Positions 1-64,000 of a stretch of 64,000 nucleotides of DNA are shown piece by piece. How positions within the stretch are numbered: the stretch's first letter is position 1; the number at the start of each line of letters is the position of its first letter. Source of the DNA: Promethearchaeati archaeon (GTDB lineage: Archaea; Asgardarchaeota; Heimdallarchaeia; JABLTI01); assembly GCA_013166835.1 (NCBI GenBank), contig JABLTI010000001.1, forward strand, positions 22,852-86,851. The letters are read 5' to 3'. The position numbers and the translations under genes are program-made. The notes below the pieces were generated by a model that saw only the letters and a program-made list of their open reading frames with translations, was not told where the DNA came from and ran no database searches.

Positions 1-962
1 TAAATCAAATAAAAAAGCAGATTCCTAATGCTTATCTTAATACTGACTTGAAAGGTTATGGCGCCCGTAAAAGTGGCAAAGTTCGAGATTTATACACTAT
101 AGATGATAAAATTATGATTGTAACAACAGATAGAATATCTGCTTTTGATGTAGTTCTAACACAAGGAATACCTTACAAAGGACAAGCATTGAATCAAACA
201 TCTGAATTTTGGTTTGATGCTACCAGGAAAATCATGAACAATCATATTGTTGCAGTTCCAGATCCAAATATAATGATTGCTCAACATTGTGAACCAATTG
301 AAGTAGAAGTTGTTATTAGAGGATATATCACAGGTTCTGCTTGGAGGAGATTCAAGTACCTCAAAGAGAATAATAAAACATTAGTTATCTCTGGGATTGA
401 ATTTTCATCTGATTTAAGAAAGGATGAAAAATTACCTGAACCAGTTTTTACACCTACCACAAAAGCACAAGAAGGACATGACGAAGAAATTACTCCAAAA
501 GAATTAATCTCTCGAGGAATCGTAACTAAAGATATTTTAGATCAATTAACTGAAGCAGCATTCAAACTATATGCTAGTGGAAATGAAGTTGTAAGCAAAA
601 GTGGCGGTATTTTGGTAGATACAAAATACGAGTTTGGTTTGAATCCAGAAGGTGAAGTTGTTCTTATTGATGAAGTTCATACAGCGGATTCTTCTCGCTT
701 TTGGTTGAAAGATCAATATGAAGAATCATTCGAGAAAAACTTAAAACAAAAAGGACTTGACAAGGAATATGTTCGCAGTTGGTTAAGGGATAATGGTTTT
801 ACTGGCGATGGTGTTGTTCCTGATTTACCAGATGATGTAATTATCAATGCTTCATTGAACGTTATCAAAGCTTATGAATTAATAACTGCTCAGAAATTCA
901 AACCAGCTGAAGAATATGCTTCAAATGATCGTTTAATGTCCAACTTAATGAAATATAGTTAA
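1..962 (+). CDS. purC: SAICAR synthase, probably 5'-truncated by the window edge
   Basis: GKVRDLY, TDRISAFD, DTKYEFG, IDEVHTADSSRFW and LDKEYVR motifs; the frame is open from position 3 to the TTG at 48. Confidence 0.95.
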   Translation, partial: NQIKKQIPNAYLNTDLKGYGARKSGKVRDLYTIDDKIMIVTTDRISAFDVVLTQGIPYKGQALNQTSEFWFDATRKIMNNHIVAVPDPNIMIAQHCEPIEVEVVIRGYITGSAWRRFKYLKENNKTLVISGIEFSSDLRKDEKLPEPVFTPTTKAQEGHDEEITPKELISRGIVTKDILDQLTEAAFKLYASGNEVVSKSGGILVDTKYEFGLNPEGEVVLIDEVHTADSSRFWLKDQYEESFEKNLKQKGLDKEYVRSWLRDNGFTGDGVVPDLPDDVIINASLNVIKAYELITAQKFKPAEEYASNDRLMSNLMKYS

Positions 963-1017
963 AAGTAAATACTGTAAATCGAGTAATTTTAAAGAGATAA
1001 GAGGAGTATGGAACAAA

Positions 1018-2955
1018 ATGGGTTATGCATTACAGAAATTTAAACAACTATCTAATAAGCAAATTAGTATAATATTTGCTATTATTGTTGTAGTTGTATC
1101 TGTACTCTTGCGTTTTCCTGCATTTTATGATTTAGCTAACACTGATGTATGGTATCTTATATGGGAGAGCAGATTGATCTTTGATGAAAGACATCTAGAG
1201 TTAATCATGCATCCATTCAGTATAATAAGTTTGTATCCCTATTCTCCTTATCCCTTTGGTTCTTTATTGCTCTACAAATTTTTCGATATCATCAGTTTCA
1301 AAAATGTCTTTGTTGGGGTATTACTCTTCAATATCTCCTTGATTTCCCTAACTACATTATCTTCTTTTTATTTCTTCAAAAAAATTTTCAAAAAGAATGA
1401 TTCAGTGGATAATCTTGGATTAACTCAAGAAAATATAATGGCTTTAATTGGTAGTTTGTTATACGTTAATTTTCCTTATCTGATTTATTTCAGTTACAAT
1501 TTTGCATCTGCTAGGTTTCCCATGATGGCCGTTCTTCCGCTTTTCTATCTTTTTGCTCTGGATACTATAAGAAAAAGAAGTGTTATTTCCTTCTTAAAAT
1601 GCTCGATTATGTATGTTGTAATGTTATTCTTTCATCGAATGAGTGAACCATTATTATTGCTAATAATCATTTTAGGTGTTTACTTAATTTTCTTTAAATT
1701 TCTTGCAAATAAATTAAAAATCAATGAAAGAATTCCAAAGCTGAAAAATATTCTTTCCAAATATTTCATTGTTTTCTTGCTTGGTTCATTTGCTATAGCA
1801 GTAGTCATTAGTTTTCTAATTGATGCTTATTCAGGAATAAGAATTCTAAGCACTGGAGAGGGATGGTTGCAATTCCTGGCTCATTTGAATCTAATTTTTG
1901 GAGGTATTTTCTTTGAAGGTTGGGGTCCAATGATAATTTTATCCTTATTGTGCATAATTTTCATTAATTCGAAAAATATCATTAAGGACAACTTCTATTA
2001 CAATATTTTATTATTAATATTATTCCAGATTCCACTTCTGATATTAATTTCAAATCATTACATTATATATTTCATGTGTATTACCCCAATTCTCTTGATA
2101 TTACTATATTTGAAGAATTTCTTATTCGAAAAAGAAAATTACAAACCAATATATGGAGCAATTGCTCTCATTGGTTTTGGATTGTTAAATGTAATTGGTA
2201 TAATCTTAATATACAAAGTTAGATCTAATTATCACTATGCTTACATAATCATAGGAACAATTGTTTTATTATTGGGTTTTGGGTTCCTTATTGCATTACT
2301 TATTGAAAAACAGAATCAAAACCATCAAAAAGAAAGTAAAAAACTGAATACATTTATCAAAGGAACTTTAAAAGCAATTCCAATTATTTTAACTCTCAGT
2401 ATTCTGTTTTATTCCCGGTTCTATATAGATTTAAAAACTATTCACAAACCACAAGAATATCCTGATTTTTATTCCAGCATCACCCTAACTGATGAAGAAC
2501 AAGAAATAGCGGATTTTCTTTCTCTCTATCCTGAATCATTATTTGGCTGCAGCCAAAGATTAGTAGCTATAAGATTATCTGTTCTTTCAGGATGTTTCTA
2601 TCTAGCAGATACTCATGGTTTAGCATTATTAATATCTGGTTACTATAATGTCTCTGAAATAAAGGAGAATTCATCATTTAATCCCTCATATGGAGGTTGG
2701 GATTTTTCATTATATACTACAACAGATTATCCTACTGGTCGAGATATCTTTATTAATCTTGTACAAATGGAAGCTAATGCTACTTCTTTAGCAATAATTA
2801 ATGACATTAATCTCTCATTCTTTGTAACATTAAAGAATAGTTCATACGTTGAAATAAGAATGATTGAATTCATTGATTCTCCTTTTGTACAAGATATTGA
2901 TACTATTGCTTCATTAGCTCTAGAAACAGAGCATTATTTCCTTTGGGAATTCTAG
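1018..2955 (+). CDS. Large polytopic membrane protein, GT-C/glycan polymerase-like
   Basis: About 13 hydrophobic segments, N-terminal loop with TD and PYSPYP, soluble C-terminal domain; first gene of the glycosylation cluster. Confidence 0.55.
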   Translation: MGYALQKFKQLSNKQISIIFAIIVVVVSVLLRFPAFYDLANTDVWYLIWESRLIFDERHLELIMHPFSIISLYPYSPYPFGSLLLYKFFDIISFKNVFVGVLLFNISLISLTTLSSFYFFKKIFKKNDSVDNLGLTQENIMALIGSLLYVNFPYLIYFSYNFASARFPMMAVLPLFYLFALDTIRKRSVISFLKCSIMYVVMLFFHRMSEPLLLLIIILGVYLIFFKFLANKLKINERIPKLKNILSKYFIVFLLGSFAIAVVISFLIDAYSGIRILSTGEGWLQFLAHLNLIFGGIFFEGWGPMIILSLLCIIFINSKNIIKDNFYYNILLLILFQIPLLILISNHYIIYFMCITPILLILLYLKNFLFEKENYKPIYGAIALIGFGLLNVIGIILIYKVRSNYHYAYIIIGTIVLLLGFGFLIALLIEKQNQNHQKESKKLNTFIKGTLKAIPIILTLSILFYSRFYIDLKTIHKPQEYPDFYSSITLTDEEQEIADFLSLYPESLFGCSQRLVAIRLSVLSGCFYLADTHGLALLISGYYNVSEIKENSSFNPSYGGWDFSLYTTTDYPTGRDIFINLVQMEANATSLAIINDINLSFFVTLKNSSYVEIRMIEFIDSPFVQDIDTIASLALETEHYFLWEF

Positions 2956-3042
2956 TGTATAATTAAAAGGGATTCCTTAAGTAGATAAATTACATTAATA
3001 TAATATATTCAAAATCATCAAGCAATTACCTACCATTATTAA

Positions 3043-4230
3043 GTGAGACTTGGTTTTATGTCAACAAAATCCCTCAAAGACAAAACATTACTTGTTATTA
3101 CACCTGGTTTTCCAGATGAAAACAACAAGAGTATTATGGGGATTTTTGTAAAAGATCAAGTAAATGCCCTAAGAAGTGAATTCAAAGAAATTTATGTTAT
3201 TGCTCCTATTTTTAGCACGTTAAAATTATCCTCTCGAGAGCGTTATTGCCAAAATTATACTTATGAGAATGTTTCTGTTTTTTATCCGAGAAGTTTTTAC
3301 TTTCCACTTATCTATACATTAGGAAAAAAAATAGATAATCGATTACAGGCTGTTCTTAATACAATTGAAAGAAACAACCTAAGTTTTGATCTAATACATG
3401 CTCATTTCACTTGGCCATCAGGTTATATCAGCCAACAATTAAAAGAGAAATTCAATACTCCTTATATTCTGACTGTACACGAAAATCGCAAATGGTTTCA
3501 GAAAGAGCTTGACAAGGAATATACAGAATTTACCAATGCTTGGAAGAATGCTGACATAATTCTGAGAGTGAATATGAAGGATTATGAATCTCTGAAAAAA
3601 TATAATCCCGGAGTTTATTATCAACCCAATAGTGTTGGTGGAATGTTTGAATTCGCAGAAAAAATACCTGTAAGAAAACAAATTGGGTTGCAAGAAGATG
3701 CGAAGATTATTTTTGCTTTTGGCAATCACTTAAAATCCAAAGGTTTTCATGATTTGATTAATGCAATGAAGATACTTTTGGAATCCGGGAATAAAACGAT
3801 CCAATGTTACATTGGTGGTTCAGGTTTTTACTCGAGTGAAATGCGAAGATTAATTCGCAAACATAATCTCTCAGACAATGTGAGACTGATAGGTCCTATC
3901 AATAGAAATGATATTGTTAATTGGTTTAACGCTGCTGATTTCTATGTTATGCCAAGTCATCACGAAAGTTTTGGAATAACTGTAATTGAAGCCTTATCAA
4001 GTGGGACACCAGTAATTACTACTTACAATGGGGCTAGTGAGTTTATAATTGAAAACGAAAATTTGGGTTTGCTTGTAAATCCAAAATCCCCAAAGAAACT
4101 TGCAGAAGCAATTGAAGAAGCGTTTCAAAGAAAATGGGATAGTAAGTTTATTACAAAGTTTGCTGCTAAATACTCAGAAAAAGCATTTTGCAAAAGCTTA
4201 ACGAATTACTTTGGGAAGATAGTGAAATGA
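3043..4230 (+). CDS. GT4 glycosyltransferase
   Basis: IHAHF, KG, and PSHHESFGITVIEALSSGTPVI (ExxxxxxxE) GT-B motifs. Confidence 0.92.
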   Translation: MRLGFMSTKSLKDKTLLVITPGFPDENNKSIMGIFVKDQVNALRSEFKEIYVIAPIFSTLKLSSRERYCQNYTYENVSVFYPRSFYFPLIYTLGKKIDNRLQAVLNTIERNNLSFDLIHAHFTWPSGYISQQLKEKFNTPYILTVHENRKWFQKELDKEYTEFTNAWKNADIILRVNMKDYESLKKYNPGVYYQPNSVGGMFEFAEKIPVRKQIGLQEDAKIIFAFGNHLKSKGFHDLINAMKILLESGNKTIQCYIGGSGFYSSEMRRLIRKHNLSDNVRLIGPINRNDIVNWFNAADFYVMPSHHESFGITVIEALSSGTPVITTYNGASEFIIENENLGLLVNPKSPKKLAEAIEEAFQRKWDSKFITKFAAKYSEKAFCKSLTNYFGKIVK

Positions 4231-5726
4231 AACAATTGAGCAAGAATATTGGTAGTAATTTCCTTTTTTCATTCATTGTGATTTTGATCATAGGATTAGT
4301 GAATATCGGTTTCCCACTATTAATTGGTTTGTTGTATAGTGCAGAAACAATGGGTAATTTCTCAGTTCTATTCAACTGGGCGTTTTTCTTAGCAATACCT
4401 ATTGCTAATGGGATTGCCCCTGCCATCTCAAGATTTATCGCAGCGAAAACTGGAGATGAAACTCCGCAAATAAATAAAATCGGAGGAAAAATTACTATTT
4501 TTTACTTGCTCATGGCTATTGTGATTTTTCCTCTCATTGGTGTATTTGTTTTCCAACTTGATATTTTCGATTTACTAATTGTAATCTCAATGTTAATTGT
4601 AATAATTCTTCATTATTTGTTTAGGTATTCTCTTCAGGGTCAAGAGAGGTTTTCTCGTCTCTTCAAATTTGAAATAATTTCTTTTGCAATTTTCTTACCA
4701 TTTATGATTATTTTTGGTGTTCTTCCAAACGTCTTAGGATGGACTGGACTTTCCGGTTTTCATTGGTTGTTTTTCCCTGTTATTGTTTATCACTTAGCTT
4801 TTGATATATTGTATCTCTTCTCAGAAACCAAGATGATGGATTTAAAGAAATTCTTTTCTTTTCCAGAGATTACCAAAAAAATACTTCTTTATGCATTTTT
4901 CGTTGGAATTGGAAGTCTCTTTAGTCTTGGAGTTTCCCAATTTCAAATTATAATCTCAGACAAATACTTGACTGAATTCCGTGTCGGAGTTTTAGGTTTC
5001 TGGGATTCTGCAATAAAACCTATTTCTCTGATTTCAGTTGCGATTGGAGCAATGACGATACCACGGATTACCAATTTACAAAAATCAAAAGAAGAACACG
5101 ATGTATCATTTGTTAATAGAATTAATTATGGTTTAACATTGCTAATATTGCCTATCTTTGGTTTGATTTTCTTAATTATTGCGGGTTATCCCAATTTATT
5201 TGATCACTTAGGATTAACGAAATACCAAACCGCTATTTATTGGATAATTCCTATTTTCCTTTGTTTTCAGGTAGTGAACAATCTAATAGCAACGCCGACC
5301 ATATCTTACTACTCTTCCTCAGAAAGGAAAGTTATAATCAATCCCATTATCTCTTTTGCTTATTCACTTGTTGTTATTGTTTCCTGGATTATTCTTGTTC
5401 CTAGATGGGATATCTGGGGATTTGTTAGTGGCATAGCTATTGGCAGTTTGGTTTTCTCCTTAGCAATACAAATAACGGCACTTATTATAACAAAAAGAAA
5501 AATCGGCATGCATGTATTTCTTATGTTAGCATTCTATGTTTTAGGAGGAGTCTCACTAATACTACTAAATTATATGTCAAACATTGTTTTACTAGTTCTT
5601 TGGTCTTGCATTACCATTTCGTCAGTGATCCTAGGAATTCTTCTCATAATTAAGGTCTTAAAAAATAGAGACTACTCCATAACATATGAGGAGCAAGCTA
5701 CAACAACAGCTGAAACTAGTAACTAA
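4227..5726 (+). CDS. Oligosaccharide flippase (Wzx/MOP superfamily)
   Basis: About 14 TM segments, YSAETMGNFS loop; ATG at 4227 overlaps the GT4 stop (ATGA), suggesting translational coupling. Confidence 0.75.
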   Translation: MKQLSKNIGSNFLFSFIVILIIGLVNIGFPLLIGLLYSAETMGNFSVLFNWAFFLAIPIANGIAPAISRFIAAKTGDETPQINKIGGKITIFYLLMAIVIFPLIGVFVFQLDIFDLLIVISMLIVIILHYLFRYSLQGQERFSRLFKFEIISFAIFLPFMIIFGVLPNVLGWTGLSGFHWLFFPVIVYHLAFDILYLFSETKMMDLKKFFSFPEITKKILLYAFFVGIGSLFSLGVSQFQIIISDKYLTEFRVGVLGFWDSAIKPISLISVAIGAMTIPRITNLQKSKEEHDVSFVNRINYGLTLLILPIFGLIFLIIAGYPNLFDHLGLTKYQTAIYWIIPIFLCFQVVNNLIATPTISYYSSSERKVIINPIISFAYSLVVIVSWIILVPRWDIWGFVSGIAIGSLVFSLAIQITALIITKRKIGMHVFLMLAFYVLGGVSLILLNYMSNIVLLVLWSCITISSVILGILLIIKVLKNRDYSITYEEQATTTAETSN

Positions 5727-5731
5727 CAGAA

Positions 5732-7627
5732 CTAATCATTCTTGACTATCGGTTTAAGGTGTTCCAAAGACAGTTTTAACTGGAAGCTTTTCTCTGTTTT
5801 TAATGTATCACTTACAAGTTTTATTTTTTCTGAGTCTTCTTTCAAAGCAAAGAATAAACGCAAAGTAATTTCTAAATCGATTATATGGAGTATAAATTTG
5901 TACAAATGATTCTTCCTTTTAATGAAATCATTGAAGAGCTTCATTGTTTTCGCTTTATCCAAGATATTCCAAATAATTGCTTCATCACTTAGCAAATCTA
6001 AGATCATTTCATAATAACTTCCTCGTTTTCGCATCCATTCAAAATAAGGAACAGAGGAATATCTTGGTAGTAATGGCAATCTGAATAATGATTCGAAAAA
6101 TTGTAGAGATTTAAATCCAAATTGAATAAACCAGGAAGCAAACAAACGATTATACCAAATTAACGATGTTGTTGGATACTCTGCGAGTTCCTTATTTAAA
6201 TGCTTAAGAGTTAAAAGCTCCAATTTTCGTTTCTTTCTTAGTTTAGGATGTACTTTGAGGTAACTAGATATTATTTCTGGATGCGTGTATGGAACATTAA
6301 CAGAAGCTAAATGACTAAAAGATTTAGATGCTCCCAACATGTAGCCACGAGCTCTTGTTTGAGTTAAGAGATATTCTAACCCTAAAGATTCGTTATCAAT
6401 TTCCCATAAAAGATTTCTTTGTTCTTGCATGCCTTGCTCCAAAATCTTTAGTGTTTGATCTTTTGAAGCATCGAGAATTGAATAAAATGTTTTTTTCGGG
6501 AATGCATATTCATTAGCTATTAGATTTTCAATCAAACGTCTTTCAGGTGACTTGTATTTTCTAACCAATTTTTCAGTGTATACTAAATAATTGCCACCAA
6601 AAGGACCATCACCTAATAATCCATCAAAAAACAGTTTTTCTCCATTTACTTTCTCGTATAAAGCATGTCTAATACTAATTACATGATTAGATAATCCTTC
6701 ACAGTGCCACATATGCTTGAAGCAGTATTTGAGTACATCAGCATCGCTTATTACTTTGTATTGATGTGGGATACCAAGTATATCTGATACGCCCTTCGCA
6801 TACTTTATTTCTTTTCCATCTGAAAAACTATCAAATGTGTATGTTTCAATGGACTTTTTCCATTTCTTGTCTGTTGCGGAAATCAATAATCTGGAGTCCA
6901 ATCCACCAGATAAAAGAAAGGCTAGATTCACGTTCTCTATTGCTGCATAATTTTTCAATTGCTTTTTTAGAAGCTCACTAATCTCTGCTGCAGTTTGATC
7001 CAAATCATCCGTTTTTACATAATCTTTTGGAAAGGCATACCAAGTTTTCCTTCGGTTGATACCGTTCTCTAATACTTCTTGTGTTTTCTTTTCCCAATTT
7101 TTAATGGTAATTTTCGAGTTTCCTGGTAACAGTCGAATTTTTTTGAAATATGTTTTAACTCCTAATATAGAATGACAGAAGAGGTATTCAACTAATGCAT
7201 TATAGTCTAATTCATTCAAAAGCTTTAGATGCATTGCTATTAGATATTTCAAATGTGATGAAATGATTATTTTTCCATTATCTAAAGTCGCTATGTAAAC
7301 AAGATGTGTGCCAAATGGATCTGTTTTTATCTCCACATCCATTGTCTTTGTATTTACTGAAATAATAGGTGAATAACTGGTTTCTTTCTTCTTTTCTTTT
7401 TGTGGTTCTTTTAGAACCAGCATTTTTTTTGTATTTATCTGGAAATTAATTGTTGTGTCTTTTTTCTCTAACAAGAAATTATCTTTCAAAAAATCAGCAG
7501 CCAATATAACACAATTTTTCTCTTTTGAGAATTCTGTTTGCTTGAATTCCCCTAAAAACACCTTTTCAATAGCATCCCTTTTAGGGGTATTACCATCCAT
7601 TGCTAGTTGTATGTAGAAATGTGTCAT
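5732..7627 (-). CDS. Asparagine synthase (AsnB)-related protein lacking the N-terminal Cys
   Basis: LSGGLDSR PP-loop, TDPFG, GLLGD; N-terminus is MTHFY. Confidence 0.85.
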   Translation of the reverse strand: MTHFYIQLAMDGNTPKRDAIEKVFLGEFKQTEFSKEKNCVILAADFLKDNFLLEKKDTTINFQINTKKMLVLKEPQKEKKKETSYSPIISVNTKTMDVEIKTDPFGTHLVYIATLDNGKIIISSHLKYLIAMHLKLLNELDYNALVEYLFCHSILGVKTYFKKIRLLPGNSKITIKNWEKKTQEVLENGINRRKTWYAFPKDYVKTDDLDQTAAEISELLKKQLKNYAAIENVNLAFLLSGGLDSRLLISATDKKWKKSIETYTFDSFSDGKEIKYAKGVSDILGIPHQYKVISDADVLKYCFKHMWHCEGLSNHVISIRHALYEKVNGEKLFFDGLLGDGPFGGNYLVYTEKLVRKYKSPERRLIENLIANEYAFPKKTFYSILDASKDQTLKILEQGMQEQRNLLWEIDNESLGLEYLLTQTRARGYMLGASKSFSHLASVNVPYTHPEIISSYLKVHPKLRKKRKLELLTLKHLNKELAEYPTTSLIWYNRLFASWFIQFGFKSLQFFESLFRLPLLPRYSSVPYFEWMRKRGSYYEMILDLLSDEAIIWNILDKAKTMKLFNDFIKRKNHLYKFILHIIDLEITLRLFFALKEDSEKIKLVSDTLKTEKSFQLKLSLEHLKPIVKND

Positions 7628-7717
7628 TAAGAGCCGCCAAATAAATTTTTAATGTAAACCTTCAAGATAAAAAATATAAAAAACTATCCCAGATAATGAT
7701 TAGTAAATATCTCGGTT

Positions 7718-8953
7718 GTGTTAATATTGAACGCAAAGAAGAACAAACTAAAGCAAAATAAAAAGCAAGTGAATACAAAACCAATTGTTTTCATCACAGT
7801 AGCTTGTTCTTTTTTCATCGATCATCGAGTTAATCAAGAATTAGCAAGTCTGATAAAGAATGGTTTTTACGCTTATATTTTATCATGGGATAGAGAGCGC
7901 AAGTACTCAGACAAAGAAACTGAGAATTATTATGTAAAGAATGCTAAACTTTTGGATGCCAATAAATTTAGTAAAATTCTTTTTCTTTTATCAGCAATTT
8001 TATTTCAATTTTTGATTGTTTTCTATGGGATTAAACTAATACGTAAACACAAAAGAATGATTATACATGCGAATGATTTCAATACTCTAGCAGGTGTAAT
8101 TTTCCTGAAAATGATATTCCCTAACAGGATTCAAGTCATCTATGATAGTCACGAGTTCACACGTTTTGTTTACAAAGAATGGTATGGTCCAATAGTTGGA
8201 AATATAGTAACAAGTCTTGAAATCAAGTTCATCAAGTATTTTGACAAGATAATAACCGTCAGTACACCAATTAAGAAATATCTTGAGACAATCTCTAATA
8301 AAGATGTAAAGGTTATCTGGAATTATCCCACAGAAAGTTTGCTACCTAAAATATCGAAAGCTAAAGCTAAAAAGGCTCTCGGTTTAAAGGTTAATGATTT
8401 TGTATTAATTTATATTGGTACACTTAGAATAGATGTTGCATTGTTCGAGCTGATTTCTGCTGTAAGTATTTTGAAGGAAAAACAACTCACACCAAATCTC
8501 AAAATCCTAATTGTTGGGGATGGTCCCTTTCTTCATCAAATACATGAGATGGTTGAAAAAAATCATCTTTCAGATTTTGTTAGAATTATCGGACGAGTTG
8601 AAAGAGAAAAAGCAATGAACTATTTGCGAGCTGCAGATATATCCTACATCCTATTTTCTTTGAAAGGAATGAACACTAAAATTGGTATGCCTTGGAAACT
8701 ATTTGAAAGCTTGTTAAATGAAACTCGCGTTTTAACTATGACTGATACTTATGCTGCTCATTTCGCTAAGAAGTACAATGTAGGATATACCGTTGCATCA
8801 ATCACACCGATTGAAATTGCAAACACAATTTCGACGATTTACAAACAAAAGATCAAAGATGATTTTCATATACCGCAAAAATTTGTTTGGGAAAATCAGG
8901 AAGATGAATTCATCAAAATCTACTTAGAATTAATACAAGAAAGTAAATCTTGA
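7718..8953 (+). CDS. GT4 glycosyltransferase
   Basis: DHRV, IHAND, YDSHE, VGDGP and PWKLFE motifs. Confidence 0.88.
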   Translation: MLILNAKKNKLKQNKKQVNTKPIVFITVACSFFIDHRVNQELASLIKNGFYAYILSWDRERKYSDKETENYYVKNAKLLDANKFSKILFLLSAILFQFLIVFYGIKLIRKHKRMIIHANDFNTLAGVIFLKMIFPNRIQVIYDSHEFTRFVYKEWYGPIVGNIVTSLEIKFIKYFDKIITVSTPIKKYLETISNKDVKVIWNYPTESLLPKISKAKAKKALGLKVNDFVLIYIGTLRIDVALFELISAVSILKEKQLTPNLKILIVGDGPFLHQIHEMVEKNHLSDFVRIIGRVEREKAMNYLRAADISYILFSLKGMNTKIGMPWKLFESLLNETRVLTMTDTYAAHFAKKYNVGYTVASITPIEIANTISTIYKQKIKDDFHIPQKFVWENQEDEFIKIYLELIQESKS

Positions 8954-9047
8954 GTAAACAGATAATTTTTAAAATAAACCTTTATCAGAAAAAAACAATC
9001 TAGATACCTATCTAGGAAAAATTGGTTCCTTCATTGGATGTTAACTC

Positions 9048-9968
9048 ATGTTTAAGGGTAAGAAACTAGCTGTGATAATTCCAGCTTTAAACGAAGAAAG
9101 ACTTATCAAAAGTACACTTTCAGGCATCCCAGATTATGTTGATAAAATAATCGTGATAGATGATTTCTCAACTGATAAAACAGTTGATATGATTATGGAA
9201 TTTGCCAAGCAAGATAAAAGAATTGAATTAATTCGACATGAAAAAACCCACGGTGCTGGGGGAGCTATTATTTCTGGTTTTAAAATCGCCCTACAAGATG
9301 AAGATGTTGAGCTTATCAGTATTATGGATGGCGATGATCAAATGCGTCCAAAGCACCTGCCGGAATTACTTGCCCCAATAGTTGAAGGGAAAACAGAATT
9401 TACAAAAGGGAATCGTTTGAAACGAAGTCATTGGAAAGGCATGAGTAAATTCAGATTATTTGGTAATCTCTTACTTTCTTTTCTCAACAAGAAGATCTCG
9501 GGTTATTGGGCAATAGAGGATCCTCAAAACGGTTATGTAGGGTTATCAGCTGCTTTTCTAAGAAGAATGGATCTTGATTCCTTATACAAAGGATACGCGT
9601 TTGAAAATGATTTTATGATAAAAGCAAATGTTGCAAATGTGAAGATGCAGAATGTCTTGATTCCAGCCTATTATGGTGAAGAACAATCGAAATTGAAGTA
9701 TGGTCCCTTTATCACTAATACAAGCTGGCATTTGTTTAAATCGTATTATTGGCGTTTGTGGCATAAATATATCAAAACGTTCCATATAGTTGGTATCTTA
9801 ACAATTCTAGGATTTTTAGATTTAATTGGAGGTTTAATTGCAGGGGGAATACTAGGATTCTCTCCCATTTCGATAATAGCAATTCCTTGTGCTGGTTTTG
9901 GCTTCATGCTCATAGCATTCTTTATTGATATTATAAAAGGAATAAGACTTTCAAAATCTATGAAATAA
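9048..9968 (+). CDS. GT2 polyprenol-phosphate glycosyltransferase (DPM1-like) with C-terminal TM helices
   Basis: IIPALNEE, IDDFSTD, MDGDDQ, DPQNGY motifs. Confidence 0.92.
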   Translation: MFKGKKLAVIIPALNEERLIKSTLSGIPDYVDKIIVIDDFSTDKTVDMIMEFAKQDKRIELIRHEKTHGAGGAIISGFKIALQDEDVELISIMDGDDQMRPKHLPELLAPIVEGKTEFTKGNRLKRSHWKGMSKFRLFGNLLLSFLNKKISGYWAIEDPQNGYVGLSAAFLRRMDLDSLYKGYAFENDFMIKANVANVKMQNVLIPAYYGEEQSKLKYGPFITNTSWHLFKSYYWRLWHKYIKTFHIVGILTILGFLDLIGGLIAGGILGFSPISIIAIPCAGFGFMLIAFFIDIIKGIRLSKSMK

Positions 9969-9979
9969 TGTTTTCTAAT

Positions 9980-11830
9980 TTATGGTGAATTGAAAGGTAG
10001 GAACAATACTGAAAATCCATTATCATAGATACGATGAACATATGGGTTTAATGGAATTAATTGACTAATGTCTGGATACTTCTTGATGAAGTTATCATTT
10101 TCTCCTCCATACACTGCCCAACCTACAATATATCCATCTTTATACATGATTTGACTTGTGAAAATATAATCTATTTCCGGATAGATTTCCCAAGGAGAGG
10201 TGTTAGCTACTAGGTTTGTTCTGTTCGTTTCATTTGCCAGGAGTATCGTCGTCAGCCAACTCGCATTCCCAATTTCAAAGGTAGCTCCTAGGTTACCATA
10301 ACCCTCTACAATAGCTGCCAGTCTGAAATCTGAATCGACAACAATGTTTTGTCCTTCAACCCAGGATGGGTAACTCAAGTTTTCAACAAAAATGATGAAA
10401 TCAATTGCCGCAAACTCTGCTTGCCAATAAACTTCTTGTTGCCCCCAGTTGTTTTCAGGTTTTGGATACGAATAAGTTGTAGTAAGAGCCATTGCTCCAA
10501 TTAAAGCAATCAAAGTCACTGCTTTCCATTTTCGTAGCTTCACTTTTTTTAGGATGTTAAATATTGCAATTGCTGGAAGCAAGGTTAATATTCCGATAAT
10601 ATACAATGCTAATCTTCCAAGTATGCTAGACATAATTGGGATAGCAGCTGTTACCAATATAATAGCAAATTGACTCAAAACCCAACCACGGATGACTCGA
10701 CTTCTTGTTTTATTTGCTTTTGGCAAAGAAACTAATCCCAAAGCTGCTAGCGGTGGAGTAACCAGGATAGGCGTTCCAGCAAGAATGCCTGCCCAGATTG
10801 TCTGATCAGGACTTGCAGCTCCAAAAAACATTGCAAAAATAAAAATGGCAATATCACCAACGGTAGTAAAGACAATTATCGCTATGTTGATTTTCTTTCT
10901 TTCAAAATTATAGAAGAGCACTGAAAATCCAAGTGCAAGAAGGAGTAACCCTCCAAAAATCATGATGAACGTCGTGCTGAGCGATATTCCTGCAAACAGG
11001 ACAGAAAAAGCACTTTGTATAAATGAAAGAGGAAATCCATTCAAACCAAAAAACCAGTAGAGTATGACAAAAAGATCTATTGCAACCAGAATTCCGAGGT
11101 TGATCAAGATATTCTTCCAATTAGCTGTTTTTGTTTTGAAACGTCTGAAAAGCACATCATAAGGCAAGACAACATGCCAGATTGCTAGAACCATTACTGT
11201 TGTCAAATGATGAACTAAAGTAATTACCACAGTCATGAGTATCGCGAGAACTATCATTCGAATTTCTTTACTCTCTAAATAGCGATAAAGATAGAATACC
11301 ACAAAAGGCACAATTCCCAGAACGGCAACTTCAGGTGCTACATTTTGATTTCTATAAACAATAAGACCAAAGAAAGACATAAAGAACATGGATAATAATG
11401 CTACAGTTTTCGAGCCAGTCAATCTTCTTGCTAAAACAAAGAAAATTATAAGTTGCACTGAGCAAATTATCTGGGGAAAAACAAAAATAGCCCAAATAAA
11501 CGGTTCACCATTTGTACCCAATAAATATTCTGCCATTATCAGTATAAATGTAAATCCCGGAGGATCTCGCGCAATATCTCCTAGATTAAACCATCCTTCA
11601 TAAAACACCTCACGCATATGGCGCAAGTAAAACCAACCATCATAAGCAGTTGGCATTCCTTCTCTGAAGAGTCTCCAAGCTCTAAACAAAAATCCAAATA
11701 ATGTGATTAGAATTGTTAAACTAATGATTAGAAAGTCGCCTCTAGTATAACCTCGATTTTTTCTTTTATTATCCTCTGTGAATATCGAGTTTATTCCATT
11801 GGAGTTTTTTTCAGCATTTTTTAATGCCAA
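9980..11830 (-). CDS. Polytopic membrane protein, GT-C-like
   Basis: YDGWFY and DPPGF in the first loop, VHHLT, about 13 TM segments, extracellular C-terminal domain. Confidence 0.6.
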   Translation of the reverse strand: MALKNAEKNSNGINSIFTEDNKRKNRGYTRGDFLIISLTILITLFGFLFRAWRLFREGMPTAYDGWFYLRHMREVFYEGWFNLGDIARDPPGFTFILIMAEYLLGTNGEPFIWAIFVFPQIICSVQLIIFFVLARRLTGSKTVALLSMFFMSFFGLIVYRNQNVAPEVAVLGIVPFVVFYLYRYLESKEIRMIVLAILMTVVITLVHHLTTVMVLAIWHVVLPYDVLFRRFKTKTANWKNILINLGILVAIDLFVILYWFFGLNGFPLSFIQSAFSVLFAGISLSTTFIMIFGGLLLLALGFSVLFYNFERKKINIAIIVFTTVGDIAIFIFAMFFGAASPDQTIWAGILAGTPILVTPPLAALGLVSLPKANKTRSRVIRGWVLSQFAIILVTAAIPIMSSILGRLALYIIGILTLLPAIAIFNILKKVKLRKWKAVTLIALIGAMALTTTYSYPKPENNWGQQEVYWQAEFAAIDFIIFVENLSYPSWVEGQNIVVDSDFRLAAIVEGYGNLGATFEIGNASWLTTILLANETNRTNLVANTSPWEIYPEIDYIFTSQIMYKDGYIVGWAVYGGENDNFIKKYPDISQLIPLNPYVHRIYDNGFSVLFLPFNSP

Positions 11831-11855
11831 TGAACCTAACCTTCCTTTCTAATAT

Positions 11856-13379
11856 TTAGAATATCGTTATTCCCGTAAACTCACCAACTAGCAGTAGGAA
11901 AGCAAATAGCTGAGCCAGAATGATCATTATTCCTTCAAACGACGAAATCCGGTGATCATCTGACATTGATCTTTTAACAAACCAGAGTATGCCTGCTAAG
12001 GCGATAATTTGGAAGAGCATAAAACCATCTATCGGAGCAGAAACGATTGTAGCAAATAGTCCGAATATTAGTAAAGTCATTTGCAGAATACCGCCAAGAA
12101 TATTTCCAAGTGCAATATCCGTTTTTCCTTTAGCAGCAGCAACAACAGCAATTCCATGTTCAGGAATAGCTCCTGCAAAGCCAACAATTAAAGCCATTAA
12201 GCCTACATGAATAGGAGTTTCGTGTAAAACAGTTTCCACAGCTGTACTAAGTAAGAAACCACCACCTGCGATTCCAGCAATACCTATAACAACTAGAACT
12301 ATTGCTGCCTTCATGGATAAATGTGGACGTTCCATTGTGGGAGCATTTAGGAAAGGATTATAAATTGTTTTAGAAGCTCCAGTGTAAGTCTCTTTTATAT
12401 CTGGAGCAGTAGGATCTATTATATTGATTTCTTCTGGTGTATCCAAAATTTTTCGATGAGCATGTTCAGTTATTTCTACTTTCTCTGCTATTTTCTTCAT
12501 TTCTAGCATTTTTTCGTCAAGTTTACTTCTAGTTGGTTTTGTTGCTCTCTCAGTTTCATCATATTCTTCTAGTGCTTTCGCTTCTTTACTTTTTACTATT
12601 AAATAAACAAGGTAAATGAGATAGCTAACCACCAAAGCTATTCCAGCCATTTGTGGAAGGTCACCAGTTAATGTAGTACCTTCTTCCATCGGGAATTCAC
12701 CTGCATTTAATTTCTCTATAATAGTATTAATGAATTCAACAACTGCAACACCAAAAGTTAGTAGCGTTGCTATGAAACCCCATCTTAACAAAACTCCTTC
12801 AGCCATAATGGTTGTTTTTTTAACCTCAATATATCCTTTCTTTCTGCCACCAACAAGAACTATTATACCAAGAAGAATAGCATTGAAACCAGCAGCAGCT
12901 AATGTAGTATAAAATGCTGTAACAACTAAATCATGACCAACTTCTGTGCCTTTGAGTATAAACTCCCCTTTAATCAACATAATTCCCGCAGCAATAGCTT
13001 CTGGTAAATTACTTGCTAAGCTTGAAATTACTCCAGCTACATAGGCAGTAAGTCCTATTGTTCGCATAATATTGTCTAACCCATCAACTGCCCATTCACT
13101 TGGTCTGAAAGCTAACCATAACCCAAGAAGTGCTGCAGTTACTACGAATCCTATTAGGATTCCTAATTTATTACTTTCAAATCTTGTGTTTAAAATATAC
13201 ATTGTAATAGTTGTTGCAAGAAGAAGTCCAATAATTAGAAATTCATACCAAGGTAACTTGATTATGGACCATAAGGTTCTTTGTTCTTGAGTTTCCTCTT
13301 CTAAAATAATCAAATCATCTATATCGATAGCTGTTTCAGTGGTCTCTTTTTTTTCTTTTCTTTTCTTCTTGTCAACCAT
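11856..13379 (-). CDS. Cation/Ca2+ exchanger (CaCA) family protein
   Basis: Alpha-repeats ASNLPE and GAIPE...GNILG, with a large hydrophilic central loop. Confidence 0.85.
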   Translation of the reverse strand: MVDKKKRKEKKETTETAIDIDDLIILEEETQEQRTLWSIIKLPWYEFLIIGLLLATTITMYILNTRFESNKLGILIGFVVTAALLGLWLAFRPSEWAVDGLDNIMRTIGLTAYVAGVISSLASNLPEAIAAGIMLIKGEFILKGTEVGHDLVVTAFYTTLAAAGFNAILLGIIVLVGGRKKGYIEVKKTTIMAEGVLLRWGFIATLLTFGVAVVEFINTIIEKLNAGEFPMEEGTTLTGDLPQMAGIALVVSYLIYLVYLIVKSKEAKALEEYDETERATKPTRSKLDEKMLEMKKIAEKVEITEHAHRKILDTPEEINIIDPTAPDIKETYTGASKTIYNPFLNAPTMERPHLSMKAAIVLVVIGIAGIAGGGFLLSTAVETVLHETPIHVGLMALIVGFAGAIPEHGIAVVAAAKGKTDIALGNILGGILQMTLLIFGLFATIVSAPIDGFMLFQIIALAGILWFVKRSMSDDHRISSFEGIMIILAQLFAFLLLVGEFTGITIF

Positions 13380-13546
13380 TTCTATCTACCTTGCTCTTTC
13401 ATAATAACTCAAGAGGACAAATAAAATCTTTTTGTAAGTGATTTAATTCTGACAAAATTTTCTGGTATCGAAAGATAATTAGATGGAAAGTGATAGATTA
13501 TTAATCAATATTGAAGTAAAATCTTCAAGAAATAGGGGTCATATAA

Positions 13547-14287
13547 TTGGAAATTGCGGAAGATCTTGGTTTAAAAACCTACAACATCACTGCTAATCAA
13601 TTGCCTTCGATAATTGTCAAGCTGTTAAAAGTAGGACGGCCATTCTATTTACCATCAGTTGATGAACTAAGTTTACCGGATATTGCTATTGATCAAGTCA
13701 TTCTTGTAATAATTGATAATTTTAGTCTATATGAAGTAATTACTTACCAACCAACTTGGATGATTAAGAATCTAGAAAACCTTTTGCTCATAGACACAGA
13801 ATCCAAAATGAAATCACTTTCAGGTCCAATGCTTGAATCTACTTTTTTCAGTAAAGATAGTCTCACCTTTAATTTGCTTTCTGCTCTTAATTTCAATGGA
13901 AAACAAGTAAAGGCGATTGCTCGAAAAGAAGATATTCCCAAGATAACAAATGAACAATCACTTGTACAAACAGAAAAATCAGATGTTAATATTTATGTGC
14001 AAGCAATTAAAGCAATAAACAGAAATGATTTACTAGTTCTACATTTTGCTGATTTCGATGAGATGTATGAAAGATATTCCATGAATCCCCCAGAGGATAT
14101 TGCTTCAAAAATTATAAGACGAACTGATAAATGGCTCAATCTCTTTTGGCAACAATCAATAGATGGTACAGTTATGTTAGTAGTTGGGAATGATGGCAAG
14201 AAACCCCTTGAAATGAATCTTCAAGGACAAGCAGCTGAATGGAAAAGAGCTAATTTACCTATCGGTTTTATAAAATTTCCAAAATGA
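13547..14287 (+). CDS. Alkaline phosphatase superfamily-like protein with a degenerate active site
   Basis: VILVIIDN, LHFADFD and LVVGNDG sit where the core strands are expected, but metal-binding His residues are absent. Confidence 0.5.
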   Translation: MEIAEDLGLKTYNITANQLPSIIVKLLKVGRPFYLPSVDELSLPDIAIDQVILVIIDNFSLYEVITYQPTWMIKNLENLLLIDTESKMKSLSGPMLESTFFSKDSLTFNLLSALNFNGKQVKAIARKEDIPKITNEQSLVQTEKSDVNIYVQAIKAINRNDLLVLHFADFDEMYERYSMNPPEDIASKIIRRTDKWLNLFWQQSIDGTVMLVVGNDGKKPLEMNLQGQAAEWKRANLPIGFIKFPK

Positions 14288-14302
14288 TTTCTTTTCGTAT
14301 TT

Positions 14303-15253
14303 TCATACAGTTGTTGTCAGTGCCAATATTATTATAATTAATGTAATGACTAACGCCAGTGCTCCAATAGTTATACAGAACCATCCAAAATTCACTTTCT
14401 TTGCTAATCTCAGAAATAGTTCTATCGTAGCGAATCCTACGACTGCTGAAATTATTACCGCTAAAATCATTCCATACCATGGGATGCCTGCAAATGAATA
14501 TTCTCCTTGCACTAAATCTATGATTATAATTAGAAGATTCCCACCAATGATTGCTGGAATGCTTAGGAGAAAACTACCACGCAAAGAATCTTCTTCATTT
14601 ACACCTTCAATCAACATAGTACCAATAGTTGTTCCTGATCGTGAGATTCCTGGAATTATGGCAAGACCTTGAGCTAACCCAACAATCAGCATTTCCCAAT
14701 TTTTCATTTCGTAGAGAGATTTCTTTGCGGTTTTTCTTTTCGAAACTAAAATGAATATTCCAGTTGCAATCAAGAAAACACCAATAATCAATGTTATAAT
14801 ATCTCCACTTGCTAATCGGCCATTCGCAAAATAGAGGTCGCCTTCTTGTAGTAAAAACTTAATCACAAGAAGAAGCGGAACTCCAATAATTGCAGTTCCT
14901 GCTGTTGCTATGAGAAGGAATTTCCAGAGGATTTTCCTTTTTTCAGATTCTGTAAACTTTTCTTCCTCAACAGATTCTTCTTCTTTTTCTATTGTTTGCA
15001 CTTCAGCATTCTCTTCGTTTTCTTCTTTCTTCCTTGATTTAATATTGAAAAGCAAAAAGAAATCTTTCCTGAACCGAACTAAGACGGCAAGCATTGTTCC
15101 TAGGTGGAGAAACAATGCAATTGCTACAGCATTGGTTGGGTCTCCAAACCAGTTTAAGATAAGAACGACTTGACCTTCACTAGAAACAGGTAGCCATTCC
15201 AATAATCCTTGTACTATCGCAAGTAAAATTATAAGACCTATTCCAACCGCCAT
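14303..15253 (-). CDS. uppP: Undecaprenyl/polyprenyl-diphosphate phosphatase (BacA family)
   Basis: QGLLEWLPVSSEG and AIIPGISRSGTT signatures. Confidence 0.93.
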   Translation of the reverse strand: MAVGIGLIILLAIVQGLLEWLPVSSEGQVVLILNWFGDPTNAVAIALFLHLGTMLAVLVRFRKDFFLLFNIKSRKKEENEENAEVQTIEKEEESVEEEKFTESEKRKILWKFLLIATAGTAIIGVPLLLVIKFLLQEGDLYFANGRLASGDIITLIIGVFLIATGIFILVSKRKTAKKSLYEMKNWEMLIVGLAQGLAIIPGISRSGTTIGTMLIEGVNEEDSLRGSFLLSIPAIIGGNLLIIIIDLVQGEYSFAGIPWYGMILAVIISAVVGFATIELFLRLAKKVNFGWFCITIGALALVITLIIIILALTTTV

Positions 15254-15408
15254 TGCATCTGCCTTCTATTCAAAGAAAAATAGAACTAGAAATACAAAAA
15301 AGTTTTCAATCATCTAACCATAATTTATAAAACTTTCACGTTTTTAAACAATATAGATTCAATATATATAGTCTAAAATTATACAGTAAGTATTGAGGAG
15401 ATAGACTG

Positions 15409-16275
15409 ATGGCAAATGTAAAAATCGTTGCTGATTCCACTTGTGATCTTCCGATTTCAGTTATAAAAAATCTTGACATCGAAATCATCCCAGCAAATGT
15501 AATTTTTGACGATCAAATATTCTCTCATTATGAGATTAATAATGATGAATTTTATCAGCGATTAGCAAAAGGTGAAATGCCCTCAACTGGTGTTCCTGCA
15601 CCGAAGGTATTCAAAACAGCCTTTGATAATGCCCTAAAATCTTCTGATGAAGCAATTGTTTTCACCTTATCTAAGAAACTCTCTGCAATGTTTCAAACTG
15701 CTACATTGGTTGTTAAAAATTTCTTTGATGAAAGAGTTACTATTGTTGATTCAGAAACAGTCACTTTGGAAATGGGATTAATAACCTATCTTGCAGCAAA
15801 ACGGGCTAAAGAGGGAGCTACAAAAGAAGAAATATTACAAACCATAAATGATTTTCTTATTCCAAATTCCCAATTAATTGGTGTAGTTGATACCTTAAAG
15901 TTCTTAAAAAGAAGTGGGAGAATTAGCACAATTTCTTGGTTGATTGGTTCTGTTTTGTCTATAAAACCAATTGTCCATATTGAGGATGGATTAATAAAAT
16001 CACCAGGAAAAGTTCGGGGTAAAGAACATGCATTAGAAATCCTCGAGACAGTAGCTCAAAAAATCGTTGAGAATAAAAAATCCGATTCAATTATCGTAGG
16101 ACACAGTCACGATCTAGTAAGAGCACTTGAATTTGAGAAAATAATTAAAGAATTACCAGATGCCCCATCTGATATTCTGATAGGAGAGATAGGTCCAGTA
16201 GTAGGAACTCATCTTGGTCCAGGAGCAATTGGTTTTGCATGGATAGGTGATTTTGCAGAAGAATGGATAAAATGA
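15409..16275 (+). CDS. DegV/FakB family fatty-acid-binding protein
   Basis: ADSTCDL, PSTGVP, LSKKLS, SGRI, THLGPG. Confidence 0.93.
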   Translation: MANVKIVADSTCDLPISVIKNLDIEIIPANVIFDDQIFSHYEINNDEFYQRLAKGEMPSTGVPAPKVFKTAFDNALKSSDEAIVFTLSKKLSAMFQTATLVVKNFFDERVTIVDSETVTLEMGLITYLAAKRAKEGATKEEILQTINDFLIPNSQLIGVVDTLKFLKRSGRISTISWLIGSVLSIKPIVHIEDGLIKSPGKVRGKEHALEILETVAQKIVENKKSDSIIVGHSHDLVRALEFEKIIKELPDAPSDILIGEIGPVVGTHLGPGAIGFAWIGDFAEEWIK

Positions 16276-16278
16276 AGT

Positions 16279-17043
16279 TCAATCACAAGTAGCTAAGTTT
16301 TCATCCACTTTTTTAGACTTAACAAAGAAACCTAAGAGCATAAACAACATTCCTATTCCTACGAATATGAATTCGATTCCGTTTAAAATTTGAGCATTAT
16401 CCCAAGTACTAGCTAGAACATTTGATAATATATTTGGAATTAGTGATCCTATACTAAGGCTGAATCCAGTTAAGAAATATTTCAAACAAAGCCTAATGTT
16501 TTCATCTTGTGTGTGTTTTAGAGCTCGTGAGAAATAAACGAAGATTATTACAATCATAGTTATACAAATGGGATAAAATATCCCCATGAAGAAAGGAGAA
16601 GTTTGGCTATCAGCAGTTTCTCCACCACCAGATTTTATGGAATACCAAAGATTAGAGCTTGTATTTGTTAATCCAAATAAAAGCCCACCAATTGTTAATA
16701 CCACAAGAATTACTGGTACAAGAATTTCCCATCTAAAAGCAAAATGAGTCCCAAAATTGAATGCTATCGAGCTAAGCATCAGTAATGCTATACCACAAAC
16801 TAAAGATAAGGCATAGATTTTTGTGAGAACTAGCATAGCAGTAGGATCACTTTGCGAATAAACAAAAGCTCCAAGAGGTAAAAAGACATAACCTATTGCT
16901 AGGAAGAAGAAACTACTTGCGAACAACCAATTTATCTTTTCAGTTGGACATCTCTTCAAAACAATTGTAGTAATGATTACTAGCATTGTGAAACTAGAAC
17001 CTCCTACAACTAAACTGAGATAATTTATCCAACTTAATACCAT
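16279..17043 (-). CDS. Stand-alone 7-TM membrane protein, putative sensor
   Basis: Seven hydrophobic segments and no soluble output domain. Confidence 0.55.
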   Translation of the reverse strand: MVLSWINYLSLVVGGSSFTMLVIITTIVLKRCPTEKINWLFASSFFFLAIGYVFLPLGAFVYSQSDPTAMLVLTKIYALSLVCGIALLMLSSIAFNFGTHFAFRWEILVPVILVVLTIGGLLFGLTNTSSNLWYSIKSGGGETADSQTSPFFMGIFYPICITMIVIIFVYFSRALKHTQDENIRLCLKYFLTGFSLSIGSLIPNILSNVLASTWDNAQILNGIEFIFVGIGMLFMLLGFFVKSKKVDENLATCD

Positions 17044-17130
17044 TTGAATCCCAGAATTTTAACTCTCGAGAAAAAAAGAACACAAACGTATTTAAAAATT
17101 CTTTCGAGTAGGTATGCTTTTGATTATAGC

Positions 17131-17523
17131 TCATTTAGTCCCAAGTTCTACTTCAATATTCTTAACATAGATGTCTCTTCCACCACTGATTTTAGTGTTA
17201 TTGGACTTACATTTTGGGCACTCGAAGATATTCACTAAATCAACTACGAAATGATCCACATCCTTCTTCTTTGCATCAACAGATCCTTTATAGCCGCAGT
17301 CTTTACAATCAATTTCCCCTTTCTGTGCTTCAATTATCAAATCTGCTTTTTCTGCTAAGGTACCTTCTGCTGCAATTTCAAACGCAAACTTTAACTGTTC
17401 GGTGTTTAGCATAGAGAAATCACCAACAACTAATTCCACTTTCTTAATTCTAGTTGCATTATGTTCTTTTGCAACAGCGGTAATCGTCTCTATAACACCA
17501 ACCGCAGTTGAATATTCGTGCAA
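17131..17523 (-). CDS. hypA: Hydrogenase maturation nickel chaperone HypA
   Basis: MHE N-terminus, two CxxC motifs, SGGRD; GAGGT upstream of the TTG. Confidence 0.95.
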   Translation of the reverse strand: MHEYSTAVGVIETITAVAKEHNATRIKKVELVVGDFSMLNTEQLKFAFEIAAEGTLAEKADLIIEAQKGEIDCKDCGYKGSVDAKKKDVDHFVVDLVNIFECPKCKSNNTKISGGRDIYVKNIEVELGTK

Positions 17524-17730
17524 TGATAGTACCTCAAGATTTTCTTAACAACTAACACAACTACCTTTTATTGATAAATTTGTGTATTCAACTTGTGAAG
17601 TGGAGAAATCTTTTCAAATTAAAAACTATAGTAACAAATCCCCAATAGAAAAGAAAAGTAATAATATATAAGGGAGAAAATAACCTTTAAATTACCATCC
17701 ACCTCAAAAGGAAGCAGCGAGGAAGAAAAA

Positions 17731-18132
17731 TTGTCTAAAAGTAGTAAAGCTAAGAAAGGAAAAACCGCAGAAAGAAGAAATCTCAGAGTAATCTATCCAG
17801 AGTATTTCGATAAAAACCTAACTTGGCGAATGGGTCGAAGAGTATCAACAAAATTAGCATTTGATGCCCCAGAGCTACAGAGGGTTGCTCTAGCAGCCAA
17901 AAAAGCGGGGTACGAAGTATTCCTTGATAAAGAGAAACATTACTCGAAAACTTGGTATGAGCAAAAGGGAAGATTACTAATAACAAAAGATGGTTCCAAA
18001 GAGGAACAAATACGCGAAATAGCTCGAAACCTTTCAAAAGTGAATGTACCAAAACCAAAGGCAACTAAGAAACCTGTAGATAAGAAGAAGAAAGTAAAGA
18101 AAGGTAGTGTCTATAGACAGAAATCTCGCTAA
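17731..18132 (+). CDS. srp19: Signal recognition particle protein SRP19
   Basis: VIYPEYFD...GRRVS, KHYSKTW...GR. Confidence 0.92.
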   Translation: MSKSSKAKKGKTAERRNLRVIYPEYFDKNLTWRMGRRVSTKLAFDAPELQRVALAAKKAGYEVFLDKEKHYSKTWYEQKGRLLITKDGSKEEQIREIARNLSKVNVPKPKATKKPVDKKKKVKKGSVYRQKSR

Positions 18133-18174
18133 TTAATTATTGTTTTTCAAGAAACTATACCGGAAGTGTAACCT

Positions 18175-18480
18175 CTGAAGAAACTTGGTAAAGTGACAAC
18201 GGTTAACAAGAAAGGAACTTTCTTAGTTAGATCTACAAAACCACATAGAATAGGTATACAAGTTGTCAACCAAGAAATAAAGAGGTTAGGAAAAGTGGTA
18301 GATGTTATCGGTCCAGCAACAGCCCCATATATTGTAATCAATACTAGGGACGCTCAAGCACAAACTAAGAAGGGAGACGTTGTGTATTTATTGGATAAAC
18401 CCCCACAAAAACCAAAACGTTCTCAACAGAACAGATCCGGAAAACCACGTTATTCTAAAAAATCTTACTCGAAAAAATAA
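18175..18480 (+). CDS. gar1: H/ACA RNP subunit Gar1, probable CTG start
   Basis: (M)KKLGKV N-terminus and LGKVVDVIGPATAPY signature; in-frame TAA at 18169 limits the start. Confidence 0.85.
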   Translation: MKKLGKVTTVNKKGTFLVRSTKPHRIGIQVVNQEIKRLGKVVDVIGPATAPYIVINTRDAQAQTKKGDVVYLLDKPPQKPKRSQQNRSGKPRYSKKSYSKK

Positions 18481-18574
18481 AAAGACCTGAAAATTGCTTC
18501 TAGAAACCATCTCGAGTAACAACTTGTGACCTCTAAATGAGTCTCTTAGTTGAGTTCTAAAAAAGTGAATCCGC

Positions 18575-18582
18575 TTTATATA
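18575..18582 (+). promoter_or_regulatory. TATA box for the two-peptide unit
   Basis: TTTATATA about 50 nt upstream of the ATG at 18632. Confidence 0.6.
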
Positions 18583-18631
18583 TACCCTAGAGGATAGTAT
18601 AATTAAGAACAAAACTCGGAGAAGAAAAAAA

Positions 18632-18718
18632 ATGAACAGAACAAAACAAAAAATTAGAGAACAAGTCAGAAAGGAAATCGAACAAACCAGATTTAAGACA
18701 CTCTTAATTGGTTGTTAA
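18632..18718 (+). CDS. 28-aa basic peptide MNRTKQKIREQVRKEIEQTRFKTLLIGC
   Basis: ATG...TAA with GGAGA upstream; similar to the next peptide. Confidence 0.6.
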   Translation: MNRTKQKIREQVRKEIEQTRFKTLLIGC

Positions 18719-18753
18719 AAAAAATCTGAAGAAAAATTTGGAGGACACTAAAA

Positions 18754-18840
18754 ATGTTGAAAAGAAAAGAACTTCAAAAGAAAATCAAGCAAGATAGAGA
18801 AAAAGCAAGAATGAAATATCTCTTAATGACTGGAAGATAA
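18754..18840 (+). CDS. 28-aa basic peptide MLKRKELQKKIKQDREKARMKYLLMTGR
   Basis: ATG...TAA with GGAGGA upstream; similar to the preceding peptide. Confidence 0.65.
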   Translation: MLKRKELQKKIKQDREKARMKYLLMTGR

Positions 18841-18844
18841 TCGA

Positions 18845-18872
18845 TCTGCAATACTATCAAATAGCTTGCAGA
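18845..18872 (+). terminator. 3' hairpin after the peptide genes
   Basis: TCTGCAA...CTAT-CAA-ATAG...TTGCAGA inverted repeat between convergent genes. Confidence 0.45.
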
Positions 18873-18919
18873 ATCATCTTTCATACCAATATTGTTAATT
18901 TTAATATCGTTATTGTTAT

Positions 18920-20041
18920 TCAAAAATCGATTTTATAAACTACCTTCTCACGAAAACCTGTTGTTACAGTTATGTAGCCACTTAATAATTGATTCAATTC
19001 CTTATCCCCTGTGTCAACAAGAAAAGGTCGACCGTTTAGAGAGTTAATTTTCTGTTTAGTCGCTACAACAAGAATGTTATCTTTTCCTACTTCCCTAATT
19101 ACTTCTGAACTTATTTGCTGGTTACCTCTGCCAAACAAGTATCCTTGCCCTCCAATAGGTGTGATTATTAGTTTAGCTTTCTTCCCTCTTATGTGTTCAA
19201 GCAATCCTTTTTCGTTTAAATCCTTACCAATGAGTTTCTTTCCATGGATAAGGTCAACCCCTAGAAGGGTATAATCTAGCTTCAGTTTCTCCATGATCGG
19301 TCTCGTAGTTGTTCCTGGTCCAATAATATAGTAAAAATTCTCATCCATGTTTTCTATAATAACCTCAGCAATTGCTTCTTGAGCATAATTTTCGTTTCCT
19401 AAACTCCCGAATTTCATACCTTGGACATGTCTTTTCTCAAAAGGAATTTTCAAGTACCCATAAAGCTTAGCTGAAACAAAACCCGCTCTGAAAGCCTCTT
19501 CATCAATATCCATAACTTCTGCTTCTTTTATCTCTGTCACTTTTCCTTGGAGATAAAGAGCAGCAAGATCTCCCCCTCTCATTGGATTACAAGCGTAGAC
19601 AGCTGAATGCATTTTAACTCCCGTAGGGATACCTAAAACAACAAGGTCCTTGCCAACTGCACGATAGATATCTCTAGCAGTGCCATCTCCTCCAGCAAAA
19701 AGTAAAAGATCGATTTTTAATTCACTGAGGTCTTTTGCAGCTTGTTGAGTATCAGTTGCGGTAGTGTTTCCTTCTTCAATGGAACCAATCACTTTCGGTT
19801 TAAAGCCACAGGACTTTGCAGCATTTTCACCCATATTTCCAGGATAGGTGATTAATTCGATTTCATTTTTGAGGGAAGTAAGTCTTTCAATAGCTTCAAT
19901 TGCTCGTTTCGGTGATTCCAATTTTGCCCCAAGAGTCTTAGCTTGTTCCAAAATAGCTTGACCATCAGTTCCTTTTAGGCCAACTTTGCCACCCATGCCA
20001 GCAATAGGATTAACTATTAAACCTAGTTTCCTCAATTCCAA
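18920..20041 (-). CDS. ATP-NAD/AcoX kinase-like protein
   Basis: [36 protein letters not shown]. Confidence 0.9.
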
Positions 20042-20058
20042 TCATCTTTTTAACAGAC

Positions 20059-21609
20059 TTACTTTTTATTCTTCTTCAGATAGGCCCTCCACGTAATAGC
20101 CCATCTTGCAGGATCATCTAAAGGTTCATGGTCATACTTATGAACAACACTTCTATGAGGAGCATTCTTAACTATCTCTGGATTCTCATATGCTTCTTTT
20201 ACCACTTGTTTCAGTCCTTCGATGTATTCATCGATCTCTTCTTTCGAGTAAGACTCTGTGGGTTCAAGAGTGAAAGGTTGAGGAACAATAAAGGGGTGAT
20301 GAGAAGACCACATATGAAATCCGAAATCAGCCATACGATACGTGACATCTTCAGTAGTTATTCCAGTGTCTTTGTAAAGTTGTTCCCAGCTGTAACGAAC
20401 TTGTTCTATACGATGTCTACCTTTCGCGTAAGGAGCGCTTGCCCCGCGAATTTCCAGCACTTTTTTCAAAAGATAATTGTTGTTAAGAACAGCAATGCGA
20501 GAAGCTTCAACTAAACCTTCACGACCTAAACTCATAATCCAAGAATAAGCCTTCAAAACAGCAGGAATAACACCATGAAAACCTCGAACTTTACCAATGC
20601 TCTTTGGAAGATCATGTTTGAAATAATACTTCTTTCCATCAAATTCTACTAAAGGAACAGGTAAATAATCAATAAATTCCTTAGTTGCTCCGAGAGCTCC
20701 GGAAGCTGGTCCTCCGCAGCCATGTGGTGAAGAAAAGGTTTTGTGTAGATTAAAGAAACAGAGATCGAATCCCGCTTCTTTCGCTCTTGTAATTCCCAGT
20801 AAACCATTAGCATTTGCTTGGTCATACCCGCAAATCCCACCTGCTTCGTGAACAATTTTTGTAAATTCTTTGATTTGCGGATTAAAGATTCCAGTATCTT
20901 CTGGATTAGTAATTAGTAATCCCGCAGTTCTTTCTGAAACTACTTTTTTCAGGGCTTCGACATCTGGCAATCCATCTTCGTTAGGATAGATACTGATGAC
21001 TTTATACCCTTTTATATCCGGTGCAGCCGCATCAGAAGGATGTGAGAACATAGTGGTAATAATTTCATCTCGTTTTTCTCCTTCTCCTCTAGATTCATGG
21101 TAAGCTTGGATTATGGAAACTATTGTAAAAATTGCTTGACTCCCACTAGCTGGTTGAACTGTAAATTTATCCATCCCTGAGATTTCTCTCAGAAACAAGT
21201 CTAGTTTATACATTATTTCTAGGGTGCCTTGTGCTGTGCTTTCATCTTGCGATGGATGAAGTTCAGTGAATTTTGGAGAAGTGGCAAATTTCTCATTGAT
21301 TTTTGGGCTGTATTTCATTGTGCACGTTCCTTGTCCAATATCTACATTCAAGTCAGCACCAAGAGTTTGCTGGGACATACGAAGATAATGTTTGAGAACA
21401 CGCATTTGAGATATCTCTGGGAGATGCGGAGGTTGTTTTCTTCTCATTGATTCGGGGATTTTAGAAAATCCATCACCGACAATTTCCTCTATTTCTTTCT
21501 CAATCTTAGGAAATAGTATACCTCGTTCTCCTTTGTTACTTAATTCATAAATAACAGGTTCATCCCATTTTGCTTGATGAAAATTTCTTACTCCGATTTT
21601 TTTGGTCAT
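20059..21609 (-). CDS. gcvPB: Glycine dehydrogenase (P protein) subunit 2-like
   Basis: GTCTMKYSP, ITNPED, NLHKTF with PLP lysine, EPTES. Confidence 0.9.
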   Translation of the reverse strand: MTKKIGVRNFHQAKWDEPVIYELSNKGERGILFPKIEKEIEEIVGDGFSKIPESMRRKQPPHLPEISQMRVLKHYLRMSQQTLGADLNVDIGQGTCTMKYSPKINEKFATSPKFTELHPSQDESTAQGTLEIMYKLDLFLREISGMDKFTVQPASGSQAIFTIVSIIQAYHESRGEGEKRDEIITTMFSHPSDAAAPDIKGYKVISIYPNEDGLPDVEALKKVVSERTAGLLITNPEDTGIFNPQIKEFTKIVHEAGGICGYDQANANGLLGITRAKEAGFDLCFFNLHKTFSSPHGCGGPASGALGATKEFIDYLPVPLVEFDGKKYYFKHDLPKSIGKVRGFHGVIPAVLKAYSWIMSLGREGLVEASRIAVLNNNYLLKKVLEIRGASAPYAKGRHRIEQVRYSWEQLYKDTGITTEDVTYRMADFGFHMWSSHHPFIVPQPFTLEPTESYSKEEIDEYIEGLKQVVKEAYENPEIVKNAPHRSVVHKYDHEPLDDPARWAITWRAYLKKNKK

Positions 21610-21635
21610 CTTTCTTAACTCCTTTCAAGTTCTCC

Positions 21636-23033
21636 TTAGTTCAAGCACTCATCCAAAGCTTGGACAAGTCGATCTATGTCCTCCTTTGTGTGCACTTCAG
21701 TTACACAATAGACTGCGCATTTCCCTAATTCAGAAAATTCTGCAGAGACATCTTTACCGCCGAAAATACCTTTCTTAAGCAAAGATTTGTTCACATTTTC
21801 TACCGTTTTACCGGAACCACTGAAATCCACGACAAATTCTTTGAAGTGAGGTGATTTCTGGAAAGGAATTTTTACTCCTTTTATTTCGGAGAGTTTCTTT
21901 ATTGCATACTGTGATTTTTGCAGAATTAGTTGGCCTAATTCTTGTAATCCTTGTGGTCCAACCAAAGCCAAGTAGACACCAGCAGTAATACCCCACAATG
22001 CTGCAGCTGTCCCTACATATTCTTTACCTTCTTCTCGACCATGAAAAGAAGTTCGATCATAAAACACATCACCAAAACCCCATTCGCCTTCAACAGCAGT
22101 TTTAGTAACACCAAATAACCTCGAAGGATACTCACTTACGAATTTTTCATCGTCATGAGTGCCGATAAATCCTGCGAGCCCCCCACCAAATTGCATGTGA
22201 ATACCAAAAGCTTGAACATCACCACATACAATATCCGCTCCGTAATTGCTTGGAGGAGCTAAAACACTCAAGGACATAGGATCTAATCCTACAATGCTTA
22301 AAGCACCGTGTTTATGAGCGATCTCTGAAATAATTTTGCCTTGATCATCTATACATCCTAAGTACGAGGGATTTTCAAAGTAAATACAAGCAGTTTTTGA
22401 AGATATTTTTGTTTTCAAGTCTTCAAGATCAAGTCGTCCAGTTTTCAAATTGAAGTCAACAAATTTTACCTCTACAACAGGTTTGCAATAGTTTTGAATT
22501 ATTTTGAGTCTATCTGGAGAAATAGATTTAGAAATTAATACTTCAGAACGACCGGTTATTCTTCCTGCCATGCGTATTGAAGTACTTGCAGCTTGCCCCC
22601 AATCAAAAGTTGGGATATTTACGACATCCATTTCTAAAAGATCACCCATCATGCTTGCGTACTCAAAACATGCTTGAAATCTTCCGTGATCTTCGTATGG
22701 TTCACCAGCGTACGCAGTCAAAAATTCCGATCGTTGATTGATTTCATCACAAATTGCTGGTACGTAATGTTGCCAACAATCGCCACCCAAAAAACTAAGA
22801 TTTTCCTGACAAGTCTTATTTTTCGCTAGGATTCCTTCCACATGTTTTTTGAGACCAAATTCCGAAGGAAAAGGATCGGGTAATTTCAGTTCACCTTTGA
22901 ACCTTAGATTCTCAGGAATGTCCTCGTAGAGTTCTTCTATATCCTTTACTCCAATTTCTTTCATCATTTTTGCCTTAACTTCTGGAACAGAATTCGGAAT
23001 GTAAGGATGAATGAGTTTCGTTTCTTTAACCAT
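21636..23033 (-). CDS. gcvPA: Glycine dehydrogenase (P protein) subunit 1-like
   Basis: HPYIPNS, RSEFLTAY, GADIVCGD, CVTE. Confidence 0.9.
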   Translation of the reverse strand: MVKETKLIHPYIPNSVPEVKAKMMKEIGVKDIEELYEDIPENLRFKGELKLPDPFPSEFGLKKHVEGILAKNKTCQENLSFLGGDCWQHYVPAICDEINQRSEFLTAYAGEPYEDHGRFQACFEYASMMGDLLEMDVVNIPTFDWGQAASTSIRMAGRITGRSEVLISKSISPDRLKIIQNYCKPVVEVKFVDFNLKTGRLDLEDLKTKISSKTACIYFENPSYLGCIDDQGKIISEIAHKHGALSIVGLDPMSLSVLAPPSNYGADIVCGDVQAFGIHMQFGGGLAGFIGTHDDEKFVSEYPSRLFGVTKTAVEGEWGFGDVFYDRTSFHGREEGKEYVGTAAALWGITAGVYLALVGPQGLQELGQLILQKSQYAIKKLSEIKGVKIPFQKSPHFKEFVVDFSGSGKTVENVNKSLLKKGIFGGKDVSAEFSELGKCAVYCVTEVHTKEDIDRLVQALDECLN

Positions 23034-23066
23034 AAAATTAAACCACCAATAAATTGTACCTGTAGA

Positions 23067-23867
23067 TTAAGCTAATCCCCCACCATCTACAATAAGGAAC
23101 GTGCCTGTCACCCAACTTGAAAGGTCACTAGCAAGATAAAGAACTGCATGAGCGACATCTTTTACATCGCCTACTCGTCCAAGAGGTCTATCTGCTGCTT
23201 CTTTCATGAATTCTTCTACATCTAGCCCTAATTGTTTTGCTTCTCCTCGAAGTAGGGGAGTATCAACATCGCCTGGACAAACACAGTTAACACGAATCCC
23301 TTGCTTTCCAAAGTCAATTGCCATTGCTCGAGTCATATTTACAACTCCTCCTTTGGCTGCGCAGTAAGCAACCGCATTAGGTCCTCCTTTGATGCCCCAA
23401 CCTGAACCATTGTTAATAATACTCCCTCCTTTGCCTTCGATCATAATTGGAATTACGTATCGAGAAAGCAAGTAGACAGATTTTAGGTTAACATTAATCA
23501 TTAAATCCCAGTCTTTTTCCTCTAAATTCACAATGTTCTTTCGTCGCATTACTCCAGCATTATTAAAGAGAACATCTATTCTCCCAAACTCTTTGTGGAT
23601 CGCTTGAATTGTTTTCTTGCAATCGGAATCAGAGGAAACATCACAAAAGAGAAATTTAGATTTTCCACCCGATTTTTTAATTTTCTCAACTGCTTTAATG
23701 CCTTCAGACTCATTGATATCTAATATTACTACAGTAGCACCTGCTTCCGCTAATAGTTCGGCAGATGCTAATCCGATACCGGATGATCCTCCAGTTACAA
23801 TAGCAATTTTTCCATCTAAGGAAATCTGTTCTAATATACGACTATTTTTTGAAACCATATCTTTCAA
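23067..23867 (-). CDS. Short-chain dehydrogenase/reductase
   Basis: TGGSSGIG, NNAG, YCAAK. Confidence 0.95.
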   Translation of the reverse strand: MKDMVSKNSRILEQISLDGKIAIVTGGSSGIGLASAELLAEAGATVVILDINESEGIKAVEKIKKSGGKSKFLFCDVSSDSDCKKTIQAIHKEFGRIDVLFNNAGVMRRKNIVNLEEKDWDLMINVNLKSVYLLSRYVIPIMIEGKGGSIINNGSGWGIKGGPNAVAYCAAKGGVVNMTRAMAIDFGKQGIRVNCVCPGDVDTPLLRGEAKQLGLDVEEFMKEAADRPLGRVGDVKDVAHAVLYLASDLSSWVTGTFLIVDGGGLA

Positions 23868-23900
23868 CTTCCATAAATTACATCATCTTTAATTCGAAAA

Positions 23901-24677
23901 TCACTCATCCATAGGAGTATAAGGACCAGCTGTTTCTCCACCATCGATAGCTATAGCTTGGCCAGTAATATAGGCTGCTTCTTTTGAAGCCAAGAACGCG
24001 AATAACCCCGCAACTTCTGCAGGTTCAGCATGACGTTGCAAAGGAATTTTAGCATTGACTACTTCTAACATTTCGGGAGTATATTCAGCTTTTTGCATCG
24101 GGGTTAAAACATAGCCAGGACAAATAGCATTAACTCTCAACCAGGGAGCAAATTCCAAGGCCAAAGTTTTAGCTAAAAGCATAACACCTGCTTTGGAGCT
24201 GTTATAGTCAGCGTAATATGCATGCCCTTCCATTCCATTTGTTGAGGCTGTTAACAAAACTACTCCAGAACGCTGCTTCTTCATTCGAAGAATTGCTTCT
24301 TTCGAACAAAGAAACATTCCATCAAGATTAACCCGGAGAACCTTGGACCATTGTTCATAATCAATTTTTAGAAAAGGATTACGGAAACTAACTCCAGCGT
24401 TAGAAATTAGGATATCAATACCCCCAAGGAGTTCATCCACTTGTTTGAATGCTTGCTCAACATCCTTAGGATTGCTCACATCAGCAAGCACTCCACCTGC
24501 TAATTCAGGAATTTCATCTGCTGCTCTATCTAGAGCTTCCTGATCCCAATCAATAATAACAACCTTGGATTTTTCAGCAATAAAACGTTCTGCCGTTGCA
24601 AACCCAATACCACTTGCCCCACCAGTTATGACAACTCTTTTCCCTTCAAGATCTTTGTAAATACCCAATTTTATCAC
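23901..24677 (-). CDS. Short-chain dehydrogenase/reductase
   Basis: TGGASGIG, SNAG, YNSSK. Confidence 0.95.
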   Translation of the reverse strand: MIKLGIYKDLEGKRVVITGGASGIGFATAERFIAEKSKVVIIDWDQEALDRAADEIPELAGGVLADVSNPKDVEQAFKQVDELLGGIDILISNAGVSFRNPFLKIDYEQWSKVLRVNLDGMFLCSKEAILRMKKQRSGVVLLTASTNGMEGHAYYADYNSSKAGVMLLAKTLALEFAPWLRVNAICPGYVLTPMQKAEYTPEMLEVVNAKIPLQRHAEPAEVAGLFAFLASKEAAYITGQAIAIDGGETAGPYTPMDE

Positions 24678-24701
24678 ACCATGGTTTTGGATTGAATATT
24701 T

Positions 24702-24709
24702 TTATTAAA
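24702..24709 (-). promoter_or_regulatory. TATA box of the SDR-gcvP operon
   Basis: GAAATGC-TTTAATAA about 25 nt before the GTG start (near-leaderless). Confidence 0.5.
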
Positions 24710-24799
24710 GCATTTCCAACAGCTATTCAAAACCACTACCCTCTTTGAAAGCAGCAACAGTTTAAAGAATTTATGATGAAAAAGGAGAACTTAATGTAA

Positions 24800-24948
24800 G
24801 AAGAATTAGATGTATCCCTCAGAAAACGAGGGACACACAGTCCAAAAAGAATATTTGATCAGCTCAAATATTCGCAGAGTTGGTCCTAGAAAGGAATTAT
24901 TTTGCCGGGGGGCGACAAAAGTAGACCTTGTGTGCCAATCTCTGATGT
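24800..24948 (-). ncRNA. Candidate structured ncRNA with several helices and alternative pairings
   Basis: At least five stems; G-U pairs work only on the minus strand; TTTTTAAA box at 24976-24969. Confidence 0.55.
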
Positions 24949-25158
24949 AGATATGGTTTCTCATTTCCTTTAAAAATCTCACTTCAACATCCAAATATAT
25001 TGAAAGAAAAAAAATCCAGAAATTATTTGTAAAAATAACTAGAAATCTATTTGAATTATGAACTTTCAAAAATAAGAAAAGAATTAAAAGTAATTACAGA
25101 GAGAAAGATAATAGTAAATAACCAATATATCGTATAAAACTAATATGGTGAAAATATT

Positions 25159-25482
25159 ATGACCGAAGAATCCGACTATTTCCATTTGTACATGAATACT
25201 GTTTCAGGTACACCCGAGCCGATCATACGTGGTGTCCTCTTGTTCTTCAAGAGCATTTTTTCAAACGAAGAATTATCCAGTATGGAGCGAGATATTTCAC
25301 ATCAAGATGCCTACAGTTTAGTTAGCACACAAAAGATCCTTAGCTCTCAATACGGTGTTGGTGATGAGACCATACGACAAATTTTGCAATTAATGAATAA
25401 AAAGTTCAAAGAAGCTATTGAAAAGAAAGAGATTACCTCTCGCAAACTTGACTTTATTCGAAACGTCAAGAAGAAACATTAG
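25159..25482 (+). CDS. Small protein resembling the C-terminal cyclin/HTH part of TFB
   Basis: STQKILSSQYGVGDETIRQ resembles the TFB HTH TQxEIAxxxGVTEVTIR; GGTGA upstream of the ATG. Confidence 0.45.
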   Translation: MTEESDYFHLYMNTVSGTPEPIIRGVLLFFKSIFSNEELSSMERDISHQDAYSLVSTQKILSSQYGVGDETIRQILQLMNKKFKEAIEKKEITSRKLDFIRNVKKKH

Positions 25483-25574
25483 ATTCTATTTATTTATGAA
25501 AGAGAAGGGAAAAAAATCCCCCTCCTTTCACGCATAGTATTTGACCAAGAACGGTTCATTAATTGATTTTTCTT

Positions 25575-26666
25575 TTATTTTTCATTACTTTCAGGAAAGA
25601 GGTTGTTCTCTTTCAGTTTATTTCTTAGATTAAATTCTGACCAAAATGTATAGGCAAGTGATCTAATAGGTATTGCTTCTTCTGGCTCTTCAGTATTTGA
25701 GCTTTCGACGAGGAAGAGTGTCAGCCATCCTGGTACAGATTCAGGATTGCGGAAATTGTAATCGAATTTTTCTTTTGCGAAATGCTTGGCGATGGACCAG
25801 ATTATTAACCTCGAAGCGAAATCCAAATCTTGATGTTTGATTAATTTAGATAATGCTTTTTTGAGGTCTTTTGATGAAGTGAAACTCGTGATGTACTTCT
25901 GGGTCATTGAAACAATTTCTAAATAATCTTTATTTCCGGAGATGATTGGGTCTTTCTTTAGCCGATTTAAGTTGTTTATCACGTTCAAATAGAAAACTCG
26001 TAAATCGTTTCCTTCTTTTTCAGGTTTTTTTACAAGAAGATTCCAAGCAATCAAGTCGTTTTCTGCTTTTGCTATTTCGAAGAGCTTGATCATTCTTTGA
26101 TAATCAAATCGTTTATTGATCTCTTCAAGTAGCTCTTTAGTGAATTTTCTGCCATTCTTTCTACAAAACGATTTAAAGATAGCAAGAATAAATCCTCTTC
26201 TTTTTCTGGGAGTGAGTTTAAGTTCTCCTCGTTCTTTCACGTATTTCTCCACTTTAGGGATAATCCTATAGCAGAAATCTTCTACTTCTCGAATTAATTC
26301 CACCGGGAAGAAGTCTCTTAGGAGATCAAAATCCTCTCGTATAGCTGTTGCTGTCTTATCATTCTTGCGAATGTATTCTAGCATACTAAAATAGCTTCTA
26401 TCTTTATGCTCTTTCTTGAGAATTTTTTTGAGATTCTCTTTTGAAACATATGACCCTAGTTGTATTTTACTTCTATAGGGTTTCACGCTTCTATCTGCTC
26501 GATTGAAGCTTACCAATTCAGCAGTTCTTTCCTTTTCAATATTTCCTTTCTTTTCTTTTCCACTCTCTTCGTAATTTGCCACATCAATCTTTGAAAAATC
26601 AATCCCAACAGGTAGTCTGGTGCTGCTGAAGTTTTCGTTGGAATAATTGATTGTGTTTTTGGACAT
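25575..26666 (-). CDS. Divergent TFB/TFIIB-like cyclin-fold protein without a zinc ribbon
   Basis: RKRRGFILAIFKSFCRKNG resembles cyclin repeat 1; SEFNLRNKLKE resembles TEVTIRNRYKE; GAGGA upstream of the ATG. Confidence 0.45.
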   Translation of the reverse strand: MSKNTINYSNENFSSTRLPVGIDFSKIDVANYEESGKEKKGNIEKERTAELVSFNRADRSVKPYRSKIQLGSYVSKENLKKILKKEHKDRSYFSMLEYIRKNDKTATAIREDFDLLRDFFPVELIREVEDFCYRIIPKVEKYVKERGELKLTPRKRRGFILAIFKSFCRKNGRKFTKELLEEINKRFDYQRMIKLFEIAKAENDLIAWNLLVKKPEKEGNDLRVFYLNVINNLNRLKKDPIISGNKDYLEIVSMTQKYITSFTSSKDLKKALSKLIKHQDLDFASRLIIWSIAKHFAKEKFDYNFRNPESVPGWLTLFLVESSNTEEPEEAIPIRSLAYTFWSEFNLRNKLKENNLFPESNEK

Positions 26667-26879
26667 TTTTTTGATCCTCGTTGTTCTTTTCTAAGTTATA
26701 ACTCTCGAAGATTAATCATAAGACTTCTCGAAGAAATTTTTTTCTTCCTTGTTTTCGCACCACGTTTTCTTTATGTCTTTCTTTTCCGAAAAGGTCTTTT
26801 TTGTCGGGTTATTTTTCCCAATACGGTCGTATTCTCTATTTTAATTTTGAAAGGAGTCTTTTCCAAGGTATTTTTTTCC

Positions 26880-26893
26880 CTATAAATTTATAG
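26880..26893. promoter_or_regulatory. Perfect 14-bp TATA-containing palindrome
   Basis: CTATAAATTTATAG in the 490-bp divergent intergenic region. Confidence 0.4.
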
Positions 26894-27156
26894 TGTGAAA
26901 GAAACTTTGCAAATTTATAAAAAAAATAATGCATTAATTTTAGCAAGATAATTCAATAATAAAAAAGAGTGATTTTCTCTAGGGAATAGTGGTTTTCTCA
27001 AGTATTCACTATCATTTTTTCTTTAAAAATCCCTCAAAAATTGTTTCTAGAGCATTTTCGGTTTCAATATGAAGAGGAGTACTTAATAATTCCAAGTAAA
27101 AATACACATTAAAGAACAAGTTTAGGTATATTATCATCCCCGGAGTCAACAAGCCC

Positions 27157-28074
27157 ATGAGAAGAGAAAACATTCCTCTGAGAAATTTCCGGTTATCGGT
27201 GTTTCCCTTAATAATTGTAATAGAGTTTGCACTATCAATCTTGTTTCTTGTTATGCCGTATTTTGATTCTGAATTTGGAGCCTTATCTTATGGTTACTCT
27301 ATCTTTTTCGGTTGGTTGTTGGCTGTCACTTCATTACTTGTTGTTATCGGGGCTCTTTTGCTTTTCCTCTCAACTTTCAATCTTACAAACTCACCTGCTA
27401 AAGAGTTCTTTCACTCAGAGAAAAAGATGCAACTAATTGGTTTCTCTACAATTTTTGTTATCTTTCTACAAATTGTCTCTTTAGCTATAACTCAAATATA
27501 TTACGCTCTTTTCTACCCGGATCTTACTTCCATTTATCTCCTTATTCTAGCATTAAGCTTGTTTCTCCCTGTTCTCCTCTACTTTATAGCTAATTTCGAA
27601 ATCAAATCAGAAACAACCTATGCTCTTTCCAAAGAAACCCCCACAAGAATAAAACTAACAGCACTCTGGTTGATTTTCCTAATTGGTGTTATGCAAATTT
27701 TCGCAACTGAATGGGCTATTCTAGTAGTTGGTTTAATTATTTTGGTTGGCACTTATTTCTTCTTTTTCCTCAATCGTTTTGCAGTCTCACTTATGCCAAT
27801 AATTTTGTTGATTCATTTTGCTTTCAGTGTATTAATGGCTGTCTTATCTTTCGTCAATCTGAGTAATCTTATTGAGACAATAGAATCTCTTGGGTACAAT
27901 TTTGGAACTACACAAGCGATAATCATGTCCGTTGTAGTTTTAATTATCCCTGGAATAATTTCCTTAATTCTAGGCCAATCATTCTTTAGGAGATGGCTTC
28001 TTGAATGGGTTAGGAGTGTGCACCCCGAACCTGAAATGGAAATACAATTAGAATACGTCGGAGATGAAGATTAG
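27157..28074 (+). CDS. Hypothetical polytopic membrane protein
   Basis: About 8 hydrophobic segments; long ORF with an SD-like GGAG. Confidence 0.7.
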   Translation: MRRENIPLRNFRLSVFPLIIVIEFALSILFLVMPYFDSEFGALSYGYSIFFGWLLAVTSLLVVIGALLLFLSTFNLTNSPAKEFFHSEKKMQLIGFSTIFVIFLQIVSLAITQIYYALFYPDLTSIYLLILALSLFLPVLLYFIANFEIKSETTYALSKETPTRIKLTALWLIFLIGVMQIFATEWAILVVGLIILVGTYFFFFLNRFAVSLMPIILLIHFAFSVLMAVLSFVNLSNLIETIESLGYNFGTTQAIIMSVVVLIIPGIISLILGQSFFRRWLLEWVRSVHPEPEMEIQLEYVGDED

Positions 28075-28770
28075 TCACTCTTCTTCTACTTTCAATTCTT
28101 CCTCTGTTTCCTCTTGTTTTGCTTTTCTCTTTTGTTTTAATTTGTATAATTGGATTCTCTTCAGCGTAAATGTAGCCATTGTCATTGTTGTCATTACCAG
28201 AAACATCAGTGTCATTATGAAACCTGGAACATTGCCACTAATAGGTCCAATGAACCCGTAGAAATCAGAACCATTCATTATCCCGTGTACAACACCAAAT
28301 ATTAGTGCAATATAGTTGAGCGCATGCATCCACCGCCAGCCTTTTTTGAAGCCTTTTCTAATTAGTGCTCCAATTACTGCTATATAGATGATAATTAATG
28401 CGGGTCTTCCTGCTAGCAACCAAAAATCAAATGCTGATGTAAATACTGGAAGAAACACCCTTGCTCCTTCTCTTGCAGTAGTAGCAATTGCTCTTTCAAT
28501 TGCAAAAAGCACAGGATGAAGAGTTATCATAGTTAACCCAAAGATCGTTAAGTAATGATGGATTTTTAGGAAAGGAACTTTGAAGATCTTGTACAATTCC
28601 TTCTGGAAAGGGGTGATCATTGAAGCAACAAACATAGAAGTCAGACCTAGTAGTGCGAATAACCGAATTAGTATTCCCAAACCTCCTATTGAGTTCAATA
28701 GGAAAAGAATAATTATGGCAGTAAAAAGACTACCAATGCTTGCTAAAAACACATATCCTTCTTTTTTCAT
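28075..28770 (-). CDS. Ferric reductase-like (heme b) transmembrane protein
   Basis: His pairs in TM helices: IHH...LHP and WMH...VHG. Confidence 0.7.
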   Translation of the reverse strand: MKKEGYVFLASIGSLFTAIIILFLLNSIGGLGILIRLFALLGLTSMFVASMITPFQKELYKIFKVPFLKIHHYLTIFGLTMITLHPVLFAIERAIATTAREGARVFLPVFTSAFDFWLLAGRPALIIIYIAVIGALIRKGFKKGWRWMHALNYIALIFGVVHGIMNGSDFYGFIGPISGNVPGFIMTLMFLVMTTMTMATFTLKRIQLYKLKQKRKAKQEETEEELKVEEE

Positions 28771-28847
28771 ATTGGAATAGTACCCCCAGTTTTTATTAAA
28801 TTTTTTAGCAAAAAACTAAAAACCCATCATTCTAGTGTAGTTTTGAT

Positions 28848-29756
28848 GTGATAAAAATGACTGATTATCTAATTGTATTGAATAAGGATGAAGATACTGT
28901 TTCTTTTGTGGATGAACCTAAAAGAAAAATTGTTAAAACTGTCAAAGTAGGACGAAGCCCACATGAAGTGTCTGTAACTCCAGATGGGCTCAAAGCGTAC
29001 ATTAGTTGTGCCGGAGCAAACACTGTTGAAGTTTTTGATATGAAAACTCTTGAGAAAGTAACAATAATAGAACACAAAGAATTCCGCTTTCCTCATGAAA
29101 GCAAGATCCTTCCAGATGGATCCAAAGTTATTCTTGCGAGCACGTACGCAAATAAAGTCTTCATCATTGACACAAAAACTGATGAAGTCGTCAAAATTAT
29201 TGACGCTAAGAGAATGAGTCATATGGTAGCCTTAGCTCCTGATGGTTTAAAGGCTTATATCAGCAATATTGGTTTTAATTCTGTATCTGTATTGGATACC
29301 AAAACATTCGAATGGATTACCCACATTCCAGTGGGTCGAAGTCCAGAAGGTATTGATGTTAGTCCAGATGGAAAATGGTTGTATTGTGCTAATCAAGACG
29401 ATGATATCGTTTATGCTATTGACACTAGCAACAATTCTTTGCAAGCAATTATTCATCTCGATAAAGTCCCAATTCGCGTAACTTTTAGCCCTGATGGCAA
29501 ATATGCTTTTGTTCCCAATCGTGAAGGTGGAACTCTCTCTGTTGTTCTAGTGGAAACTCATCGTGAAATTAAACGCATTCCAGTTGGGTTGTGGGCTGGA
29601 GGAACTGTTTTTAATGCAGATGGCTCTCTTAGCTACGTTGCCAACAACAAAACGAATGATATCTCAGTTATTGATGTAAAAACATTGAAAGTAATTGATA
29701 CAATAGATGTTGGTCTTCATCCTGACGGTATGGCTTTTTGTAGAGTCAAGGATTAA
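28848..29756 (+). CDS. YVTN/YncE beta-propeller repeat protein
   Basis: Repeated VG.xP...SPDG..xY.xN...xSVID units. Confidence 0.9.
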   Translation: MIKMTDYLIVLNKDEDTVSFVDEPKRKIVKTVKVGRSPHEVSVTPDGLKAYISCAGANTVEVFDMKTLEKVTIIEHKEFRFPHESKILPDGSKVILASTYANKVFIIDTKTDEVVKIIDAKRMSHMVALAPDGLKAYISNIGFNSVSVLDTKTFEWITHIPVGRSPEGIDVSPDGKWLYCANQDDDIVYAIDTSNNSLQAIIHLDKVPIRVTFSPDGKYAFVPNREGGTLSVVLVETHREIKRIPVGLWAGGTVFNADGSLSYVANNKTNDISVIDVKTLKVIDTIDVGLHPDGMAFCRVKD

Positions 29757-29784
29757 AGGAAAAACCAATTTAGGTGTTACTGAA

Positions 29785-30666
29785 ATGGATGACAGAATAG
29801 TAGTAAGTCGTGATGATTGCTCCGGGTGTGAGACGTGCATTGATCTTTGTCCTCGTGATTGTTTTCATCTTGATCCTAAGAACATAGCTGTTTATACTTC
29901 CACTCGTTGTCGAGATTGTTATCATTGTATCGCTTCTTGCCCAGAAGCTGCTATTAGTCATAGAGATTTGCCTGTGGAAGACTTTCAACTCATTGCTGAC
30001 AGCCTTAATCCGGATTACAAAGATGGTGATCAAACCCACTCATTTTTGAAATCCATTCGTAGTACAAGAAATTTCTTGGAAAAACCGATTGAGCTAGAAA
30101 TTATGGAGAAACTGATTGATGTCACGAGATATTCTCCAACTGGTCATCATTCTCAGAATGTTGAGTTAACTTTAGTCTCTGAACCAAAAACAATTCAACA
30201 ATTGAAAGATGTCAGTGCTGAGACAATTGTTTCTTTTCTTAAGAAAATCGACAATCCATTTTACCGTTTCCTTGCTCATCTTGTTGGTAAAGGCAAAACA
30301 ATTCGGAAAGCTCAGAAAACAAGGCATCGATTTGTTCGAATGCTTGAAGGATTTCAAGAAGGGACAGATTACCTTTTCCACGGAGCTCCTGCAGTTGTAG
30401 TTTTCCATTCGAATAAAGACGGCACTACACCTGGGGATAATTGTAATATTGCTGCAACTTATCTCAGTATCCTTGCAAACAACTATGGTCTTGGTACTTG
30501 TTTTATTGGTTACTTAACTTATTACGCCAAGTACAACCCAGATATACGTGACATATTAAAAATTCCAAAAGACAATCAAATCTATCAAGTTTTAATTGTT
30601 GGGTATCCAAAGCATGAGTTTCGTACTTTTGTCTCCAGAGACCAGCCAAAAATTAATTTGGTATAA
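29785..30666 (+). CDS. Nitroreductase with N-terminal 2x[4Fe-4S] ferredoxin domain
   Basis: Two CxxCxxCxxxCP motifs, RSTRNF, SPTGHHSQ, GLGTCFIG; AGGTG upstream of ATG 29785. Confidence 0.92.
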   Translation: MDDRIVVSRDDCSGCETCIDLCPRDCFHLDPKNIAVYTSTRCRDCYHCIASCPEAAISHRDLPVEDFQLIADSLNPDYKDGDQTHSFLKSIRSTRNFLEKPIELEIMEKLIDVTRYSPTGHHSQNVELTLVSEPKTIQQLKDVSAETIVSFLKKIDNPFYRFLAHLVGKGKTIRKAQKTRHRFVRMLEGFQEGTDYLFHGAPAVVVFHSNKDGTTPGDNCNIAATYLSILANNYGLGTCFIGYLTYYAKYNPDIRDILKIPKDNQIYQVLIVGYPKHEFRTFVSRDQPKINLV

Positions 30667-30672
30667 AAGGAA

Positions 30673-31266
30673 TTGATCGTGAGTAAAATGACAGACCTAA
30701 AGAAATTCCTAGATGAAAACAAAGAGAAAATCCATGATATATTAAATCACATGTGGCATACTATCGAGCGAATTGCTATTCGATTAGAAGGCAAAATACC
30801 TGATATTGACTTAGATAATTCCCATGGAAACTTCATTGAATTAGCTGATGGGTGGATAGAGTCGTATTATGCTAATCCCAGCATTGTCTTTCCCTTTGGT
30901 GAAATTGGTTATTCATTAGATGGTTTATTCTGTGTATTTTCAATTGATACTAAGAAAATAAATGAGGATCTTATAGTCAAAGTAACAAAACTTTCTCGAG
31001 ATAATGAGTTAATTACTTGTCAGATTTATGGTTTAGACGATTGCTTCACGACTTTGTATCATTCAAAAGATTCGGAGGATTTTGATGAGTTACTGAAATC
31101 CATCAAGAAATTGAAAGAAGATATCTTGCAACTCGAAATTTGTATTGAAGCTTTCCCTGAAGAAAATGATATGGAATCTTTCATTGAATCTTTACTGATA
31201 TTTTATCAATATCTAGAAGAAAACAAAATCCTGGTAAAATTGCCAATGTATGAAGCTGAGAAGTAA
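30673..31266 (+). CDS. DUF3201-like archaeal protein
   Basis: IHDILNHMW...GW.E.YYANP...GEIG...IYG resembles the remembered Thermococcales family pattern. Confidence 0.5.
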   Translation: MIVSKMTDLKKFLDENKEKIHDILNHMWHTIERIAIRLEGKIPDIDLDNSHGNFIELADGWIESYYANPSIVFPFGEIGYSLDGLFCVFSIDTKKINEDLIVKVTKLSRDNELITCQIYGLDDCFTTLYHSKDSEDFDELLKSIKKLKEDILQLEICIEAFPEENDMESFIESLLIFYQYLEENKILVKLPMYEAEK

Positions 31267-31279
31267 GAAAAATTATAGT

Positions 31280-32215
31280 TTAGAAATTTCTTTCTTCTAT
31301 ACCTTTTTCTATTATTTCATTTGAACGTTTCTTTTGTTCAATAATGGCATCACGAAACACTGCTTTGTCTATTGAGAAAAATTCTAGGTGCATATAGTTT
31401 AGTGTCAATGAAATATCAAAAATTGGATAACAAAATGCTTTAACAAATACAAATCCAAATGTTACCCAGAGACCATAAATTTGTGAAAAATAGAAGCTTA
31501 ATCCCCAAGGAAGAAGAACTCCTAGTGTTAAGAATATAATAAAGGAAGAAGTAACACGATAATAATTTTTTCGAGAGGCGTATTGCCAAGAAGTTTGTAT
31601 TGCAGCTCCCACATGTAAATTGTCTCTACTCATTCCTGCGATGAACATTGATGTTTTGCTATAAAATATAAGTGGAAAAATAAGAGCTCCTATAATGAAC
31701 ATCCAAGAGAAAATATATGCATACATGAAACTACTTCCTTGCAGTATTACTCCAAGAATGATCATTAAAGCTGGAAATGCTATCAAACCTGCGATAAACA
31801 ACAAGAAAACAAATAGTTCTTTGGACTTTCTAAAGGATCTATCTAAACCCCAAAATAAATTTGCTTTTCCATTTTCTATCGTTTTCCAGCCTAAATTTGA
31901 AATTATAGAGCTTCTATAAACGAATATAATAATTGTTGGGATAATCATAACAGAGAAGAGTGTTTGAAAGTTCTCTCTTGTTCCTAAATCCCCTCTGAAC
32001 GAAAAAGAAACATTGAAAGCTGGTCCCCAAATAGCTGTTGTCGAAGGAGATACTGAAAAAAATACAAGACGTGAAACGCCGAAAAATATGAGCTCAGGGA
32101 TGAGTGCAATTAAAAAGAATTTGAGAAATTGTTTGCCATACACTTGAAAGGGTTTGTATAGCAATTCTACAAATTTAGCATTTTTGTATTTTATCCAACT
32201 CTTAGATTCTTCCAT
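31280..32215 (-). CDS. Hypothetical membrane protein (about 6 TM)
   Basis: Hydrophobic segments, long ORF. Confidence 0.7.
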   Translation of the reverse strand: MEESKSWIKYKNAKFVELLYKPFQVYGKQFLKFFLIALIPELIFFGVSRLVFFSVSPSTTAIWGPAFNVSFSFRGDLGTRENFQTLFSVMIIPTIIIFVYRSSIISNLGWKTIENGKANLFWGLDRSFRKSKELFVFLLFIAGLIAFPALMIILGVILQGSSFMYAYIFSWMFIIGALIFPLIFYSKTSMFIAGMSRDNLHVGAAIQTSWQYASRKNYYRVTSSFIIFLTLGVLLPWGLSFYFSQIYGLWVTFGFVFVKAFCYPIFDISLTLNYMHLEFFSIDKAVFRDAIIEQKKRSNEIIEKGIEERNF

Positions 32216-32310
32216 TTTAACTACACACTATTTACAGCTGCTCTTTCTAAGTTGACAATTAATGCCTATAAAAAGAATACAATGAATCTTGTAAAATGTA
32301 CATTCGTCTT

Positions 32311-33879
32311 TTACACGAAATAATTCATTACCATATACAGCGGTAGGGGAGTACAAAGTATCCCAACAACGAATCCGAGACCAAGGTAGATGTATTTCGA
32401 CCAATGAACTCTGGAAACATCATCAGTTGATCCGGGATGACCGCCAAAACTCATTACGAGCAAGAGTATACCCATGTATCTGGTGAATGGATTCAAAGTA
32501 AGCAATAAAGCCACAACCAGTGATATTATTCGGTGTGGGACATCACCAAAGACTGCTCTAAATGTATGACCACCATCAAGTTGCGAGGCTGGCATGAGAT
32601 TAATTCCCGTAAGTATGAAACCAATATATCCGGCGAACATCATCGGATGCATAGCTATTGTTTGCATTGTTGGGTCGTAATACGGCAGAAGGCCTGACCA
32701 TTGCCCAAACGTTATGAGAAAGTCTGCTAGGAATACAGTAGGAACTTGCGTAATGTCTACTGGTGCTAATGATTCTGGGATCGGAACGACATATGTTAAT
32801 TTCAAACCAATTATGAATACTGGAATGGCCACTATAAAACCTGCAAATGGGCCTGCTATACCTATGTCGAAGAGATCATCTCGAGTGGCAAAAGGCTCTT
32901 TTTGCCTAATCATTGCTCCAAAAGTCCCTAAAGTCTGAAACCCAGGGATGGGAGGTACCGGGATGAAGTACGGAAGTGATGTACTTAATTTCTTTAGTCT
33001 TGAAATTGAATAATGTCCAAATTCATGAATTGTTAATATTGCAATCAATGAAAACGTGAATAGGAAAGCATCTAATGCTATATTCCCTTGGAACAAATAT
33101 TCTGTATATGTAGTGTTAGCAAAACTCCAGCCTGCAATTGAGACAGTTACAATAGTCGCTATGAATAATCCAATGTTCAAACCGATCTTTCTTAATGTGA
33201 ATTGTTCTTTTGTTGATTCTGGTTTCCAAAAAAAGAATCTTACAGTTATTTGTTTGACATCTGGACTAACTTTTTCGTTTCGAATTATTAATTTCAGATT
33301 TTTTTCCTTTAATAATGAGTCATTTCGAAAGCTCTCAAATACTGCGTTGGTCTCTTCTGGTTTTTCTACGAAGAACAGCGCACCTGTGCTTTCATCAATT
33401 TGACTGTTAATAATCTTGACGTACTTCTTTACTGTTTCAGTTAATTCATCATAAGTTACTTCTATTGGAATAAATGTTCTGTCTTTTGGAGAAAAAATTG
33501 GAGTTGTTAGTGGTATTACTGTTTCTTCTACAATGACTCTGCTTTGATCTAGGATATCTAACCCTTGTTTTGTTAATGCAGAACCACAAATTCCACATAT
33601 ATGTCCTGATGTGGTTCCATTGCATCTCCAACATTTAACGCCATGAACAGGTTCTGTTCGACTAATTAATTCTTCACGGAGACTTTCATCTAATGGAACC
33701 TTACATATTTCACAGAAATTTTCTTGTCGATAACTTATATCTGATCCACAGTGCCAACAAAATTGTACTTTTCTTTCCTTTTCAGCTGCTTCTTCAACCT
33801 TCTTCTCTTTCTTAGGTTTTTCTTCTTTCTCTCCTATTTTTGAAGAATAGAACTCGAAATCATCTTTTTCTGAAGGCAC
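32311..33879 (-). CDS. Site-2 protease (M50) with N-terminal zinc ribbons
   Basis: HEFGH, AGP, NLMPASQLDGG, four CxxC pairs; probable GTG start at 33879 with GAGGA upstream. Confidence 0.92.
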   Translation of the reverse strand: MPSEKDDFEFYSSKIGEKEEKPKKEKKVEEAAEKERKVQFCWHCGSDISYRQENFCEICKVPLDESLREELISRTEPVHGVKCWRCNGTTSGHICGICGSALTKQGLDILDQSRVIVEETVIPLTTPIFSPKDRTFIPIEVTYDELTETVKKYVKIINSQIDESTGALFFVEKPEETNAVFESFRNDSLLKEKNLKLIIRNEKVSPDVKQITVRFFFWKPESTKEQFTLRKIGLNIGLFIATIVTVSIAGWSFANTTYTEYLFQGNIALDAFLFTFSLIAILTIHEFGHYSISRLKKLSTSLPYFIPVPPIPGFQTLGTFGAMIRQKEPFATRDDLFDIGIAGPFAGFIVAIPVFIIGLKLTYVVPIPESLAPVDITQVPTVFLADFLITFGQWSGLLPYYDPTMQTIAMHPMMFAGYIGFILTGINLMPASQLDGGHTFRAVFGDVPHRIISLVVALLLTLNPFTRYMGILLLVMSFGGHPGSTDDVSRVHWSKYIYLGLGFVVGILCTPLPLYMVMNYFV

Positions 33880-33981
33880 AAAAATATCCTCAATATTCAG
33901 CTTATACGTATTATCACAACGTTTAGCTAAATAAAGACTATCATTTACTTGCAAATTATGAATCCGCTCTGTTTTTCGTTA

Positions 33982-35514
33982 TCAAATGAGGAAGAAAATG
34001 GTGAGAGGTAAACTACAAATTGCTATTCCTAAGGCTAAAACCTCGAGAACGTATTTTGACCAATGAATAGGAATAACTTGATTCGTTGCTGGCGTTTGAT
34101 ACATTGTTCGAGGAATGAACATAATCAGAATGCCAAATGTCCAAGTATTATAGTTGAGCATTACTAGTAGTGCGGATAGGAAGGAGAAAATTCTGGAAAT
34201 CCTTTCACTAAACAGACTTCTAAACATGAATCCTCCGTCTAGTAATGATCCCGGTAGAAAATTCAATCCATTCAGAATTATTCCTACAAGTGCTGCATAA
34301 GTCAATGGATGAATGAATAGTACCTGTAATTCGGGATCAAATGCTGGGGATATACCTGTTGATGCTCCTATCCAATCGAGCAATTGACCAAAGAAAAGAT
34401 TAGGGCTCAATTCTTGGAAATCACCAATGTTCGTTAGAACTTCAGAGGTTAAGGTGCTTTTATCGATAATATATGGAAAAGCAATACCGACAAGATACAG
34501 AGCAATTGATAAGACAAGACCAAAAATTGGTCCCATGAAATACAAATCAAATAAATCATTTCTTTTCCTTACAGGATCTACTACTCGAACAATGGATCCG
34601 GCAGATCCTAAGAGAAAATAGCTAAGTAACCCTGGAGCAGGAGGTAAAGGTAGGAAGTATGGGAGTGAGAGTTTTATTTTTTTGACTCTTTGCATTAGTA
34701 GATGTCCTACTTCGTGTATGATTAAAATGCCAAGTAGAGTAGCAGTGAAGATTAAGGAATTCACATGCAGATTATCTGCAATTGTGACAAGTTTGTATAT
34801 TTCTCTATAAAAGAGCCAACCAGTCAAATAAAGACTAACTAAAGTTAGAGCAAAGAGAATAATCCTCCAACGGTTCTTTGCAAAAGAGAATCGATCAGTT
34901 TCCACTTCTGGAATCCAATAAAAGAATCGCAAAATTACTAGTTTATCAGAACTTGCAGATGAGATAGATTTCCTAATTATTGTACGTAAATTGTTCTCAA
35001 CCAGTATTTTGTCTTGTTCGAATTTATCGTAAACATCATTTTTCTCTGGCACTTCAATTACAATTTCTGGTCCAATATTAGTATTAACAGAATTCACAAT
35101 TTGGAAATAATTGCCCACTAAATACTCCAAAATTGAAAATTTCATAGATATTCTTTTCATTTGTCTATCTCGTGGCGATAAGACAAAGATGAAATTTTGA
35201 TCACTATCAATCTCACTCATGATTTGAGGAAGAACTGTTTCAGCAGTAATCTTTATGCCATCTTTTGTCAAAGGACTACCACAGATGCCACAAATATCCC
35301 CAGAAGTAGTGCCTTTGCATCGCCAGCATTTAATTGATTCTTCAGAGTGTTCTCGATTCATTATCTCACTTTTACTTTCATTAGTAAGAGGAGCTTTACA
35401 TGTCTCACACCACTCATCATTTTGGATTTTTGAACCACAATTCCAGCAGGTGCTTCCAGATTCTTGTGAATTTTCATCTTTTTTAGGAGTATTCGATGGC
35501 TCATTGGAATCCAA
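33982..35514 (-). CDS. Site-2 protease (M50) paralog with N-terminal zinc ribbons
   Basis: HEVGH, MGP, NFLPGSLLDGG, four CxxC pairs; start uncertain (35514 or 35532). Confidence 0.9.
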   Translation of the reverse strand: MDSNEPSNTPKKDENSQESGSTCWNCGSKIQNDEWCETCKAPLTNESKSEIMNREHSEESIKCWRCKGTTSGDICGICGSPLTKDGIKITAETVLPQIMSEIDSDQNFIFVLSPRDRQMKRISMKFSILEYLVGNYFQIVNSVNTNIGPEIVIEVPEKNDVYDKFEQDKILVENNLRTIIRKSISSASSDKLVILRFFYWIPEVETDRFSFAKNRWRIILFALTLVSLYLTGWLFYREIYKLVTIADNLHVNSLIFTATLLGILIIHEVGHLLMQRVKKIKLSLPYFLPLPPAPGLLSYFLLGSAGSIVRVVDPVRKRNDLFDLYFMGPIFGLVLSIALYLVGIAFPYIIDKSTLTSEVLTNIGDFQELSPNLFFGQLLDWIGASTGISPAFDPELQVLFIHPLTYAALVGIILNGLNFLPGSLLDGGFMFRSLFSERISRIFSFLSALLVMLNYNTWTFGILIMFIPRTMYQTPATNQVIPIHWSKYVLEVLALGIAICSLPLTIFFLI

Positions 35515-35723
35515 AACAAACACCAACTGCAAATTAAAACAATTAACTAATGCTAATTCTCAGTGATGATTTTTAAGTTTCTCATCGCACTTCAAAAAAA
35601 GGAAACTAAATTATTATATCGAAAAAAAATACTTTTAGAAAAACCTATATAATAAAAAAATACGTTCGAAATAGACAATTGATACGTGAAAAGATAGAAC
35701 GAGATTACAATTGGTGCGAATGA

Positions 35724-36203
35724 ATGACTATTTATCGGATTCGAGGGTTTAACCCGGAAACAGATTTGGAAGCTGTTCAAAATATCAATAGAAAATGCTT
35801 GCCAGAGAATTACCCCAGATTTTTCTTCACTGATATTTATAATAAATTCCCAGAAGGGTTCAATGTCGCTCAAATCGAAGAAACAGGAGAGTTAGCTGGG
35901 TACGGGATGACTCGAATAGAGAAGGGATTATCTAACTTTGGTTTTGGTATTTGTAAGAAGGGACATATAATTTCTATTGCTGTGTTACCAAGTTTCCGAC
36001 GCTTGGGGGTAGCTAATAAACTCATGGCTGCTGCTTCATCTGCTATGAGATTACGAGATGTAAAAGAAGTTTATTTGGAAGTTCGAGAATCGAATCAAGC
36101 TGCAATTAATCTCTACCAAAATTTGGGCTATATCTCTCATAAGCTCTCAAAGAAATATTATAGTGACGGCGAAACTGCTCTCATTATGATAAGCAAAATC
36201 TAA
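35724..36203 (+). CDS. ard1: Archaeal N-terminal acetyltransferase (Ard1/RimI-like GNAT)
   Basis: CLPENY, GHIISIAV, RRLGVA, LEVRESN, YYSDGE. Confidence 0.92.
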   Translation: MTIYRIRGFNPETDLEAVQNINRKCLPENYPRFFFTDIYNKFPEGFNVAQIEETGELAGYGMTRIEKGLSNFGFGICKKGHIISIAVLPSFRRLGVANKLMAAASSAMRLRDVKEVYLEVRESNQAAINLYQNLGYISHKLSKKYYSDGETALIMISKI

Positions 36204-36290
36204 TTTTATTCAGATTTTTAGTTGCTATTTTCAAATTCATTTGTTTTTGAATTAAAAAATAAAAAAAAGAGTGATAATGGAAGACTTGTT

Positions 36291-37955
36291 TTAGAAGTCG
36301 TCCATACCAGGCATACCGCCAGGCATTCCACCGGGCATTCCACCGGGCATTCCACCAGGCATACCGCCAGTAGATTTAGCAGCAATAATATCATCAATTC
36401 TCAAGATCATTTGAGCGGCTTCACTAGCAGATGAAATTGCTTGTCGGGCAACACTAACAGGTTCAAAGATTTTTAATTTAACCATGTCTGTTGGTTTTCC
36501 GGTTTCTAAGTTTACACCAGCAGTGTCAGAACCTTTGTCGTGTGCAGCTCTTAAAGCAACGAGAGCATCGATAGGATCAAGACCAGCATTCTCAGCTAAT
36601 GTTCTTGGAATAATTTCAAGTGCTTCAGCGAATTTCTCAACAGCGAGTTGTTCTCTACCAGCTAGAGTGTTGGCGTAGACCTTCAACTTTCTAGAGAGAT
36701 AAATTTCAGGTGCACCACCACCAGGAACGACTAATCCATCTTGGATTATGTTTCTGATGACACAAAGAGCATCATGAATGGATCGCTCAGCTTCATCAAC
36801 GATTAAATCGCTACCACCACGAATCAAAATGCTGACACTTTTAGGATTTGGACAACCTTCTACGAAAATGAAGTCGTCATCACCGATTTTACGTTCTTCA
36901 ACAACACCAGCTTGTCCCAAATCTGACTTATCAACACCTTCAATTCTAGTGACGAGCTTTGCACCAGTAGCCATGCTAAGTTTTTCCATGTCGGATTTTT
37001 TGATTCTGCGAACTGCAATAACACCTTTTTTAGCTAAGAAGTGTTGAGCAAGGTCGTCAATACCTTTCTGGGAGAGAATGACGTTAGCACCAGTTGCAAT
37101 AATCTTATCAACCATGTCTTCAATCATTTGTTGTTCTTGGTCGAGGAAAGACTTCATTTGATCGGGACTTGTAATATTGATTTTAGCATCGAATTCAGTC
37201 TTGGTGACTTCTATAGCAGCATCAATAAGCATAATTCTAGCATTTTCAATTTTCTTTGGCATGCCTGAATGAACTACGCTTTTATCAAGAATAATACCCT
37301 TGATAAGTTCGGTTTCCTTGATAGATTCACCTTTCTTTTTCTCAACTTTTACATTATCAATATCACAAACCTTCTTGTTATCCTCATCAACAGTGACTTG
37401 CAGAGCCGCATCAATAACAAGATTAGCAAGGTACTCGCTGTGACCTGCAATAACTTTACTGCCCATAGAAGTGCGAACACTTTCTTTGAGCATGGAACGG
37501 TCAGTAATATCAACCTTAATGGCCATTTTATCCAAATGGTCTAAGGCATGACTAGTAGCTTTACGATACCCATCAACGATAATGCTAGCATGAACATCCT
37601 GAGATAATAACTCCTCAGCTTGCTTCAATAATTCACCAGCAATGATGACAACAGTAGTTGTCCCGTCGCCAACCTCATCATCTTGAACTTTCGCTAATTC
37701 AACGACGAATTTGGCTGCTGGGTGTTGAATTTCCATTTCCTTAAGAATGGTAGCACCATCGTTAGTAATCACAACATCACCGAAGGAATCAACAAGCATC
37801 TTGTCTAGACCTTTTGGTCCAAGAGCTGATCTGATTGCTTCTGCGATAACCTTTGCTGCAGCAATATTGTTTTGCTGAGCATTTCTTCCTTGGGTCCTTT
37901 CAGTTCCTTCTCTTAAGAGGAGGACTTGCTGACCACCTATATTTACGAGACTCAT
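36291..37955 (-). CDS. ths: Thermosome (group II chaperonin) subunit
   Basis: [27 protein letters not shown] tail; ATG 37955 preferred over TTG 37973. Confidence 0.97.
36309..36368 (-). repeat. Five 12-bp units encoding the (GGMP)n chaperonin tail
   Basis: aggcataccgcc / gggcattccacc-type tandem units. Confidence 0.9.
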
Positions 37956-38089
37956 TTTATTTTGATTCTCCAATTTTTTTAAAATTTGATTTTTTATTTT
38001 GCTTATCTTTCTCAGTAAGCGATTTTCTGGTGATTTGTATTGATATTTAAATCTTACGTAGACTATTCATTTCAAAAAAGAATGATTGC

Positions 38090-38692
38090 TTAGGTTGTTT
38101 TCTTTGCGAAAATCCAGTATTGTATTTCTCCACCTAGTTTCAATACTCCTTCAAATATTATTTCAAACCCCGTTTCTTTGACAAAAGCTAAAGTCTTTTG
38201 CGGATTATTATTGCTCCAGAGCATGGGTTCTCCAAAGAACTCACTCATTCCTTCGGATTCATATATTCCAGTGTTTATAACTAATATGCCATTGTCCTTT
38301 ATCATTCGATGAAAATTCCTAAGGATAAATGAATGATCTACTCTTGGTATATGCCAGAGAGTATAAACACATATAATTCCATCAAAAGAATTATCTGGAA
38401 AATCCAAAGTGAGGATATTTTTTTGATAAAATGAACCTTCTGGAATATTTTGTTTTGCTAATTCAATCATCTTCTTGGATATATCAACACCAGTTACTTT
38501 GAATCCTTTTTTTGCTAGAAATTCCGAAACAGGTTTTCCGACACCGCAGCCAGCATCTAGTACCTCTCCTGAACTAGGTAGTAATTTGGCAAATTTTTCT
38601 AATTCATTTTTGAATTTCTCATTATCTCGGAAGTTATGATATTCTTCTCCCATTTTATCATAACTTTCTTCGATGGTTTTGAAGATGTTCAT
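38090..38692 (-). CDS. Class I SAM-dependent methyltransferase
   Basis: VLDAGCGVG, GVDIS, FDGI; ATG at 38692. Confidence 0.9.
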   Translation of the reverse strand: MNIFKTIEESYDKMGEEYHNFRDNEKFKNELEKFAKLLPSSGEVLDAGCGVGKPVSEFLAKKGFKVTGVDISKKMIELAKQNIPEGSFYQKNILTLDFPDNSFDGIICVYTLWHIPRVDHSFILRNFHRMIKDNGILVINTGIYESEGMSEFFGEPMLWSNNNPQKTLAFVKETGFEIIFEGVLKLGGEIQYWIFAKKTT

Positions 38693-38802
38693 AATTAACT
38701 GATAGTGAAAAATACTCAAATGCTTATTTATTAACAAACTAAATTTCTGAGGTATTAAAACATTAGAAAAAAAATTGAATGAGAAAACTGCTCTCATTTC
38801 TA

Positions 38803-39669
38803 TTATCCAAAATCTGCTACTATGGCAATTGCTGAAGGACCAACATGAGCAGTAATAGCTGCTCTAGTTTGTACAATTCTCATTTCTTCTTTAGTTGTTA
38901 TATATTCTTTCAAATGAGTTTCTGCTTGATTCTTCAACTTTTCATTAGTAGCATACACTAGAGCTATTTTTCTTGGAAAGCGTTTTCCATCATTTGTTAC
39001 AAGTTTTGTAATTTTTTCTAAACCTTCCTTAATACTCCCAATAGCACCTACTGGCTCTAAGGATCCATCTTCCGCTGTTCTTATTATTACCATTTTCCGA
39101 AGAAGTCTTGCTGCAAGGTATCTTGTTAAACTAATTCTTCCACCGCGATAGAGATACTTTAATGATGGGATAAGAAGAAAGGAAAAAATATTCTTCACTA
39201 GTTTCTCTAAATGAGTAGTAATTTCTTTCGCAGATTGCCCCTTTTTTATTAAATCTATAGCTTCTTCAATCAGGAATCCCTCAGCGTAAGAAGCATTCTT
39301 AGAATCAATTATATGTAATGTTACATCTTGTTGGGTTGATTTTATATTTTTACTTGCGACATTTATACTATTTAGAGTACCACTTAATGCTCCGCTAATA
39401 CAAATCACAATAATATCCTTCTTCCCTTGTTCTATTAATTTTTCAAAAGCTTTATAGAATTCTTGTGGAGTGGGTTGAGAAGTTTTTGGTAAGAAATTCT
39501 TATCTATTTCATAATTATTATAGTGCTTTTTGAAATCATAATCTCTAGTTTCTTTGAAAGATTTGTCTTCATTGATTATCGTTAAAGGGACAATTGTAAC
39601 TTCATTCTTATCTGCATATTCCCAAGTAATATCTGAAGCACTATCTGTCACAATTCCTATTTTATTCAT
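38803..39669 (-). CDS. DegV/FakB family protein
   Basis: TDSASDI, KTSQP, ISGALSGT, GGRI, HVGP. Confidence 0.93.
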   Translation of the reverse strand: MNKIGIVTDSASDITWEYADKNEVTIVPLTIINEDKSFKETRDYDFKKHYNNYEIDKNFLPKTSQPTPQEFYKAFEKLIEQGKKDIIVICISGALSGTLNSINVASKNIKSTQQDVTLHIIDSKNASYAEGFLIEEAIDLIKKGQSAKEITTHLEKLVKNIFSFLLIPSLKYLYRGGRISLTRYLAARLLRKMVIIRTAEDGSLEPVGAIGSIKEGLEKITKLVTNDGKRFPRKIALVYATNEKLKNQAETHLKEYITTKEEMRIVQTRAAITAHVGPSAIAIVADFG

Positions 39670-39867
39670 AATTTACAAGTCCATTTTTGATTTTTTTATC
39701 GATGGTTAGTATAGTTAGGAATTGTATAAAAATCTGAACAATTTAACTTATTAATGTATAAGAAGTAAAACTGTGAATTAAAAATTTTTTTAATTTTTAC
39801 GCACGATAGATTAAACCGTTTATTAATTCTTAATTGATTCCAAAGTACTTAAAATCTAATTGATTAT

Positions 39868-40242
39868 TCATCTTAGAAATTCCTGTAAATTGGTTTTATC
39901 AACGCTAATTTTCGGTATCTTATTCAGAAGTTTCTTAGCAATTTCCGCTAGAATTTGTTTTACTCTATCTGTTTTCTCAATATCTAGTCCAGGATATATT
40001 CGAATAACAATACCATCTTCACGGTTATTTATCATTGCGAGAAAACCAATTTTGTTACCATTTTGAATTGCTAATGATTCAATTAAAATCGATTGCTTAT
40101 TTTTATCTAAATAATGATTTGTCGTTTTTAGAAGTCCATCCGGCAGTTTAATCATTATGTCTTCTAAAACATTAAATGACTTTTCAGAATCTATATCTCC
40201 AGTTAAAACTACATGTGGCATTTCTATCACTTTGTAACTCAT
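39868..40242 (-). CDS. Hypothetical protein
   Basis: 124-aa ORF co-oriented with its neighbours, with normal composition. Confidence 0.7.
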   Translation of the reverse strand: MSYKVIEMPHVVLTGDIDSEKSFNVLEDIMIKLPDGLLKTTNHYLDKNKQSILIESLAIQNGNKIGFLAMINNREDGIVIRIYPGLDIEKTDRVKQILAEIAKKLLNKIPKISVDKTNLQEFLR

Positions 40243-40281
40243 TTCTTTTCTATTTAATTAAAACAAAAAAATGAAAAGAAA

Positions 40282-41130
40282 TTATGTAGTTGCACTACTT
40301 TTTCTTTTCGTGAGTAATCTATAGGATGAAAACCCAATTAGAATTACAATTAATCCTATACCTATTCCTGCTGCAAGAACAACTCCTAGTAAGAATCCAT
40401 CTTGGACTCTTTTTACTATTATTCCAGTTAATGCCCAGACAACGATTAAGCTATAAGCAATATCATTTCTGAAAAATAGCATTAGAAGTGTTATAATTGT
40501 AGCAACAGATATCACTATTATTGTCCAGAATACTTGCCAAAATTGTGTTGGGGCAATCACTGTATCCCAACCTAGATCTACAAGTGTAGCAGTCACATTT
40601 GCAACAGTAGCAATAGTAATCCATCCAAAATAAAGGCTGATTGGTACGTGGATAAACCATTTTTCTTTAGACGAAGCTTCATCATTCCTTCCTATACGTA
40701 ATCTAAGATACATTGCTAATAGTGATCCAAATAGAACCAACATAGCAATTAAGGAAACAAATACTGGAAATGGCCCGTTAACTAATGGTGGATTGGATTG
40801 ATAATGCCAGAAGAAAATCCACGAAATATTCGCTATAGAAGCAATAATAAATTCTATCCCAAATTTATCGAGAAACTCTGGTGGCTCTTGATCCTTTACA
40901 AACCAAGACTTAATACTATAGATTGTGAGGGCAATCAAACCTATGTAAATAACATTCCATACAAGAAAGGTTATTCCCCAAGGTACAAACAGATTAGGAA
41001 GTCCATCAGACAAGGTTCCTGGATCGACGTTATTGATAAAGTTGAAAGCAGAAAGTAAATTGATAACTAAAGTACCAATGACACCTAATAGAATTCCTAT
41101 TTGTAAGAATACTCTTCCGATTTTATTCAT
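40282..41130 (-). CDS. TspO/MBR-like tryptophan-rich membrane protein
   Basis: FVPWGITFLVW..IY, NISWIFFWH, SLYFGWITIATVAN. Confidence 0.7.
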   Translation of the reverse strand: MNKIGRVFLQIGILLGVIGTLVINLLSAFNFINNVDPGTLSDGLPNLFVPWGITFLVWNVIYIGLIALTIYSIKSWFVKDQEPPEFLDKFGIEFIIASIANISWIFFWHYQSNPPLVNGPFPVFVSLIAMLVLFGSLLAMYLRLRIGRNDEASSKEKWFIHVPISLYFGWITIATVANVTATLVDLGWDTVIAPTQFWQVFWTIIVISVATIITLLMLFFRNDIAYSLIVVWALTGIIVKRVQDGFLLGVVLAAGIGIGLIVILIGFSSYRLLTKRKSSATT

Positions 41131-41258
41131 ATTAAATCACTATATCTACACTCTATCTTCTAATATAAAGCATAAATGCTTGTAATTATAAAGAAATTAT
41201 AAAAGAAAAATTCGGAAAATAAGAATAACGCATCAATATATGAAAGAATCTAAACTTG

Positions 41259-42116
41259 TTAAGGTTGTGTTGTTGGGTCCCAGGTTACTCTCATGTTTCG
41301 ATGAAAGGCATCTAATGTCTTCATGTCTTCTTTTGATATCTCAAAATCATAGATTTCCATGTTTTCAGTAATATTATTGTGATTTGCTGATTTGGGCAGA
41401 ACAATAGTCTCTCTCTGTAAGCACCAACGAATGAGTATTTGAGCAGTTGATTTCTGGTATTTCTTAGCTATATCTTTCAAGGGCGGGTCATTTAGCATTC
41501 TTCCTTTTGTTAGCGGACTGTATGCTTGTATCAAGATTTTCTTTTTCATGCAGTAATCTTGTAATTCCTTCAAATAGAGATAAGGATGAAACTCTACTTG
41601 ATTAACCACTGGAACGACTTTAGCTATTTTTAATAATTCCTCCAAGTGTCGTTCCATGTAGTTACTAACACCAATTGATCGGCATTTGCCTTCTTTGTAT
41701 AATTCTTCCAAGGCTCTCCAAGAATCCAATCTTAATCCTTGAACTGGCCAATGAATTAGATATAAATCAACATACTCTAGTCCTAATCGTTCAAGACTTG
41801 CATCAAAGGCTGCTTTTGTTTGTTCAAATCCATGATCAGAATTCCAGAGTTTCGTGGTTAAGAATATCTCTTCTCTAGGTTCATCACTATCTCTTATTGC
41901 CATCCCTATCTCCACTTCATTATCATACATCATCGCTGTATCGATGTGTCGGTACCCTATTTTTATTGCATGTCGAACTGCTCTATAACCTCTATCTCCC
42001 GTTGACAAATACGTACCTAATCCAATGAGAGGAATCTTCACTCTGTTATTCAAATCAACAGTTGATTGTAAAGCCAAATCTGTCATTTCTCTATCATCCA
42101 TACTTTTTCTGTACAT
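41259..42116 (-). CDS. Aldo/keto reductase
   Basis: GYRHIDTA..Y, TTKLW, DLYLIHWP, IGVSNY, LPKS. Confidence 0.95.
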   Translation of the reverse strand: MYRKSMDDREMTDLALQSTVDLNNRVKIPLIGLGTYLSTGDRGYRAVRHAIKIGYRHIDTAMMYDNEVEIGMAIRDSDEPREEIFLTTKLWNSDHGFEQTKAAFDASLERLGLEYVDLYLIHWPVQGLRLDSWRALEELYKEGKCRSIGVSNYMERHLEELLKIAKVVPVVNQVEFHPYLYLKELQDYCMKKKILIQAYSPLTKGRMLNDPPLKDIAKKYQKSTAQILIRWCLQRETIVLPKSANHNNITENMEIYDFEISKEDMKTLDAFHRNMRVTWDPTTQP

Positions 42117-42205
42117 TGTATTCTCCTCTCCCTAAAATAGCTTTTTTCTTTAATTTTTTAGTCGAAAATCTTTTTGATAATGCTTCTAATGTTAACTTGA
42201 AGCAA

Positions 42206-43192
42206 ATGTTTTCCATATCAAACTCCTTTAAACGTCTTGCAAATCATATTCGCATGTGCGGAGAATTAGCTTGCTTACTCGAGGTAAGTGCTACTCCTAA
42301 ACCGGGCAATGTACACCGATTTCAAGATTTTGCAGAAATCCGTTATGAGGATTTTTTAGCTTCTAGTGTCTCCTTGGGTGTTTGGCTTGAAGAACTAGCA
42401 ATGAAGGGTTTACTTCTTAGGGATGATAAGATTAGCTGGCAACAAGTGAATCTAGGAAGAACAATAAAAGAAGCTGTAAAACAGAGCAATTATTTTCATC
42501 AAAGAAGTAATACTAATCTCGGTATAATCCTCCTCCTCTCACCTCTTAGTGTCGCAGCAGGATTAACTATACCTGAAGAAGAACCAAACTGCAATCTTGA
42601 CTTGCTCCAAAAGAATGCTCTTAATGTAATGAAGCACACAACGGTGGAAGATTCCCTTTTTGTTTCAGAAGCTATAGCAAGTGTTTCTCCTGGTGGATTG
42701 GGGAAAGTAGATCAATACGATATTACTGAACCTTCTCTTGAAGAGGACCTTCGCTCAGACGATGTCAATTTACTAAAATTAATGGATATTTGCCAATCGC
42801 GAGATAGCATTTGTTTTGAATTAGCTCTAGGGTACCCAATCACAATTAAAACTGGCTTGGCTGCTTTAAAATGGTCTCTAGCAATAAGAAATGATATTAA
42901 TTTGGCTATTATCGATGCTTACTTAGCTATTCTCTCAAATTATCCTGACACTTTAGTTATTAGGAAATTCGGTGATGAAATAGCACAACGAATCTCTAAA
43001 CGAGCATCAGATATCATCAATGTTGGTGGAGCATTAACCTTAGAAGGTCGACGTGAGCTTGAGGAGCTCGATATAGAATTGAGAGAAGCGGAAGAAAAAA
43101 TAAATCCGGGGACAACCGCGGATATCATTGCATCCACTATTTTTGTATACTTACTTTCTGGTGGAAAACTTGGGGATGGAAAGATAGAATAA
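42206..43192 (+). CDS. citG: Triphosphoribosyl-dephospho-CoA synthase-like protein
   Basis: LEVSATPKPGNVHR, NTNLG, PDTLVIRK, NPGTTAD; ATG at 42206. Confidence 0.9.
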   Translation: MFSISNSFKRLANHIRMCGELACLLEVSATPKPGNVHRFQDFAEIRYEDFLASSVSLGVWLEELAMKGLLLRDDKISWQQVNLGRTIKEAVKQSNYFHQRSNTNLGIILLLSPLSVAAGLTIPEEEPNCNLDLLQKNALNVMKHTTVEDSLFVSEAIASVSPGGLGKVDQYDITEPSLEEDLRSDDVNLLKLMDICQSRDSICFELALGYPITIKTGLAALKWSLAIRNDINLAIIDAYLAILSNYPDTLVIRKFGDEIAQRISKRASDIINVGGALTLEGRRELEELDIELREAEEKINPGTTADIIASTIFVYLLSGGKLGDGKIE

Positions 43193-43334
43193 ACACTTTT
43201 CTCACATTTCAACCATCTTTGTCATTAATAATGTCCTTTTTATAGCTGTAACGAAAACATTATTTTACCCTTTTTGCACTATCAAACAAAACGGATTACG
43301 AAAAACAATAATATTTGAATAATTTAAAGGACGA

Positions 43335-44237
43335 TTGATTGTATTGAGTGAAGAAGAAAAATCTGCCGAAGAGAAAGAAAAGGAATTAGCTTTCTACCGA
43401 AATCAAACCAAAGTCTTACGTGAAAAAAATCGTGATTTGCGAAATGCCTTATTATTAGCTGAATCTCAACAAGAAACCGAGGAATCTGAAGAAACTGCTC
43501 AAGAATCTCTTTCTGATATCAGGAAAATAATTTCTGATTCCAAAAAACAGATTACAGAGAAATTAAGTCAGTTCAAAGAAACCTTGAATGATTCTGATAT
43601 AACCGCAGAATCAACAGTAGATCCTACAGGTGCTCCTGCACAACCAAAGTATAGTACACAAATGGATGGTTCAGAAGTAAAAGCAAGTCAATCAACAGCT
43701 CCTTTGTCAGCAGAAGCAGATGTTTTAATTAGACAAGTTGATTATTTGAAAGTTGAAATTGATCGTCTTGAGACTTTTCTAGAGCAATCCGAGATGGTAA
43801 ATAATCGATTACAAGAGCTTTTATCTAAACACAACATCGATGTTTCTGAAATCACAAAAGCGATTAACGAAGCTTCTAAAACTGCTGTTTCACCTAAAGC
43901 CATCCAAAAACCAGAACCAGACTCAACTCCTGTAGTTACTACACCTGCTGTTCCTGCAAAAATTGAACCAAAACCTGAACCAAAAACAAAGGAATTAGAT
44001 CCGGCAATCGTCAAATTATTTGATGACTTTAAAGCTAAACTAACCAAAAGAATTGGGGATGAAGATATAAAACTAGAAATCCTTAATCTTCGAGAAGAAT
44101 TGATGGATCTCATACCTCATTCGCGAGTTTTCTACGAAATGCAAGTGGAATACCGTCGTTGGAAGCGAGGATCCAGTTCCTTAGATGAATTAAAAGAAGC
44201 TATTAAATTATGGGAAGCGACTATTGGTTCTATTTAG
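43335..44237 (+). CDS. Coiled-coil protein with P/K-rich linker and helical C-terminal domain
   Basis: Heptad-like E/K/L segments and a PKPEPK linker. Confidence 0.75.
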   Translation: MIVLSEEEKSAEEKEKELAFYRNQTKVLREKNRDLRNALLLAESQQETEESEETAQESLSDIRKIISDSKKQITEKLSQFKETLNDSDITAESTVDPTGAPAQPKYSTQMDGSEVKASQSTAPLSAEADVLIRQVDYLKVEIDRLETFLEQSEMVNNRLQELLSKHNIDVSEITKAINEASKTAVSPKAIQKPEPDSTPVVTTPAVPAKIEPKPEPKTKELDPAIVKLFDDFKAKLTKRIGDEDIKLEILNLREELMDLIPHSRVFYEMQVEYRRWKRGSSSLDELKEAIKLWEATIGSI

Positions 44238-44299
44238 AAGCTCTTAGTCTTGTGTTTTCCTTTATTTTTCTTTTGTATTTTTAGAGTATTTTCATAAAT

Positions 44300-44423
44300 G
44301 ATTGTGAAAACGAGAGGGTTAATAGGGAGGGAGGTAAAGAAGGTTCCCTCCCATCGGATGTAGTGGAGGACTGATCCCCAGTAAGTGGGGACAGTTTATC
44401 GAGGTGAGAGGTGAGGTAAGCAT
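44300..44423 (-). ncRNA. Candidate small RNA with a C/U-rich anti-SD-like 5' arm and two GC-rich hairpins
   Basis: TTTATAAT box at 44448-44441; stems 44371-44394 and 44325-44352; GC-rich island in AT-rich DNA. Confidence 0.55.
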
Positions 44424-44451
44424 ACATTATTGCCTTTTCCATTATAAAGTT

Positions 44452-44519
44452 CAATATTACCCGTATAGTTGTTGCAGTAGCTCTCCGAGTATATTCCAAT
44501 ATTACCTTGCTATTACCTT
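44452..44519. promoter_or_regulatory. Three direct repeats (CAA)TATTACC between the candidate sRNA promoter and trmB
   Basis: CAATATTACC at 44452 and 44497, TATTACCTT at 44511. Confidence 0.45.
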
Positions 44520-44640
44520 TTTTCCTCGCTTTTGACCCATTTTTCCTCTTTTCCTTCTGCAATTTTTTTCCTTTTCCATAGATTCTTAAACGAAAATGCT
44601 TTTATTAGATTATTCCATATACTACCATGGTGGTAAATGA

Positions 44641-45441
44641 ATGAGTTTCACCGAGGATGTAATTGAGGAGCTGAAGAAGCTAGGCTTCAATGAGTATCAG
44701 GCAAAAGTCTATACAGCTCTAGTTGGTCTTGGTGTTGCAACTGCCTCTGAGATTTCGCAAGCAAGCGGGGTCCCCCCGAATAAAGTTTATTCTGTAATAG
44801 ATACTTTGAAGAAACGAGGTCTAGTTCTTGCTCAAGAAAGTGACACAAGCACTAATAGGTATCGTCCCCGATCTCCAGATTCGTTTATGAAGGAACTCAG
44901 AACTGATTATGAAACTACATTCAAAAAAACGGAAGATAAGCTATTTGCTCTTTATGAACGCAGTAAGAAAGCGTTTATCCCTGAATTGTGGATTCTCCGT
45001 GGTTCTCAAGCGGTATTCAGTAAGATAAAAGAAATGATTATGGATGCAAATAATGATATTAGTATAGGTATTGATAGTCCGTTTGATTTACATCTCCATG
45101 GAATAGATCAAGTCCTCAGCGAAGCAAGTGGTCATCTAAAGAGTATAACTATAATTACCGGAAAGGATGGGGTTGATAATCCTGGTGAGGTTAATGTTTT
45201 GAAATCCCTTTCTGAATATACTGATGTTAGGGTTTCAGATAATTTCCATGCTATTTGGGTTATTATTGACTCTCTAGAAATTTTGCAAGGAACTTATGCT
45301 CAGTTGGAAGGTGGAATAGAACTAGGAGTTATGGCTACTTGGTCTGATAATCAAGCATTTGCTGAGCTTTGGAAGCGTTTTAGTGATTCCTTGTGGGAAA
45401 ACGCTACTCCTCTAGATAAAATGAAACTGCCTACGGAATAA
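44641..45441 (+). CDS. TrmB family transcriptional regulator
   Basis: LGFNEYQAKVY...ASEISQASGVP..KVY HTH plus C-terminal effector domain. Confidence 0.93.
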   Translation: MSFTEDVIEELKKLGFNEYQAKVYTALVGLGVATASEISQASGVPPNKVYSVIDTLKKRGLVLAQESDTSTNRYRPRSPDSFMKELRTDYETTFKKTEDKLFALYERSKKAFIPELWILRGSQAVFSKIKEMIMDANNDISIGIDSPFDLHLHGIDQVLSEASGHLKSITIITGKDGVDNPGEVNVLKSLSEYTDVRVSDNFHAIWVIIDSLEILQGTYAQLEGGIELGVMATWSDNQAFAELWKRFSDSLWENATPLDKMKLPTE

Positions 45442-45461
45442 AAAAAAAGATGAATTTTGAA

Positions 45462-46100
45462 TTAAGCTTTTTGCCAGAAGCTGAATTCGCCTTCTTTTTC
45501 TTCTTCTTTCTCATCTTTCTTGGTTTTACTTGCTCTTTTCTTTGACTCTCGATCCATGATTACTTTTACGATTCCTTCGAAAAGATCTGGAACACTAACT
45601 CCTGTTTTTGCAGAAGTTTCCAAATAAATGAGATTCTTATCAGCAGCAAAAGCTTGAGCTTCTTCTGTTGAAACCTTTCTTTGATCTCCAATATCCACTT
45701 TGTTTCCAGCAAGCACTACAGGCACATCACCAGCATTTTGACGTATCTGTTTTAACCAATAATCCAAACTGTTGAAAGAATTCCTATTGGTGATATCATA
45801 AACTAGTACACCACCAGCTGCACCTGAGAAATAAAACGGTAAAAGGGACATAACAAATTCCTGACCACCTGTATCCCACAACTGTAATTTTACATTTGCT
45901 TCGTTTACTGTAAGGTTCTTGGTCATGAAGTCTACCCCTAATGTTGGCAAATAGGATTCCCTGAAACGATCTTCTGCAAAACGAATAGTGAGACTTGTTT
46001 TTCCCACCTTCCCTGCTCCCACTACAATAACTTTGAATAGATGTTGATATCTTGGTCCTCTTGTTTTAGAAATCCTTGTCCGCTCCTTGCTTGTATCCAT
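45462..46100 (-). CDS. Rab-like small GTPase (eukaryotic signature protein)
   Basis: GAGKVGKT, PTLGVDF, KLQLWDTGGQE, LVYDIT, NKVD, ETSAK. Confidence 0.95.
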   Translation of the reverse strand: MDTSKERTRISKTRGPRYQHLFKVIVVGAGKVGKTSLTIRFAEDRFRESYLPTLGVDFMTKNLTVNEANVKLQLWDTGGQEFVMSLLPFYFSGAAGGVLVYDITNRNSFNSLDYWLKQIRQNAGDVPVVLAGNKVDIGDQRKVSTEEAQAFAADKNLIYLETSAKTGVSVPDLFEGIVKVIMDRESKKRASKTKKDEKEEEKEGEFSFWQKA

Positions 46101-46182
46101 TAATTTTGTTTTTTCTACATTGATTTCTTATATATGTGTTCTTATTTTGGTAAAAACCATTTTTTCTAAGAGATTTTTTCAT

Positions 46183-46926
46183 CTATCGTCGAGCCCACAA
46201 TTCTACGCCCAAAACCTTTTGTTTTGATACTAAGATTCTTGGATAATAGTTTTCTGCGGGGAATACTCCTTCGGGAAGGGTTGTGATCTCTTCTAACCTG
46301 AAATTTCCTTTCCTCAAATCTGTCTTGTTATCTCCAAGAATGATATAGAGTTTTGCTCCGGCAATTAGATAATCACAACTTGAACCTTCAGGTGGTTCCA
46401 AACTCAACATAGTTTTCACTACTTTCGTTAATTTCGGTGGAAGATCTACTAAAACTGGTGCATCTAAATCGATTTCCGTTGTTGCTGCTGTTTTTGTAGT
46501 CTTTGTTGGAGTTATTGTTTTCTTCTCAGGTGATTTTGCTTTGGGTGGGGTTTTTGGTGGAGAGGCAACTTTTGGTGGTGCATTTGTAGCTGTATTTTTT
46601 GTGGGAGCTGGTTTTGGTATTTCTGCTGGTTCAGCATCTCCATGAAATCCTCCAAGAAATTCCATAATTGGTATAAATTCTTGATCTATTCCCTCTGTTT
46701 CTTCAACATGCTTTGTTTTATAGGCATGTTGCAATCTTAGTGCAGAAGCTTTTCTAGCAGATGCGAATTTTTGCACAATAGAAACTTTAGCACCTTTGAA
46801 GATATAGTTGATGTGGTGCGTGTGAGAAACAACAATAACTAGTGATGATGAAGTTAATTTTACTTCACTTGTTTCTACTTTGATATCTTCCCCTTCTTCG
46901 TCGATAATATAACAGTCTAGTAACAT
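46183..46926 (-). CDS. Gelsolin-like domain + P/K/T linker + C-terminal domain (Asgard 1DGelX-like architecture)
   Basis: LVIVV...YIFKG..VS...KFASARKA...HVEE pattern; C-terminal PPEG...PEGVF.AENY.PRIL. Confidence 0.6.
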   Translation of the reverse strand: MLLDCYIIDEEGEDIKVETSEVKLTSSSLVIVVSHTHHINYIFKGAKVSIVQKFASARKASALRLQHAYKTKHVEETEGIDQEFIPIMEFLGGFHGDAEPAEIPKPAPTKNTATNAPPKVASPPKTPPKAKSPEKKTITPTKTTKTAATTEIDLDAPVLVDLPPKLTKVVKTMLSLEPPEGSSCDYLIAGAKLYIILGDNKTDLRKGNFRLEEITTLPEGVFPAENYYPRILVSKQKVLGVELWARR

Positions 46927-47075
46927 TTTCTTCACTTTCAATAGCACTAATAAGAATTATTGGTATTTACCTTAAAAAAAGACTTTCGTTAGCGTCAATT
47001 TTTACCCATACTAAATACTAATAATACTTGGAAACGCAATTTTCTCTAGCATTAATACGATGAAAACCATATCAG

Positions 47076-47915
47076 GTGATAAAAATTTTGCAAACAGTGG
47101 ATAGAAAAAAAGTCGCAGAAGATGTCCTCGCATTAATAGAACAACAAGGTTACAAGAAAGCAAAAGATATGTGGAATTTCTTATTCACAGATCCGGAAAT
47201 ACAAGGGACAATAAAAGCTGCTAATCGTCTAGCAGTAAAGTATCTAAATTACACTGATCACGGGTTAGATCATGTTGCTATAGTATGTAGAAATGTGCTA
47301 GAAATACTGACTATTGTGAAAGACGACATTACTCCTGCATTTATCCGTCAAGATTTAGGGGACAATGATGATGTAGCAGTTATTTGTCTCGCTGCGAGTT
47401 ACCTACATGACGTTGGCCACATCATTCATCGTGAGTACCATGAATTAACCTCCTCATATATGATAAAGGACCTTCTCTATGATAAATTGAAGAAAATGTA
47501 TCCGGATGTTGATAAACGTATAGAAATTCTTTCTCACATCCAACATGCCGTCCTCTCCCATGATGATGAAATAAAATGCTTAACTCCAGAAGCGGGTTTT
47601 GTTACAATTGCTGATGGTTTGGATATCTGCGAAGGTCGTAGTCGCAAACCCTATGATTTGGGTAAGGTGGACATACATTCTATTTCAGCCTTAAGCATTT
47701 CAAAGATTGAAATCAGAAAAGGAACAAAGAAGAAGCCTTTGCGAATTAATATCTATATGATGTCTGAAGCAGGAGTTTTCCAAGTTGAAGAAGTTTTCCT
47801 ACCTAAGTTAAGAACTTCTGGGTTAGCTGAAGATATAGAAATTAACACTCTAGTAAATGGAAAACCACTTGCTTTGTCGCAAGTTTTACGAATGTATAAG
47901 AAATTTGAGGACTAA
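47076..47915 (+). CDS. HD-domain phosphohydrolase
   Basis: DHG..H, LHDVGH, SHD, IADGLD. Confidence 0.9.
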   Translation: MIKILQTVDRKKVAEDVLALIEQQGYKKAKDMWNFLFTDPEIQGTIKAANRLAVKYLNYTDHGLDHVAIVCRNVLEILTIVKDDITPAFIRQDLGDNDDVAVICLAASYLHDVGHIIHREYHELTSSYMIKDLLYDKLKKMYPDVDKRIEILSHIQHAVLSHDDEIKCLTPEAGFVTIADGLDICEGRSRKPYDLGKVDIHSISALSISKIEIRKGTKKKPLRINIYMMSEAGVFQVEEVFLPKLRTSGLAEDIEINTLVNGKPLALSQVLRMYKKFED

Positions 47916-48970
47916 TCGATTCGCCAATAAGGCTTCAAGATATTCTTGAGTTCCTCGAGAGTTTTCTTTAATTGCCCCTTACTCCCACTAGATGATAGAT
48001 TTGACTCTGCTTCTTTACTGAATTCATAATCTGGAATAAAAGGAGAAATGCTAGCAAGAAATGCTTGCCCTAGTTCATTAAATTTATATCCACCTTCCAG
48101 TGTCATCACTATTTTTCCTTCACAAACTTCTTTAGCTAAGTTGGAAATTCTTTCCATTATTACTTGGAAACCTAAAACAGATTGCCCAAGATAACCATAA
48201 GGATCACCTAGTAATCCATCATATCCAGTGGATACAAAAATTACTTCTGGGTTATACTCTCGAACTACTGGTATTACTATTCTATCAAAAGCGGAAAGAT
48301 ACTCCTTATCTCCAATTTCCATTGGCAAAGGTACACATATATTATATCCCTCACCTTCCCGTTCGCCAATCTCTGTTGTTCTTCCTTGGAATGGAAAACT
48401 AAATCTGGGATCTGCATGAAGAGATAGTGTCAATACATCACTTCTATCATAGAACAAATCAGCCATTCCGTTTCCATAATGATTATCTATATCAATTATC
48501 GCGATTCTTTTTATCTTCTGTTCTTTAGTTAAATAATTAGCAGCAAACGCACCATTATTGAAGAAGCAGAATCCCATGGCATTACTGCGTGTTGCATGAT
48601 GTCCTGGAGGACGAGCTAATGCATATGCAACATTGTTAGGTTGTTTTATTGCAATTTCTGCTGCAAGTTTTGCTCCGCCAACCGCACGAAGTCCAGCTCG
48701 AAAAGTATACTCATTTGTTATTGTATCACCGGTAATTGCAGTAACTCCAACCATACTTCCATGCTTCACGGTATCTACTAATTGCTCAGTGTGAATGGTG
48801 TATAGGTCTTTTTCATTCACTGCTTCTGGTGAAGCCATTTTTACATTTGGACTGTCTAATAAACCGGTATCTGTAATTGCTTTTTTTATAATTTTTAATC
48901 TGCGTGGGCTTTCAAGAATTTGTGGCATTTTATGTTTGTAGTAATCTTCGTGTTCTATGAAAGTGAGCAA
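47912..48970 (-). CDS. Histone deacetylase/acetylpolyamine amidohydrolase family protein
   Basis: RPPGHHA, GFCFFNN, DIDNHYGNG, LEGGY. Confidence 0.95.
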   Translation of the reverse strand: MLTFIEHEDYYKHKMPQILESPRRLKIIKKAITDTGLLDSPNVKMASPEAVNEKDLYTIHTEQLVDTVKHGSMVGVTAITGDTITNEYTFRAGLRAVGGAKLAAEIAIKQPNNVAYALARPPGHHATRSNAMGFCFFNNGAFAANYLTKEQKIKRIAIIDIDNHYGNGMADLFYDRSDVLTLSLHADPRFSFPFQGRTTEIGEREGEGYNICVPLPMEIGDKEYLSAFDRIVIPVVREYNPEVIFVSTGYDGLLGDPYGYLGQSVLGFQVIMERISNLAKEVCEGKIVMTLEGGYKFNELGQAFLASISPFIPDYEFSKEAESNLSSSGSKGQLKKTLEELKNILKPYWRID

Positions 48971-49084
48971 TTACTTCTAACCTCTCAAGATAGGTGACTA
49001 TAATTTTTGATAGCTGTATTTTTACTCATAAGCTATTTTATCTTTGTGCATAAAATCAGCTAATATCCATCTCTACAGCTCGTT

Positions 49085-50467
49085 TTATTCTTTAATAGCT
49101 TTTTCAGCTAAAATTAGAACGATTTCAATTTGTTCTTTAGCTGTTCCAAGATAATTTCCTGGTGAATCAAATATTTCTTTCAAATCCTTTTCGGAAATGA
49201 ATTCAATTATTTCTTTGTCTTTTTTGAGCACTCCAAGCAAATGTGTATTCTTTTCTACTGCAATCATGGAATTCTTTCTAAGCAATTCGTGGGCTTCTTG
49301 TCTATTCATGCCATTATTTACTAATTCAGTCATCACAGCTTCTGCCATGATCAATCCCTTAGTAATATCAAGATTTTTCTTCATTTGTTCTGTTTTCACA
49401 ACTAGTCCCGAAGTTACAAAATCAAAATCCACGAGCATTTGATCTATAGTCATGAAAATCTCTGGATAGATGTACCTTTCACTTGCACTATTAGCTAAGT
49501 CTCGTTCATGCCAGGTAATTATATTTTCTAACGCAGGGGTAGTATAGCCTCTCATTATCCTTGCTAAGGCACTCATTCGTTCACTTCTTTCAGGATCCCT
49601 CTTATGGCTCATTGTGCTAGAACCAACTTGTTTATCCGATCTGAAGGGTTCTGCCACTTCTCCTATTTCTGTTCTTGAAAGGTTCCTAATTTCTGTCGCG
49701 AATTTGTCAATGGAGCAGGCTAGTAGTATTAGTTCAAGGAAGATTTCTGCAACTACTTCTCGAGAGACCAATTGATGTGTAATCACAGCTGCTTTTATGT
49801 CTAATTTTTCCATTGTGATTTGAACAATTCTATCCGCATGTACACCATAAGCAGCTCTTGTGCCAACAGCCCCTGAGAGTTTCCCAACAACATTCTCCTT
49901 TTTGAGTCGTCTTATATTTCCAAGATGTCTTACCAGTTCTTCCAACCAAATCGCGATTTTATGCCCAAAAGAGTATGGTACTGCTTGAGAACCATGTGTT
50001 CTTCCAATACATACAGTTTCTTTATGCTCAGTAACAATTCCAATAAGGTTCTTTATAGATTTTATAATCCTCTGTTCAATTAACTCTAATGCTCCTTTGG
50101 TTCTTACTGCTTCTGCAGTATCTATAATATCATTACTTGTTGCTCCAAGGTGTATGTATCTCCCATATTCTCCACATTGTTCTGCAAACGCTCGAACAAC
50201 AGAAGCAATATCATGATAGATCTCTTTTTCAATTTCATCTACCCGCTTCAATTTTACGTATTTTGTAGATGCCTTCTTCTCGATTTCTTCTGCTGCTTTC
50301 TTTGGGATATTCCCGACCATTGCATGTGCGTGTGCAATTGCTGCTTCTACTTTCAGTAATAATTCTAAGCGGTTTGCTCGAGAGAAAATCTTTCTCATTT
50401 CTTCGCTTCCGTACCGCCAATCGATTGGGTGTAAACTGTCTGATTTTTTCTTGGACATTGTTCTCAT
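49085..50467 (-). CDS. purB: Adenylosuccinate lyase
   Basis: IHLGATSND, GRTHG, GSSTMSHKRDP, HERDL. Confidence 0.95.
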   Translation of the reverse strand: MRTMSKKKSDSLHPIDWRYGSEEMRKIFSRANRLELLLKVEAAIAHAHAMVGNIPKKAAEEIEKKASTKYVKLKRVDEIEKEIYHDIASVVRAFAEQCGEYGRYIHLGATSNDIIDTAEAVRTKGALELIEQRIIKSIKNLIGIVTEHKETVCIGRTHGSQAVPYSFGHKIAIWLEELVRHLGNIRRLKKENVVGKLSGAVGTRAAYGVHADRIVQITMEKLDIKAAVITHQLVSREVVAEIFLELILLACSIDKFATEIRNLSRTEIGEVAEPFRSDKQVGSSTMSHKRDPERSERMSALARIMRGYTTPALENIITWHERDLANSASERYIYPEIFMTIDQMLVDFDFVTSGLVVKTEQMKKNLDITKGLIMAEAVMTELVNNGMNRQEAHELLRKNSMIAVEKNTHLLGVLKKDKEIIEFISEKDLKEIFDSPGNYLGTAKEQIEIVLILAEKAIKE

Positions 50468-50545
50468 TCATCCTTTTTCTGCAACATGTAAACTTACTAG
50501 TTTGTTTTTAAAACTGTTTCTTGTCCTTATGAAAAAGGCAATTAG

Positions 50546-52015
50546 TCAGTTTTTGATCAGTCGAAAGTTTCCTTTCAAAATTAACTTGAAGGAACCACGA
50601 ATAGCAGCTAATATACCTATAATTATACAAGCAAGAAACAGAATTGATGGGGTAAAATACCTATCAATAACTAAATGCCAAAAACTAAAACCAAAGAATA
50701 ATCCTATTGCTACAAAAACACTTGCAGAGGTTAGAATTGACTTCTTTGAATAATAGGAAAACGTGCCGATCAAAGCCACTAATATTATCGGCATATAATA
50801 TGCGCTGTAGAATTTGTAAACTCCTCTTGGCATTAGTATATGCGTTAAAACGGTGTAGATTGCTATCCATTCAAAGAATTCAACATTGTCAAGGTTCTTT
50901 CGACTGGAACGCAAAAACAGGAATACAGCTATTATACTTGCTGCGAGAATCATCAAAAACATAGAATTAATACCAAAAGCAATGAAATTCACAAACCATT
51001 CTGCCATATTCAGTTGTTTAAATGACCACGAAAGTTGTATTGTATTATTTATTATTGGTTCAGGTATTTCAGCTCCTAAACTCAAGAATTGCCCTGGAAA
51101 CAACATATGTGCCCCATAATGAATTGGTGTTATGAAAATCCAAGGTATAGAACAACACAAGCAAATAACTACATAATAGATTGCAATCATTATGCTTTCT
51201 AGTAATCCTTTCTTTATTCCTTCATTTTTGACTTTTTCTCCAAGCATTACCATAAAAAGCGGATACGTGAAGAACAAAGCATTCTGCTTAGTCATGGTTG
51301 CAATGGCTAACCAGAAAAAGGCATTCCTCCATTTTCTTTTCACAACAAAATAAAATGAGATAAGTGTGAACAGGGTCACCGGTCCGGGATTTAACCAATA
51401 CACCCCATTATAAATGATATTTATTGGCGATAATGTCATAACAATTCCACCAATAATTGCAATCAACCTCGAATGTTCACCTTTGATTATTTCTCTCAAT
51501 ATGAGGTAAACAACCCCTGCACATGCAGTATCTGCAAGAATCATAGGGAAAGCCATCCATAAATTAGTCATCCCCGGACGCCAGATAGCCACAAGAAAAT
51601 ATAGGAAAATGGGTGGATATGAGTAATAATACAATGGATCACCTGGAACAGTCAATTTCCAATCTGTAAAGGGGTACCAACCATCTTCAAACCATGCTGT
51701 TATCCAGTTATAATAATAAAAAGGGAAATCTCCATATCCTTCTAAATAGGTATTATTTGGGTAAAAATTAACATATCTATCCCAAATTATTTCAGATGAT
51801 AGTGCTGCATAATCCAATCTGTAATTATATGCAAGGAGTAATCGTACTAATATTCCAAGAGTTATTAGAAAAATAATAATCGTCGCACTTAGACCAAACT
51901 CAATCCAATCCCTATTTTGAAGCCAATCCTTAATATCTTGAAGACCTTTCGCTAGCTGTGTTTTTTCTAGTAGCTGGTTAATTCTTGACCGATTATTTCG
52001 AGTTTCAGCTGTCAT
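50546..52015 (-). CDS. GT-C membrane glycosyltransferase (GT87/DUF2029-like)
   Basis: D..YY, YSYPP, TMTKQ, multiple TM segments. Confidence 0.65.
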   Translation of the reverse strand: MTAETRNNRSRINQLLEKTQLAKGLQDIKDWLQNRDWIEFGLSATIIIFLITLGILVRLLLAYNYRLDYAALSSEIIWDRYVNFYPNNTYLEGYGDFPFYYYNWITAWFEDGWYPFTDWKLTVPGDPLYYYSYPPIFLYFLVAIWRPGMTNLWMAFPMILADTACAGVVYLILREIIKGEHSRLIAIIGGIVMTLSPINIIYNGVYWLNPGPVTLFTLISFYFVVKRKWRNAFFWLAIATMTKQNALFFTYPLFMVMLGEKVKNEGIKKGLLESIMIAIYYVVICLCCSIPWIFITPIHYGAHMLFPGQFLSLGAEIPEPIINNTIQLSWSFKQLNMAEWFVNFIAFGINSMFLMILAASIIAVFLFLRSSRKNLDNVEFFEWIAIYTVLTHILMPRGVYKFYSAYYMPIILVALIGTFSYYSKKSILTSASVFVAIGLFFGFSFWHLVIDRYFTPSILFLACIIIGILAAIRGSFKLILKGNFRLIKN

Positions 52016-52079
52016 CTTGAAATCCCTGCAATGAAGAATAAAGGATTTCTTCCCTCAAAAAATTTTCTTAAGAATTAAT

Positions 52080-53189
52080 TTATATTTTTGGATAAATAGA
52101 CAATCCTAAGACTCCTAGTCCCCCATTGATCCCAATTGTTGAACAACAGGATTCAATTTGTAATTCTCCTTTGTTTACTTTGAACATAATACTTAGATAC
52201 TCAAGTAATCGGTAAGCGTTTTGTTCGCTTAAAGCATGAAAGATTGTTCCCGTAAACTTTCTTCTCACAAAATCTTTCTTGATTAATCTCCCAATTTCTC
52301 CCAATCCTTCCTTGAATGTTCGAACGTTTTTACATGGTTCGATTTTCCCCAACCCATCAACATTGCACGCGATTAGTGGTTTTCCTCCCATTATTCCGGA
52401 AAATCTTCCAAGGAAATTACTCCTTCTGATTTTTTCTGTATCATGAACTATGAAATACGTTCTATGATAGTGTCTTAACCATTCAGAATACATCATGATT
52501 TCTTGTAATTCTCTTCCTTTTCTATCCATTTCAACAGACTGTTTTGCTATAGTTTTTAGAATAGAACCAGCTGCTAAAGAATCAACAATATTTATCCTAT
52601 TTGCTAATTGAGGATCATTTTTACTTATTATTTTTTTAGCTTTCAGAGCATTTCTGTAGTTTTTACTAATTTGTGAGCTAATGGTGTTTACGATTATTGG
52701 TAATTCATTATCTATACTTGTGAATGTTTCCATGAATTTTTCAGTCTGTATTGGCAGTGAATCAAGTTTTCTATTCTGAATTAATAATCCTAATATTTCA
52801 GGCAAAGAGATTTCAAATGGATAACTTTTCTTGGCTTTTCCGTTTATTTGGACATCATAAGGAATTATCCTTATACCAGAACTTTCAGCTTCTTCAGCTG
52901 TAATATCAGAAGCTGCGTCAACAAAGTGATTGTAATTTAAGCCACTTTTTCCGAGGGGTGCAGATTGTTTTACTAAGAAGGGGTATGTACCTCTGATATT
53001 TTTCTGCTTGTCAATATATACAAATAAAATATGTGGAGGATTACCATGGGAATCCAAAGTAAAAGTAGCTAAATCTCCCTGCATATGGTTTTGTAATTCA
53101 TTATCATCTAAATCAAATATTGATGTTTCATCACAAAGAGGACATATTGCGGTGTATCTCTTGATACTTTTCTCGGACAACTCCACCAC
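52080..53189 (-). CDS. Degenerate DegV domain fused to an N-terminal CxxC/His domain
   Basis: CPLC...HGNPPH..VYID...IRG, then VDAASDI, ISSQIS, IVDS, KPLI. Confidence 0.75.
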   Translation of the reverse strand: MVELSEKSIKRYTAICPLCDETSIFDLDDNELQNHMQGDLATFTLDSHGNPPHILFVYIDKQKNIRGTYPFLVKQSAPLGKSGLNYNHFVDAASDITAEEAESSGIRIIPYDVQINGKAKKSYPFEISLPEILGLLIQNRKLDSLPIQTEKFMETFTSIDNELPIIVNTISSQISKNYRNALKAKKIISKNDPQLANRINIVDSLAAGSILKTIAKQSVEMDRKGRELQEIMMYSEWLRHYHRTYFIVHDTEKIRRSNFLGRFSGIMGGKPLIACNVDGLGKIEPCKNVRTFKEGLGEIGRLIKKDFVRRKFTGTIFHALSEQNAYRLLEYLSIMFKVNKGELQIESCCSTIGINGGLGVLGLSIYPKI

Positions 53190-53298
53190 CTATTTGACTT
53201 CAGTGATTAAACTCAAATCACTGGTAAAATTGTACGTTGTCTAAGGCAATTATTTATCTTTTGTTTGAGGAAAATTCAAGCTAAAATTCAAATTTTTT

Positions 53299-55473
53299 TT
53301 AGGAAACCTCTAATTCTTGGTCAAACATTGGTTCTCCCACTTGTTCCTTAATACTTCTAACGATTTCAGGACCAATTGTTGGTATTCTGGCTAATTCCCG
53401 TGGTTCTGCTCTCCTAAGAGAAGCAATCGATTTGAATCCGGTATTGAAAAGCATCCTAGCACGAACTCTTCCTATTCCTTTCAATTTTACAAGTGGAACA
53501 AGTTCTTTCTTGATTCCATGTGATACTCGCAGGTGAAGTTCTCTCAAGCTCTTTTGTATCTTTGTGAGATTGAATAATTTTCCAATTTCAGAGGCTGAAT
53601 AAAGCAACCATTTTGCGTTATCAGTAATGTAAAGAATATCTCCACTACCCACGTTAAACCTCATTATTATAGCATCTTCAGGTTTTTCTTGAATCCATTG
53701 TTGTAATAGCAGAGCGGATTTAAGTGTCATCAAGAAATACTCATATTCTGGGTCCCATTCTTCAGGTGTCTCTATTAGGAAACCCTCGGTATAATCTGTT
53801 AAGAAACGCTGCAACTCTGTTTGATCTTTTTGCCGTAAATACAAATTTCGTAAATCAGGAGTAGCTGCAATAAGATGGAAATAAGCAACTTCAGAAATAA
53901 GTGATTCCGATTGATTGGCTTCTTTCAAACCATTTCTCAGAACAACTGCTGATAAGGGATCAATATACAGCTGACTCACTCGTCTCCCAAATTGGGTTGC
54001 GGATAACTCCGACCCCTCAGTTTGAAGCATACCTTCGTCTACAAGGAATTTCAATACTTTTTTCACTTGAAATTCAGTGGTACTAATGTCATTTTGATGC
54101 CCGAAAAATGTCTCTTTAATGAAAATGGCAAGATCTTTCAAATCGGTGACATAGCCTATTGCAATAGCAGCTAAAATATGGGTTCGCAAAGCGCTCTCGT
54201 TTGCAAGTTTAGACCAGATCATCTCTGGTTCACCTAAACAATATGTTTCCATAAAACGCCTAGTATCTTGAGCCTTTTTCGCTATTATAATTGATTCTCC
54301 TTCTGTATCATATTTTGGTCTACCAGCTCTACCAGCTTGTTGCTTGTACTCTAATACTCTTATTGGTTGATTCCCAACTCCAACTTCATATCTTGAGAGG
54401 GACATAATAACTACTCTTCGCGCTGGGAGATTTACTCCAGCAGCAAGAGTAGGTGTAGCACAAACACATTTGATGAGATTTTCTTTAAAACCGCTCTCAA
54501 TCATTTTTCTATGGTCCGGCTTCAATCCTGCATGATGAAATGAAGCTCCTTTTCTTACAATCTTAACTAAGCGTTCTACTAAGCTTGTTTTTTCTCCCAC
54601 ATTAAGCATTCTGTCCGCTAGTTTCTGTAATTGATTTCTTTCTTCCGTGGTAAGTAGTCTGCTGATCGCTTGACTAATTCTCTCAGCTGTTGATTGTGAA
54701 CTTCTTCGAGTATTTGCAAAAACGAGTAATTGTCCCTTATTCTTTATCGTGTCAAAGGCAATATCGATTTCTGGATGTTTAGTACTAACGCTAGGTATAG
54801 GGATGGTACTTCCATCAGAGAACCCAACAATACCATTCCAATAGACCCCCTCGGATAATTTCACAGGGCGCCAACTTGATTGCACTAATTCAGCATCAAG
54901 CCATTCTGCAATTTCATCAGCATTGAATATTGTAGCAGACAAAGCAAGAATCTGTGTATACGGGAGCATTTTCTTTAAACGAGCAAGAACAACTTCAAGA
55001 GTAGGACCTCTATGAGAATCATCAATTAAGTGAACCTCATCTGCAACGATTATTTGAACTTCTTTTACCCATTTAACATCATGTCTCAGTAATGAATCCA
55101 CTTTTTCATTAGTGCAGATGATAATGTCATATTTTGCTAAGCGATAATCAGAAGAATCGAAATCACCCGTAGACTGGATAACTTTAATGCCTAATTCCTC
55201 GAATTCTTGGAAATCATCGAATTTTTCTGCAGCCAGAGCTTTCAAGGGAACCAAGTAGAGAGCTTTCCCTCCTCTCGAGAGAATAGCTTTCAGCATAGCT
55301 AATTCAGCAACAAGAGTTTTTCCAGAAGCTGTAGGAACAGCTAAGACAAGATTTTCGCCATCAAGTAATCCTTTCTTGATAGCTTTAACCTGAGGGGGAT
55401 ATAAAGAAGCAATCCCTCTGTTAATGATGAGTTTCTTAGCCTCTTCAGGCAAATCAAGATCCTTAATCTTCAT
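53299..55473 (-). CDS. hel308: Hel308/Hjm Ski2-like DNA helicase
   Basis: PTASGKT, DEVH, LSAT, TPTLAAGVNLPA, GRAGRP, C-terminal HhH. Confidence 0.95.
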   Translation of the reverse strand: MKIKDLDLPEEAKKLIINRGIASLYPPQVKAIKKGLLDGENLVLAVPTASGKTLVAELAMLKAILSRGGKALYLVPLKALAAEKFDDFQEFEELGIKVIQSTGDFDSSDYRLAKYDIIICTNEKVDSLLRHDVKWVKEVQIIVADEVHLIDDSHRGPTLEVVLARLKKMLPYTQILALSATIFNADEIAEWLDAELVQSSWRPVKLSEGVYWNGIVGFSDGSTIPIPSVSTKHPEIDIAFDTIKNKGQLLVFANTRRSSQSTAERISQAISRLLTTEERNQLQKLADRMLNVGEKTSLVERLVKIVRKGASFHHAGLKPDHRKMIESGFKENLIKCVCATPTLAAGVNLPARRVVIMSLSRYEVGVGNQPIRVLEYKQQAGRAGRPKYDTEGESIIIAKKAQDTRRFMETYCLGEPEMIWSKLANESALRTHILAAIAIGYVTDLKDLAIFIKETFFGHQNDISTTEFQVKKVLKFLVDEGMLQTEGSELSATQFGRRVSQLYIDPLSAVVLRNGLKEANQSESLISEVAYFHLIAATPDLRNLYLRQKDQTELQRFLTDYTEGFLIETPEEWDPEYEYFLMTLKSALLLQQWIQEKPEDAIIMRFNVGSGDILYITDNAKWLLYSASEIGKLFNLTKIQKSLRELHLRVSHGIKKELVPLVKLKGIGRVRARMLFNTGFKSIASLRRAEPRELARIPTIGPEIVRSIKEQVGEPMFDQELEVS

Positions 55474-55560
55474 TATCGCATCTCAAATGACTTTTGTGAG
55501 TAAATAAGGTAAAGGGGACACTGAATTATAGTGAAGGGATAAATAAAGACTCAACGGAAA

Positions 55561-57630
55561 CTAGGTGCGCTTAACGAAACCAGCTTTTGGTTGGAAGAGC
55601 ATGCCATCTTGACGCATTCGTTCAATGTTTCGCTCTATGAAATCTTTAGTCATACCAAAATCATGAGCTTTTTCAATGATCCTATCAATGGGGACCGCTT
55701 GTCCCTTGTTTTCTAATTCCATCTCAGCGATAAGGTCCATAAGGGTTTCAATCTTACTCCGAGTGGAAGAAGAAGCGCCAACCATAACAACATCAATATC
55801 TAATTTGCCGGTTTCAGGGTCGATACCAACTTGCCGTAAAGATACAGACAAAAGCCTAATAGCTGCTTCAGCATCTTCAATAGAAGCTTCACTACGAAGA
55901 GCCATTCGAGCATGGGATTCAGTAAGACGAATTAATGATTCCAATTGACGAGGAGTAATAGCAATAGGAGAGTCACTAGCTTCCCCTGCTTTTCGCATTT
56001 CAAGATAGAATCCTTCTAAGCGAGTAGCAGCTTCCTCAGAGAGCCGTGGATGAGAATTCAGCTTGGCATAGCTGATATATTTCTTAAGAATCTCCTTATC
56101 AATAGGAGTTTCTTTTTCAGTTACACCTGAAGAATGTAAACGCAAAATGTGTTGGGCTTTAACTTTATCAATATCCGCTTCCGGTTCATCACGAACAATC
56201 CAAATTAAATCAAATCGAGAGAGAATAGTAACTGGGAGATTAATGTTTTCTGCAGCACTACGAGAAGCAATATAACGACCGAATTTAGGATTGGCAGCAG
56301 CAATAATAGAACAACGAGCATTCAAAGTAGCAACGATACCAGCCTTGGCAACAGACACAGTTCTTTGCTCCATGGCTTCATGAATACTACTTCGATCTTC
56401 AGTACGCATTTTGTCGAGCTCATCAATACAACAAACTCCTCTATCAGAAAGAACTAATGCTCCTGCTTCTAATGTGAATTCCCCGGTATCCTGATCTCTT
56501 AGAACTGCTACAGTTAATCCTGCTGCAGAAGTTCCCCTGCCTGAAGTGTAGAGAGCTCTTGGAGCTATTGTTGCCACATACCGAAGAATTTGACTTTTTG
56601 CAGTTCCTGGATCGCCAATGAGGAGCATATTGCTTTCCCCCCTAATTTTAAGACCATCAGGTAATTCTTTTGGTATCCCTCCAAATAGGAGGAGGGCGAT
56701 TGATTCTTTGATATCTCTGTTACCATAAATTGATGGAGCCAGTGAATCCACTATTTTTGTGTGAATCCAAGGGTCCTTAGCCAATTCTAGAATTGCTTGT
56801 TCATCTTCCTCACTAATCTCTAATGCTTCTCGATCTTGCTCTTCAGGAATAACAAAGTTAGCGTTCATATTTATATGGAAAGTAGCTAGTTTTCCTGGAG
56901 TTTTCTTTGAAAAATCAGGTATAGATTGTAAAACTCCTATAACAGAAATTCTATCTCCAGGTCTCACTCTGTCCACCATGTCGTGTTTAAGTAACACTGA
57001 AACTGATCGAGGCATTTGTCCTGGGGGGAGGTTCTCAGGACGTTCTTGAATTGTTACTTTTTGCCAATCAACAAATTTTGATTCTTCTGTGAGTAATTTA
57101 AAGGGACCAGCTCGACCACACCCTGGATTTTGACAATGGTGTGGAGGGTTGTATCGTCCTTCTTCTTGTGGTAAAATCATAATTTCTTGGCAATTCTGGC
57201 ATTGGAAGAATCCTTCAATTAATAATGGTTTCACAACTGTTGCTCGAGTTGTTATTCCATATAACATTACTAGTTTGCCCACATCATCTGCTCGAATACC
57301 TCGAAGTGGTATTATATCTGTTTCAGACATATTAAAGAAACGAATGAAGAACTCTCGAGTTGTGAACGCATAATCAGAATCCTCGATTTCGACGACTTCT
57401 GTTACAGCTCGATTTCCTGCTTCCAAGAATTCCCTGGGTTCATCTATGGTTCTTCGAGCTAATTCAGGATTGAATTTAATAACATCTGTAAAATCAACTT
57501 TAAGGGAAATTTCATCTTCAACAGTCATTTGTTGAATTTGCTCACGGTAAATATAATTACCATCTTCATCTCGAAACTCACGGATAAATTCATTAAATGC
57601 TGCTACTGGATCAGTAGTATCTGAGACCAA
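55561..57630 (-). CDS. mcm: MCM replicative helicase
   Basis: Zinc finger, GDPGTAKS, IDELDKM, SRFD, C-terminal WH domain. Confidence 0.98.
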   Translation of the reverse strand: MVSDTTDPVAAFNEFIREFRDEDGNYIYREQIQQMTVEDEISLKVDFTDVIKFNPELARRTIDEPREFLEAGNRAVTEVVEIEDSDYAFTTREFFIRFFNMSETDIIPLRGIRADDVGKLVMLYGITTRATVVKPLLIEGFFQCQNCQEIMILPQEEGRYNPPHHCQNPGCGRAGPFKLLTEESKFVDWQKVTIQERPENLPPGQMPRSVSVLLKHDMVDRVRPGDRISVIGVLQSIPDFSKKTPGKLATFHINMNANFVIPEEQDREALEISEEDEQAILELAKDPWIHTKIVDSLAPSIYGNRDIKESIALLLFGGIPKELPDGLKIRGESNMLLIGDPGTAKSQILRYVATIAPRALYTSGRGTSAAGLTVAVLRDQDTGEFTLEAGALVLSDRGVCCIDELDKMRTEDRSSIHEAMEQRTVSVAKAGIVATLNARCSIIAAANPKFGRYIASRSAAENINLPVTILSRFDLIWIVRDEPEADIDKVKAQHILRLHSSGVTEKETPIDKEILKKYISYAKLNSHPRLSEEAATRLEGFYLEMRKAGEASDSPIAITPRQLESLIRLTESHARMALRSEASIEDAEAAIRLLSVSLRQVGIDPETGKLDIDVVMVGASSSTRSKIETLMDLIAEMELENKGQAVPIDRIIEKAHDFGMTKDFIERNIERMRQDGMLFQPKAGFVKRT

Positions 57631-57737
57631 TTCAATTCTACCCCATTAATACTATTCATTTTATTTTTTAATTCTTTTTCACACTTATTTTTTGCTTATA
57701 GAACCATCATTTAGCTACAACAATACAACAAAGGAGG

Positions 57738-58301
57738 TTAGAAGCAAGGATTATTCTTGCTGCAGTCAAGTAGGGAGGATTCCCACTGCTGAAGTTGATC
57801 TTTTAGGGTTTTGAACAACCAGAGCTCTTCTGGAGTTAAGTGTTTAATAAATGGTGAAGGATCTCCGACTTTCTGAGATAATTTTATAATCTTGAATCGA
57901 CGTTTTGAGATGATATCTTTTAGTAAAGCTTCCATTCGTTCTCTTTCACGGAGTGCGTATGAATCAGTTTTCTTAGCTACTTCTTCAATCTGTAAGGAAA
58001 CTACTGGATAGAAATCAGGATCAAGTTCTATTGGTGTTTGGCTCTTAGATTCATCCCAGAGAATGGTTTGCATATATGGAATATCGAAAGATTTCATATT
58101 CTTTATTTCAACTGCTTTTTGTTCAGCTAAAATACGAGCAACCCAAAGAGGAACCTCAAATTCGGAACCCTTGATTAATTTGATTTTTCTATCACCAATC
58201 TGAACCTCGGGATTATCGATTAAGCATTTGATTTGTACGGGTTTCTCCTCAAAATCAAAGACAATTCGTTGTAATTCAAGATCTGGGTCGAATTCACTCA
58301 C
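57738..58301 (-). CDS. gins23: GINS subunit (Gins23/Psf2-like)
   Basis: EVPLWVA..L B-domain first, then LDPDFY and LTPEE; directly upstream of mcm. Confidence 0.85.
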   Translation of the reverse strand: MSEFDPDLELQRIVFDFEEKPVQIKCLIDNPEVQIGDRKIKLIKGSEFEVPLWVARILAEQKAVEIKNMKSFDIPYMQTILWDESKSQTPIELDPDFYPVVSLQIEEVAKKTDSYALRERERMEALLKDIISKRRFKIIKLSQKVGDPSPFIKHLTPEELWLFKTLKDQLQQWESSLLDCSKNNPCF

Positions 58302-58603
58302 TCATTATTCACCTACTTATTCTTTCCGGATTACGTACTGATTCCTTGGTTCGATGCTCTTTCCGCCCTAATTTAATCTTTGCTTTAGCATCAAAATCAG
58401 CTGGTGCCCAAAAAGTTCAATCTTACTTCTACTTAATATTCTTTTTCCATATCGAATTTGTTGCATGTTACAGTTCCATATTCAAGTTCTAAATGGTTGG
58501 TATGATATATATAATATAAACACCAAGCTAGGGGAGTTTGACGAAAGTATTCGTAGTTTGAGGAGGAAGAGGAAAAAAAAGAAAGAGGTGGAGAAAAACT
58601 GAG

Positions 58604-59839
58604 TCAGTTCTTCTCGAGTAAATGGTCTGCAGTGAAATCTGAAACTTTCTTGATGTGAAAGTCTTCTACGAGAATGTTACGAACTTCGCGCGGGGAAACG
58701 GATAAGGAAACCTTGGTGGTTCGACCGTATCGTCCCATGCTTACGACTTTCGTATTCACAATACCAAGCATCGAAAGCTCATTGAGGAGAGAATTAGCTC
58801 TTCTCGGAGTAATTGGTTCAAGAGCAGTGCTTTTGCAAAGCTCTTGGTAGACTTTGTACAAGTCTCCTGTAGTAATAACTTTCAGTTCGCTTTTCTCTAA
58901 AACATAAACTGACCACAAAACGATTTTGGTTTGAACAGGAAGAGATACCAAAGCTTCCTGAACGGTATTTCGTTCGATTTGTTTCGTTGCTTTTCGCACA
59001 TGAACTTCAGATACCCTCTCTTCACTACTTCTCTCGGCTAGTTCAGCAGCAACTCGCAATAAATCTAATGCTCTGCGTGCATCGCCCCACTCTTGGGCTG
59101 CTAATGCAGCGCATAGACTCACTACGCCATCCCCTAAAACTCCGTCATTAAAACCTTCTACAGCTCGTTCGCCTAGAATATCCTCTAGCTGTGCTGCATT
59201 GTATGGTCTAAAGACTAATTCTTCTTCAGAAAGACTTGATCTTACACGTGGATCAAGGGTTTCTTTGAAGGATAAATCGTTTGTAATACATACAAGCGAT
59301 ACCTGAGCTTTCTTGAGATCAGTGTTAATTCTTGTTAGCTGATAGAGAACGTTATCACCGCTCTTATGATGTAGTTTATCCAATTCGTCAAAAATTACTA
59401 TTAAAAGCTGTTTCTTTGAATCAAGCTTTGCTTTGAACCGTTTGAAAACTTCATCAGTTGGTAATCCTGTAAATGGTACAGATTCTCCAACAACCTCACA
59501 TAATCTTGCTAGCACCCGATAATCAGTGTCCACTTCTACGCAGTTTAAAATTGATAATATTACATTTTTTCCAATTTCTGCTGCCCTTTGACGTAAATAT
59601 TTAGTTACGTATTTTGAAACAATTGTTTTCCCTGTTCCTGTTTTCCCATACAAGAACATATTACTTGGACGATTGTTTCTCAAAGCGCTCCCTAAAGCCT
59701 TTCCTAAAAATTGGATTTCATAATCTCTGTGTGGTAATTTGTCTGGTATGTGACTTGGTCTTAGTACTTCGTGATTCTTAAAGATACTTGGACTCGTTAT
59801 GAACCTATCAAATATGGCATCCAAAGGGTGATCTGTCAT
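58604..59839 (-). CDS. cdc6: Orc1/Cdc6 replication initiator
   Basis: LPHR, GKTGTGKT, DELD, LDPRVRS, GDARRA, SMGRYGRT. Confidence 0.97.
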   Translation of the reverse strand: MTDHPLDAIFDRFITSPSIFKNHEVLRPSHIPDKLPHRDYEIQFLGKALGSALRNNRPSNMFLYGKTGTGKTIVSKYVTKYLRQRAAEIGKNVILSILNCVEVDTDYRVLARLCEVVGESVPFTGLPTDEVFKRFKAKLDSKKQLLIVIFDELDKLHHKSGDNVLYQLTRINTDLKKAQVSLVCITNDLSFKETLDPRVRSSLSEEELVFRPYNAAQLEDILGERAVEGFNDGVLGDGVVSLCAALAAQEWGDARRALDLLRVAAELAERSSEERVSEVHVRKATKQIERNTVQEALVSLPVQTKIVLWSVYVLEKSELKVITTGDLYKVYQELCKSTALEPITPRRANSLLNELSMLGIVNTKVVSMGRYGRTTKVSLSVSPREVRNILVEDFHIKKVSDFTADHLLEKN

Positions 59840-59920
59840 TTGTTTTCTTGTTATCTCCTATTGATTTGTTATAACTCATTCGTGTGTTTACTAAGGTGTT
59901 TAATTATATAATTCGTTAAA

Positions 59921-60018
59921 TAGTGGAAAGACCACTACTTCTAGTGGAACTTTTGTAAGCTTTTTAAGAAACTTATCATATATAAAATTTCCTAACCTCT
60001 TTTTCTAGTGGAACTTTT
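59921..60018. promoter_or_regulatory. ORB-like repeats; candidate replication origin or cdc6 autoregulatory site
   Basis: TTCTAGTGGAACTTTT at 59939 and 60003, partial TAGTGGAA at 59921, AT-rich spacer; resembles the ORB core TTCCAGTGGAA. Confidence 0.7.
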
Positions 60019-60055
60019 TTTAAAGATAAAAAGAGGAATTGATTAATCAGAAAAA

Positions 60056-60424
60056 TTATTGTTTTTCTTGACAAATATTACAGTAAATCTCGAGTAAAGA
60101 AACCCAGGTAGTGATGTAATATTTCGAAAGAGTTGTTTGGGTGTGATCCCGAATAAGTATCTCATTTTTCTTTTTCTTGATGTCTTGATAGGATATTTTC
60201 GCTTGATCATTATCAAGACCATTCAATAGCTGGAAAATTAAGGAACTTGGTTCTTCTCGTTCAAGAGCTCGTTTCCAGCCTTCCCAAACTAGCTGTTGAT
60301 AATTGTTTTGAAACTCGCCATTTAATCGTGAACGAATTGTTGATAAAGCTCCCTTCTTATTGCCTTCTGAGAGATTTTCTGCTAATATTCTAATGCTTGA
60401 ATCACCTGATATTTTTGCTGTCAC
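60056..60424 (-). CDS. Hypothetical helical protein upstream of cdc6
   Basis: 122-aa ORF with AGGAG upstream of the GTG. Confidence 0.7.
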   Translation of the reverse strand: MTAKISGDSSIRILAENLSEGNKKGALSTIRSRLNGEFQNNYQQLVWEGWKRALEREEPSSLIFQLLNGLDNDQAKISYQDIKKKKNEILIRDHTQTTLSKYYITTWVSLLEIYCNICQEKQ

Positions 60425-60610
60425 AGTGCTGTTCTCCTGGGAAATATGAAATATCTTCTTTATCTCCAGAGTTTAATTATCAGAACCTAATAAAAAGTCA
60501 TTCGCTCATCCTTAATATCATATGCAGAACATCTTGGTATTAGGCAGTATTTTAGTATAAAACCTCTATATCTTTCTTGAAGCCCATGGTGGTTTATTTG
60601 GTCGACTACA

Positions 60611-60850
60611 ATGACTGTTTCAGAATGTGAAGAACTACTAAATCGAAAGAAAGAGCAAAAAAAGATTGAGAACGGGATCCTAAAAGCGATAGCTGACTTA
60701 ACCGATGAATATGATTGGCCCGAAGGCGCGGATGCCTCCGAGATGCAATTAATTATTACTCAACTTGCTCGCAGTGCTGCTCATTTGCGTGAAAGTAATG
60801 CTGCAGATGATAAGAAGTATGTTCCTGTTAAAAAATCTACAACTAAATAA
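60611..60850 (+). CDS. Small hypothetical protein
   Basis: 79-aa ORF with ATG start and upstream TATA-like elements. Confidence 0.6.
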   Translation: MTVSECEELLNRKKEQKKIENGILKAIADLTDEYDWPEGADASEMQLIITQLARSAAHLRESNAADDKKYVPVKKSTTK

Positions 60851-60956
60851 AAGTCGGAGAATTATATTAGAACCCTTACCTCCTGGGCTTCTCACTTTCT
60901 TTTCCCATTATATGGTAGAACAAAGTTTTTTATAAGAAACGCTTTCTACGTTACAC

Positions 60957-61030
60957 GTTGAGATTTACCTCACACTTTAAACTGCTCAACCTTGAGTGAA
61001 TTAGATGGGTATACATCTGAATTACTCTCT
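60957..61030 (+). ncRNA. Candidate two-hairpin small RNA or rps8e leader
   Basis: TTTTATAA at 60928-60935; stems GTTGAG/CTCAAC (60957-60990) and 60994-61027. Confidence 0.45.
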
Positions 61031-61110
61031 AGGATTAATAGTAAAGGTTTTAAAGTCAGCCAAAGAGCGAGAAGATATAGAAAATTCAAACATTAGTGGT
61101 TGTTGAAATA

Positions 61111-61860
61111 ATGGCACGTTGGCAGGGATTAAGCCGAAGAACAAAATCGGGTGCAAGACTAAAGAGGCACCACGAGAAAAGAAAAGCTGAACTAGGTAGG
61201 CCAGAAGCTCAAACAATAATAGGTGAACCAAGGGTCAAGCAAATTAGAACCCGTGGTGGAAATCACAAGTATAGAGCTCATCGTTTAGATTATTGTAATT
61301 TATCAGATCCGAATACCAGAAAAGCAGAAAAAGTACGCATTCTTGATGTCGAATCAAATCCTGCAAATAAAGAATACACCCGAAGAAAAGTAATGACTAA
61401 AGGTGCTTTAATCAGGACAGAAAAAGGATATGCAATTATTACCAATCGTCCTGGACAAGAAGGATTTATCGCTGCAGTACCAACTCAAATTGATGTTGAT
61501 GCTACTCAACAAAGAACCATTTCTGCAAAGAAGAAGAAACGACAAACCTTACAAAGAAAGAAAATTGGTAGTGCTTCAGGTACCCAAAAGAAACCAACCA
61601 CTAAGAAACCTGTAGCCAAACCAGCGGCTCCAAAACCAAAAGCAGCTCCTGCTAAAAAACCAGCAGCACCTAAACCTAAGGCTGATGCAGCTGATGAGGT
61701 TCCAACTGTTACTGTTGATAAGGAAATTGTTGTCGCTTACAAAGGCAGAAACTACAAATTTGACAAGAAAATCTCTATGAAGGATTTGAAGGAAAAGAAA
61801 GCTCCTAAAATTGTCAAAGATAGAGTAGCAGAAGCACGAGAATTCAAAAGTTGGTCTTAA
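61111..61860 (+). CDS. rps8e: 30S ribosomal protein S8e with a long C-terminal extension
   Basis: MARWQG.SRR..SG, ELGR, RTRGGN, TKGALI, RPGQEG. Confidence 0.95.
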   Translation: MARWQGLSRRTKSGARLKRHHEKRKAELGRPEAQTIIGEPRVKQIRTRGGNHKYRAHRLDYCNLSDPNTRKAEKVRILDVESNPANKEYTRRKVMTKGALIRTEKGYAIITNRPGQEGFIAAVPTQIDVDATQQRTISAKKKKRQTLQRKKIGSASGTQKKPTTKKPVAKPAAPKPKAAPAKKPAAPKPKADAADEVPTVTVDKEIVVAYKGRNYKFDKKISMKDLKEKKAPKIVKDRVAEAREFKSWS

Positions 61861-61904
61861 ACTAACCCATTTCATTTTTGAAAGGATACAATTCCTTTCA
61901 TTCT

Positions 61905-62936
61905 TTAATATTCATTTTCTAAATCGACTACATTGAGGAAGTTAGTTTCTTCTCGAGTAAAACGACTGATATTCTCAATAACTTCATTCCAACGTCGAAG
62001 ATCACTCATAGGAGATGCTCCTCGATGAGGACTCAGAATCACATTATCAAGTTCAAAAAATGGAAACTTGGTTGGGAATTTTCTCCCTGAGGAATCAGCT
62101 TCCGGTCGGTAATCATACCAAACATCTATTGCTGCCCCAGCAATTGTTTTGTTTTTCAAAGCTTGGTAGAAACTCTCTTCCTCTATAACTTCACCTCGAG
62201 CAACAGTAACTAATAATCCCTCAGAACCTAGTAATTCCAATTCTTTCTTACTAATTAATCCCTTAGTTTTTGTCGTCAAGGGGACAGCCACGATTAAGGT
62301 ATCAATTGTCTCGAGAAACTTGGGTAATTCAGCATCAGAATATTTGGTGATGGGTGTGGGATAGGATTCTGTTCTTTTTCTTTTCCAATCTTTTTTCAAA
62401 ATGTGAAAGTTAACATCAAATCCTGCTAGGAATTTGTGCACCTTTGTATTAATGGCTCCATAACCGAGTAAACCGATTTCTCTATCACGTAAAGGAGTAG
62501 ATTTCGCATCAGCATCTCCTTTTCGCCACTGTCCTTCCTGCATCCACGTGTGATGAGGGATAATTTTGTTAGTAAGAGAAAGTAGTAAAGCAACAACATG
62601 CTGTGCTGTAAAATATGTATTTCCGTGCCCGTTCACAAGAGTAATATCACGGTCTCGAGTAATTTTGCTGAAAAGCTCAGTAAGATGCTGAACACCAACT
62701 CCTGGATTAATGAAAAGCCTTAGTTTTTGCGCTTCATTTAGAAATTCTTCAGTAGGACGCCAACCAATAACAATATTGGCTTTTGGTGCATATTCCATGA
62801 AAGTTTCAGGTTCAGTATTCTCTGGAAAAATAAGCTTAACTTGTGGATACTTTTCAAGTCCTTTTACTAAGTAATCCCTTAACTCTTGACGTACATCGAA
62901 AATGCACAAGACGGTAACATCTTTACTTTCAGTCAT
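61905..62936 (-). CDS. D-2-hydroxyacid dehydrogenase family protein
   Basis: GYGAI, PLT..T, VARG, AAIDVW, SPH. Confidence 0.92.
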   Translation of the reverse strand: MTESKDVTVLCIFDVRQELRDYLVKGLEKYPQVKLIFPENTEPETFMEYAPKANIVIGWRPTEEFLNEAQKLRLFINPGVGVQHLTELFSKITRDRDITLVNGHGNTYFTAQHVVALLLSLTNKIIPHHTWMQEGQWRKGDADAKSTPLRDREIGLLGYGAINTKVHKFLAGFDVNFHILKKDWKRKRTESYPTPITKYSDAELPKFLETIDTLIVAVPLTTKTKGLISKKELELLGSEGLLVTVARGEVIEEESFYQALKNKTIAGAAIDVWYDYRPEADSSGRKFPTKFPFFELDNVILSPHRGASPMSDLRRWNEVIENISRFTREETNFLNVVDLENEY

Positions 62937-63024
62937 TACTAGTCAATTCTATCCATTTTATCTATACATAAAAATCTTCGGTAGCAGAGAAAAATAAAGA
63001 GAAAACGGTGTAAAATCACCGTTC

Positions 63025-64000
63025 TTACTTATCATTATTTGACTTGGTAACTACAAGACCATCTCTATTTATCTTACCATCTACTAATTCTATTGCTCTT
63101 ATTCCATCTTGAATAAGATTTATGTCATGCGTTGCTATCAAGAAAGTAATTCCAGTTTTTCTATGGAGCTCATATATTTGATTCATCGCTTGCCCTGCTA
63201 ATTCCGAATCTAAGTTCGCTGTAGGTTCATCGAGAATTACTATGGGTGGAAAATCATTATTTGCAATCGCTAGAGATGCTCTCTGCAATTCCCCACCAGA
63301 TATTTCCAATGGGAAGGACTCCATTCGATGAAGGATATCGAATCTCTTTAACTGCTCAGTTACTTTATCATCCAATGTTCGAGCTCTGAATCGTTTACCA
63401 GAAAATATATCTTTCAAGTAAAAATTCTCATCAACAGTAAGAAATGGATGCAAATTACCTTGTTGTGAAACTAAGCCCATCTGATTTCTTCTAAAATCTG
63501 CTTTTTCTGAATCAGTGAGATTGCTAAAGAATTCTTTAATAATCTTAATTTCACCATCAGTTGAACTTTCTAATCCAGTAATCAGTTTTACTAGTGTTGT
63601 TTTCCCTGAACCAGAAGGTCCAAGAATAAAGACAATTTCTCCTTTTTTCACTATGAAATTAATGTCTGATAATGCTTGAACATCTGTTCCATTACTTGTA
63701 TAAATTTTAGAAACATCTTGTAACTGAACGACAATTTCCTTTCTTGTGAAATATTTCTTAGGTAGTGGATCCATAGTCAATATTTTTCGACGTTCTTTAA
63801 TCTCTTCTAAAACAATTTTTTCTGGGATAACACCCATCGGATGTGTTAACTTTACTTCCCCATCTTCTGATAATTCGAAAACAATGTCTTTATCAATTTT
63901 CAATGATTTGAGGACAAGATCTGGAACACGAATACTACTTGAAGAATCAAGTTGACTCTTAAATTTGAGAGGAAATGAGGTTTTGCCACTATAAGCTAGT
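63025..64000 (-). CDS. ABC ATPase (LolD-like), 5'-truncated, preceded by an AbrB-like segment
   Basis: GPSGSGKT, ISGGE, LDEPT, THD; frame open from 63903 to the window end. Confidence 0.88.
   Translation of the reverse strand, partial: LAYSGKTSFPLKFKSQLDSSSSIRVPDLVLKSLKIDKDIVFELSEDGEVKLTHPMGVIPEKIVLEEIKERRKILTMDPLPKKYFTRKEIVVQLQDVSKIYTSNGTDVQALSDINFIVKKGEIVFILGPSGSGKTTLVKLITGLESSTDGEIKIIKEFFSNLTDSEKADFRRNQMGLVSQQGNLHPFLTVDENFYLKDIFSGKRFRARTLDDKVTEQLKRFDILHRMESFPLEISGGELQRASLAIANNDFPPIVILDEPTANLDSELAGQAMNQIYELHRKTGITFLIATHDINLIQDGIRAIELVDGKINRDGLVVTKSNNDK

Follow-up and report, generated by a model that had tools for sequence, protein, structure and literature searches.

An apparently genus-restricted, multicopy family of micropeptides in a heimdallarchaeial genome, linked to genes for bactofilin-domain proteins and winged-helix regulators

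In bacteria, short terminal peptides tether or modulate bactofilins, the cytoskeletal proteins of the PF04519 family, and the tiny membrane protein MgrB acts on PhoQ. A short ORF combined with a regulator gene is the layout of Rgg/SHP and the other RRNPP pairs of Gram-positive bacteria, and leader peptides that arrest the ribosome are exemplified by TnaC, SecM and the fungal arginine attenuator peptide. To our knowledge, no solved regulator of the type of PH1932 (PDB 1ULY/2CWE) and Phr (2P4W) controls or binds micropeptides. A full-text search of the literature turned up no report of Asgard micropeptides or small ORFs, a mention in supplementary material being possible. Here we compare with these systems a family of micropeptides encoded in the genome of a Promethearchaeati archaeon.

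Two members of the family lie in the window, that is, the stretch of 64,000 nucleotides of contig JABLTI010000001.1 that was analyzed. The original prediction was of a TATA box, two related ORFs, each preceded by a Shine-Dalgarno motif, and a hairpin downstream of the second ORF. Both ORFs are indeed present, each 87 nt long (28 codons and the stop codon), and the TATA box and the Shine-Dalgarno-like motif in front of each ORF were located (Table 1). The intergenic gap between the two genes is only 35 nt, so co-transcription is probable, and the two paralogs probably make up a bicistronic operon. This transcript would contain the two peptides alone; a convergent gene comes next, and neither a bactofilin nor a regulator gene adjoins the pair. 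The hairpin is also present, but it is weak (-11.5 kcal/mol, z-score of -1.5, with 14 of 200 shuffled sequences folding equally well) and, in an alignment of six species, is confined to the three closest ones (G000, G007 and G003); a consensus scan detected no terminator at the locus. One 151-nt contig from an RNA library spans positions 18758-18908, over gene 2; the RNA data comprise four read-length contigs from a single metatranscriptome that are spread evenly over neighboring genes on both strands, carry neither strand information nor transcript ends, and may include DNA carry-over; parts of the window left uncovered are uninformative.

Table 1. Features of the micropeptide locus (positions are those of the window)
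Feature	Position	Strand	Remarks
SRP19 gene, upstream of the micropeptide pair	17731-18132		Pfam 1.4e-17
Gar1-like ORF, upstream of the micropeptide pair	18193-18480		Pfam 1.4e-4, under the curated cut-off
Operator-like palindrome GTAACAACTTGTGAC	18516..18530	+	about 116 nt 5' of ATG1
Direct repeats TGAGTCT / TGAGTTC in the operator-to-TATA interval	18538..18557	+	blocks conserved in the 6-species alignment
AAAAAGTGAATCCGC (BRE-like) and TATA box TTTATATATA	18560..18584	+	TATA box at 18575-18584; within the nhmmer class I promoter match
Shine-Dalgarno-like GGAG within the conserved 5' leader AAGAACAAAACTCGGAGAAGAAAAAAA	18618..18621	+	10 nt 5' of ATG1
Micropeptide gene 1 (ORF1)	18632..18718	+	28 aa, MNRTKQKIREQVRKEIEQTRFKTLLIGC, ending in ...EQTRFKTLLIGC
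Shine-Dalgarno-like GGAGG of gene 2	18740..18744	+	9 nt 5' of ATG2
Micropeptide gene 2 (ORF2)	18754..18840	+	28 aa, MLKRKELQKKIKQDREKARMKYLLMTGR, ending in ...KARMKYLLMTGR
Weak hairpin 3' of gene 2	18843..18875	+	from folding against shuffles; not a conserved part

In the six-species alignment, conservation starts at the palindrome and stops at the stop codon of gene 2, with unalignable flanks on both sides; the palindrome is invariant except for its spacer, and the promoter and the 5' leader are conserved at least as well as the ORFs. The latter observation, along with the A-rich, low-complexity sequence, would fit an explanation under which the conservation is due to the promoter, the leader or a small RNA, the ORFs being incidental. 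We assign a near-negligible probability to this explanation, given that the pattern of substitutions is that of coding sequences. In 18 disjoint close pairs, there are 48.7 synonymous differences over 284 sites against 57.3 non-synonymous differences over 1300 sites, which corresponds to a pN/pS ratio of 0.26 (binomial p of 2e-11), and the differences at codon positions 1, 2 and 3 number 30, 23 and 53, respectively, with a third-position excess. Furthermore, the frame and length are kept across 55 distinct CDS, among which one premature stop was seen, and, among 57 listed copies, nearly all have a GGAG/GGTG/GAGG motif 5-10 nt upstream of the start. A conserved RNA as the main explanation was rejected: Rfam gave no match within 18480-18880 and nothing at or above the gathering score in 17000-20500, and the covariation term obtained with RNAalifold for six orthologs is just -0.99. 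Thus, judging from the mode of their divergence together with the paralogs and the synteny described below, both ORFs are genuine protein-coding genes under purifying selection rather than chance ORFs, and the selection check proposed along with the original prediction comes out in its favor.

The kinship of ORF1 and ORF2, also part of that prediction, holds but is visible solely via a family profile and via intermediates from single-sequence searches. BLASTP yields no alignment between the two peptides at E<=100, and in single-sequence searches of the genome (8 and 5 further matches), they do not retrieve each other. A profile built from 12 seeds from the same genome, ORF1 and ORF2 included, recovers them with E-values of 8e-14 and 1.2e-12, respectively, and a 43-row profile with E-values of 9e-11 and 2.9e-10; the seeds were chosen by hand, and independent support comes from the single-sequence matches, synteny and a search that started from the regulators (see below). 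Altogether, the genome encodes at least 12 clear paralogs, on 10 contigs. The family profile, ..K.IK.Q[IV]KK[DE].E.[AT]R[MI][KR][FM]AL..G., describes stand-alone ORFs of 27-34 aa, and both window ORFs fit it, with ORF1 one residue short before the glycine.

Homologous sORFs in Asgard genomes, on the existence of which the original prediction depended, are found in every one of the 10 other genomes from the genus (2-15 matches in each). Beyond the genus, the only other genus of the same family shows one weak match to the profile, none of the 29 genomes from other families of the class has a match, and a phylum-wide profile search of 290 Asgard genomes outside the genus gave no match at E<=1e-3. 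In a library of 1.84 billion proteins, 55 cluster representatives, all of 28-86 aa, match the profile at E<=1e-3. No family in Pfam, NCBIfam, PHROG or PADLOC matches the peptides, the sole Pfam match of the window ORFs at E<=1 being PaaX_M (0.087, for ORF1), and the ESM Atlas contains an identical sequence and no usable look-alike. By the measure of these searches, the micropeptides are a new, previously unannotated multicopy family that is restricted to one genus; such confinement is compatible with a young, fast-evolving or dispensable role.

As originally proposed, the peptides belong to a diverged, duplicated family that, in the prediction, combines a charged helix with a hydrophobic tail. 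A single alpha-helix is modeled for residues 3-30 (pLDDT of 91.9), the front part is variable and rich in Lys, Gln and Glu, and the conserved C-terminal end, [AT]-R-[MI]-[KR]-[FM]-A-L-x-T-G-x, includes an arginine that is present in 55/55 peptides, a glycine in 54/55, a leucine in 48/55 and an alanine in 41/55. The median net charge is +6, with a range of +3 to +10 (55 peptides of 27-34 aa). An amphipathic helix of the antimicrobial type was considered and rejected because the helical moment does not exceed that of shuffled sequences (mean z of -0.26, with 0/55 above 1.64).

Lys-rich helices can bind RNA, ribosomes or DNA by charge, in the manner of tiny basic ribosomal proteins or nucleoid peptides, and peptides with this net charge and predicted fold might be nucleic-acid or ribosome binders, the first role listed in the original prediction, in which case the links to bactofilin and regulator genes described below would reflect mere shared regulation. 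The location of the window pair beside two RNP genes fits this scenario: the order SRP19-Gar1-pep1-pep2 is kept in five other species (G007, G003, G005, G008 and G010), with the SRP19 sequences being 69-93% identical; in G005, the ortholog of gene 2 is identical in 25 of 28 residues and Gar1 is 63% identical. However, the place after srp19-gar1, which the original prediction singled out, is typical of this ortholog pair and not of the family, being found at only one of about ten paralog loci; the other paralog loci are likewise syntenic, across 1-7 genomes. Moreover, the strongest conservation is in the hydrophobic C-terminal block rather than in the basic front, no ribosomal-protein family is matched at E<=1, and a dozen differently regulated paralogs in one genus are a poor fit to a core ribosomal part. 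We therefore consider the binder explanation unlikely. The same points apply to the comparison with eL41, a strongly basic, helical protein of about 25-30 residues: the micropeptides resemble it in all three respects but give no match to the Pfam eL41 family at E<=1, are present in 12 or so copies per genome in a single genus, in contrast to the single universal copy of eL41, and are conserved in the hydrophobic block as opposed to the basic residues.

The dedicated, strong promoters of the family, which carry palindromic operators, fall into three classes. The class I promoter consists of the palindrome GTCACA-N3-TGTGAC, two TGAGTC repeats, a BRE/TATA element and a conserved leader with GGAG. 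The promoter of the window operon belongs to this class (nhmmer match C253:41363-41476, that is, window positions 18512-18625, E of 3e-24), and its palindrome deviates from the consensus by one mismatch. Across species, at least 15 class I copies carry the same palindrome equally far from the start, and repeats of the TGAGTCT/TGAGTTC type are present in every class I promoter inspected; a dimeric regulator presumably gates this regulon. In an nhmmer search of the genome, six strong class I sites (E<=2e-15) precede two peptide pairs, a 32-aa sORF, an operon of a peptide and a bactofilin-domain gene, and two tandem bactofilin-like genes; two of the three weaker sites precede Beta-lactamase+DUF3471 genes. 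Thus, a class I promoter lies upstream of each of the three bactofilin-domain genes in this genome. For one bactofilin-like gene (the C72 type), the promoter is kept at 10/10 loci inspected, the own genome included, with two of the genomes supplying two loci or fragments each. For the third bactofilin paralog, a class I promoter and a micropeptide ORF as the first gene of the operon are found upstream in 9/9 genomes where this paralog was detected, seven of these peptides having been recognized by the profile and two diverged ones by eye. The possibility that the N-terminus of the C72 protein (..KNRARMKF..) is a fused peptide was rejected as the motif is not kept in the orthologs; the stops that appeared to be internal are located upstream of the start.

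Thus, the micropeptides share with the bacterial bactofilin-associated peptides a link, in their case a genetic one, to bactofilins, through the common promoter in the case of the window operon and through an operon in the case of the third paralog. Unlike their bacterial counterparts, however, they are encoded by separate genes rather than being tails of the polymer protein, and most of the paralogs, the window pair included, are not beside a bactofilin gene.

Seven of the 12 copies in the genome adjoin a gene for an ArsR-type winged-helix protein, in three different arrangements, although there are just 21 matches to the HTH_5 domain in 3.56 Mb; four of the neighbors match Pfam HTH_5 with E-values from 3.9e-6 to 1.9e-9. 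When the regulator alone was used as the starting point, a divergent upstream peptide of the family was found at 11 of 44 loci (E<=1e-6), each of which belongs to the 16 closest homologs; upstream of the 28 wider homologs (24-40% identity, other Asgard lineages), no basic sORF was seen with a crude filter that may miss ORFs. The AlphaFold model of a neighbor of about 210 aa (pLDDT of 91.9) consists of a winged helix and a helical bundle, and its best PDB matches are ArsR/PH1932 (1ULY; Foldseek E of 8.6e-10, TM of 0.59-0.63), followed lower in the list by PadR and Phr. These neighbors are accordingly predicted to share with PH1932 and Phr the fold of a winged helix with a C-terminal helical dimerization domain. 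They also come with a palindromic predicted operator, TTCTCA-N2-7-TGAGAA, which occurs at 31 sites, compared to about 1.6 expected, and at the regulator-linked loci abuts the TATA box in front of the divergently oriented peptide gene. The window operon differs in having another operator and no such regulator next to it. No common theme emerged for the class II regulon, with Pfam scans of eight further neighbors or targets yielding ATC_hydrolase, DegV, alpha/beta hydrolase or nothing. Co-folding of two copies of the regulator with one cognate 32-aa peptide gave a score of 0.01 and no usable model.

At several paralogs, the short, unannotated ORF is oriented divergently from the gene for a helix-turn-helix regulator, and its peptide is basic in front and conserved at the C-terminus. 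These features recall the Rgg/SHP layout, and the original prediction indeed listed a signal or a modified-peptide precursor among the possible roles. The peptides would then be exported signals or RiPP precursors, sensed or processed together with the neighboring regulator. This appears extremely unlikely because the peptides are hydrophilic, without a signal sequence or a hydrophobic stretch (the longest hydrophobic run is at most about 8 residues), and are modeled as one charged helix; the modeled regulator resembles ArsR/PH1932 and lacks the TPR-type peptide-binding domain that accompanies the HTH in RRNPP proteins; no recurrent transporter, protease, radical-SAM or cyclase gene, nor any other gene for export, processing, peptide modification or RiPP recognition, was found among the neighbors scanned with Pfam; and Cys is present in just 5 of the 55 peptides. 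Neither of the two suggested roles is supported. On this evidence, the family does not seem to belong to the RRNPP group and, as far as visible, works unlike it.

The length of the ORFs (27-34 codons) and the concentration of amino acid conservation, with some invariant residues, in the last 10 positions before the stop are shared with ribosome-arrest leader peptides, where translation of the sORF, via residues in the exit tunnel, controls the gene that follows on the transcript. Four of the copies in the genome (C123, C138, C95 and C143:8460) match this arrangement in form, with a same-strand gene 26-120 nt downstream and, at one of them, an intervening hairpin. In contrast, 7 of the 12 copies, at five loci that include the window pair, have no same-strand gene downstream and are followed by a convergent gene, so that at these loci there is nothing to control in cis; the predicted transcript of the window pair consists of two peptides only. 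Tandem peptide pairs, moreover, are common, with 17 among the genus-wide profile matches. A function as cis-acting leaders is therefore very unlikely.

Toxin-like, selfish or conflict-related peptides that are silenced by a neighboring repressor would account for the expansion of the paralogs and for the restriction to one genus. The family does have many copies, is limited to one lineage and diverges fast, and repressor-like regulators adjoin several copies, with operators over the promoter. Nevertheless, we give this possibility very little credence: at every paralog locus checked, synteny is kept across species and the distribution is not patchy, there is no integrase or transposase among the listed neighbors in the genome, PADLOC and PHROGs gave no match, and the peptides lack the membrane-spanning hydrophobic helix of type I toxins. 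A viral or mobile origin was rejected as well, with IMG/VR, PHROGs and PADLOC all devoid of matches; in IMG/VR, the regulator alignment found no relative and a degenerate motif derived from the conserved block had 0 matches.

The most telling features with respect to function are the multicopy nature of the family, the common promoter with its operator, and the association with bactofilin-domain genes and winged-helix regulators, all three absent from the original prediction. The best reading of these features, in which we place moderate confidence, is that the genes are translated into micropeptides whose expression is gated by regulators and which have a common target in trans. They would be small partner or modulator proteins, with the common C-terminal hydrophobic block docking on a common macromolecular partner and the basic front perhaps contacting an acidic surface, nucleic acid or a membrane. 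The best candidate would be the co-regulated bactofilin-like polymer in the case of the class I copies, and the adjacent ArsR/PH1932-like winged-helix regulators in the case of the other paralogs; these candidates are suggested by guilt by association, namely, shared promoter, operon and adjacency. A tiny protein that is under a dedicated regulator and is thought to bind a larger protein would resemble MgrB, but MgrB is membrane-bound and shows no relation to the micropeptides in sequence or fold. A bolder version of the proposal, speculative and rather improbable as a whole, is that a dozen 28-residue helices, each with its own operator and regulator, converge via R-x-K-F-A-L-x-T-G on the bactofilin-like polymers, with which the class I copies share regulation and transcripts, and cap or bundle the filaments or anchor them to the membrane, such that cell shape is remodeled in response to different signals.

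Genes of 87 nt are below the usual length limit of gene callers, which makes the family invisible in ordinary annotation, even though, with at least 12 copies and 55 public clusters, it is among the larger paralog families of this genome, and is conserved, under selection and tightly regulated. Heimdallarchaeota are the archaeal group nearest to eukaryotes, and their regulatory and cytoskeleton-like systems attract particular interest. The GTCACA-N3-TGTGAC operator, with a regulon that unites the micropeptides and the three bactofilin-domain genes, offers a testable handle; TTCTCA-N-TGAGAA with the candidate ArsR/PH1932-like regulators offers a second one, and the conserved 10-residue putative docking block a third. 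If the peptides do modulate polymers or regulators, Asgard archaea would have a first known case of a control layer built on micropeptides; otherwise, the peptides would still be a well-documented new family of small proteins.

The layout given in the original prediction, a TATA box followed by two open reading frames (ORFs), each preceded by a Shine-Dalgarno (SD) sequence, and then a hairpin, is present in the window exactly as stated. The two micropeptide ORFs are located downstream of the SRP19 gene (Pfam, 1.4e-17) and a Gar1-like ORF (Pfam, 1.4e-4, under the cut-off), and upstream of a convergent NAD kinase gene. The postulated hairpin does exist as a stem-loop but is no different from shuffled sequences (z = -1.5), and a consensus scan found no terminator-like site at this locus. 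The two peptides, predicted to be related, do not align with each other in BLASTP at E<=100, but both match the profile of the family described here (8e-14 for ORF1 and 1.2e-12 for ORF2, with both included among the profile seeds) and are therefore kin through intermediates. Elsewhere in the window, a DegV-like paralog (15409-16275, + strand) is 45% identical (BLASTP) to a Pfam-confirmed DegV gene that adjoins the micropeptide locus on contig C21 of the same assembly; its neighbors are a multi-pass membrane protein of 254 aa with no family assignment (16279-17043, - strand) and HypA (Pfam, 4.5e-32; 17131-17523, - strand).

Features of the two-gene micropeptide locus
Feature	Window position	Strand	Source
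TATA box TTTATATATA	18575-18584	+	window sequence
SD-like GGAG of ORF1	18618-18621	+	window sequence
ORF1, MNRTKQKIREQVRKEIEQTRFKTLLIGC	18632-18718	+	window sequence
SD-like GGAGG of ORF2	18740-18744	+	window sequence
ORF2, MLKRKELQKKIKQDREKARMKYLLMTGR	18754-18840	+	window sequence
Stem-loop 3' of ORF2	18843-18875	+	window sequence

Single-peptide searches of the genome's own assembly (3.56 Mb, 260 contigs, 85% complete) identified 8 and 5 further places for the two window peptides, and extension of the matches to stop codons delineated 12 clear paralogs of 27-33 aa on 10 contigs, with the pattern ..K.IK.Q[IV]KK[DE].E.[AT]R[MI][KR][FM]AL..G[RA]; contigs C175 and C72 contain two additional weak matches. 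All genomes compared are metagenome bins. The family is represented in all 10 other genomes of the genus (2-15 matches each); the only other genus of the taxonomic family gave one match (E 0.009), and none of the 29 genomes from other families of the class gave any. A 43-row profile had no match at E<=1e-3 in 290 Asgard genomes outside the genus (genome samples, many of them incomplete). A HMMER search of 1.84 billion cluster representatives retrieved 55 at this threshold, all of 28-86 aa and all with the family C-terminal block. Neither in this library nor in the own genome was the motif found as a domain of a larger protein. Tandem pairs separated by 120-175 nt are common (17 pairs among the genus-wide search matches), so that the predicted operon of two turns out to be a recurrent layout.

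The pair follows SRP19-Gar1 in five other genomes of the genus (G007, G003, G005, G008 and G010), with 93-69% identity for SRP19 and 88-50% for Gar1; ORF2 retains 25 of 28 identical residues in G005, where Gar1 is 63% identical. At the same site, G009 has a single weak ORF2-like frame and G006 no micropeptide ORF; the G002 contig stops at the site, and SRP19 was not found in G004 and G001. The remaining paralog loci are syntenic too, each across 1-7 genomes; the family copies are stable chromosomal genes rather than scattered insertions. Counting the two weak ones, all 14 copies of the own genome are on the + strand of their 11 contigs (C253, which carries the window pair, C59, C143, C95, C21, C123, C247, C37, C138, C175 and C72); long ORFs in the assembly are not biased overall toward one strand (483,508 vs 459,873 codons), AT skew is absent, and other genomes of the genus have copies on both strands.

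The coding status was assessed with 55 distinct coding sequences from the own genome and the loci of relatives. An SD-like motif (GGAG, GGTG or GAGG) precedes nearly all of the 57 listed starts by 5-10 nt. In 18 disjoint close pairs, Nei-Gojobori counts gave 48.7 synonymous differences per 284 sites and 57.3 non-synonymous ones per 1300 sites (pN/pS 0.26; binomial p 2e-11 for the synonymous excess), with 30, 23 and 53 differences at codon positions 1, 2 and 3. Covariation is almost nil across six orthologous regions, and no Rfam family fits the window locus. We are nearly certain that the ORFs constitute a coding family, and non-coding window ORFs are extremely improbable. A 9-pair stem within ORF1 (18681-18716), in which the codons for ..EQTR.. 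pair with those for ..GC-stop, recurs in each of the six syntenic orthologs, and two of its pairs are altered on both sides (alignment columns 300-338); it could simply reflect codon conservation or act as a structure on ORF2 translation. One copy, seen twice (loci L030, on G002 contig C258, and L057), has a premature TAA after ..NKTRM and could represent either a pseudogene or a shortened form of the peptide. One metatranscriptome run contains four 151-nt contigs that match the window exactly or almost exactly, in SRP19, at the SRP19/Gar1 junction, across ORF2 and its 3' flank (18758-18908) and in the NAD kinase gene; these are compatible with transcription but not proof of it, given possible DNA carry-over, and reveal neither strand nor ends. 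All interactions discussed here are predictions, as are operon structure, transcript ends and translation.

Alignment of the window locus from six species shows conservation that begins sharply at a palindrome and extends to the ORF2 stop, with flanks that do not align. The class I promoter, as this element is termed here, comprises in order the palindrome GTCAC[AG]-N3-[TC]GTGAC, CCTC, two TGAGTC repeats, GTGAATCCGCTTTATATA and the leader AAGAACAAAACTCGGAGAAGAAAAAAA-ATG. Among the copies of several species, at least 15 have the palindrome 105-117 nt 5' of the ATG; that of the window copy has one mismatch. In three independent metagenome runs, DNA contigs are interrupted at 18550-18640, where depth climbs 4- to 8-fold, a pattern expected of repetitive sequence; recurrence of the promoter and 5' leader is a probable cause of fragmented assemblies in this genus. 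Class II promoters have TTCTCA-N2-7-TGAGAA against the TATA box and then a TGAGAAT half-site, and class III promoters have CTTACA-N6-TGTAAG or TTGTAAT..ATTACAA.

In the own genome, an nhmmer profile of the class I promoter detects six strong sites (E<=2e-15), which precede the window pair, the pair on C59, a 32-aa small ORF on C249, a peptide plus a 387-aa gene on C123, and two tandem genes on C72. The C249 ORF (227-419, promoter included), MNGKININNVKNQVRKEIQNPKNLPIRIINAY, has the family front motif without the C-terminal block. Pfam detects a Bactofilin domain in the C123 gene (6.3e-13) and in one C72 gene (1.9e-7), and the other C72 gene is a 35-36% paralog of both; these three are the only large bactofilin-domain genes in the genome, with two smaller weak matches elsewhere. 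The class I promoter is retained at 10 of the 10 C72-type loci displayed (own genome counted, two genomes giving two loci or fragments each), and in all 9 genomes where a C123-type gene was found, this gene follows a class I promoter plus a micropeptide ORF (7 by profile, 2 diverged ones by eye among 4 loci displayed). The shared promoter class links the window operon to bactofilin-domain genes, and the strongest functional lead is co-regulation of this operon, and co-transcription of one paralog, with polymer-forming cytoskeleton-like proteins. Weaker class I-like promoters precede two paralogous 490-aa Beta-lactamase+DUF3471 proteins (C245:20835-22411, - strand, and C97:3321-4891, + strand; nhmmer 2.5e-8 and 7e-4, Pfam 1.9e-52 and 5.7e-59).

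Other paralogs, unlike the window operon with its promoter link to bactofilin genes, are wired to winged-helix regulators. An ArsR-type gene adjoins 7 of the 12 own copies, in three arrangements: the peptide is divergent from a protein of ~210 aa (C143 twice, C21, C247) or 219 aa (C95), lies behind a 143-aa winged-helix gene (C37), or precedes a 368-aa one (C138; this arrangement is retained in 5 other genomes). HTH_5 matches number only 21 in the whole genome, and the five best-scoring of the 12 members of the 210-aa family are the peptide-linked ones. A regulator-first search found a family peptide upstream, on the opposite strand, at 11 of 44 loci at E<=1e-6, or at 14 with the threshold relaxed to E<=0.005; each of the 11 belongs to the 16 loci with regulator identity of at least 40%. 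The regulator model (pLDDT 91.9) is closest to PH1932 (1ULY/2CWE; E 8.6e-10, TM 0.59-0.63), followed by PadR and the heat-shock regulator Phr; these are regulators of the ordinary ArsR/PH1932/Phr kind. The class II palindrome occurs at 31 genome sites vs ~1.6 expected from shuffles, which hints at a larger regulon of PH1932-like regulators; examples are C21:3452, C63:7879, C48:2651, C69:1445 and C143:2355, and several sites adjoin TATA boxes of other genes, including those for two ATC_hydrolase-like proteins and one TM2-like membrane protein.

At regulator-linked loci, the class II transcript includes as many as three consecutive micropeptide ORFs. On C143 (8149-8546, L047) and C21 (25293-25701, L046), two extra ORFs precede the family peptide, one of 33 aa ending in ..KVKIILTMFYSDGLI (conserved between C143, C21 and L057, with a similar end, YYVDGLI, in a C95 ORF) and one of 23-24 aa with ..KGQIKKELTP..; these are possibly further unannotated families. 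In three Heimdallarchaeota records (L052, L053, L054), two different tandem small ORFs of 34-36 aa lie 250-380 nt upstream of distant regulator relatives; one, MKIHTRKDLEKQIRKNYERAHITETVSMAQVSTRWR, has a family-like front and a different end.

AlphaFold with the family alignment predicts a single helix (residues 3-30, pLDDT 91.9). The peptides have a median net charge of +6, no Trp and little Cys or Pro, and the C-terminal block is strongly conserved (Arg 55/55, Gly 54/55, Leu 48/55, Ala 41/55); amphipathicity of the helix is not above chance. Charge-driven binding to RNA or the ribosome is an unlikely role, and a protein rather than a nucleic acid as the target can be proposed only tentatively. 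The layout of the loci is reminiscent of Rgg/SHP pairs and small feedback proteins. We looked for the defining features of RRNPP systems, leader peptides, type I toxins, RiPPs and eL41 and found those of none; cis-acting leader peptides appear improbable, conflict or toxin peptides are hardly to be expected, and exported signals or RiPP precursors are very improbable.

The micropeptide genes are real, selected and syntenic, and are served by operator-bearing promoters. Dimeric regulators would gate each promoter class, and the peptides would act in trans as partner proteins, docking through their common C-terminal block on a shared target, for class I most plausibly a bactofilin-like polymer; the basic front, which is variable, may also contact an acidic surface, membrane or nucleic acid. 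By a modest balance, we favor this scheme as a whole, from real regulated genes through regulator gating to docking in trans. No family in Pfam, NCBIfam, PHROG or PADLOC matches the micropeptides, and no described relative was found in four profile libraries or in literature listings; we rate the family as regulator-gated prokaryotic small proteins for which no described relative was found. Three features of this micropeptide family are unusual: the number of copies, the existence of three operator classes, and the connection to bactofilin-domain genes in an Asgard lineage.

What the first reader, a model, noticed from the sequence alone, without database searches (positions are those of the whole stretch)
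44300..44448. Candidate sRNA with a tandem anti-Shine-Dalgarno 5' arm and repeated UUAC loop motifs
Seen on the minus strand after TTTATAAT: AUGCUUACCUCACCUCUCACCUC, hairpin CUG-UCCCCA-CUUAC-UGGGGA-U-CAG, linker UCCUCC, hairpin GGGAGGGA-ACCUUCUUUACC-UCCCUCCC, then a pyrimidine-rich tail. UCACCUC occurs twice and YUUAC three times in unpaired positions. Established: UCACCUCC is the 16S anti-SD, and Methanosarcina sRNAs use C/U-rich regions to mask RBSs. Inference: a multi-target translational repressor or protein sponge. Speculative: AUGCUUACCUC matches the U1 snRNA 5' end AUACUUACCUG at 9 of 11 positions, notable in an Asgard-like genome. No Sm site or U1 cloverleaf is evident, and anti-SD similarity alone could explain the match.
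Basis: partly seen in the sequence, partly recalled or inferred. Interest (0 to 1): 0.8.

Follow-up and report, generated by a model that had tools for sequence, protein, structure and literature searches.

The report
Conserved small RNA in Heimdall archaea
This is a real, previously undescribed small structured RNA gene, found only in one family of Heimdall (Asgard) archaea, whose exposed stretches copy the ribosome's mRNA-docking sequence; the suggested likeness to the eukaryotic splicing RNA U1 is a coincidence.

Summary
The sequence features are at the stated place on the minus strand. The 403-nt intergenic region holds a conserved, roughly 105-111-nt RNA gene. It has a TATA box (44448-44441), a likely start near 44417, a 5' arm of tandem CCUC/UCACCUC blocks, hairpin 1, a near-invariant 20-nt linker, hairpin 2 and a U-rich tail. 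A covariance model finds one copy in 11 of 12 genomes of one Heimdallarchaeial family. It finds none in 71 other genomes of the class and nothing convincing in 150 further genomes sampled across the phylum. Hairpin 1 changes sequence completely between lineages but always pairs (16 of 16 distinct sequences). Indels exclude coding. Rfam has no match. UCACCUC equals 7 nt of the 16S 3' tail of congeners, and exact complements of the 5' arm peak at the Shine-Dalgarno position of this genome's genes. The U1-like 5' motif and the YUUAC loops are not conserved, and the former probably lies upstream of the transcript start. The gene is always divergent from a TrmB-family regulator gene. The best reading is a trans-acting anti-Shine-Dalgarno riboregulator. 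Targets and expression remain untested: no RNA runs exist, and target predictions were not conserved.

The parts
44307..44417 (-). Predicted sRNA transcript (about 105-111 nt). G+C is 0.50 against 0.34 for the genome.
   Evidence: Covariance models R1 and R2 match 44300-region homologues at 81-128 bits. The ends are inferred from the TATA distance and the T-run, not measured.
44441..44448 (-). TATA box TTTATAAT of the sRNA promoter
   Evidence: Conserved in all 11 aligned genomes (TTTATAA, TTTAATA, TTTATAT or ATTAATA), 24-26 nt upstream of the conserved CCUCA block.
44417..44417 (-). Inferred transcription start: a purine directly before CCUCA
   Evidence: It lies 24 nt after the TATA box, and the base is R (A or G) in all homologues. 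This is an inference from the usual archaeal TATA-to-start distance (recalled), not a measurement.
44397..44417 (-). 5' arm ACCUCACCUCUCACCUCGAUA: tandem anti-SD-like blocks, predicted single-stranded
   Evidence: UCACCUCGA is invariant in 16 of 16 sequences. Mean unpaired probability is 0.84. UCACCUC equals 7 nt of the 16S tail of congeners. Complements peak at -20..-11 of ORF starts.
44370..44395 (-). Hairpin 1 (10 bp, one bulged U, 5-nt loop)
   Evidence: It folds in 16 of 16 distinct homologues with 7-12 bp and about 9 unrelated stem sequences, z -3.2 to -6.8. Double-sided changes are counted.
44354..44373 (-). Linker CAGUCCUCCACUACAUCCGA, the most conserved block
   Evidence: 19-21 of 21-24 positions are identical in all homologues. 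Mean unpaired probability is 0.78. The 12 family genomes hold no complement with 3 or fewer mismatches other than the gene itself.
44325..44352 (-). Hairpin 2: GGGAGGGA, a 12-nt pyrimidine-rich loop, then UCCCUCCC
   Evidence: 96.9% of cells are paired. Two positions are swapped compensatorily in the L009/L044 lineage (GGAGGGGA/UCCCCUCC).
44307..44324 (-). 3' tail with a semi-conserved YUUAAYY and a T-run (44310-44307), the likely termination region
   Evidence: Runs of 3 to 8 T lie within 5-25 nt after hairpin 2 in the homologues. The 3' end is not measured.
44453..44461 (-). GGTAATATT box 3, directly upstream of the sRNA TATA; a candidate regulator site
   Evidence: Conserved as G-R-T-R-W-T-A-T in the 11 aligned genomes. 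It is one of only 2 GGTAATAT copies in the 64-kb window.
44498..44517 (-). GGTAATA box 1 (44517-44511) and GGTAATATT box 2 (44506-44498), 11 nt apart start to start
   Evidence: The tandem arrangement is essentially unique in the genome.
44641..45441 (+). Divergent TrmB-family transcription regulator gene (266 aa)
   Evidence: Pfam TrmB HTH, E 2.5e-19. It is divergent from the sRNA in 19 of 19 loci. The orthologue is present in 11 of 12 family genomes.
43335..44237 (+). Convergent 300-aa coiled-coil-like protein gene with no Pfam family
   Evidence: It is convergent with the sRNA in 17 of 19 loci; the other 2 are cut by contig ends.

Best explanation
The locus is an independent gene for a structured non-coding RNA of about 105-111 nt on the minus strand.

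Shown:
- It has a conserved TATA box.
- Two hairpins are kept by compensatory change.
- Two long single-stranded pyrimidine blocks are almost invariant.
- There is one copy per genome.
- It is restricted to one family of Heimdallarchaeia.
- It always lies divergent from a TrmB-family regulator gene.

Inferred:
- Transcription starts at the purine just before CCUCA, so the RNA begins with a tandem copy of the 16S anti-Shine-Dalgarno core (UCACCUC twice). Further CCUCC motifs sit in the linker and in the 3' arm of hairpin 2.
- The exposed CCUC blocks pair with the GGAGG/GAGGUGA Shine-Dalgarno (SD) sequences of mRNAs and compete with the 30S subunit, lowering translation of a set of SD-led genes. 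Methanosarcina sRNA41 and sRNA154 work this way, as do the C-rich regions of RoxS/RsaE in Firmicutes.
- The neighbouring TrmB-family protein, acting through the GGTAATA boxes next to the TATA box, probably sets its level.

My odds are about 0.85 that it is a genuine minus-strand structured ncRNA gene, about 0.45 that its main action is anti-SD base-pairing, and about 0.4 that the TrmB-family neighbour controls it. The confidence given for this entry (0.45) is that of the anti-SD mechanism.
For: - Conservation: homologous intergenic regions occur in congeners and a second genus. In the more distant ones, the part that still aligns is the candidate itself (query 185-322, equal to window 44456-44319).
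- Distribution: model R1 hits 11 of 83 class genomes, namely G000 plus 10 of the 11 other family f1 genomes, and 0 of 71 elsewhere, with one hit each. A pattern scan adds 10 genome and 8 metagenome contigs, giving 16 distinct sequences.
- Structure: hairpin 1 forms in 16 of 16 despite about 9 unrelated stems. 91.8% of cells are paired against 52-68% for slid partners. There are 6 pairs and 14 cells with double-sided changes, and the covariation score is 0.255 against 0.157+-0.016, reached by 0 of 500 shuffles.
- Not coding: an 8-nt indel in the 5' arm, 1-2-nt indels in the linker, and no conserved ATG.
- Strand: the TATA box is conserved 24-26 nt upstream of CCUCA on the minus strand. G-U pairs occur in hairpin 1 of L011 (2) and L050 (1). 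T-runs directly after the stop codon of the upstream + gene argue against read-through.
- Anti-SD character: the 16S 3' end of three congeners reads ...GGAUCACCUCCU. GGAGG, GGTGA and GTGAT are 8-9.6-fold enriched at -18..-2 of 2653 crude ORFs. Exact 7-mer complements of the 5' arm number 59 in the -20..-11 bin against 1-18 in other bins, and 8-mers 18 against 0-6. Mean unpaired probability is 0.84 for the 5' arm and 0.78 for the linker.
- Link to TrmB: divergent in 19 of 19 loci. The only two GGTAATAT copies in 64 kb lie between the two genes.
- Precedents: anti-RBS sRNAs in M. mazei (PMC5867862, passages read). Four C-rich regions of RoxS bind SD sequences (PMC5419742, passages read).
Against: - No expression evidence of any kind: no RNA run holds the locus, so transcript, strand and ends are inferred.
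- The plus strand folds to a lower energy and z-score than the minus strand (-41.3, z -3.78, against -29.6, z -2.94). Thermodynamics alone does not pick the strand.
- RNAduplex energies of the 5' arm and linker at 2653 start regions are no better than in coding interiors (means -8.15 against -7.69 and -8.24 against -8.10, with equal tails).
- For five candidate targets (thiolase, PorB, PdxS, a class I aminoacyl-tRNA synthetase and one further protein not run through Pfam), the complementarity beyond the SD core is not kept in orthologues.
- The 20-nt linker has no complement with 3 or fewer mismatches anywhere in the 12 family genomes.
- Invariance over about 20 nt, plus sequence-level conservation of hairpin 2, exceeds what a short seed needs. 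It fits protein recognition equally well.
- Adjacency to the TrmB-family gene may only reflect general synteny within one family.
- The covariation counts come from an alignment fitted to the model.
Confidence: 0.45

Rival explanations
1. The RNA binds protein rather than mRNA. The repeated single-stranded CCUC/UCAC pyrimidine blocks and the invariant linker would be recognition sites for an RNA-binding protein. One candidate (recalled) is a KH-domain factor that normally holds the 16S 3' tail, such as Dim2/Pno1 or Nob1. The RNA would then titrate or scaffold that protein.
For: Conservation runs over 20 nt of linker, and hairpin 2 is conserved in sequence as well as in pairing. No long complementary target exists, and no conserved extended mRNA complementarity was found.
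Against: There are only 4-5 motif copies, far fewer than in known sponge RNAs (recalled). No partner protein has been identified. The complement peak at the SD position is equally expected for base-pairing. Nothing here tests binding.
Confidence: 0.25
2. The element acts in cis or at the DNA level. Conservation would then reflect operator sites and divergent-promoter architecture of the TrmB-family gene, and any transcript would be a by-product.
For: The intergenic region carries conserved repeated boxes and a near-palindrome over the TrmB leader. The module is inherited together.
Against: Hairpin 1 keeps pairing while its sequence is replaced, which DNA-binding sites do not explain. The G-U pairs of L011 and L050 would be A-C mismatches in a cruciform's other strand. 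The element lies more than 190 nt from the TrmB start, beyond that gene's own proximal promoter-like block.
Confidence: 0.08
3. The functional RNA is the plus strand: a purine-rich, SD-like 3'-UTR element of the upstream coiled-coil gene, or a long leader of the TrmB-family gene.
For: The plus strand folds into the same two hairpins with lower energy and z-score. The hairpins are mostly Watson-Crick, so they fit both strands (where reverse-complement energies are similar in most sequences).
Against: No conserved promoter faces this way. The TATA-like run at 44290-44299 is present only in G000. T-runs directly follow the upstream gene's stop codon. A plus-strand start from the shared TATA would run away from the element. 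The G-U pairs in L011 and L050 become A-C (-10.8 against -6.7, and -11.4 against -9.6). The 43-aa plus-strand ORF crosses regions with non-triplet indels.
Confidence: 0.07
4. It is a U1-snRNA-like or proto-spliceosomal RNA whose 5' end recognises splice-site-like sequences.
Against: The matching AUGCUUA part is present in only 6 of 16 distinct homologues and is replaced by unrelated bases in the rest. It lies upstream of the inferred start. Rfam, which includes the U1 family, gives no match at E<=10 here or at E<=5 in 5 homologous loci. There are two hairpins, not four, and no conserved Sm-type U-run apart from the terminator region.
Confidence: 0.01
5. It encodes a small protein, either the 34-aa or 93-aa minus-strand ORF or the 43-aa plus-strand ORF.
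For: The ORFs exist in G000.
Against: The ATG at 44423 is absent outside the G000 clade. The 8-nt indel, the 1-2-nt indels and the variable hairpin lengths break every frame. The 93-aa ORF has no Pfam match.
Confidence: 0.01

Closest known systems
Methanosarcina mazei sRNA41 and sRNA154 (archaeal intergenic sRNAs that mask ribosome binding sites)
   Same: It is an intergenic archaeal sRNA with its own promoter and a stem-loop scaffold. Unpaired pyrimidine-rich stretches are complementary to ribosome binding sites. The proposed action is translational repression (PMC5867862, passages read).
   Different: No sequence or covariance-model relation was found: there is no Rfam match here. The phylum is different. 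Here the anti-SD copies are tandem and sit at the very 5' end. No target or condition is known, and none of the candidate targets tested was conserved.
RoxS/RsaE of Firmicutes (sRNA with several C-rich regions that bind SD sequences)
   Same: Several C-rich single-stranded motifs in one small RNA pair with G-rich SD sequences (PMC5419742, passages read).
   Different: RoxS/RsaE is bacterial and unrelated in sequence; Rfam as a whole gave no match here (that it holds an RsaE model is recalled, not shown by any search). The motif here is CCUC/UCACCUC, an exact copy of the 16S tail core, rather than CCCC.
Divergent regulator-sRNA gene pairs in bacteria (SgrR-SgrS, OxyR-OxyS, GcvA-GcvB; recalled, not checked in any call)
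   Same: The sRNA gene is divergently transcribed from a transcription-factor gene, with conserved repeats between them.
   Different: Control by the neighbouring TrmB-family protein is only inferred here. I know of no such archaeal pair that has been described, and none turned up in searches.
U1 snRNA
   Different: The match is not conserved and is probably not transcribed. There is no Rfam match, no four-stem fold and no Sm site.
CsrB/RsmZ-type protein-sponge RNAs (recalled)
   Same: A short motif is repeated in unpaired positions of a small structured RNA.
   Different: The motif is CCUC rather than GGA. There are only 4-5 copies, and no candidate partner protein has been identified.

Membership tests
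U1 snRNA (Rfam U1 family) | Conserved 5' single-stranded splice-site recognition sequence | tested here: not met
   The AUGCUUA part is present in only 6 of 16 distinct homologues; only CCUC is conserved. It lies upstream of the inferred start.
U1 snRNA (Rfam U1 family) | Match to the family covariance model (four-stem fold, Sm site) | tested here: not met
   cmscan of all 4227 Rfam families at E<=10 on 43000-46000, and at E<=5 on 5 homologous loci, gave no match at the element. The fold has two hairpins.
Any described RNA family (Rfam 15) | Covariance-model match | tested here: not met
   The only hits were weak snoRNA-, miRNA- or sRNA-like matches elsewhere in the loci, all below their gathering scores.
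Trans-acting anti-RBS sRNA (functional class: M. mazei sRNA41/sRNA154, RoxS/RsaE) | Independent transcription unit in an intergenic region | tested here: inconclusive
   A conserved TATA box lies 24-26 nt upstream and T-runs lie downstream. No downstream gene is on the same strand. No RNA data exist.
Trans-acting anti-RBS sRNA (functional class: M. mazei sRNA41/sRNA154, RoxS/RsaE) | Conserved, accessible pyrimidine-rich segments complementary to the organism's SD sequence | tested here: met
   UCACCUC is identical to the 16S tail core of congeners. SD 5-mers are enriched 8-9.6-fold. Complement 7- and 8-mers peak at -20..-11. Unpaired probabilities are 0.84 and 0.78.
Trans-acting anti-RBS sRNA (functional class: M. 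mazei sRNA41/sRNA154, RoxS/RsaE) | Identified mRNA targets whose translation changes with the sRNA | tested here: inconclusive
   There is no energy enrichment at start sites. The extended matches of five candidates are not conserved in orthologues. The functional test cannot be done with these tools.
Archaeal C/D-box or H/ACA guide sRNA | C and D boxes with a K-turn; or a pseudouridylation pocket with an ACA box directly 3' of the stem | tested here: not met
   No box motifs are conserved in the alignment. Hairpin 1 has no internal pocket. No Rfam snoRNA model matches at the element. There is no exceptional complementarity to 16S rRNA against shuffled seeds; 23S rRNA was not tested.
Small protein-coding gene | Reading frame and start codon conserved across homologues | tested here: not met
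   Non-triplet indels and loss of the ATG.

The most novel reading that the evidence does not exclude
The RNA would be a dedicated mimic of the 16S rRNA 3' tail. Tandem single-stranded copies of the anti-Shine-Dalgarno core, plus an SD/anti-SD hairpin, would be made under control of a sugar-sensing TrmB-family regulator. It would act globally, either by soaking up the SD sequences of many mRNAs or by titrating a factor that binds the 16S 3' end during ribosome maturation or initiation. That would be a metabolic brake on translation in the archaeal lineage nearest to eukaryotes.
Probability: 0.12. Interest if true: 0.75.

Novelty: new member of a known kind. Interest (0 to 1): 0.45.

Why it matters
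No regulatory RNA of Asgard archaea turned up in my two literature searches (listings only). Rfam has no family for this element. It is therefore a well-supported first handle on riboregulation in Heimdallarchaeia, with a conserved promoter, covarying hairpins and single copy in a defined family. Its form is simple and testable: a 5' end made of tandem copies of the ribosome's anti-SD core, next to a candidate regulator. If the anti-SD mechanism holds, it shows that SD masking by sRNAs extends to the closest archaeal relatives of eukaryotes. It also gives a compact RNA and regulator pair for in-vitro work on organisms that mostly cannot be cultured. It does not bear on the origin of the spliceosome.

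Tried and rejected
- Rfam at permissive thresholds found nothing at the element, either on the window region or on five homologous loci.
- The bacterial-type promoter and terminator scan is not informative for an archaeon.
- Expression: the look-up of sequencing runs listed no RNA holder (22 runs listed, 20 holding all or part of the stretch, none on record as RNA). Read laying was therefore not used, and expression stays untested.
- Target search:
  - RNAduplex of the 5' arm and linker against 2653 crude start regions and against interior coding windows showed no enrichment.
  - An ungapped complement scan of the genome gave, as best linker hit, the glycine-rich motif codons of tandem methyltransferase genes on contig C88. 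I judged this chance.
  - 8-mer candidates were listed. Ten of them were run through Pfam: thiolase, an HMG-CoA-synthase-like protein, PorB, RIO kinase, an FAD/NAD oxidoreductase, uL10, a Macro-domain protein, a methyladenine glycosylase, FEN1 and a beta-propeller protein. PdxS, the aminoacyl-tRNA synthetase and the MPN-like protein are my own readings of the translations, not Pfam results. The set has no coherent theme.
  - Five candidates were followed into orthologues, and only the SD core was kept.
- Linker against TrmB mRNA codons 4-11: -22.5 kcal/mol in G000 but -9.5 to -12.1 in the five other lineages scored. The script stopped with an error before L018, L048, L045 and L050. Rejected as a conserved interaction.
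- 16S rRNA complementarity is no better than for shuffled seeds. 23S rRNA and tRNAs were not tested.
- A complement of the linker with 3 or fewer mismatches in the 12 family genomes matched only the gene itself, in 8 genomes. The other 4 carry linker indels or lack the locus.
- The tandem anti-SD 16-mer elsewhere in the class gave 5 one-mismatch matches in 4 genomes outside the family, against 4 matches for the reversed control. That is chance level.
- Homologues beside distant TrmB-family genes of two other families: none, all below 12 bits.
- Phylum sample: five hits at 23-26 bits. The four inspected lie in long open frames and lack hairpin 2, so I rejected them; the fifth was not inspected.
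- G008 lacks the RNA, the TrmB orthologue and the coiled-coil gene. The region is probably unassembled, so this is not evidence of loss.
- A regulon search with the tandem GGTAATA box found nothing.
- tRNA upstream regions gave a local promoter picture but no start-site calibration.
- Supplementary files of papers were not consulted.
Full report
**What is there**

In order it holds:
- TTTATAAT at 44448-44441;
- about 24 nt later, ACCUCACCUCUCACCUCGAUA (44417-44397);
- a 10-bp hairpin with one bulged U (44395-44370);
- CAGUCCUCCACUACAUCCGA (44373-44354, sharing CAG and the U after it with the stem);
- the hairpin GGGAGGGA / 12-nt loop / UCCCUCCC (44352-44325);
- a pyrimidine-rich tail with a short T-run (44310-44307).

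The second of these belongs to the best-conserved block. The two hairpins are the minimum-free-energy fold (-29.6 kcal/mol, z -2.94). The reverse strand folds into the same hairpins at even lower energy (-41.3, z -3.78), so energy does not choose the strand.

**Is it more than chance?**

Yes, by conservation.
- The element is single-copy in its own assembly.
- A DNA search of 40 relatives found the whole intergenic region at 90-91% identity in three congeners and at 72-73% in two. In four more distant congeners only two islands still aligned: the 50 nt before the TrmB start, and query 125/185/225-316/324, which is the candidate itself. A second genus matched weakly over the same part.
- MAFFT of 11 loci shows the blocks.
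- A covariance model (R1) run over 83 genomes of the class hit 11. These are G000 and 10 of the other 11 genomes of family f1. None of the 71 genomes of six other families was hit, and each positive genome had one hit.
- The one family genome without it (G008, 90% complete) also lacks the TrmB orthologue and the upstream coiled-coil gene. The region is probably unassembled there.
- An exact-pattern scan found 10 contigs in the species-genome collection. Eight are titled Heimdallarchaeota, one Promethearchaeati and one Bathyarchaeia. The scan also found 8 metagenome contigs.
- All 29 loci searched gave one hit of 81-126 bits, amounting to 16 distinct sequences.
- A refined model (R2) run on 151 genomes sampled across the phylum gave only G000 as a strong hit, plus five hits of 23-26 bits. 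The four I inspected lie inside long open frames and lack hairpin 2. I treat them as chance.

**Structure**

Hairpin 1 is the clearest evidence. The stretch between the invariant CCUCGA and AGUCCUCC folds into a 7-12-bp hairpin in 16 of 16 distinct sequences (z -3.2 to -6.8). The stems are unrelated between lineages. Examples are CUGUCCCCA/UGGGGAUCAG, CUAUCCCCA/...UUAG, UACCC/GGGUA, AUCCCAAA/UUUGGGAU, CCCUAUUU/AAAUAGGG, GCUCCUA/UAGGAGC and UGCCCCU/AGGGGCA.

Hairpin 2 is nearly fixed in sequence. In one lineage it swaps two adjacent pairs compensatorily (GGAGGGGA/UCCCCUCC).

On the model-fitted alignment A3:
- 91.8% of 256 cells are standard pairs, against 52-68% when partners are slid by 1-3 columns;
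- 6 of 16 pairs and 14 cells have changes on both sides;
- the covariation score is 0.255 against 0.157+-0.016 in shuffles (0 of 500 reach it).

That alignment leans towards the structure. It also still misaligns the shifted helices of four lineages, so it both flatters and understates. In total 39 columns are invariant. The 5' arm and linker are 18-21 of 21 and 19-21 of 21-24 identical in most sequences, while hairpin 1 drops to 9 of 26.

**Not coding**

The ATG at 44423 exists only in the G000 clade. An 8-nt deletion removes one CCUCUCA unit in two species. The linker has 1- and 2-nt insertions, and the hairpin lengths vary. No frame survives on either strand.

**Strand and ends (inferred)**

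- The TATA-like heptamer is kept in all 11 aligned genomes, 24-26 nt upstream of CCUCA. The base just before CCUCA is always a purine. With the usual archaeal spacing (recalled), the start falls at about 44417. The RNA then begins with the anti-SD-like arm, and the AUGCUU of the 'U1-like' motif is promoter-proximal DNA, not RNA.
- A plus-strand TATA-like run at 44290-44299 is not conserved.
- T-runs follow the upstream gene's stop codon directly.
- The TrmB-family gene has its own conserved proximal block. It resembles the BRE/TATA pattern seen upstream of this genome's tRNA genes.
- G-U pairs in hairpin 1 of two lineages favour the minus sense (-10.8 against -6.7, and -11.4 against -9.6). One lineage folds better in the reverse sense.
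- I put the minus-strand reading at about 0.85.
- No RNA-seq run holds the locus.

**Anti-Shine-Dalgarno (SD) character**

- The MAG itself has no 16S gene. Three congeners end their 16S with ...GCGGCUGGAUCACCUCCU, so UCACCUC, present twice in tandem, equals 7 nt of that tail.
- The genome does use SD sequences. GGAGG, GGTGA and GTGAT are 8-9.6 times more frequent at -18..-2 than at -40..-24 of 2653 crudely called ORFs.
- Exact complements of the 5' arm pile up in the -20..-11 bin: 7-mers 59 against 1-18 in the other eleven bins, and 8-mers 18 against 0-6. The linker shows a weaker peak.
- Both blocks are predicted unpaired (0.84 and 0.78 on average).
- In three lineages the downstream half of the 5' arm, from CUAUC to GAUAG, forms a mini-hairpin that shows ACCUC in its loop.

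**What I could not show**

- Duplex energies at start sites are no better than inside genes. Glu-rich, GAG-rich coding sequence pairs just as well.
- Candidate targets with 8-nt matches are a mixed bag. Their complementarity beyond the SD core is lost in orthologues.
- The attractive pairing of the linker with codons 4-11 of the divergent TrmB mRNA (-22.5 kcal/mol) is confined to the G000 clade.
- There is no special match to 16S rRNA.
- No near-complement of the 20-nt linker exists anywhere in the 12 family genomes.
- The tandem anti-SD 16-mer is not found beyond chance outside the family.

The long invariance of the linker, and of hairpin 2 in sequence, therefore keeps a protein-binding role well alive.

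**Context**

- The RNA gene is divergent from a TrmB-family regulator gene in 19 of 19 loci. That gene has the Pfam TrmB HTH domain at E 2.5e-19 and is 67-96% identical in protein across the loci.
- It is convergent with a 300-aa protein of no known family in 17 of 19 loci; the other two are cut by contig ends.
- Between the two promoters lie three direct GGTAATA(TT) boxes. One abuts the sRNA TATA. The only two GGTAATAT octamers in the 64-kb window are here.
- By analogy with divergent regulator-sRNA pairs in bacteria (recalled), I infer that the TrmB-family protein controls the RNA. This is untested and could be mere synteny.

**Comparison and verdict**

- It works most like the anti-RBS sRNAs of Methanosarcina (review PMC5867862, passages) and the multi-C-rich-region sRNA RoxS/RsaE (PMC5419742, passages).
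- It is not a member of any described family.
- It is not U1-like.
- Two full-text searches (listings only) showed no paper on Asgard regulatory sRNAs.
- I class it as a new member of a known kind. It is a solid gene prediction with moderate interest, and its mechanism and expression are still open.

Noticed in passing
window 44453-44461, 44498-44506, 44511-44517 (minus strand): Three direct GGTAATA(TT) boxes lie between the sRNA and TrmB promoters. Boxes 1 and 2 are 11 nt apart start to start, and box 3 abuts the sRNA TATA. They are conserved in degenerate form across the family. The window's only two GGTAATAT octamers are here. They are candidate operator sites.
   Followed up: partly
window 44621-44634 (+): A near-palindrome, ACTACCATGGTGGT (12 of 14 symmetric), overlaps the SD-like GGTGGT just before the TrmB start. 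The surrounding 24 nt are almost invariant in the 11 aligned genomes. This may be an autoregulatory site.
   Followed up: no
window 44650-44672 (+) against 44354-44374 (-): The sRNA linker can pair with codons 4-11 of the divergent TrmB mRNA at -22.5 kcal/mol in the G000 clade. The same pairing reaches only -9.5 to -12.1 in five other lineages, so it is probably a by-product of GAG-rich codons.
   Followed up: yes
window 45462-46100 (-): A Ras/Rab-family small GTPase gene (Pfam Ras, E 2.9e-53), of the kind typical of Asgard genomes, lies just downstream of the TrmB-family gene.
   Followed up: no
window 45416-45529: Two weak C/D-snoRNA-like Rfam matches (19-20 bits, E 1.4 and 8.5, far below their gathering scores) fall in the A/G-rich gap between the TrmB-family gene and the GTPase gene. 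They are probably chance.
   Followed up: no
L035 (genome contigs record titled Bathyarchaeia): One record titled Candidatus Bathyarchaeia carries an RNA identical to that of G009 (same genus as the window) and of metagenome locus L043. The label looks inconsistent with the Heimdallarchaeota titles of the other hits.
   Followed up: no
L124-L128 and G000:C6, upstream of the PdxS-like gene: A long palindrome of the form TATACAAGTT-ATAACTTGTATA sits 15-25 nt upstream of the PdxS start. It is clearest in G000, G004, G009 and G010 and degenerate in G006 and G011. It looks like an operator and is unrelated to the finding.
   Followed up: no
G000:C88:2258-4137: Three tandem paralogous class I methyltransferase genes (203-210 aa) are present. 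Their glycine-rich motif codons gave the best chance complement to the sRNA linker.
   Followed up: partly
G003:C76:13816-14022: A second, partial copy of the TrmB-family gene (residues 198-266, 93% identical) sits at a contig end in G003. It is likely an assembly fragment or strain variant.
   Followed up: no
L010:703-773 (-): A SNORD18-like C/D-box match of 31.9 bits (E 0.014, gathering score 41) lies inside the TrmB-family coding region of G001. It is probably chance.
   Followed up: no
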